Source: Gemmatimonadota bacterium (GTDB lineage Bacteria > Gemmatimonadota > Gemmatimonadetes > Longimicrobiales > RSA9). From it: DNA of 23,805 nt. Made by a program: the position numbers and the translations under genes. Location: positions 1 to 23,805 of the forward strand of contig JBBDRO010000075.1 of the NCBI GenBank assembly GCA_040905425.1, given 5' to 3'. Shown here in pieces: positions 1 to 23,805 of this stretch. The notes beneath the pieces are model-generated. The model did not search any database and had not been told where the DNA came from. It was given only the letters and a program-made list of their open reading frames with translations. Each line of letters opens with the position of its first letter. Within the stretch, counting starts at the first letter, position 1.

Positions 1-1708
1 TGCTGATCTTGCGCGTTTTGCGGCCCACGTCCAGCACCGAGCCGTCCGCGCCGCGCGTGACCGCCACGGTGCTGCAGTCGCAGGTCAGCCTGCGGGCCGT
101 CTCCGCCGCCACCCGCGTGCCGTCGTCCAGGTGGCAGCGCTCTGGCTCCTGCCCCGCCGCGAGCGCCTGCTCCTCGGTGTGCAGCATGACCAGGAAGCGC
201 TCGGCGTTCGGGCTGATGGGGAGGGAGGAGGCCTTCGCGGGGGTCGGGGCCTCAGCGGTCGGGGGCTCGGTGGCCGCCGCCGATGTACCCTTCTGCGCCC
301 CCGTGTCCCATTGGGACATCTCGGCCGAAACGTTTCCGGTGGGCTCGACCGGTGAATTGGCCGCCACTTCCTCGGCCGCCACTTCCTGGTCCGCAACTTC
401 CTCGTCCGTCTCTCCCTTGGCCGCCTCTCCTACCTGCGCCGTCGTGTCCCATTCTGACATCTCGGCCGAAACGTCTCCGAGGGCTTCGGCCTGCTCCGGG
501 GCCCCGGCGTCGGTCTCCGTGTCCCAAACTGACATCTCGGCCGAAACGTCTCGGCGAGCTTCCGGCCCGGCTTCCGCCGCAGCCGCCCCCAGCCCCACCC
601 GCCCGTCCGTCTCCAGGTCACCCGTGCCCGCCGCCTTGGCCCGCTCCACCAGCATGAGCAGCGCGTCCGCCCGCCGCTGCTTGTCCGTCCGCCCGTCCTC
701 CTCACCCCTCTCACCCGTGACCGCCAGCCCGTACGCCTGCAGGGTACGCATCAGCATCAGCCCCTCCGCCGCCGGCAGCCGCGCGCGGAGCTGGACCGTG
801 CCCTCGGCCTCCGTCCAGATCACAACCTCACGCGCCTCCCAGCGGAGCCGCGCCAGCTCGCGCTCGTCCCGGGCGTTGTGCAGGCGCCAGCCACGCAGGA
901 AGACCTCCAGCTGGTCACCGCTGTAGGCGTACGCGTACTCGAGCAGCTCCGCCTCGTTCTCCGGCGTGGCCACGCGCGTGAGCGCCCGCACCTGGCTGAA
1001 GCTCAGTTCGCCGCCGGCCATGGCGGCGCTGATCCTGGGCAGCTTCTCCAGCGCCCGCGCCACGCGCACCCGCTCCCGGCAGGCGCCCGTGCTCATGCCG
1101 GTGCGGAAGGCCAGCCAGGCGGCGCAGTTGCGGAAGCCGCAGACCTCCCAGCCCTGGCGCCGGTCGAACTCGGCCAGCTTGACCAGCAGCTGGTACTCGG
1201 CCGCGTGGATGTGGGCGGCGATGGTGGCGATCTCGTTGCCGAGTTCCTCGAGCTCGTCGTTCTCGATGGCTTCGTGGTCGACGGGTTCATGGTCGAGGGC
1301 TTCGTGATCGGACTCCTGCTCCGGGGCCGCCGGATCCTCGACCGGATCGGCATCGGAAGCCGCCGGATCGTCGCGCGTGTCCCATTCTGACATCTCGGCC
1401 GAAACGTTTCTGAGGGGCTTGGCCGCGCCCGAGGCCCCGGCCGCATTCGCGAGGGCGCCGCTCGCCGGGCCCTGGTCCCGCTCCGACGTTTCGGCCGAAA
1501 CGTTTACGAACGCGTCGGCGGCCTCCGGCCCCACCAACACCGCTGCTTCGGGCGCCACTCTCTCCATCGCTACCCCCGCGGCCACCGATTCGTCCGGCTC
1601 GGCTTCATCCGAAATCAGTGTCCGCTCCCGGACCATCCATCCCTGCCCCCGCCGTCCGCTTAGCGCCCTGCGCTCCGCGTAGCTCACACCCTCCGCGCGT
1701 CCACCCAT
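1..1708 (-). CDS. DUF222 (13E12-repeat-like) domain protein, probably with a C-terminal HNH endonuclease; 3' end runs off the window
   Basis: Not in the ORF track because it has no stop in the window; translated by hand. ATG at 1708 follows an AGGAGG RBS and an in-frame TAG just upstream. Contains ELGNEIATIAAHIHAAEYQLLVKLAEFDRRQGW..CAAWLAFRTGMSTGACRERVRVARALEKLPRISAAMAGGELSFSQVRALTRVATPENE and ARRLTCDCSTVAVTRGADGSVLDVGRKTRKIS, which normally precedes the HNH domain in this family. Alternative starts at 1636 and 1567. Confidence 0.85.
   Translation of the reverse strand, partial: MGGRAEGVSYAERRALSGRRGQGWMVRERTLISDEAEPDESVAAGVAMERVAPEAAVLVGPEAADAFVNVSAETSERDQGPASGALANAAGASGAAKPLRNVSAEMSEWDTRDDPAASDADPVEDPAAPEQESDHEALDHEPVDHEAIENDELEELGNEIATIAAHIHAAEYQLLVKLAEFDRRQGWEVCGFRNCAAWLAFRTGMSTGACRERVRVARALEKLPRISAAMAGGELSFSQVRALTRVATPENEAELLEYAYAYSGDQLEVFLRGWRLHNARDERELARLRWEAREVVIWTEAEGTVQLRARLPAAEGLMLMRTLQAYGLAVTGERGEEDGRTDKQRRADALLMLVERAKAAGTGDLETDGRVGLGAAAAEAGPEARRDVSAEMSVWDTETDAGAPEQAEALGDVSAEMSEWDTTAQVGEAAKGETDEEVADQEVAAEEVAANSPVEPTGNVSAEMSQWDTGAQKGTSAAATEPPTAEAPTPAKASSLPISPNAERFLVMLHTEEQALAAGQEPERCHLDDGTRVAAETARRLTCDCSTVAVTRGADGSVLDVGRKTRKIS
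303..1506. repeat. Five dispersed ~34-bp direct repeats (303-336, 444-477, 519-552, 1377-1410, 1473-1506), consensus GTGTCCCATTCTGACATCTCGGCCGAAACGTYTC
   Basis: Read directly. All copies are in the same codon phase and encode (N/D)VSAE(M/T)S in the minus-strand gene. Copy 5 contains the perfect 18-bp palindrome ACGTTTCGGCCGAAACGT (1486-1503). Confidence 0.95.
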
Positions 1709-1992
1709 GCACCCCTCCTATGGCCAGTGGTCCCAACGACTTCTTGTAATATAAGGGGTGGTTTCTCGACTCTCTGGGTGGGCGCACAAGGGCAAATCTC
1801 GGGGGTCCCCATACGTCGAGGCTTCGTCAACGCGGCCATCGCGGTCAGAGACGTCCGCAGCCGTCCCCACTGGGCTTCCCGGAGCAGGTGCGAGAGCATC
1901 CCCACTACGAGTCCAAAAAATCAGTACATGGCAGGATGAGACAATTTCAAAAAACGGGTGGGCCAGTCCACTCAATGAACGACGAACTGGTC

Positions 1993-2062
1993 CCTCGCGC
2001 TAACCTCGCGCTAACCTCGCGCTAACCTCGCGCTAACCTCGCGCTAACCTCGCGCTAACCTC
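1993..2062. repeat. Perfect tandem repeat (CCTCGCGCTAA)x6 plus a partial unit
   Basis: Units start at 1993, 2004, 2015, 2026, 2037 and 2048; intergenic. Confidence 0.97.
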
Positions 2063-2173
2063 CGCGCCCCCGTACCTCACGCGCCTCACGCGCCCCTCCC
2101 CCGCCCACTTCGCCACACCAACCCGCCAACAGCCAATCACCTCGAACCACGAGGGGACAACTCCACACCAATC

Positions 2174-2449
2174 TCACCCGCCCCCCTCCTCCCGCGCGCG
2201 CAGCCGCCCCTCCAGCACGTCCCAGTCCCAGACCCCAGCCTCTCGCCACTGCTTCACATCCTCGTTGAATCCGCGGGTGAGCCGGAGCACGCGCTCATCC
2301 TCCCAGGCCTCATCCCGGGACAGACGATCCGCGGTCTCCTGGTAGGCCTTGTGCGCCGCCGAGCCGAGCGCCTCGCGCGGCTCCAGATGACGGTTCAGGT
2401 CACCGACGTCGCGGCGCAGAACTTCCAGATAATGCTCCCAGGCTGGCAC
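2174..2449 (-). CDS. Small hypothetical protein (~91 aa)
   Basis: GTG at 2449 has GGAGG 6 nt upstream. MPAWEHYLEVLRRDVGDLNRHLEP...WREAGVWDWDVLEGRL has typical coding composition, whereas the upstream extension in the ORF track is low-complexity. Confidence 0.65.
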   Translation of the reverse strand: MPAWEHYLEVLRRDVGDLNRHLEPREALGSAAHKAYQETADRLSRDEAWEDERVLRLTRGFNEDVKQWREAGVWDWDVLEGRLRAREEGGG

Positions 2450-2606
2450 GGGCGGCCTCCATGATGGCGGATTCGCGGTGGCGTGGATCCCGCGCCACTC
2501 CAGCGGCGCGACCCCGCCCGCCCTCCGGGGCGCAAGAGCCTCGCCAGCGCCTGAGCGGCCGGGGCCCGCCCCCCGCGCGGCTAAACGCCCGCCCCACCCA
2601 GCCACG

Positions 2607-2660
2607 CCGATCCCGCCGATCCCACCGATCCCACCGATCCCGCCGATCCCGCCGATCCCG
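2607..2660. repeat. Tandem 9-mer (CCGATCCCR)x6
   Basis: Six consecutive units, each containing GATC, between divergent starts at 2449 (-) and 2850 (+). Confidence 0.95.
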
Positions 2661-2849
2661 GCCCTCCCACCCACCCCGCCCGACCGCTCCGCCCCAACCA
2701 ACCGCCCTTGGACCGTCAGCCCCCACCCCCCTATATTTCCTCCAGCCGCGCCACGCCGCGCACCGGCTGGCGCAATCCGGCGGTTCGCCGCCCCTCAAGC
2801 ACGCAACCGATCCGCAGCCCCGACGGGCTCACTCCACCGGGAGAGATCC

Positions 2850-5800
2850 ATGCACTCCGGTCGCCCCACTATGTCCCCGCGCCGCCGCCTGGCGTTCGCC
2901 CTGCCCTTCCTGGTGCTGGCCGTGGCAGCGCCCACCGCCGCCCAGGAGCCCCCCGACAGCGCGGACGACAAGGAAGAAAACCCCGCCCAGGAGGGCCTCC
3001 CGCTGGAGCCCACCCGCACCATCCGCTTCACCACCACGGAAGGTTCGTGGATGAGCGTGGACATCAGCCCGGACGGGCAGACGCTGGTCTTCGACCTGAT
3101 CGGCGACCTCTACACCATGCCAGTCACCGGCGGCGTAGCCACGCCGCTCACGCGGGGCATGGCGGTAGACGCCCAACCGCGCTTCAGCCCGGACGGCACG
3201 AAGGTGGTCTTCACCTCGGACCGGAGCGGTGGGGAGGGCGTCTGGACCATCGCACTCGATAAGTCCGACACCACCCAGATCACCCGCGGCAAGGAGCAGA
3301 AGTACGACGGCCCCGAGTGGACGCCGGACGGCAACTACATCGTGGTCACGCGCGGCACCAAGCTGCACATGTACCACGTGGACGGCGGCAGCGGGCAGCA
3401 GCTCATCGAGGAGCCCGCCAACCTGCGCACCATGGGTGCGGCCTTCGGCGCGGACGACCGCTGGATCTGGTTCGCGCAGCGCACCGGCTCCTGGCAGTAC
3501 AACACCGCGCTGCCCGACTACCAGCTCGCGGTCTACGACCGGGAGACCGGCGCACGCAGCACCCGCAGCTCGCGCTGGGGCTCCGGCTTCCGTCCCACCC
3601 TCTCGCCCGACGGCAAGTGGCTGGTCTACGGCACGCGCTTCGACCAGCAGACGGGCCTGCGCATCCGGGACCTGGACACCGGCAACGAGCGCTGGCTGGC
3701 CTACCCGGTGCAGCGGGACGACCAGGAGTCGCGCGCCACGCTCGGCGTCTACCCCGGCATGACCTTCACGCCGGACTCGCGGGCGCTCATTGCCTTCTAC
3801 GGCGGCAAGCTCTGGCGCATCAACGTGGAGAGCGGCACCCAGACCGAGATCCCCTTCCAGGCGGAGGTGGTCCAGCACCTGGGCCCGCAGGTGGAGTTCG
3901 ACTATCCCATCGAGGACAGCCCCACCTTCACCGTGCGCCAGATCCGCGAGGCGGTGCCCTCGCCCGACGGCAACCGTCTGGCCTTCATCGCGCTGGACCG
4001 GCTGCACGTGATGGACTATCCCGACGGCCAGCCCCGCCGCGTGGCCGACGCGGGCGTGGTGCAGATGAATCCCAGCTGGTCGCCGGACGGCCAGTGGATT
4101 GCCTACGCCACCTGGAGTGACACGGAGGGTGGGCACGTCTGGCGCGCGCGCGCCGACGGCTCCGGCCAGGCGCAGCGCGTCTCCACCGATCCCGCGCTCT
4201 ACACGGACGTGGTCTGGGCGCCGGCGGAGAACCGCATCGTGGCCACCCGTGGCCCGACCGAGAGCTATGTGGAGGGGGAGAACCGCGGCCCCTCCGACTT
4301 CGTCTGGTTCCCCGCCAACGGCGGCGAGCCCACCGTCATCGCGCCCACCGAGGGGCGCAGCAACGTCCACTTCGTGGAGGGGAGTGACCGCCTCTGGCTG
4401 AGCCGCGGCGGCGGCCGGCTCGTGTCCATGCGCTGGGACGGTCTGGACGAGAAGGCGCACGTGCGCGCACAGGGCGGCGGCTCGGTGACCATGGCGCCGC
4501 GCGGCGACCAGGCGCTCACCACCTCCGGCAACCAGGTGTGGGTTTTCACCGTGCCCTACATCGGCGGGGCGGAGCCCCCCACGGTGAACCTGGAGAGCGC
4601 CAACTTCCCCGCCGAGCAGCTGAGCGAGATCGGGGGCCAGTTCGCCACCTGGGGTCGCGACGGCCGCAAAGTGCACTGGTCCATCGGCAACGCCCACGTG
4701 ATCTACGACCTGGACCGCGCCAAGGCATTCACGGACAGCCTGGAGGCCGCGGGAGAGCTGGAGCCCGAAGAGGAGCCCGCCGACACCGCGGACGCCCCCC
4801 CCGACTCGGCGGACGCGCCCCCCCGGCGCCGCGACCGGGACACACCCAAGTTCCAGCCCGACGAGACCCGCATCATCATCAGCGCCGAGCGGGACATCCC
4901 GCGGGGCGCGGCCGTGCTGCGCGGCGCGCGCGTCATCACCATGGGCCCGCGCGGCGTAATCGAGCGCGGGGACATCGTGGTGCAGGACAACCGTATCACC
5001 GCCGTAGGCCCCACCGGCCAGGTCCAGGTGCCCGACGGCGCGCGGGAGATCGACATGAGCGGGCGCACCATCGTACCCGGCTTCGTGGATACGCACGCGC
5101 ACCTACGCGCGCGGGGCGTGCACCGCACCCAGAGCTGGTCCTACGTGGCCAACCTGGCCTACGGCGTCACCACCACGCGCGACCCCCAGACCGGCACCAC
5201 CGACGTGCTCGACTACGAGGATCTGGTCAGGGCCGGGGAGGTGCTCGGCCCACGCATCTACAGCACCGGCCCGGGCGTCTTCAGCTCCGAGGACATCGAG
5301 GACCTGGACCACGCGCGCGAGGTGCTCAAACGCTACAGCGAGTACTACGACACCAAGACCATCAAGCAGTACGTAGCCGGCAACCGCGAGCAGCGCCAGT
5401 GGATCATCCAGGCGGCCAACGAGCAGCGCCTCATGCCCACCACGGAGGGCTCGCTGGACGCCGAGATGAGCCTCACCGAGGCCATCGACGGCTACAGCGG
5501 CCACGAGCACTCGTGGACCACCTTCCCCATGCACTCGGACCTCATCCGCTTTTACGCGGAGAGCGGCATTGTCTACACGCCCACCATCCTGGTGGCGTAC
5601 GGCGGGCCGTGGGCGGAGAACTACTTCTACGCCACCGAGGACGTGCACGATGACATGAAGCTGCGCCACTTCACGCCGCACGCGGAGATCGACAGCAAGA
5701 CCCTCCGTCGGAGCGCGGGCTGGTTCGCCGCCGAGGAGCACGTCTTCCCGCTCATCGGTGAGACGGTCAAGGACCTCGTGGAGGCGGGCGGGCGCGCGGG

Positions 5801-6161
5801 CGTGGGCAGCCACGGGCAGCTCCAGGGCCTGGGCTGGCACTGGGAGCTCTGGGCCATGGCCTCGGGCGGCCTCGATCCCATGGACGCCATGAAGGTGGCC
5901 ACCATCTTCGGCGCTGCGGCCATCGGTCTGGATCAGGACCTGGGCAGCATCGAGGCGGGCAAGCTGGCCGACCTGGTGGTGCTGGACGCCAATCCGCTGG
6001 AGAACGTCCGCAACTCCAACACGGTGGCCATGGTCATGAAGAACGGGCGGCTGTATGATGCGGCCACGCTGGCCGAGATCTACCCGCGCCAGACGCCCGC
6101 GCCCATTTTCTACTGGCACCGGGACGAGCCCACGAACGTCCGCGCCGGGATCGGCAACTGA
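2850..6161 (+). CDS. Secreted amidohydrolase-family protein with N-terminal PD40/TolB-like beta-propellers
   Basis: Signal peptide (..RRRLAFALPFLVLAVAAPTAA-Q), repeated SPDG/PD40 motifs, then PGFVDTHAH, YGVTT, TIKQY, GHEH and GSIEAGKLADLVVLDANPL. Start 2850 has a GGGAGAG RBS (2871 also possible); the 2478 start is a Pro-rich overextension. Confidence 0.9.
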   Translation: MHSGRPTMSPRRRLAFALPFLVLAVAAPTAAQEPPDSADDKEENPAQEGLPLEPTRTIRFTTTEGSWMSVDISPDGQTLVFDLIGDLYTMPVTGGVATPLTRGMAVDAQPRFSPDGTKVVFTSDRSGGEGVWTIALDKSDTTQITRGKEQKYDGPEWTPDGNYIVVTRGTKLHMYHVDGGSGQQLIEEPANLRTMGAAFGADDRWIWFAQRTGSWQYNTALPDYQLAVYDRETGARSTRSSRWGSGFRPTLSPDGKWLVYGTRFDQQTGLRIRDLDTGNERWLAYPVQRDDQESRATLGVYPGMTFTPDSRALIAFYGGKLWRINVESGTQTEIPFQAEVVQHLGPQVEFDYPIEDSPTFTVRQIREAVPSPDGNRLAFIALDRLHVMDYPDGQPRRVADAGVVQMNPSWSPDGQWIAYATWSDTEGGHVWRARADGSGQAQRVSTDPALYTDVVWAPAENRIVATRGPTESYVEGENRGPSDFVWFPANGGEPTVIAPTEGRSNVHFVEGSDRLWLSRGGGRLVSMRWDGLDEKAHVRAQGGGSVTMAPRGDQALTTSGNQVWVFTVPYIGGAEPPTVNLESANFPAEQLSEIGGQFATWGRDGRKVHWSIGNAHVIYDLDRAKAFTDSLEAAGELEPEEEPADTADAPPDSADAPPRRRDRDTPKFQPDETRIIISAERDIPRGAAVLRGARVITMGPRGVIERGDIVVQDNRITAVGPTGQVQVPDGAREIDMSGRTIVPGFVDTHAHLRARGVHRTQSWSYVANLAYGVTTTRDPQTGTTDVLDYEDLVRAGEVLGPRIYSTGPGVFSSEDIEDLDHAREVLKRYSEYYDTKTIKQYVAGNREQRQWIIQAANEQRLMPTTEGSLDAEMSLTEAIDGYSGHEHSWTTFPMHSDLIRFYAESGIVYTPTILVAYGGPWAENYFYATEDVHDDMKLRHFTPHAEIDSKTLRRSAGWFAAEEHVFPLIGETVKDLVEAGGRAGVGSHGQLQGLGWHWELWAMASGGLDPMDAMKVATIFGAAAIGLDQDLGSIEAGKLADLVVLDANPLENVRNSNTVAMVMKNGRLYDAATLAEIYPRQTPAPIFYWHRDEPTNVRAGIGN

Positions 6162-6171
6162 CCTCGTGTCC

Positions 6172-6655
6172 ATGCGCCCACTCCCCGGGTTCGGAGCCGC
6201 GGGGGGGGGGGGGGGGGGGGGGGGCGCTCCTGCTGAGCGCCTGCGGCCCGGACCCGGCCCCCGACTGCGCCGCCCCGGCCACCGTCGAGCAGATGATGGC
6301 CCACACGCTGACCGCCATGCTGGAGCTGGGCAGCCCCGCCGAGCGGGCCACGCCCACGCTGGACTGGGAAGCGCGCGCCATCCATTCGGGCCGGGACACG
6401 CTCTTCCTCGTCACGCGCGGGGACTCCCTCTACGCCGCCGAGGGGCGCAACAGCCCGCGGCAGCTCATGCTCATTGCCATGAGCCCCGAGCTGATCTATG
6501 CCGACGAGGCGGCCGGCAGCTGGGAATGCCGCGCCGTGGTGGACGCCCGCCAGGGCGTGGCCATCCCCATCCGCTACACCTCCACGCGGAACGCGCAGGG
6601 AGAGCACGTGGTGCGCGGCTCGCTCAAGGGCGCGGAGCGGGAGATCGTGTTCTAA
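6172..6655 (+). pseudogene. Lipoprotein gene frameshifted at a G24 tract in its signal peptide; paralog of 6742-7218
   Basis: ATG 6172 (MRPLPGFGAA) is out of frame by one base with the lipobox-bearing ALLLSAC-GPDPAPDCAAPATVEQMMAH..., which continues to TAA 6655. Confidence 0.7.
6201..6224. repeat. Homopolymer G24
   Basis: 24 consecutive G. Confidence 0.95.
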
Positions 6656-6741
6656 GCGACGTCCCACTCATCCATCCTCCGCGCCTCGCACACCCCGGCG
6701 CGGAGCGTTACTCTGTCCGCACCTCTAACCGAATGACGAGC

Positions 6742-7218
6742 ATGCGCGCGACCGTTACGGTTCCCACAGCAGCCCTCCTCCTCCTGGCCGCCTGCGGCGG
6801 CGGCGTCCCCGTGGCGCCCGACTGCACCGACCCGGCCACCGTGGAACGCGCGCTGGCCAACGTGTTCGTGGCCGTCAACCAACGTGGTGCCAGCACCCTG
6901 GGCGGGCAGGCGCAGGCCAACCTGCAGGAGGGCTTCGTGACCACCGGCGCCGACACCATGCGCTTTCACGCGGCCGGCGACACCCTGATGGTACGGTCCG
7001 CCGCGGACAGCGTGGCCCGGCCAGGCCTCATCCTGCGGGACATCCGCACCACCGCCACCGAGGAAGCGGCGGGCGCCTTCCGTTGCGCGGCCACGCTCGA
7101 GGCCCCCCTCTGGGGCGGCGACGCGCGCCCCATCGAATACCTGAGCATCATCTCCCCCGATGACGAGCACGTCGTCACCGGGCAGGTCCTGGGTGATACC
7201 GAGCCGATCCCGTTCTAG
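6742..7218 (+). CDS. Hypothetical lipoprotein
   Basis: MRATVTVPTAALLLLAAC lipobox; shares motifs with the upstream ORF. ATG 6733 is an alternative start. Confidence 0.8.
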   Translation: MRATVTVPTAALLLLAACGGGVPVAPDCTDPATVERALANVFVAVNQRGASTLGGQAQANLQEGFVTTGADTMRFHAAGDTLMVRSAADSVARPGLILRDIRTTATEEAAGAFRCAATLEAPLWGGDARPIEYLSIISPDDEHVVTGQVLGDTEPIPF

Positions 7219-7346
7219 GCGGCCGCTCCCACATCACTCTGGCCCCGCGCGGCGCGGGAAGGTAGCGTTGGGATGCGCATCGCCGAGGGCGGTGCTCGAG
7301 GGGCCGCCACGACGGCGCTCCCGCCACTCCGACGAAGGAGTACATC

Positions 7347-8000
7347 ATGAAGCGTTTGCTGACACTGGCCGCCATGGTGGCGGTATTCACGCCCGGCTTC
7401 GCCGCGGCGCAGGCCTGCATCGGGGTCCCCACCATGGGCGGATAGTTCGCCGTGACGGGTAAGGTCGGTTTCCCGGAGAACGCCAAGTCCTACAGCGGAG
7501 AAGTCACGGCGGACCTGGTGGGCCCCCTCTCGCTCGGCGCCGGCTTCGGCATCACCAAGATCGACGACGTGGACGAGAACGTCACCACGTTCGGTGGCCA
7601 GGCCGCGTACGAGGTCTCCGGGACGTCGTTTTCCGCCTGCCCGGTGGTGGGCGCCGAATACAGCACGTGGAGTGACACCTTCAGCGGTGTCGACGTGGAC
7701 GTCAATCAGCTCGTGATCCCGGTGGGCGTGGGCATCGGCACCACGCTCGCGGCCGGGTCCAACACGGATGTGGTGCTGTTCGCCGTACCGCAGTTCCTCC
7801 ACATCCGCTCGAGCGTGGAAGCGTCGGAGGGCAACGTATCCTTCGAGGACAGCGACTCGGACAACGAGTTCGGCGCCGAGGCTGGCGCCCGCTTCGTCTT
7901 CGGTTCCATCTTCGCCGGGGCCGGCGTGTTCATGACCAGCATCGAGGATGACGATCCCACCTTCAACCTGGCGGTGGGTCTGACCTTCGGCGGCCGCTGA
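7347..8000 (+). pseudogene. Small outer-membrane beta-barrel-like protein with one in-frame TAG at codon 33 (7443-7445)
   Basis: AAGGAG RBS, signal peptide MKRLLTLAAMVAVFTPGFAAA-Q, then ACIGVPTMGG*FAVTGKVGF in the same frame as ORF 7452-8000. Alternating amphipathic strands and a C-terminal FNLAVGLTF beta-signal-like strand. Confidence 0.75.
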
Positions 8001-8023
8001 TACCGTCAGCGTAGCCGCCACAC

Positions 8024-8064
8024 CGATGCCCCCCGATCCACCGCGGATCGGGGGGCGTTGCTTT
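8024..8064 (+). terminator. Intrinsic terminator-like hairpin
   Basis: GCCCCCCGATCC-accgc-GGATCGGGGGGC (12-bp stem) followed by GTTGCTTT, ~25 nt after the stop at 8000. Confidence 0.75.
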
Positions 8065-8330
8065 GCCGTATGCCGCCTCCGGGCAACCCTACGGCCGCTC
8101 GGGACGTCATACTCAGAGAAGGCAGCAACGAGGCCTTCACTCCTTGGCGGGAAGGACCGGGCACAGCGTTCTGGTAACCACTCCCGACGCATCGCGCGCC
8201 AGGCGCTGTGTCCCGGCTCCGCCCGGAGGCCCCCACCGCTCCCGCTCCCGCCGCTTCCGCCGTTGACGTCCGCCGCGCCGCGCCTCCATCTTGAAGCCGT
8301 GCCGTCCCCCTTCCCCGTACTCAGCGAATC

Positions 8331-9371
8331 ATGACCTACCGCCCCGCGGTCCGCCCGGCCTGCGCCGTACTGGTCGCCCTGGTGACCACCTTCGCCTCCA
8401 CAGCGCCGCTCTGGGCCCAGGAGGCGTGCCGCTTCGAGGCGGGCGTGCCGGACAGCGGCACGTGGCTCAAGGGCAACACCCACACGCACACGCTGGAGAG
8501 CGACGGCGATTCGCCCCCCGAGACCGTGGTGCGCTGGTACCGGGACCACGACTACAACTTCCTGGTGCTCTCCGACCACAACGTCTTCACCGACCCGGCC
8601 GGCCTGACCCAGCTCACCGACTCCAGCTTCATCCTCATCGGCGGAGAGGAGCTCACCAGCAGCTTCGAGGGTGCGCCCGTGCACGTGAACGGGCTGAACA
8701 TCCCGCACGTGCTGGAGGCGCAGCGGGGCCGCACGCTGCTGGAGACCGTGCAGCTCAACGTGGACGAGGTGCGCTCCGTGGACGGCGTGCCGCACATCAA
8801 CCACCCGAACTTCGGCTGGGCGCTCTCGGCGGAGGTGCTGCTGGAGGTGCGGGAGCACCCGCTACTGGAGATCTACAACGGGCACCCGCAGGTGCATAAC
8901 GTGGGCGCCATCGACGCGCCCGACATGGAGGAGGTCTGGGACATCCTCCTCACCGCCGACCAGCGCATCTACGGCATCGCCGTGGATGACGCCCACCACT
9001 TCCAGGGGGAGTTCGCCCGGCATCGCGCCAACCCGGGCCGCGGCTGGGTGGCGGTGAAGGCGCCGGAGCTGGCACCCGCGCCGGTCATGGCAGCGCTGGA
9101 GGCCGGGCACTTCTACGCCAGCACGGGAGTGACGCTGGAGGACGTGGTGAGCACCCCCGGCCGGCTGGAGGTGCGCATCCAGCCGCAGGGCAACTTCCGC
9201 TACACCACCGAGTTCGTGGGCCCCGAGGGCCGCATCCTGGCCACCCGGGGAGGCACGAGCGCTGCCCTCGACCTGCCCGCCGACGCGCGCGGCTACGTGC
9301 GTGCGCGCGTCACCGACTCGGGCGGCGCCATGGCGTGGGTGCAACCGGTGTTCATCGGCTGCGGCGGGTGA
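8331..9371 (+). CDS. Secreted PHP-domain (CehA/McbA-like) metallohydrolase
   Basis: Signal peptide; WLKGNTHTHT..SDG, LSDHN, GEE, HVNGL, INHP, EIYNG and DDAH motifs. Confidence 0.88.
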   Translation: MTYRPAVRPACAVLVALVTTFASTAPLWAQEACRFEAGVPDSGTWLKGNTHTHTLESDGDSPPETVVRWYRDHDYNFLVLSDHNVFTDPAGLTQLTDSSFILIGGEELTSSFEGAPVHVNGLNIPHVLEAQRGRTLLETVQLNVDEVRSVDGVPHINHPNFGWALSAEVLLEVREHPLLEIYNGHPQVHNVGAIDAPDMEEVWDILLTADQRIYGIAVDDAHHFQGEFARHRANPGRGWVAVKAPELAPAPVMAALEAGHFYASTGVTLEDVVSTPGRLEVRIQPQGNFRYTTEFVGPEGRILATRGGTSAALDLPADARGYVRARVTDSGGAMAWVQPVFIGCGG

Positions 9372-9511
9372 AGCGGGGGGTGCGGCGGCGGGTGCCGCCG
9401 ACGACGCCCAGCAAGCACCCCGCCCACGCTTCAGTATAGAGGCTCCACGTCTCAAAGCCTGAACGTAGCCTGCCATTTGACCGCGCAAATCAACAGCGCG
9501 AGATTGATCGT

Positions 9512-9799
9512 ATGAGTATCGACCTGACGACCCTAAGCGAGCTGTGCGAGCGCAATGACATCGGGCGTCTGCGTGTCTTCGGATCGTTCGCCCGCGGCGA
9601 CGACTCGGACGCCAGTGACGTCGATCTTCTCGCCGACTTCACGGAGCGGAAGAGCCTCCTGGACCTGGTGCAGATTGAGCGGGTGCTTTCCGAGCACCTA
9701 GGGCGCAAGGTCGATCTCCTAACGGAGGATTCTCTCAGTCCCTATCTCCGTGGGAGGATCCTCCGCGAGGCGAAGGTTGTATATGAGCGCGCCGCGTGA
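9512..9799 (+). CDS. Minimal nucleotidyltransferase (MNT/MntA-type antitoxin)
   Basis: [16 protein letters not shown] = GSx10DxD; C-terminal GRKVDL; 95 aa; overlaps the next gene. Confidence 0.92.
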
Positions 9800-10145
9800 C
9801 GACACGGTCTACATCAGCCACATCCGCGACTCGATCGCCCGTATCGAGTCCTACCTCGTGGACGTGAGTGAGGAGACCTTCCTCGCCACTCCGCTCATTC
9901 AAGACGGTGTGATCCGCCAGATCCAGATCATCGGTGAAGCGGCGAAGCGCATCTCGCTAGACTTCCGTCAAAGGACCCCGACGATCCCGTGGACCGACAT
10001 TGCCGGCATGAGGGACAAGCTGGTCCATGATTACATGGGTGTGAAACTCGACGCCGTGTGGGAGACCGCGGTGCGGGATATCCCGGCCTTGAAGGTTCAG
10101 CTTGAGCACCTTCCACGCGCCGGCTCGGAGTCAAACAGCAGCTAA
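9783..10145 (+). CDS. HEPN/DUF86 (HepT-type) RNase toxin
   Basis: [26 protein letters not shown] carries the RX4HXY motif; ATG 9783 overlaps the MNT 3' end. Confidence 0.92.
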
Positions 10146-10156
10146 CATCCGGTGAC

Positions 10157-10305
10157 CGCCTGCGCACCTACCTGCCCTATGACCCGAGCTGGCGGGCGCC
10201 ATCCTGCGCGTCCTGCTCCGCGCCATCCAGACCCGCCTCCGCCGCACCAGCCCCGGTGCCGTCCGCTTCCACAAGGCCACCCACCTCACGCACCGCCGCG
10301 TGATC
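10157..10305 (+). mobile_element. Probable degenerate IS91-family (Y2/HUH) transposase fragment
   Basis: With one frameshift it reads RLRTYLPYDP/ELAGAILRVLLRAIQTRLRRTSPGA-VRFHKATHLT-HRRVI, resembling segments either side of the HUH motif of IS91-type transposases (recalled, not searched). Bracketed by the direct repeat CCGGTGACCGCC (10149-10160, 10331-10342). Confidence 0.5.
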
Positions 10306-10372
10306 GGCGAGACGGCGGGGGCGGCCACCACCGGTGACCGCCCCCTTCTCACGTATGCCGTAGCGCCGAAGC

Positions 10373-10447
10373 CTAATCCAGCGGCGCGTTGCCCGCCCGG
10401 TCCACCTTGAAGCTGCGCGTCTGCACCACGTCGCCCGCGCGGAGCGT
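10373..10447 (-). pseudogene. Duplicate of the last 24 codons plus stop of the VPS10/BNR gene (12207-12281)
   Basis: Identical at offset 1834 except two substitutions (ACC/ACG Thr; GAG/GAT Glu/Asp). Confidence 0.95.
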
Positions 10448-10820
10448 CTTCCAGGGGGAGTTCGCCCGCCACCGCGCCAACCCCGGCAGCGGCTGGGTGG
10501 CGGTGAAGGCGCCCCGGCTGGCGCCCGTGCCGGTCATGGCGGCGCTGGAGGCGGGGCACTTCTACGCCAGCACGGGCGTGACGCTGGAGGACGTGGTGAG
10601 CACGCCCGGCAGGCTGGAGGTGCGCATCCAGCCGCAGGGCAACTTCCGCTACACCACCGAGTTCGTCGGCCCGGAGGGCCGCATCCTGGCCACCCGGGCA
10701 GGCACGAGCGCCGCCCTCGACCTGCCCGCCGACGCGCGCGGGTACGTGCGTGCGCGCGTCACCGACTCGGGCGGCGCCATGGCGTGGGTGCAGCCGGTGT
10801 TCATCGGCTGCGCAGGGTGA
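10448..10820 (+). pseudogene. Duplicate of the 3' 373 bp of the PHP gene (8999-9371)
   Basis: Gap-free match at offset 1449; about 22 substitutions by manual count and 5 amino-acid changes. Lacks the start, signal peptide and catalytic motifs. Confidence 0.95.
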
Positions 10821-10964
10821 GGCGGCGGCGGGTGCGGCGGCGGGTGCGGCTCAGAGCGTTACCGGCGCCGTCTCATGCGGGCGCGCTGCGCAGAGAATGT
10901 TGTTCCGAGCCGTAGCCCCGCCCTAACTTGCTCGGCCCCGGTCCCACTCCCACCGGAGGTAGGC

Positions 10965-12113
10965 ATGACACACCCTTCCCGCTGGATCCCACTGCTGCTC
11001 CTGGCCGCCGCCTGCGGCAACGCGCCGGCCACCTCCGACGCTTTCGTGCTGCGGGACAGCGCCGGCGTCCGCATTGCGGAGAACCTCTGGCAGGAGGACC
11101 TCCCACTCGAAACGTGGCGCCTCGCGGACGAGCCCGAATTCTCGGTCGGGGACCCCGCGCCTGGTCCCGAGTACGAGCTGTACCGGGTCTACTATGCCCG
11201 CAGCTTCGACGACGGCCGCGTGGTCGTGGCCATGAACACGGGCGAGGTGCGCATCTATGACCCGCAGGGCAGCCACCTCGTGAGCTTCGGCAGGGCCGGC
11301 GAGGGTCCGGGCGAGTTCACCTTCCTGTGGGATGCGCACCCCGTGGGGGACACCCTGGTGCGCGCGCTGGATCCCAGTATGCGGCGGCTGACGTTCTTCG
11401 ACGCGCGCACCGGCGCTCTCGATGAGGTCCACACCACGCCCGTCGGCTTCATGAATCCGAACGGTGTGGCGCGCCTGGACGATGACAGCTACGTGGGGCT
11501 GCTGAGCGTGCTCGTGGATTCGCTCACGCGTGAGCGGCACTATCGGCTGGCCCGCTTCAGCGTGGACGGCCAGAGCGTGGACACGCTGGACACCTTCCGC
11601 GCCGACTGGTGGCCGGATCCCACCACGCGCACGGTTTTCGGGCCGGGTTTCTCATCCACCGCGGCCGGAGGATGGATGTACGGCGGCTGGCGCGGGCGCT
11701 ACGAGGTACGCCGCTACGGAACGGACGGCGCACTCGACCTGATCATCCGCAGCAGCTTCGCGGGTGAGCCGGTCACGGACGAGATGAAGGCCACCGTCAA
11801 CCAGCCCGCGTTTTCCGAGGGTGGCGGGACGGCGCCGCCGATCGCCTTCCCCGAGCGGCTCCCGCCCTGGAGCAAGATACTCGCGTCCCCCTCCGGCTGG
11901 CTCTGGGTGCGGCGCTACGCCTCGCCGCTCGAGGAGGAGTTTAATACCTGGGACGTGTTCGACCCGGAGGGCCGGCTCACGGGGCAGATCCGCACCCCCA
12001 TGAACGCCCGCATCGCCGAGATCGGCGACGACTGGGCGCTGGGGCTCTTCCGCAACGAGCTGGACGTGGAATCGGTGCGCCGCTACCGGGTGATCCGTGA
12101 GGAAAGCGGCTGA
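10965..12113 (+). CDS. 6-bladed beta-propeller-type lipoprotein
   Basis: GGAGGT RBS; lipobox LLLLAAAC; DSAGVRI, FGRAGEGPGEF, WDVFDPEGRL and ELDVESVRRY motifs. Confidence 0.85.
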   Translation: MTHPSRWIPLLLLAAACGNAPATSDAFVLRDSAGVRIAENLWQEDLPLETWRLADEPEFSVGDPAPGPEYELYRVYYARSFDDGRVVVAMNTGEVRIYDPQGSHLVSFGRAGEGPGEFTFLWDAHPVGDTLVRALDPSMRRLTFFDARTGALDEVHTTPVGFMNPNGVARLDDDSYVGLLSVLVDSLTRERHYRLARFSVDGQSVDTLDTFRADWWPDPTTRTVFGPGFSSTAAGGWMYGGWRGRYEVRRYGTDGALDLIIRSSFAGEPVTDEMKATVNQPAFSEGGGTAPPIAFPERLPPWSKILASPSGWLWVRRYASPLEEEFNTWDVFDPEGRLTGQIRTPMNARIAEIGDDWALGLFRNELDVESVRRYRVIREESG

Positions 12114-12141
12114 CCGCACGCCGGGACTGGCCGGGTACTGA

Positions 12142-12176
12142 GAAGGCGGCGGCCACCTCGCGCGACCGCCGCCTTC
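12142..12176. terminator. Hairpin between convergent genes
   Basis: GAAGGCGGCGG ... CCGCCGCCTTC, an 11-bp stem between stops at 12113 and 12207. Confidence 0.6.
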
Positions 12177-12206
12177 CTCCTATCACGCCCACCGACGCCC
12201 CCCGCC

Positions 12207-15311
<3,105 letters not shown>

Positions 15312-15467
15312 GGAGATCCTCACGGAAGGGGCCGCGTTACGTCACGGAAACCTGATTGGCATCATCGGGTGCGCGGGCATGGCGCGTGGCGCCCGCCCGT
15401 ACGGTGCAGACGAACCGCCGCATGATAACGTTGGCGCCCCCCGCGCGCAGCCCCTTATGCTTCCGGT

Positions 15468-16364
15468 ATGCGACGATGCCCTGCGGCGCCCCCCGCGCGC
15501 CTCACCCGCGCGCTCGTCATCGCGGCCATGGCCCTCGCCGGCTGCGCCGGCGCGGACGACCGGCCGCGCATGGTGGCCGTGGCCACCCACACCGTGGAGG
15601 ACGCCGGGCTGCTGGAGGTGCTGGACTCGGCCTTCCGCGCCGCGCATCCGGAGCTGCGCCTCCGGCTCGTGGTGACGGGCACCGGGGAGGCGCTCGAGAT
15701 CGGCCGCCGCGGCGACGCCGACGTGCTCCTCACGCACGCGCCCGAGGACGAGCAACGCTTCGTGGCGGAGGGCCACGGCGTGGAGCGCCGCCCCGTCATG
15801 CACAATGACTTTCTCATCGCCGGCCCCGCGGCGGATCCCGCGCGCGTGCGCGGGGCGGGGGACGCGGTGCTGGCCTTCCGCGCCATCCGGAACGCCGGCG
15901 CGCCCTTCGTCTCCCGCGCGGACGAGGGCGGCACCCACAAGCGGGAGCGCGCCCTCTGGGCAGCGCTCGGCGCCGCGCCCGACTGGGACGGCTACACGGA
16001 GGCGGGGCTGGGCATGGCGGACGCGCTCCGCGTGGCGGCCCAGCGCGGCGCCTACATCCTCACCGACCGCGCCACCTTCGCCACCCTGGGGCCCGACGCC
16101 GGGCTGGTGGCGCTGGTGGAGGGGGACCCGCGCCTGGTGAATCCCTACGCGGTGACGCTGGTGGCGGGCGCGGCCAACCCGGAGGGTGCCCGCGCCTTCG
16201 CCGACTGGCTGGTGGGCGCCGAGGCGGAGCGCCTCATCCGCGCCTTCGGCCGCGACCGGGCGGGGCGGCCGCTCTTCGTGCCGGGGGCGCCGGGCGCGCC
16301 GGGCGCCGCGGACACGCCGAGGGCCCCGGGCGCGCCGGACGCCGCGCCTCCTCCAGCAGGCTGA
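15468..16364 (+). CDS. TupA-like (tungstate/oxyanion) substrate-binding lipoprotein
   Basis: Lipobox LAGC; GTGEALEIGRRGDADVLLTHAP, MHNDFLIAGP, FVSRADEGGTH, GMADAL, AYILTDRATF and NPY motifs. Confidence 0.85.
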   Translation: MRRCPAAPPARLTRALVIAAMALAGCAGADDRPRMVAVATHTVEDAGLLEVLDSAFRAAHPELRLRLVVTGTGEALEIGRRGDADVLLTHAPEDEQRFVAEGHGVERRPVMHNDFLIAGPAADPARVRGAGDAVLAFRAIRNAGAPFVSRADEGGTHKRERALWAALGAAPDWDGYTEAGLGMADALRVAAQRGAYILTDRATFATLGPDAGLVALVEGDPRLVNPYAVTLVAGAANPEGARAFADWLVGAEAERLIRAFGRDRAGRPLFVPGAPGAPGAADTPRAPGAPDAAPPPAG

Positions 16365-16401
16365 CCCGCCAGCCCCGTCGCCCTCCCCCGGCCGGAGGTC
16401 C

Positions 16402-16417
16402 GGGCACAGCGTCTGCA
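16402..16417 (+). promoter_or_regulatory. Candidate sigma54 (-24/-12) promoter
   Basis: GGGCACAGCGTCTGCA fits GG-N10-GC, ~43 nt upstream of ATG 16460. Confidence 0.45.
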
Positions 16418-16459
16418 GCGCCACGTCCACCCACCCGCTCATGTAATGCAGGGAGCCCG

Positions 16460-17641
16460 ATGGAGCCGTACAGTCTGGGCGTGGAGGAGGAGTACCAGCT
16501 CGTGGACCCGGACACCGGGCGGCTGCGCGCCCGTGCGCACGATGTGCTGGCCATGGACTGGACCGATGACCTCCACCCGGAGATCCAGGAGACCATCCTG
16601 GAGGTGGGCACGCAGGTGTGCGGCTCCGCCGAGGAGCTGGACACGGCGCTGCGCCGGCTGCGCTTCCAGGTAGCCACGGCCGCCGCCAGTCAGGACCTGG
16701 TCCCCGTGGCGGGCGGGCTGCACCCCTTCAGCCGCTGGGAGGAGCAGCCGCCCGTGGGAGCGGAGCGCTACCGCCGGCTGGAGGCGCGCTTCGGCCGCGT
16801 CATCCGCACCGAGCACATCTTCGGCATGCACGTGCACGTGGCGCTGGCGGACGGCGTGGACCGCGCCCGCGTCATGACGCGCGTGCGGCACTTCATCCCG
16901 CACCTCGTGGCGCTCTCGGCCAGCTCCCCCCGCTTCGAGGGGGAGGACACCGGCTACGCCAGCTACCGCACCATCCTGGCGGGCCGCCTGCCCTGTTCGG
17001 GTCCGCCGCCGGCCTTTTCAAGCGACGACGCGTACCATGCCTTCACGGGCGCGCTCATCAAGGCCGGCACGCTCGAGGATCGCAGCATGGTCTACTGGAG
17101 CGTGCGGCCGCACCACCGCTACCCCACGCTGGAGCTGCGCGCCGCCGACGTCTGCCCTGCCGTGGAGGACGCCGTGGCGCTGGCCGCGCTGGCCCGCGCG
17201 CTCGTGGCCACGGCCGCCGAGGGCGGCGCGCTGGACGATCCGCACGCCGGCCGCGCCGACCGGGAAGCCCTCCCTGCTGACCAGGAAGCCCTCCGCGCCG
17301 ACGAGTGGCAGGCCGCCCGCCACGGGCTTGACGCCCGCCTGATGGGCCCCGACGGACCCGTGCCCGTGCGGGACGCCATCCGCCGGCTGCTGGACCACGT
17401 GGCCCCCACGGCCGAGCAGCTTGGCGACGGCGCCGCGCTGGCTGGCGTGGAGCGCATCCTGGAGCGCGGCAACGCCGCGGAGCGCATCCGCCGCGAGGCC
17501 GCCGAGCGCGGACCGGGCACCCTGCTGGTGCGCTGGTTGGCCGGGGAGACGCTGGCGGGCACCGGCCTGGACCGCCCCCGCGGCATCCGCCCCTGGAAAC
17601 GCAGCGAGGGCCGTCGCGGCGTACCGCAACGGCCCTCGTAG
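16460..17641 (+). CDS. ybdK: YbdK-family carboxylate-amine ligase (glutamate--cysteine ligase 2, GCS2)
   Basis: LGVEEEYQLVD, IFGMHVHV, SASSP.F.G.DTGYASYR and YWSVRP...PTLELR..D motifs. Confidence 0.9.
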   Translation: MEPYSLGVEEEYQLVDPDTGRLRARAHDVLAMDWTDDLHPEIQETILEVGTQVCGSAEELDTALRRLRFQVATAAASQDLVPVAGGLHPFSRWEEQPPVGAERYRRLEARFGRVIRTEHIFGMHVHVALADGVDRARVMTRVRHFIPHLVALSASSPRFEGEDTGYASYRTILAGRLPCSGPPPAFSSDDAYHAFTGALIKAGTLEDRSMVYWSVRPHHRYPTLELRAADVCPAVEDAVALAALARALVATAAEGGALDDPHAGRADREALPADQEALRADEWQAARHGLDARLMGPDGPVPVRDAIRRLLDHVAPTAEQLGDGAALAGVERILERGNAAERIRREAAERGPGTLLVRWLAGETLAGTGLDRPRGIRPWKRSEGRRGVPQRPS

Positions 17642-17662
17642 CGCACCGACGGGCGCCGGGCC

Positions 17663-18280
17663 TCAGCCCTTGGCCGCCGCGTAGCGCCGAGCCACCTCTT
17701 CCCAGTTCACGGTGTTCCACCAGGCCTCCAGGTAGGCCGGCCGCTTGTTCTGGTAGTTCAGGTAGTAGGCGTGCTCCCAGACGTCCACGCCCAGGATCGG
17801 CGTGTCCCCCTTCATGTAGGGGCTGTCCTGGTTGGGCGTGGAGTACACGTCCAGCCCGCCGCCGCTCACCACCAGCCACCCCCAGCCGCTGCCGAACTGG
17901 CCGCCCGCCGCGCCGGAGAGCTTCTCCTTGAAGGCGTCGAAGGAGCCGAACTTCTGGTCGATGGCGCTGGCCAGGTCACCGCCCGGATTGCCGCCGCCGT
18001 CCGGGCCCATGACCTCCCAGAAGAGCGCGTGGTTGGCGTAGCCGCCGCCGTTGTTGCGCACGGCCGTGCGGACGGCCTCCGGCACGCTGTCAATGTTGCG
18101 GAGGATCTCCTCGATCTCCTTGCTCTGCAAGTCGGCGTGCTTCTCCAGGGCGCCGTTCAGCTTGTCGGTGTAGCCCTTGTGGTGCTTGTCGTGGTGGATC
18201 TCCATGGTGCGCGCGTCGATGTGGGGCTCCAGCGCGTCGAATGCGTAGGGCAGGTCGGGGAGTTTGAACGGGTAGGCCAT
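17663..18280 (-). CDS. sodA: Superoxide dismutase, Fe/Mn family with Mn-type signature
   Basis: [39 protein letters not shown] and DVWEHAYY motifs. Confidence 0.95.
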
Positions 18281-18365
18281 CTGGCTGTCCTCGGTTTCGG
18301 GTTCGCGTTATTCCTGCGGCCATTGAAGTAGGCAAGGCCGTCGGCGCGGGCAAGAGCGGCCCGGC

Positions 18366-18385
18366 CGTCCGACCGCGGTCGGACG
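18366..18385. promoter_or_regulatory. Perfect 20-bp palindrome upstream of sodA
   Basis: CGTCCGACCGCGGTCGGACG; function not determinable from sequence. Confidence 0.4.
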
Positions 18386-18422
18386 CAAGAAGAACGCCCG
18401 CGGAGCTTTCTCCGCGGGCGTT
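18386..18422 (-). terminator. Intrinsic terminator
   Basis: 13-bp stem AACGCCCGCGGAG/CTCCGCGGGCGTT with a 4-nt loop; U-rich tail (TTCTTCTT) on the minus strand, ~30 nt after the stop at 18453. Confidence 0.8.
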
Positions 18423-18452
18423 TCCCGGAACGTGATGGGCCGGACGCGTGGC

Positions 18453-18848
18453 TCAGGCGGCGGTGCGCTCGTGCGCCGGGTCGCTTTCAACTTCCCAGCG
18501 ACCGGTGACGTACGCCTCGAGCTTGCCCAGGAGCGTGTCGGAACCCGCGGGGCTAGCGCCGAAGAGGCCGTCCTGCTCGATGTCCGCCTGGTTGGCGGCG
18601 CCGTAGAGGCTCAGCCAGCGGTCCCACTTCTCCGCCTTCCGCATCACCCAGTAGAAGCGGGCGCCCCGGCGCTCGGTGGGCAGCAGGATGTCGGCAGCCA
18701 CCGCGATGATGGCCACCTGCGAGATGATCAGGTCCCCCACGCCGTCCAGGAACAGCTTCAGTTCAAAGATAGCCAGGTCCCGGAGCAGGACCCTGTTGTT
18801 CTTCACGCGCTCGACCATGTCTTCCCTCTCGTTGATTGCCGCTTCCAT
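18453..18848 (-). CDS. Hypothetical protein (131 aa)
   Basis: Coding-like sequence LRDLAIFELKLFLDG..D...FYWVMR....DRWLSLYG; fits the minus-strand gene run. Confidence 0.8.
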   Translation of the reverse strand: MEAAINEREDMVERVKNNRVLLRDLAIFELKLFLDGVGDLIISQVAIIAVAADILLPTERRGARFYWVMRKAEKWDRWLSLYGAANQADIEQDGLFGASPAGSDTLLGKLEAYVTGRWEVESDPAHERTAA

Positions 18849-18878
18849 GATCCATACGCGCGTAGCCGGCGACGGGTT

Positions 18879-19259
18879 TCAGCCGCTCCGCTTGCGACCC
18901 GTCACGCTGCCGCTCATGGCGCCGAGTGACCAGCCACCCGTGATGGTGCCGTCCTCCGCCACCGTCATGGTGATGGAGAAGGGCCCGTCCGGCGTGCTGC
19001 CCGAGCCGGTGACGGTGCGCTCGTCCACGCGGACACTGGACAGGCGGAGCGGCTCCGTCACATCGGTGGTCACGGTGCCACGCAGCCCGCTCGTGCCGTC
19101 GGTGACGGTGAGGGTGCCGGAGACCAGGGTGCCATCCACGTTGGTGGAGAAATCGTACGCGCCGAGGGGATCGAAGGGCGCGGGGGCGGGCGGCGCGGGG
19201 TTGCCCGCGCAGGCGGCGAGTCCGGCAAGCAACAGCACGGCGGGCAGCAGCGTCTTCAT
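18879..19259 (-). CDS. Small beta-rich hypothetical lipoprotein
   Basis: AGGAG RBS; MKTLLPAVLLLAGLAAC lipobox. Confidence 0.8.
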   Translation of the reverse strand: MKTLLPAVLLLAGLAACAGNPAPPAPAPFDPLGAYDFSTNVDGTLVSGTLTVTDGTSGLRGTVTTDVTEPLRLSSVRVDERTVTGSGSTPDGPFSITMTVAEDGTITGGWSLGAMSGSVTGRKRSG

Positions 19260-19334
19260 CGAGCAGCTCCTGGGATAGGGGATCGTGACCTCAAAGTACC
19301 CTACGCACACCCACCTGGAACAGATTCGCGCGCC

Positions 19335-19874
19335 TCAGCGGCGCACGTCCACCTGCCCCTCGAGCCAGGTGCGCGGGCCGAAGCTGGGCGTGCCCAGGAC
19401 GCCGGCGTCCACCGTGAGGCGGCCGTCCAGCCGGTAGTCCACGGCGCTCCGCGTGAGCAGGCTGCGCGCCAGGTCGGCCAGGCCGGGCAGGTCGGAGAAG
19501 GAGATGGTCACGTCCACCGGGATGATGGTGTCCTGCTGGGCCACCATGGGCAGGCCCAGCGGCAGGTCCACCTCGGCCGTGCGCGTCTGCTGCAGGAAGA
19601 GGTCGCCTGCCAGGCGGGTGAGCGTGACGCCAAAGGGATTGGGGTTCTCCACGTGCGCCCAGACGCGCAGCGTGGCGCCGCCGAGCGGCCGGTCCATGGA
19701 GGGCAGCGCCAGGCGCAGCTCGCCGCTCCGCCCCTCGGCCACGCTGAAGCGCGGCAGCGCCACGTCGGCCAGCCCGCCGAGGGCGGCGCAGCCGGCCAGC
19801 AGGACGAGGGTGGCGCTGGCCGCGAAGGGGGCGGTACGGGGGCGGGGGCTCGCTGGGCGCATCTCGGTCTCCAT
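19335..19874 (-). CDS. LEA type 2 / WHy-domain lipoprotein
   Basis: Lipobox LLAGC; VENPNPFGV motif; YRLDG. Start 19874 or 19862. Confidence 0.85.
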   Translation of the reverse strand: METEMRPASPRPRTAPFAASATLVLLAGCAALGGLADVALPRFSVAEGRSGELRLALPSMDRPLGGATLRVWAHVENPNPFGVTLTRLAGDLFLQQTRTAEVDLPLGLPMVAQQDTIIPVDVTISFSDLPGLADLARSLLTRSAVDYRLDGRLTVDAGVLGTPSFGPRTWLEGQVDVRR

Positions 19875-19944
19875 GGCGCGGCCCGGCGGATGGCCGGGCG
19901 GATCAGGACGCCGCGCCGTGTGCGCGGCTGCCTGCCAGCGCACG

Positions 19945-19960
19945 TGCAACGGCCGTGCCC
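19945..19960 (-). promoter_or_regulatory. Sigma54 (-24/-12) promoter candidate
   Basis: Minus strand GGGCACGGCCGTTGCA matches GGCAC-N5-TTGCW, ~70 nt upstream of the LEA2 gene. Confidence 0.65.
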
Positions 19961-19988
19961 CGCATGGAGAGTGTCTGCCGCCCACGGC

Positions 19989-20231
19989 TCACTCGGGCGT
20001 GGGTGCGCTCCCCGCCTTGTGCCGGTACGTGATGCGTCCGCGCGAGAGGTCGTAGGGAGAGAGCTCGAGCGTCACCCGGTCGCCCACCAGCACCCGGATC
20101 TTGAACTTGGACATCTTGCCGGCCGCGTAGGCCAGCACGGTGTGGCCGTTCTCCAGGAGCACGCGGTAGTTGCGGTCGGGAAGCACCTCCGTGACCTCCC
20201 CCTCCATCTCGATGGCTTCCTGCTTGGCCAT
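19989..20231 (-). CDS. infA: Translation initiation factor IF-1
   Basis: [18 protein letters not shown]...GKM...[26 protein letters not shown]. Confidence 0.95.
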
Positions 20232-20391
20232 ACGAAAACCCGATCTCCTGCCGGGGGATTGGCGTGCGCCCGCGGGGTTGGCTATGCCGCCGCGGACGGG
20301 CGCGTCAGGATTGAAACGCGCCATGGAGGAAAAATATGACCGGCGCGGCGCGGTTGCCAGCGTTTTACGGCGGTAAGCGACGTCCTGCGGA

Positions 20392-20527
20392 GGGATTCCG
20401 GCGCTGCGTCGGCGCTCAGCGCATGATCCTCCCACGCGGGATCCCGGCGCCGTGTGCGTGCTCGGCGCATGATCCGCCTCGCGGGATTCCAGCGCCACGT
20501 CCGCGCTCGGCGCGTGATCCCCCCCGA
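20392..20527. repeat. Three tandem 45-46-bp palindromic (REP-like) units, with a fourth copy at ~20871-20910
   Basis: Units start at 20392, 20438 and 20483; core GCTCRGCGCRTGATCC at 20414, 20460, 20505 and 20893. Confidence 0.85.
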
Positions 20528-20626
20528 GGGATTATGCTGCAGTCTGCGTGGGCGTGGGCGTCGGCGTGGGCGTCGGCGGGAGCGTCGGCGGGAGCGTCGG
20601 CGCGGGATTATGCTGCGGTCTGCGTG
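20528..20626. repeat. 23-bp direct repeat GGGATTATGCTGCRGTCTGCGTG (20528-20550, 20604-20626) enclosing a hexamer run (GCGTSG/GCGGGA)
   Basis: Read directly. Confidence 0.85.
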
Positions 20627-20704
20627 TGGGGCGTGCTATCAAACGCGTTCGCGTGGACAGGCGCTGCGGCCCGTGCACGTCTGATTGCAAATAGTGCTAC
20701 CAAA

Positions 20705-20742
20705 CGCGCAAGCGTCCGAGACGCTTGCGCGCTTCCGCTTTT
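20705..20742. terminator. Perfect 12-bp hairpin, possible terminator of the DUF1800-DUF1501 operon
   Basis: CGCGCAAGCGTC-cga-GACGCTTGCGCG, with short T-runs on both strands. Confidence 0.5.
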
Positions 20743-20894
20743 AGTCGCAAATAGTGTGGTCAATGCCACAAGCGCCGCCGGCGAGGGCCGCGCGTGCGCG
20801 TTTGGTGACATTCGGGCGCCGGCGCATGTCCTCCAGCCCGGCGGCGGGCGGCTTCGGCGGCGCGGCGCGCAGGATAAGTGCGCGGGGCCGGCGC

Positions 20895-22085
20895 TCAGCG
20901 CATGATCCCCCATGCGCCGGTCACGGCCGCCGAGCCCGGAAAGATCCGGTCGGCCTGGGTGGTGGAGAGGTCGAATACGCCGGCGGCCACGCCCTTCAAC
21001 ACCGCGCGCGTGTCCAGCGTGGGACGCAGGTCGCGGCCCTCGTAGAGCTCGCGCTCCGCCAACCCGGGCCAGTCCGCCAGCACGCGGCTGCCGCCCACGT
21101 TGGGGCCGATCACGAAACCCGCGCCGGCGGTGCCGTGATCGGTGCCACCGCTGCCGTTCGGACGGGCGGTGCGGCCGAACTCGGTCATGACCACCACCGT
21201 GGTGGCGGTCCAGGCTTCCCCAAGCTCGTCGCGCAACGCCAGGATGCCCTCGGCCAGCTGGCCGAGGCGGCGGTCAAGCGGTCCGCCGGCCGCCCCCTGA
21301 TTGGCGTGGGTGTCCCAGCCGCCGAACTCCACGGCGGCCACGTTGGGGCCGTCCGGCTCGCGGAGGAAGCGGGCGGCCGCGCGCATCACCGGCGCCACCG
21401 CGTTGCCGCGTGCCCCGGCCGCGCCGCCGGCCGCCATCCCCTCGGCGCCGCCGGTCTCCTGGAGCTGCAGCGCGGCCTCGAAGCGATCGTGCAGCACGGC
21501 GTCGCGCTGGTAGAGCACGTGCAGCCGCTCCAGATAGCCGTCCTCCACCACCCCCAGCTGACTAGGCGACCAGGTGGTCACCGGGAAGGCGCCGTCCAGC
21601 GAGCGGGGCAGCCCCGCCGCCACGGCAATGCCCGAGCGCTCCCCGCCCACCACCTGCAGCAAGCGGTTCAGCCAGCCGTCGGAGGCGCCCTGCGGGCGGT
21701 CCAGCCCCGTCTCCAGCACGGCCTGCCCGTCGAAATGGCTGCGCGTGCGATACGGAATGGCCATGCCGTGCAGGGCGGTGAGCTGCCCCGCCTGCCAGAG
21801 CTCGCCGAGGGGCGCCAGGCCGGGCGCCAGGGCAAAGCCGTCGGCCAGCGGCGTGAGTGCGCCGGGCTCATAGCCCATGGCGGCGCGCAGGCCGGCGTAG
21901 GCCGGGTCGCCCACGGGCACCACCGCGGCTAGCCCGTCCATCCCCCCGCGCAGCAGCACGAAGACCAGGCGGCTGCGCCCCGGCACGCGCGCGAAGGTGA
22001 CGCCCGGCAGGGTGAAGGTGGCCAGCCCGCCCAGGCACATGGCACGGGTGAAGGCGCGCCGATCCCAGAGTCGCGTCTCGTTCAT
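20895..22085 (-). CDS. DUF1501 domain protein with Tat signal
   Basis: DRRAF twin-arginine signal; LVFVLLRGGMDGL, RSHFDGQ, GGWDTHANQ, MTEFGRT, GTDHG and DLRPTLD motifs; GGAG RBS overlapping the upstream gene end. Confidence 0.92.
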   Translation of the reverse strand: MNETRLWDRRAFTRAMCLGGLATFTLPGVTFARVPGRSRLVFVLLRGGMDGLAAVVPVGDPAYAGLRAAMGYEPGALTPLADGFALAPGLAPLGELWQAGQLTALHGMAIPYRTRSHFDGQAVLETGLDRPQGASDGWLNRLLQVVGGERSGIAVAAGLPRSLDGAFPVTTWSPSQLGVVEDGYLERLHVLYQRDAVLHDRFEAALQLQETGGAEGMAAGGAAGARGNAVAPVMRAAARFLREPDGPNVAAVEFGGWDTHANQGAAGGPLDRRLGQLAEGILALRDELGEAWTATTVVVMTEFGRTARPNGSGGTDHGTAGAGFVIGPNVGGSRVLADWPGLAERELYEGRDLRPTLDTRAVLKGVAAGVFDLSTTQADRIFPGSAAVTGAWGIMR

Positions 22086-22089
22086 GGTG

Positions 22090-23583
22090 TTATCTCCACT
22101 GGAAGGCCGGCCCGCCCAGGGCCAGTGCGAAGCGCTCCTCCGCGGCGATCGAGCCGTCCGCCAGCATGGCGGCCAGCACACCGCCGTCGGCGGGCTCCAT
22201 CACGTCGAGCAGGAGCCGGGGGTCGGCGGCGCCTCGGCCGCGCGCCAGCCGCGCCGCCAGCGTACGGGCCAGCTCCGCGCGGTTCATCAGCGCGTCGGGG
22301 TCGGCCCAGGCGCGCGTCACGTCATCGAAGCCCTTAGGCGCAGGCGGACTCCACAGCGGGTGGCGGAGCTCCCGCAGAACCGGCAGCAGCGCCGGCGGGA
22401 AGCTCTCCGCGCGGGCGGCGCGGAGCGCGGCCACGGTCCACTCCTGCGGCGTACGGAGCTTCCGGTGCGTCGGGTCCCAGGCCTCCTCCAGATCCACCAG
22501 CGCCAGGGAGACCCGCAGCAGGTCGCCGCCCGAGTCCCGGAACACGGCGGCCAGCCGCTCTACCGCCGTGGCGGGCGGCTCGTCGGCCACGAAATGCCGT
22601 GCCAGTTTGGTGGCCACGAAGGTGGCGGTGGCGGGGTGGCGGGCCAGATCGCGCACGAGTGCCGCTGCCTCCTCGGCGCCGCCAGGACCCCGTGCGCCGC
22701 GGGTACCGTAGCGCCGCCCCAGCACATCCTTCGTGCCCGGCTCGTGAATCTCCGGACGGAAGACGGCGCCGCCCTGGCCGGCGGCCGGCGCGGCCGGCGC
22801 CACTGCGGCGCCCGAGGTGCCGGCACGCAGGCGGCCGGGCGGCCGGGAGCGCACCATGGCGTTGGCCGCGGGCGCGCCCAGATCCGCCGTCCAGCCCGTC
22901 AGCACGCGCGCCGCCGCCTCCACGTCCGCCTGCGTGTAGCCGCCGCCCACGCCCAGGGTGTGCAGCTCCAGCAGCTCGCGGGCGTGATTCTCGTTCAAGC
23001 CCCGCCCGGTGGCGCCCCGCGCGGCGGCGCGGCGCTCTGTGGCGCGACCCACCTGCGAGCCCGGTCCCACGGAACGCGTGTTGTCCAGGTAGATGAGCAT
23101 GGCCGGGTGGAGCGTGGCAGCCAGCGCTAGCTCCGCGAATGAGCCCAGCACATGGGGCCGAATGGCCGTGCGCTCGTAGTGGCCCGCAAAGGCCGCCACG
23201 GGCTGCCCCGCCGCGGCGGACACGCACAGGTGGTTGGACCAGAAGGCCACCAGGCGCTCCACGAAGGGCGTGTCGGTACGCACGCGCTGGTCGAGGGCGG
23301 CCGTGCTTTCGCGCCGGACGATCTCCGCAAAGGCTACGCGGGCGGCCCGCACCGCCTCGGCGTCCTGGCCTTGCCGGGCCATGCGTTGCGCCTGGCGCTG
23401 GGCGGCGAGCACGGCCGCGATGGCGTCGGCGTCGGGGAGGCCCGCATCAGACGGCAGCAGGGCATGACGCGGCTCCAACTGCGCGCGCAGCCAGTCGCGC
23501 GGATCGCCGCCCGCCAGGCTCCTGGCTTCACCACTGCGCGCGCCGAGACCGAAACGGTTCAGCGCATGGAGGCTCTGATCCAT
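22090..23583 (-). CDS. DUF1800 domain protein
   Basis: NRFGLG, ERLVAFWSNH, HPAMLIYLDN, NENHARELLELHTLGV, YTQADV and ARVLTGW motifs; standard partner of DUF1501. Confidence 0.92.
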   Translation of the reverse strand: MDQSLHALNRFGLGARSGEARSLAGGDPRDWLRAQLEPRHALLPSDAGLPDADAIAAVLAAQRQAQRMARQGQDAEAVRAARVAFAEIVRRESTAALDQRVRTDTPFVERLVAFWSNHLCVSAAAGQPVAAFAGHYERTAIRPHVLGSFAELALAATLHPAMLIYLDNTRSVGPGSQVGRATERRAAARGATGRGLNENHARELLELHTLGVGGGYTQADVEAAARVLTGWTADLGAPAANAMVRSRPPGRLRAGTSGAAVAPAAPAAGQGGAVFRPEIHEPGTKDVLGRRYGTRGARGPGGAEEAAALVRDLARHPATATFVATKLARHFVADEPPATAVERLAAVFRDSGGDLLRVSLALVDLEEAWDPTHRKLRTPQEWTVAALRAARAESFPPALLPVLRELRHPLWSPPAPKGFDDVTRAWADPDALMNRAELARTLAARLARGRGAADPRLLLDVMEPADGGVLAAMLADGSIAAEERFALALGGPAFQWR

Positions 23584-23676
23584 GGGAGGGATTCCGCGCT
23601 CGATGTGGCTCCGCGCGGCCGCGCCGCTGGCGTGACCGCCGTGTCGAAGAGGCAGACGGCGGGTGGGGGCGGGACG

Positions 23677-23805
23677 TTAAGTGGCGGCCTCGGGCCGCTG
23701 GATGGGGTACAGCCGCACGCGCTCCACGTCCAGCTTGTCACGATGGATGCCGAGCACGTAGTCCGTGCCGATCTCCGTGACCTCCAGGGCTTCGGGCATG
23801 GCCAC
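23677..23805 (-). CDS. C-terminus of a beta-propeller protein paralogous to 10965-12113 (5' part outside the window)
   Basis: VAMPEALEVTEIGTDYVLGIHRDKLDVERVRLYPIQRPEAAT* resembles IAEIGDDWALGLFRNELDVESVRRY. Confidence 0.8.
   Translation of the reverse strand: MAMPEALEVTEIGTDYVLGIHRDKLDVERVRLYPIQRPEAAT

Follow-up and report, generated by a model that had tools for sequence, protein, structure and literature searches.

We describe a short palindrome that is written, in frame, into the codons of DUF222 genes. In 80 homologous loci, the peptide V-S-A-E-T is almost always spelled C-GTTTC-NGCN-GAAAC-G. Since homologs do not spell VSAE with freely varying codons, and since 13 copies lie beyond any DUF222 reading frame, the codon comparisons show that selection acts on the DNA, beyond the peptide. 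Based on predicted structures, we consider it probable that the reader of this parS-like site is the HTH-HNH protein, of ParB type, that the gene itself encodes.

Five in-frame repeats in the window gene

The window (the whole stretch of DNA analyzed, 23,805 nucleotides) begins with a DUF222 gene on the minus strand at 2..1708, of which 569 codons are visible by ORF listing and Pfam. Its match to Pfam DUF222 (PF02720) scored 66.5 bits vs. a cut-off of 24.4 and spans residues 158-365, a core located at 614..1237 of the minus strand; an AlphaFold model of 599-1261 had a mean pLDDT of 89.4. The earlier note had called this a DUF222/HNH gene. The DUF222 part of that name is supported by the Pfam match, but a Pfam scan of the truncated ORF revealed no HNH domain in the visible part, as the gene exits the left edge of the window approximately 10 residues short of the HNH motif position in relatives. 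PF01844 HNH is carried by relatives P0003-P0006 and by most of the matches listed.

A repeat search of the window located five repeats of ~34 bp starting at 302, 443, 518, 1376, and 1472, all in a single frame of the minus-strand ORF and reading, in the direction of the gene from copy 5 to copy 1, NVSAETS (residue 69), NVSAEMS (101), DVSAEMS (387), DVSAEMS (412), and NVSAEMS (459). The repeats are placed on either side of the Pfam DUF222 match, in linkers that are both acidic (D+E 34 vs. K+R 5 in 127 residues; D+E 29 vs. K+R 6 in 135 residues). The motif TCGGCCGAAACGT occurs at five places in the window and nowhere else within it, with 0.01 expected; its match list gives six because the palindromic copy is scored on both strands, and six or more were reached in 0 of 100 shuffles. 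Copy 5, in the N-terminal linker, encodes N-V-S-A-E-T at 1486..1503 and is a perfect 18-bp palindrome, ACGTTTCGGCCGAAACGT. The imperfect site ACATCTCGGCCGAAACGT is found in copy 4 (site 1390..1407, full repeat 1376-1409; NVSAEM), copy 3 (532..549, 518-551; DVSAEM), copy 2 (457..474, 443-476; DVSAEM), and copy 1 (316..333, 302-335; NVSAEM). In these four copies one arm is perfect and the other carries an identical pair of mismatches. Positions, frame, residue counts, and shuffles thus bear out the earlier description of five in-frame repeats in acidic linkers around the DUF222 core, with copy 5 perfect and the others not. The search pattern that came with that description, GTTTCN4GAAAC, fared less well, as one of the five copies fits it within one mismatch and the remaining four fail. 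An additional inverted repeat had been reported in copy 1, and we located it as TGTCCCATTGGGACA (TGTCCCA-T-TGGGACA) at 304-318, preceding the copy 1 site. Because it is unique to copy 1 and is produced by that copy's Gln codon, we treated it as incidental. A second palindrome of 10 bp, GAAACGTTTC, overlaps copy 1 as well, at 327-336. A plus-strand ORF at 3..926 gives DISAETS where the repeats lie; we rejected it as a gene and regard it as the palindromes mirrored in an antisense frame that is GC-rich. A promoter/terminator consensus scan of positions 1-2600 found none, an NCBIfam search returned nothing meaningful, and PADLOC assigned no family.

For the window only, one could regard the four VSAEMSxWDT copies as a peptide short linear motif spread by recent intragenic duplication, with DNA identity as a by-product. 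Copies 2 and 4 are 85% identical across 66 nt, the linkers also contain 15-bp tandem repeats, and the four copies are not palindromic. Moreover, MSxWDT is a lineage-specific peptide extension of copies 1-4 whose M, W, D, and T are conserved in close relatives (P0001 and P0002) although the family palindrome does not include them. However, mean pairwise identity is 0.86 in the 34-nt repeat core (0.92 among copies 1-4) and 0.47-0.49 at 56 flanking positions; since the flanks diverged while the core was kept, the duplications are not very recent. In addition, the rare codon GTT is retained in all five copies, the bases concerned are those under DNA-level constraint throughout the family, and copy 5 is a perfect palindrome. 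We therefore consider a peptide origin quite improbable.

Constraint on the palindrome across the family

The homolog set comprised 80 loci out of 485 relatives found, from Gemmatimonadota, Acidobacteriota, Rokubacteria, and others, and the family consensus site is A-C-GTTTC-NGCN-GAAAC-G-T. VSAET was found in frame 72 times in 58 ORFs, and its codons depart sharply from background usage: GTT in 68/72 vs. 9.3%, GAA in 59/72 vs. 23%, ACG in 69/72 vs. 42%, and GCC in 0/72 vs. 42%. As a control, we compared 161 conserved amino-acid columns from 69 ORFs among the 80. The Val column of the motif is 92% GTT, whereas none of the 12 further conserved Val columns exceeds 4 GTT in its 52-64 codons, and the codons just after the motif (S, R, R, L) show normal entropy. 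The proposal in the earlier note that selection acts on the DNA site survived this comparison, as the VSAE codons of homologs do not vary freely, and synonymous sites are conserved across homologs while adjoining codons vary. The motif is a trait of a subfamily and not of all DUF222 genes, since the VSAET palindrome is absent from the actinobacterial DUF222 gene of a Rhodococcus plasmid. A tblastn search of plasmids with a full-length relative returned two records only, from Rhodococcus and Arthrobacter, and the Arthrobacter stretch yielded nothing.

The symmetry of the site extends beyond its arms. Canonical sites have C at position 0 in 52/53 cases and G at position 15 in 53/53, and the wobble bases of the Ser and Ala codons are complementary in 46/53 canonical sites, 22/24 extra sites, and 101/113 of all sites. 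In two variants, the palindrome is kept and the peptide altered: GTTGCCGCGGCAAC, giving VAAAT (twice in L021), and GTTCCCGCGGGAAC, giving VPAGT (in L013 and, beyond the ORF, in L056). Weighing against covariation, deviations from the consensus were one-sided in 44 cases vs. symmetric in only 7, in a hit set that had itself been chosen for its closeness to a palindrome. Tree-aware sign tests had no power for the wobble-wobble covariation, nor for the residue-centre covariation presented below, with 2 independent pairs on well-supported branches and 5 on all branches in each case, where 6 or more would be required. Isolated half-sites were not enriched in the loci scanned, and iteron-like half-site arrays were rejected as a general feature for that reason.

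Symmetric arm changes are also what stem pairing would predict, and the palindrome might act at the level of mRNA, as a hairpin, or of single-stranded DNA, as a hairpin or cruciform, rather than as the duplex site of a dimer. In the four imperfect window copies, both mismatches become G·U in the sense RNA, and folding predictions still give a stem of 7-8 bp. Nevertheless, complementarity runs through the central NGCN in the 101/113 sites mentioned above, and these bases would form the hairpin loop, where a hairpin has no need of it. The arm sequence is near-invariant across phyla with no compensatory drift, one-sided transitions on the sense strand yield G·U and A·C about equally (17 vs. 15), and predicted hairpin stability is no greater than that of shuffles (z -1.64 to +0.16). 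An Rfam scan of positions 1-2600 gave no match at E ≤ 1. Taken with these observations, a hairpin is an improbable explanation.

The distribution of sites also follows the gene. In the loci, 71, 26, and 16 sites were observed at 0, 1, and 2 mismatches, where chance would give none with 0-1 mismatch and 1.2 with two. Fifty-nine of 74 GTTTCNGCNGAAAC sites lie in frame within the main DUF222 open frame. Of the 15 outside, two belong, as the canonical site, to a DUF222 gene that is a second one or frameshifted (L008, L027), and nine are within 500 bp of the ORF where there is no DUF222 reading frame. Site density declines from the ORF to the near flanks and again to the far flanks; in ~359 kb of far flank, at distances above 500 bp from the DUF222 ORFs, there are only ~5 sites, one of which belongs to a second DUF222 gene. 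All in-ORF sites are upstream of the HNH-coding part, several loci have sites on both sides of the gene, and post-stop sites occur at +9 in L034, at +13 in L046, and at +13 in L022, the latter an additional copy with one mismatch, 13 bp past the stop. Tandem arrays occupy the linkers of L055, L058, L065, and the window gene. The sole in-frame site in an unrelated gene is that of L030, where the palindrome resides in a lineage-specific loop insertion of a neighbouring S9 peptidase gene, present in 1/120 peptidase homologs.

In relatives, the canonical site sits in the context DGTR-VSAET-SRRLxCD. The corresponding position of the window gene (98..112, minus strand) reads VAAET and is written GTGGCGGCGGAGACG, with the palindrome lost. 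The canonical site is likewise absent, with linker copies present, in L054, L061, L065, and L069, and in these loci and the window the linker copies replace it. In the window, the ancestral site beside the HNH-coding part would thus have decayed, with five copies in the two disordered linkers (one perfect, four with two mismatches), all presumably upstream of the HNH-coding part, as substitutes.

The DUF222 core as a candidate ParB/Noc-type reader

A fold search with the model of the window core returned, above noise, Noc/ParB DNA-binding domains only, in nine chains with probabilities of 0.82-1.00 and E-values of 0.06-0.65. These were 7ol9_A (prob 1.00, rmsd 2.7, 108 columns), 6y93_A (prob 1.00, TMt 0.65, rmsd 1.9, 84 columns), and 1vz0_B, 7o0n_A, 7bnk_A, 7bnr_B, 4umk_D, 7ng0, and 6s6h_A (prob 0.82-0.98). 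No fold match reached E ≤ 0.001, the lowest value being 0.059; a full-length relative also matched the same Noc/ParB family. Together with BLASTP and hhalign, the search places the predicted ParB/Noc-type helix-turn-helix region at residues 176-244 (977..1183, minus strand). BLASTP against a plasmid ParB aligned 29/79 residues precisely over the Pfam HTH_ParB domain with an E-value of 5e-7, which is inflated because the pair was selected from a tblastn match with E = 3, and the hhalign result was weak (E 0.015, prob 2.9%). The Pfam HTH_ParB model gave no match even at E ≤ 10. Neither was there a match to ParB_N, the N-terminal ParB/Srx CTP-binding domain; an acidic linker precedes the core instead. 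A sequence-profile search of solved structures retrieved HNH-region matches only (IscB, McrA) and no ParB, and ESM Atlas gave no usable match. No ParB is annotated on the whole Rhodococcus plasmid, and a regular expression for a ParB box produced two matches across all loci, both spurious. By predicted fold, then, the DUF222 core resembles the ParB/Noc DNA-binding fold, with high probability and weak E-values.

The DUF222 protein is also predicted to form a symmetric homodimer. A model of P0037 scored 0.64 vs. 0.00 for the best of three controls, a mark reached in calibration by 20 of 30 proteins whose solved structure pairs two copies of one chain and by 1 of 23 solved as single chains, counts that hold only roughly because a custom alignment was supplied. 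At least 57% of contacts agree between runs, and partner pLDDT is ≥ 65. A protein residue tracks the centre of the site: in alignment column 218, 36/38 loci with a C·G centre have Ala and 10/12 with an A·T centre have Thr. Three clades or more show this association, among them a mostly A·T clade in which the members with C·G centres have Ala. Residues 149-151 of P0037, which are equivalent to column 218, fall within the predicted dimer interface. In the window gene, the column is occupied by Gly (residue 264, codon at 917..919, minus strand), and the centre is G·C. Half-site position 6 is the base that varies among DUF222 sites. In a similar manner, parS and the Noc site (NBS) differ at half-site positions 1 and 6, their specificity differs at position 6, and parS has G1 and A6 (PMC7383237).

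These observations lead us to propose that each repeat is a copy of a site recognised in double-stranded DNA and kept inside and beside its own DUF222-HNH gene, and that the DUF222 core is the ParB/Noc-type helix-turn-helix domain that would bind it. In a symmetric dimer, each subunit would read one CGTTTCNG half-site, so that the site would be the docking place of the gene product on its own gene. Among the roles suggested in the earlier note, that of the protein's own binding or target sites gains support from the fold, the predicted dimer, and the tracking residue; the other, a centromere for the host ParB, does not.

Bacterial parS is GTTTC-ACGT-GAAAC. The description of the window repeats as parS-like is apt for the arms, GTTTC/GAAAC, which copy 5 matches, but not for the centre, which is NGCN (GGCC in the window) and not ACGT. 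These shared arms, and an A·T-centre variant in relatives that differs from parS at the central two bases only, could suggest centromere-like sites for a host chromosomal ParB. Yet the window centre differs from ACGT at four positions, the sites follow DUF222 genes and not a chromosomal region, and the centre type differs among lineages and varies with a DUF222 protein residue. The parS pattern GTTNCACGTGAAAC had no match within two mismatches in the window, and canonical parS, GTTNCACGTGNAAC, had no exact match in 84 loci. Window neighbours are ordinary by Pfam (a PD40/amidohydrolase protein, a sortilin/BNR protein, GCS2, superoxide dismutase, DUF1501, and DUF1800), with no ParA, ParB, or origin markers among the window genes. 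A host centromere is accordingly very improbable.

Possible roles of the site and comparison with known systems

We infer a regulatory role weakly, and more weakly than binding by the gene's own product. A bound dimer could act as an operator or roadblock within the transcribed region, a negative feedback that would curb output of a potentially toxic nuclease and would accompany the gene on duplication or transfer. Paralog homology comprises the gene and ~10-250 bp per side, so an internal operator would move with the gene. The location of the in-ORF sites upstream of the HNH-coding part supports feedback; on the other hand, the post-stop sites of L034, L046, and L022 are ill-suited to a roadblock of their own gene. 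Taken as a whole, self-binding with negative feedback is a tentative proposal that falls somewhat short of probable.

Conservation of the HNH active site also speaks against feedback, as it points to a DNA target for which the sole candidate known is the same palindrome. One possibility is that the protein-bound sites are nick or cut points for HNH, where a break starts recombinational copying. The gene would then be a homing-like selfish cassette that duplicates, gene-converts its paralogs, and occasionally seeds the palindrome in neighbouring DNA. In agreement with this idea, the catalytic residues of HNH do not vary among 81 aligned sequences, out of 120 relatives among the matches listed, and the family is multi-copy, with same-genome paralogs alike only over the gene and its short flanks. 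The stretch shared by L022 and L046 stops exactly at the downstream palindrome, and that shared by L048 and L052 stops at a GTTTCC half-site. Sites on both sides of the gene, the tandem linker arrays, and the L030 peptidase insertion fit as well. Moreover, one study lists REP13E12 genes, distant mycobacterial relatives, among the commonest gene-conversion loci, with 87 events in 10/14 genes (PMC13061034). Against cutting, an internal cut site would make its copy a conversion recipient, so rapid loss would be expected, and a classical homing element does not contain its own site. The coincidences at boundaries concern 2 of 15 paralog pairs chosen for inspection, a site within another gene was seen once, and half-sites, possible relics of breakage and rejoining, are not enriched. 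On balance, we find cutting rather unlikely. A broader version, which we hold to be unlikely, is that DUF222-HNH genes are previously unrecognised, self-contained selfish cassettes that join a ParB-type reader to an HNH cutter. The parS-like sites in their own codons would serve as cis-acting ends or entry sites for self-copying and paralog conversion. In-frame palindromes (V-S-A-E-T, and probably G-S-A-E-P in a sister clade) would be sown in their own and neighbouring linkers, and reader and site would co-diversify into specificity groups with the centres CGCG, AGCT, GGCC, and TGCA.

DUF222-HNH proteins number at least 4234 at E ≤ 0.001 in one word-limited search, and the literature searched contained neither a function or DNA target for them, REP13E12 included, nor a published description of DUF222 self-site palindromes. 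If the DNA target proposed here holds, it would be the first testable one for this widespread family, which would also gain a candidate ParB/Noc-type reading domain and candidate specificity residues. The DNA that encodes V-S-A-E-T can equal its own reverse complement. The family offers an unusually clean instance of a candidate protein-binding site that constrains synonymous codons, and even amino acids, in several phyla, and it may be a natural experiment in which ParB-type readers and their palindromes shift specificity together.

Among known systems, ParB-parS and Noc-NBS share with the DUF222 genes a perfect palindrome of 14-16 bp with GTTTC/GAAAC-type arms, which a helix-turn-helix reads two-fold symmetrically in ParB and Noc and probably does in DUF222 proteins too, and the predicted fold of the DUF222 core resembles their DNA-binding domains, with weak E-values. 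The first Bacillus subtilis parS was found within the spo0J (parB) coding sequence, which would be a precedent for a site in its own gene. Unlike ParB and Noc, the DUF222 protein has no N-terminal CTP-binding domain and no Pfam ParB_N or HTH_ParB match, and the C-terminus in the family is an HNH nuclease. The DUF222 site has the centre NGCN vs. ACGT or CCGG, and tracks its own gene vs. the origin region, with no ParA nearby. In KorB-type relatives of ParB, the helix-turn-helix binds short perfect palindromes, some of them distant from promoters, for expression control, and this provides a model for the proposed feedback; however, KorB is not known to carry a nuclease domain or to have its operators in frame within its own codons. 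Rickettsia palindromic elements (RPE) are palindromic repeats that can be in frame within genes, and in REP/RAYT systems such repeats flank the gene of the nuclease that handles them. In contrast to both, the DUF222 palindrome has a core of 16-18 bp only and, in the loci scanned, occurs almost solely within DUF222 genes or right next to them. It also differs in that a single insertion in an unrelated gene was seen, and in that its enzyme would be an HTH-HNH protein and not an HUH transposase. REP13E12 of mycobacteria belongs to the same Pfam family, combines DUF222 with HNH, and forms a multi-copy, gene-sized repeat unit whose genes are described as gene-conversion hotspots (PMC13061034; PMC10589994), but the VSAET palindrome is missing in one actinobacterial DUF222 gene, that of the Rhodococcus plasmid. 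Finally, free-standing HNH homing endonucleases resemble DUF222-HNH genes in that both would be genes for a sequence-specific HNH nuclease that behave like selfish multi-copy units. Their sites are destroyed or absent in the allele that bears the nuclease, whereas the DUF222 site is conserved within the gene itself, as the 59 in-frame sites indicate.

Five in-frame repeats in the window gene

The gene under study, an ORF on the minus strand at 2..1708, is open at the left edge of the window, with 569 codons visible. Pfam identifies the protein as a DUF222 member and gives no other match; the matched domain spans residues 158-365 and scores 66.5 bits (cut-off 24.4). The HNH domain named in the title of the earlier note lies outside the window, as the ORF reaches the edge about 10 residues before the place of HNH in relatives. 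A repeat search of the window returned five repeats, starting at 302, 443, 518, 1376, and 1472, and the 13-mer TCGGCCGAAACGT was present at precisely these places (0.01 expected; the observed count occurred in 0 of 100 shuffles). As that note had held, all five are in the frame of the DUF222 gene, where they encode NVSAETS (residue 69), NVSAEMS (101), DVSAEMS (387), DVSAEMS (412), and NVSAEMS (459), and they fall in two acidic linkers, one on each side of the DUF222 core (34 D+E vs. 5 K+R, and 29 vs. 6). Identity between copies was 0.86-0.92 over the 34-nt core vs. 0.47-0.49 in the flanks, indicating sharp-edged conservation. The earlier note's description of the repeats as palindromes applies in full to copy 5, a perfect 18-bp palindrome (ACGTTTCGGCCGAAACGT); in copies 1-4, two positions of one arm, identical in all four, are mismatched.

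The linkers of the gene also contain 15-bp tandem repeats with 78% matches at 359-425 (4.5 copies) and 1263-1310 (3.2 copies), which show that these linkers grow by slippage independently of the palindromes. On the plus strand, an antisense open frame at 3-926 (307 codons) reads DISAETF or DISAETS at the three repeats that it crosses, because the sites are near-palindromic; rather than as a gene, we take this frame as a mirror effect in GC-rich DNA. Two further tandem repeats occur in the window. An 11-bp unit, CCTCGCGCTAA (1993-2067; 6.7 copies, 98% matches), is intergenic, some 285 bp ahead of the DUF222 start codon, and bears no obvious relation to the palindromes. A 9-bp unit, CGCCGATCC (2593-2680; 6.2 copies), lies at the 5′ end of ORF 2478-6161 (PD40 beta-propeller plus amidohydrolase), where it reads PIPPIPPIP, and as GIGGIGGIG in an overlapping minus-strand ORF.

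Constraint on the DNA of the site in relatives

Of 8000 candidates scored in a protein search, 4234 had E ≤ 0.001, and those named were Gemmatimonadota or Longimicrobiales. Among the 120 matches listed, V-S-x-E-x-S occurred in 106, nearly always as DGTR-VSAETS-RRLxCD immediately before the HNH domain (the canonical site), and about one-quarter carried it a second time, in a linker. In the two nearest listed relatives (70 and 77% identity), VSAEMSxWD occurs three and four times. A sister subgroup of four matches (P0003-P0006) has lost canonical VSAET, with VTGES or VSGES in its stead, and carries 4-7 RGSAEP copies in its protein linkers, where GSDxVLRGSD repeats are also seen. G-S-A-E-P is another pentapeptide around S-A-E with potentially self-complementary codons, and we predict that these RGSAEP repeats would be written as a GGTTC-NGCN-GAACC-type site.

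The earlier note had proposed that selection acts on the DNA site, and codon usage in relatives bears this out. A genome-collection scan yielded 597 pattern matches and 485 confirmed relatives, the best 80 of which were used (548,555 bases; identity to the window protein 35-56%). Their record titles point to Gemmatimonadota, Acidobacteriota, and Rokubacteria, with four MAGs given as Spirochaetia and one given as Acidimicrobiia. Within them, GTTTCNNNNGAAAC occurs 80 times in 58 loci; read in the GTT frame it encodes V-S-x-E-T in 80/80 and V-S-A-E-T in 72/80 cases, with CGCG (45), AGCT (19), or one of ten other kinds (16) at its centre. In 72 in-frame VSAET instances from 58 ORFs, compared with the rest of those ORFs as background, Val was GTT in 68 (vs. 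9.3% of Val codons elsewhere), Glu was GAA in 59 (vs. 23%), Thr was ACG in 69 (vs. 42%), and Ala was never GCC (0/72 vs. 42%). To control for shared ancestry, codon use was tabulated at every one of 161 conserved amino-acid columns for the 69 of the 80 ORFs that have 900 nt or more downstream of the match start. None of the other twelve conserved Val columns had more than four GTT among 52-64 codons, the other conserved Thr columns had an entropy of 0.95-1.83 bits vs. 0.20 in the motif, and the codons directly after the motif (S, R, R, L) were as variable as any. Since neighbouring and other conserved codons are free, the constraint is limited to 16 bp, C-GTTTC-NGCN-GAAAC-G; at canonical sites the first edge position is C in 52/53 and the last is G in 53/53. 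A motif acting purely at the peptide level in the window's lineage is among the weaker readings of what the sites do.

The first and second codon positions of V-S-A-E-T are self-complementary by themselves, leaving only the wobble positions free. The Ser and Ala wobble bases were complementary in 46/53 canonical and 22/24 extra sites, and in 101/113 sites with up to two mismatches, a set chosen by nearness to a palindrome. This set comprised 71 exact sites, 26 with one mismatch, and 16 with two (0, 0, and 1.2 in shuffled sequence). Four centre types were seen, CGCG, AGCT, TGCA, and, in the window, GGCC; mixed centres were rare. Three kinds of arm change are also symmetric: the synonymous GTCTC...GAGAC, and GTTGC...GCAAC and GTTCC...GGAAC, which alter the peptide to VAAAT and VPAGT; in these two variants the peptide gives way to the palindrome. 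One-sided deviations (44) were, however, far more frequent than symmetric ones (7) in the 113-site set. A hairpin in RNA or single-stranded DNA is another of the weaker readings. Centre type changes about 10 times on a tree of 43 rows; a conservative independent-pairs test of wobble pairing had only 2 usable pairs on well-supported branches and 5 on all branches, which places significance out of reach. The near-identical paralogs L048 and L052 of one genome (terminal branches 0.03) differ at both central wobble bases of the canonical site (CGCG and TGCA), with complementarity kept, and also at one further base, in the arm.

Sites also occur outside the frame. Among 74 GTTTCNGCNGAAAC sites, 15 are not in frame within the main DUF222 open frame, which accounts for the other 59. 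Two of the 15 are canonical, one belonging to a second DUF222 gene (L008) and one to a frameshifted DUF222 gene (L027), and another nine have no DUF222 reading frame and are at most 500 bp away from the ORF. These nine take the extended form cACGTTTCCGCGGAAACGTc and are found 44-469 bp before the ORF start in seven loci and 9, 13, and 146 bp past the stop in three; locus L022 has an extra one-mismatch copy 13 bp past the stop. Site density drops steeply from the ORF to near and then far flanks, and isolated half-sites were not enriched anywhere in the 80-locus set. The canonical site is lost while linker copies are present in L054, L061, L065, L069, and the window, and several relatives (L055, L058, L065) have tandem site arrays in their linkers. 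Because relatives also show linker copies and arrays, the five copies of the window are a case of a general habit.

Three side observations concern these loci. In L019, a short tandem array at about 3326-3390, tctcgcgtttcgcctccggcgg, has the upstream non-coding palindrome as its final unit; every unit holds a CGTTTC half-site, and such an array was seen only there. Three non-coding palindromes in two Thermoanaerobaculia MAGs (L022 at 2659; L028 at 5410 and 6671) have similar flanks over about 40 bp (…ctccacGTTTCCGCGGAAACgtctccg…gatcgtcagggctcc…), which gives the impression of a small dispersed repeat formed around the site. Lastly, L054, L061, L065, and L069, whose MAGs carry the title Spirochaetia, group in a single clade (support 100) that sits among acidobacterial DUF222 genes, which suggests horizontal transfer or a doubtful taxonomic label.

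A candidate reader of the site

Modelled with AlphaFold, the DUF222 core of the window gene had a mean pLDDT of 89.4. When the model was searched against PDB folds, the sole matches above noise were the DNA-binding domains of Noc and ParB: 7ol9_A (prob 1.00, rmsd 2.7 Å, 108 columns), 6y93_A (prob 1.00, TM 0.65 on the target, rmsd 1.9 Å, 84 columns), and 1vz0_B, 7o0n_A, 7bnk_A, 7bnr_B, 4umk_D, 7ng0, and 6s6h_A (prob 0.82-0.98); no match reached E ≤ 0.001, and the other matches were membrane receptors at about 25 Å rmsd. A full-length relative, P0037, gave the same ParB/Noc set, with its HNH part matching McrA, TagI, and IscB. At the sequence level, the Pfam HTH_ParB model did not match the DUF222 protein, and profile-profile comparison with a ParB alignment (30 of 120 matches of a separate search) gave E 0.015 (probability 2.9%, 45 columns). 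BLASTP against a plasmid ParB aligned exactly on its HTH_ParB domain (29/79 identical), with E 5e-7 for a single comparison of a pair picked from a tblastn match of E = 3. A homodimer was predicted from a custom alignment with a score of 0.64 (best of three controls 0.00), a mark reached in the tool's calibration by 20/30 one-chain pairs and 1/23 single-chain proteins; runs agreed in at least 57% of contacts, with partner pLDDT of at least 65.

One residue of the core varies with the site. Among the 50 loci whose canonical site has a C·G or A·T centre, alignment column 218 (the A/T of ...GxT[A/T]AQLE..., window residue 264) is Ala in 36/38 with C·G and Thr in 10/12 with A·T. The association is repeated in the acidobacterial singleton L035, the L063/L075 clade, and a 19-member Gemmatimonadota clade, where the C·G-centred L003 and L021 have Ala, as does L002 with the mixed centre CGCT. 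At column 157, where the putative recognition helix begins, Thr and Pro are confined to A·T loci (exception, L040), and the window combines its unique GGCC centre with Gly at column 218. A tree-aware test of the association had only two well-supported pairs, with the same direction in 1.8 of 2 and the opposite never. The P0037 residues equivalent to these columns (95, 149-151) belong to the predicted dimer interface, close to the two-fold axis, at which the central bases of a bound site would be placed. In ParB/Noc, half-site positions 1 and 6 are the only ones that distinguish parS from NBS (PMC7383237), and it is position 6 that varies in DUF222 sites. It is fairly likely that the DUF222 gene's own product binds these sites, a premise common to the two main roles considered below. 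A centromere for host ParB, also raised in the earlier note, is a weaker reading.

Possible roles of the sites and known systems

Feedback control is one possible role: the sites precede the HNH-coding part within the transcribed region, and a dimer bound to them could serve as an operator or roadblock. Such an arrangement would be evolutionarily stable, since loss of the site would de-repress the nuclease. Control would also move along with a duplicating unit that is little more than the gene; indeed, paralog homology extends only some 10-250 bp beyond the gene on either side. The main rival is that HNH cuts or nicks at the sites to start copying. In its favour, an end of the paralog homology coincides exactly with the downstream palindrome in the L022/L046 pair and with a half-site in L048/L052. 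Cutting would also fit the conserved HNH active site, the presence of sites on both sides of the gene, and the gene-conversion hotspots at REP13E12 loci (PMC13061034). A further point in its favour comes from L030, the window's nearest relative on the tree, in which the S9 prolyl-oligopeptidase gene adjoining the DUF222 gene (159-3344, minus strand) contains GTTTCCGCAGAAAC in frame at 2251-2264, encoding NVSAETS. This palindrome lies in a lineage-specific loop insertion of about 40 residues that a 69%-identical homolog lacks, and the motif is absent from the other 119 of 120 homologs listed. However, a cut site inside the element would make that copy the recipient of conversion, and the site should then be lost. 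Feedback control by the gene's own product is the reading we prefer.

In the searchable part of PMC, we found no description of the motif strings or peptide; the 28 papers that turned up for DUF222 do not appear to deal with its function, and searches on REP13E12 and 13E12/HNH yielded nothing further. The DUF222 gene and its sites do not seem to be a REP/RAYT or RPE system, and they differ from a classical homing endonuclease in that the gene keeps the site within itself. By available tests the DUF222 protein is not a ParB family member, as it has no ParB_N domain, HMM match, or ParA neighbour, and the centre of its site differs. The likeness to ParB, Noc, and KorB would be that of a reader with its own palindrome.
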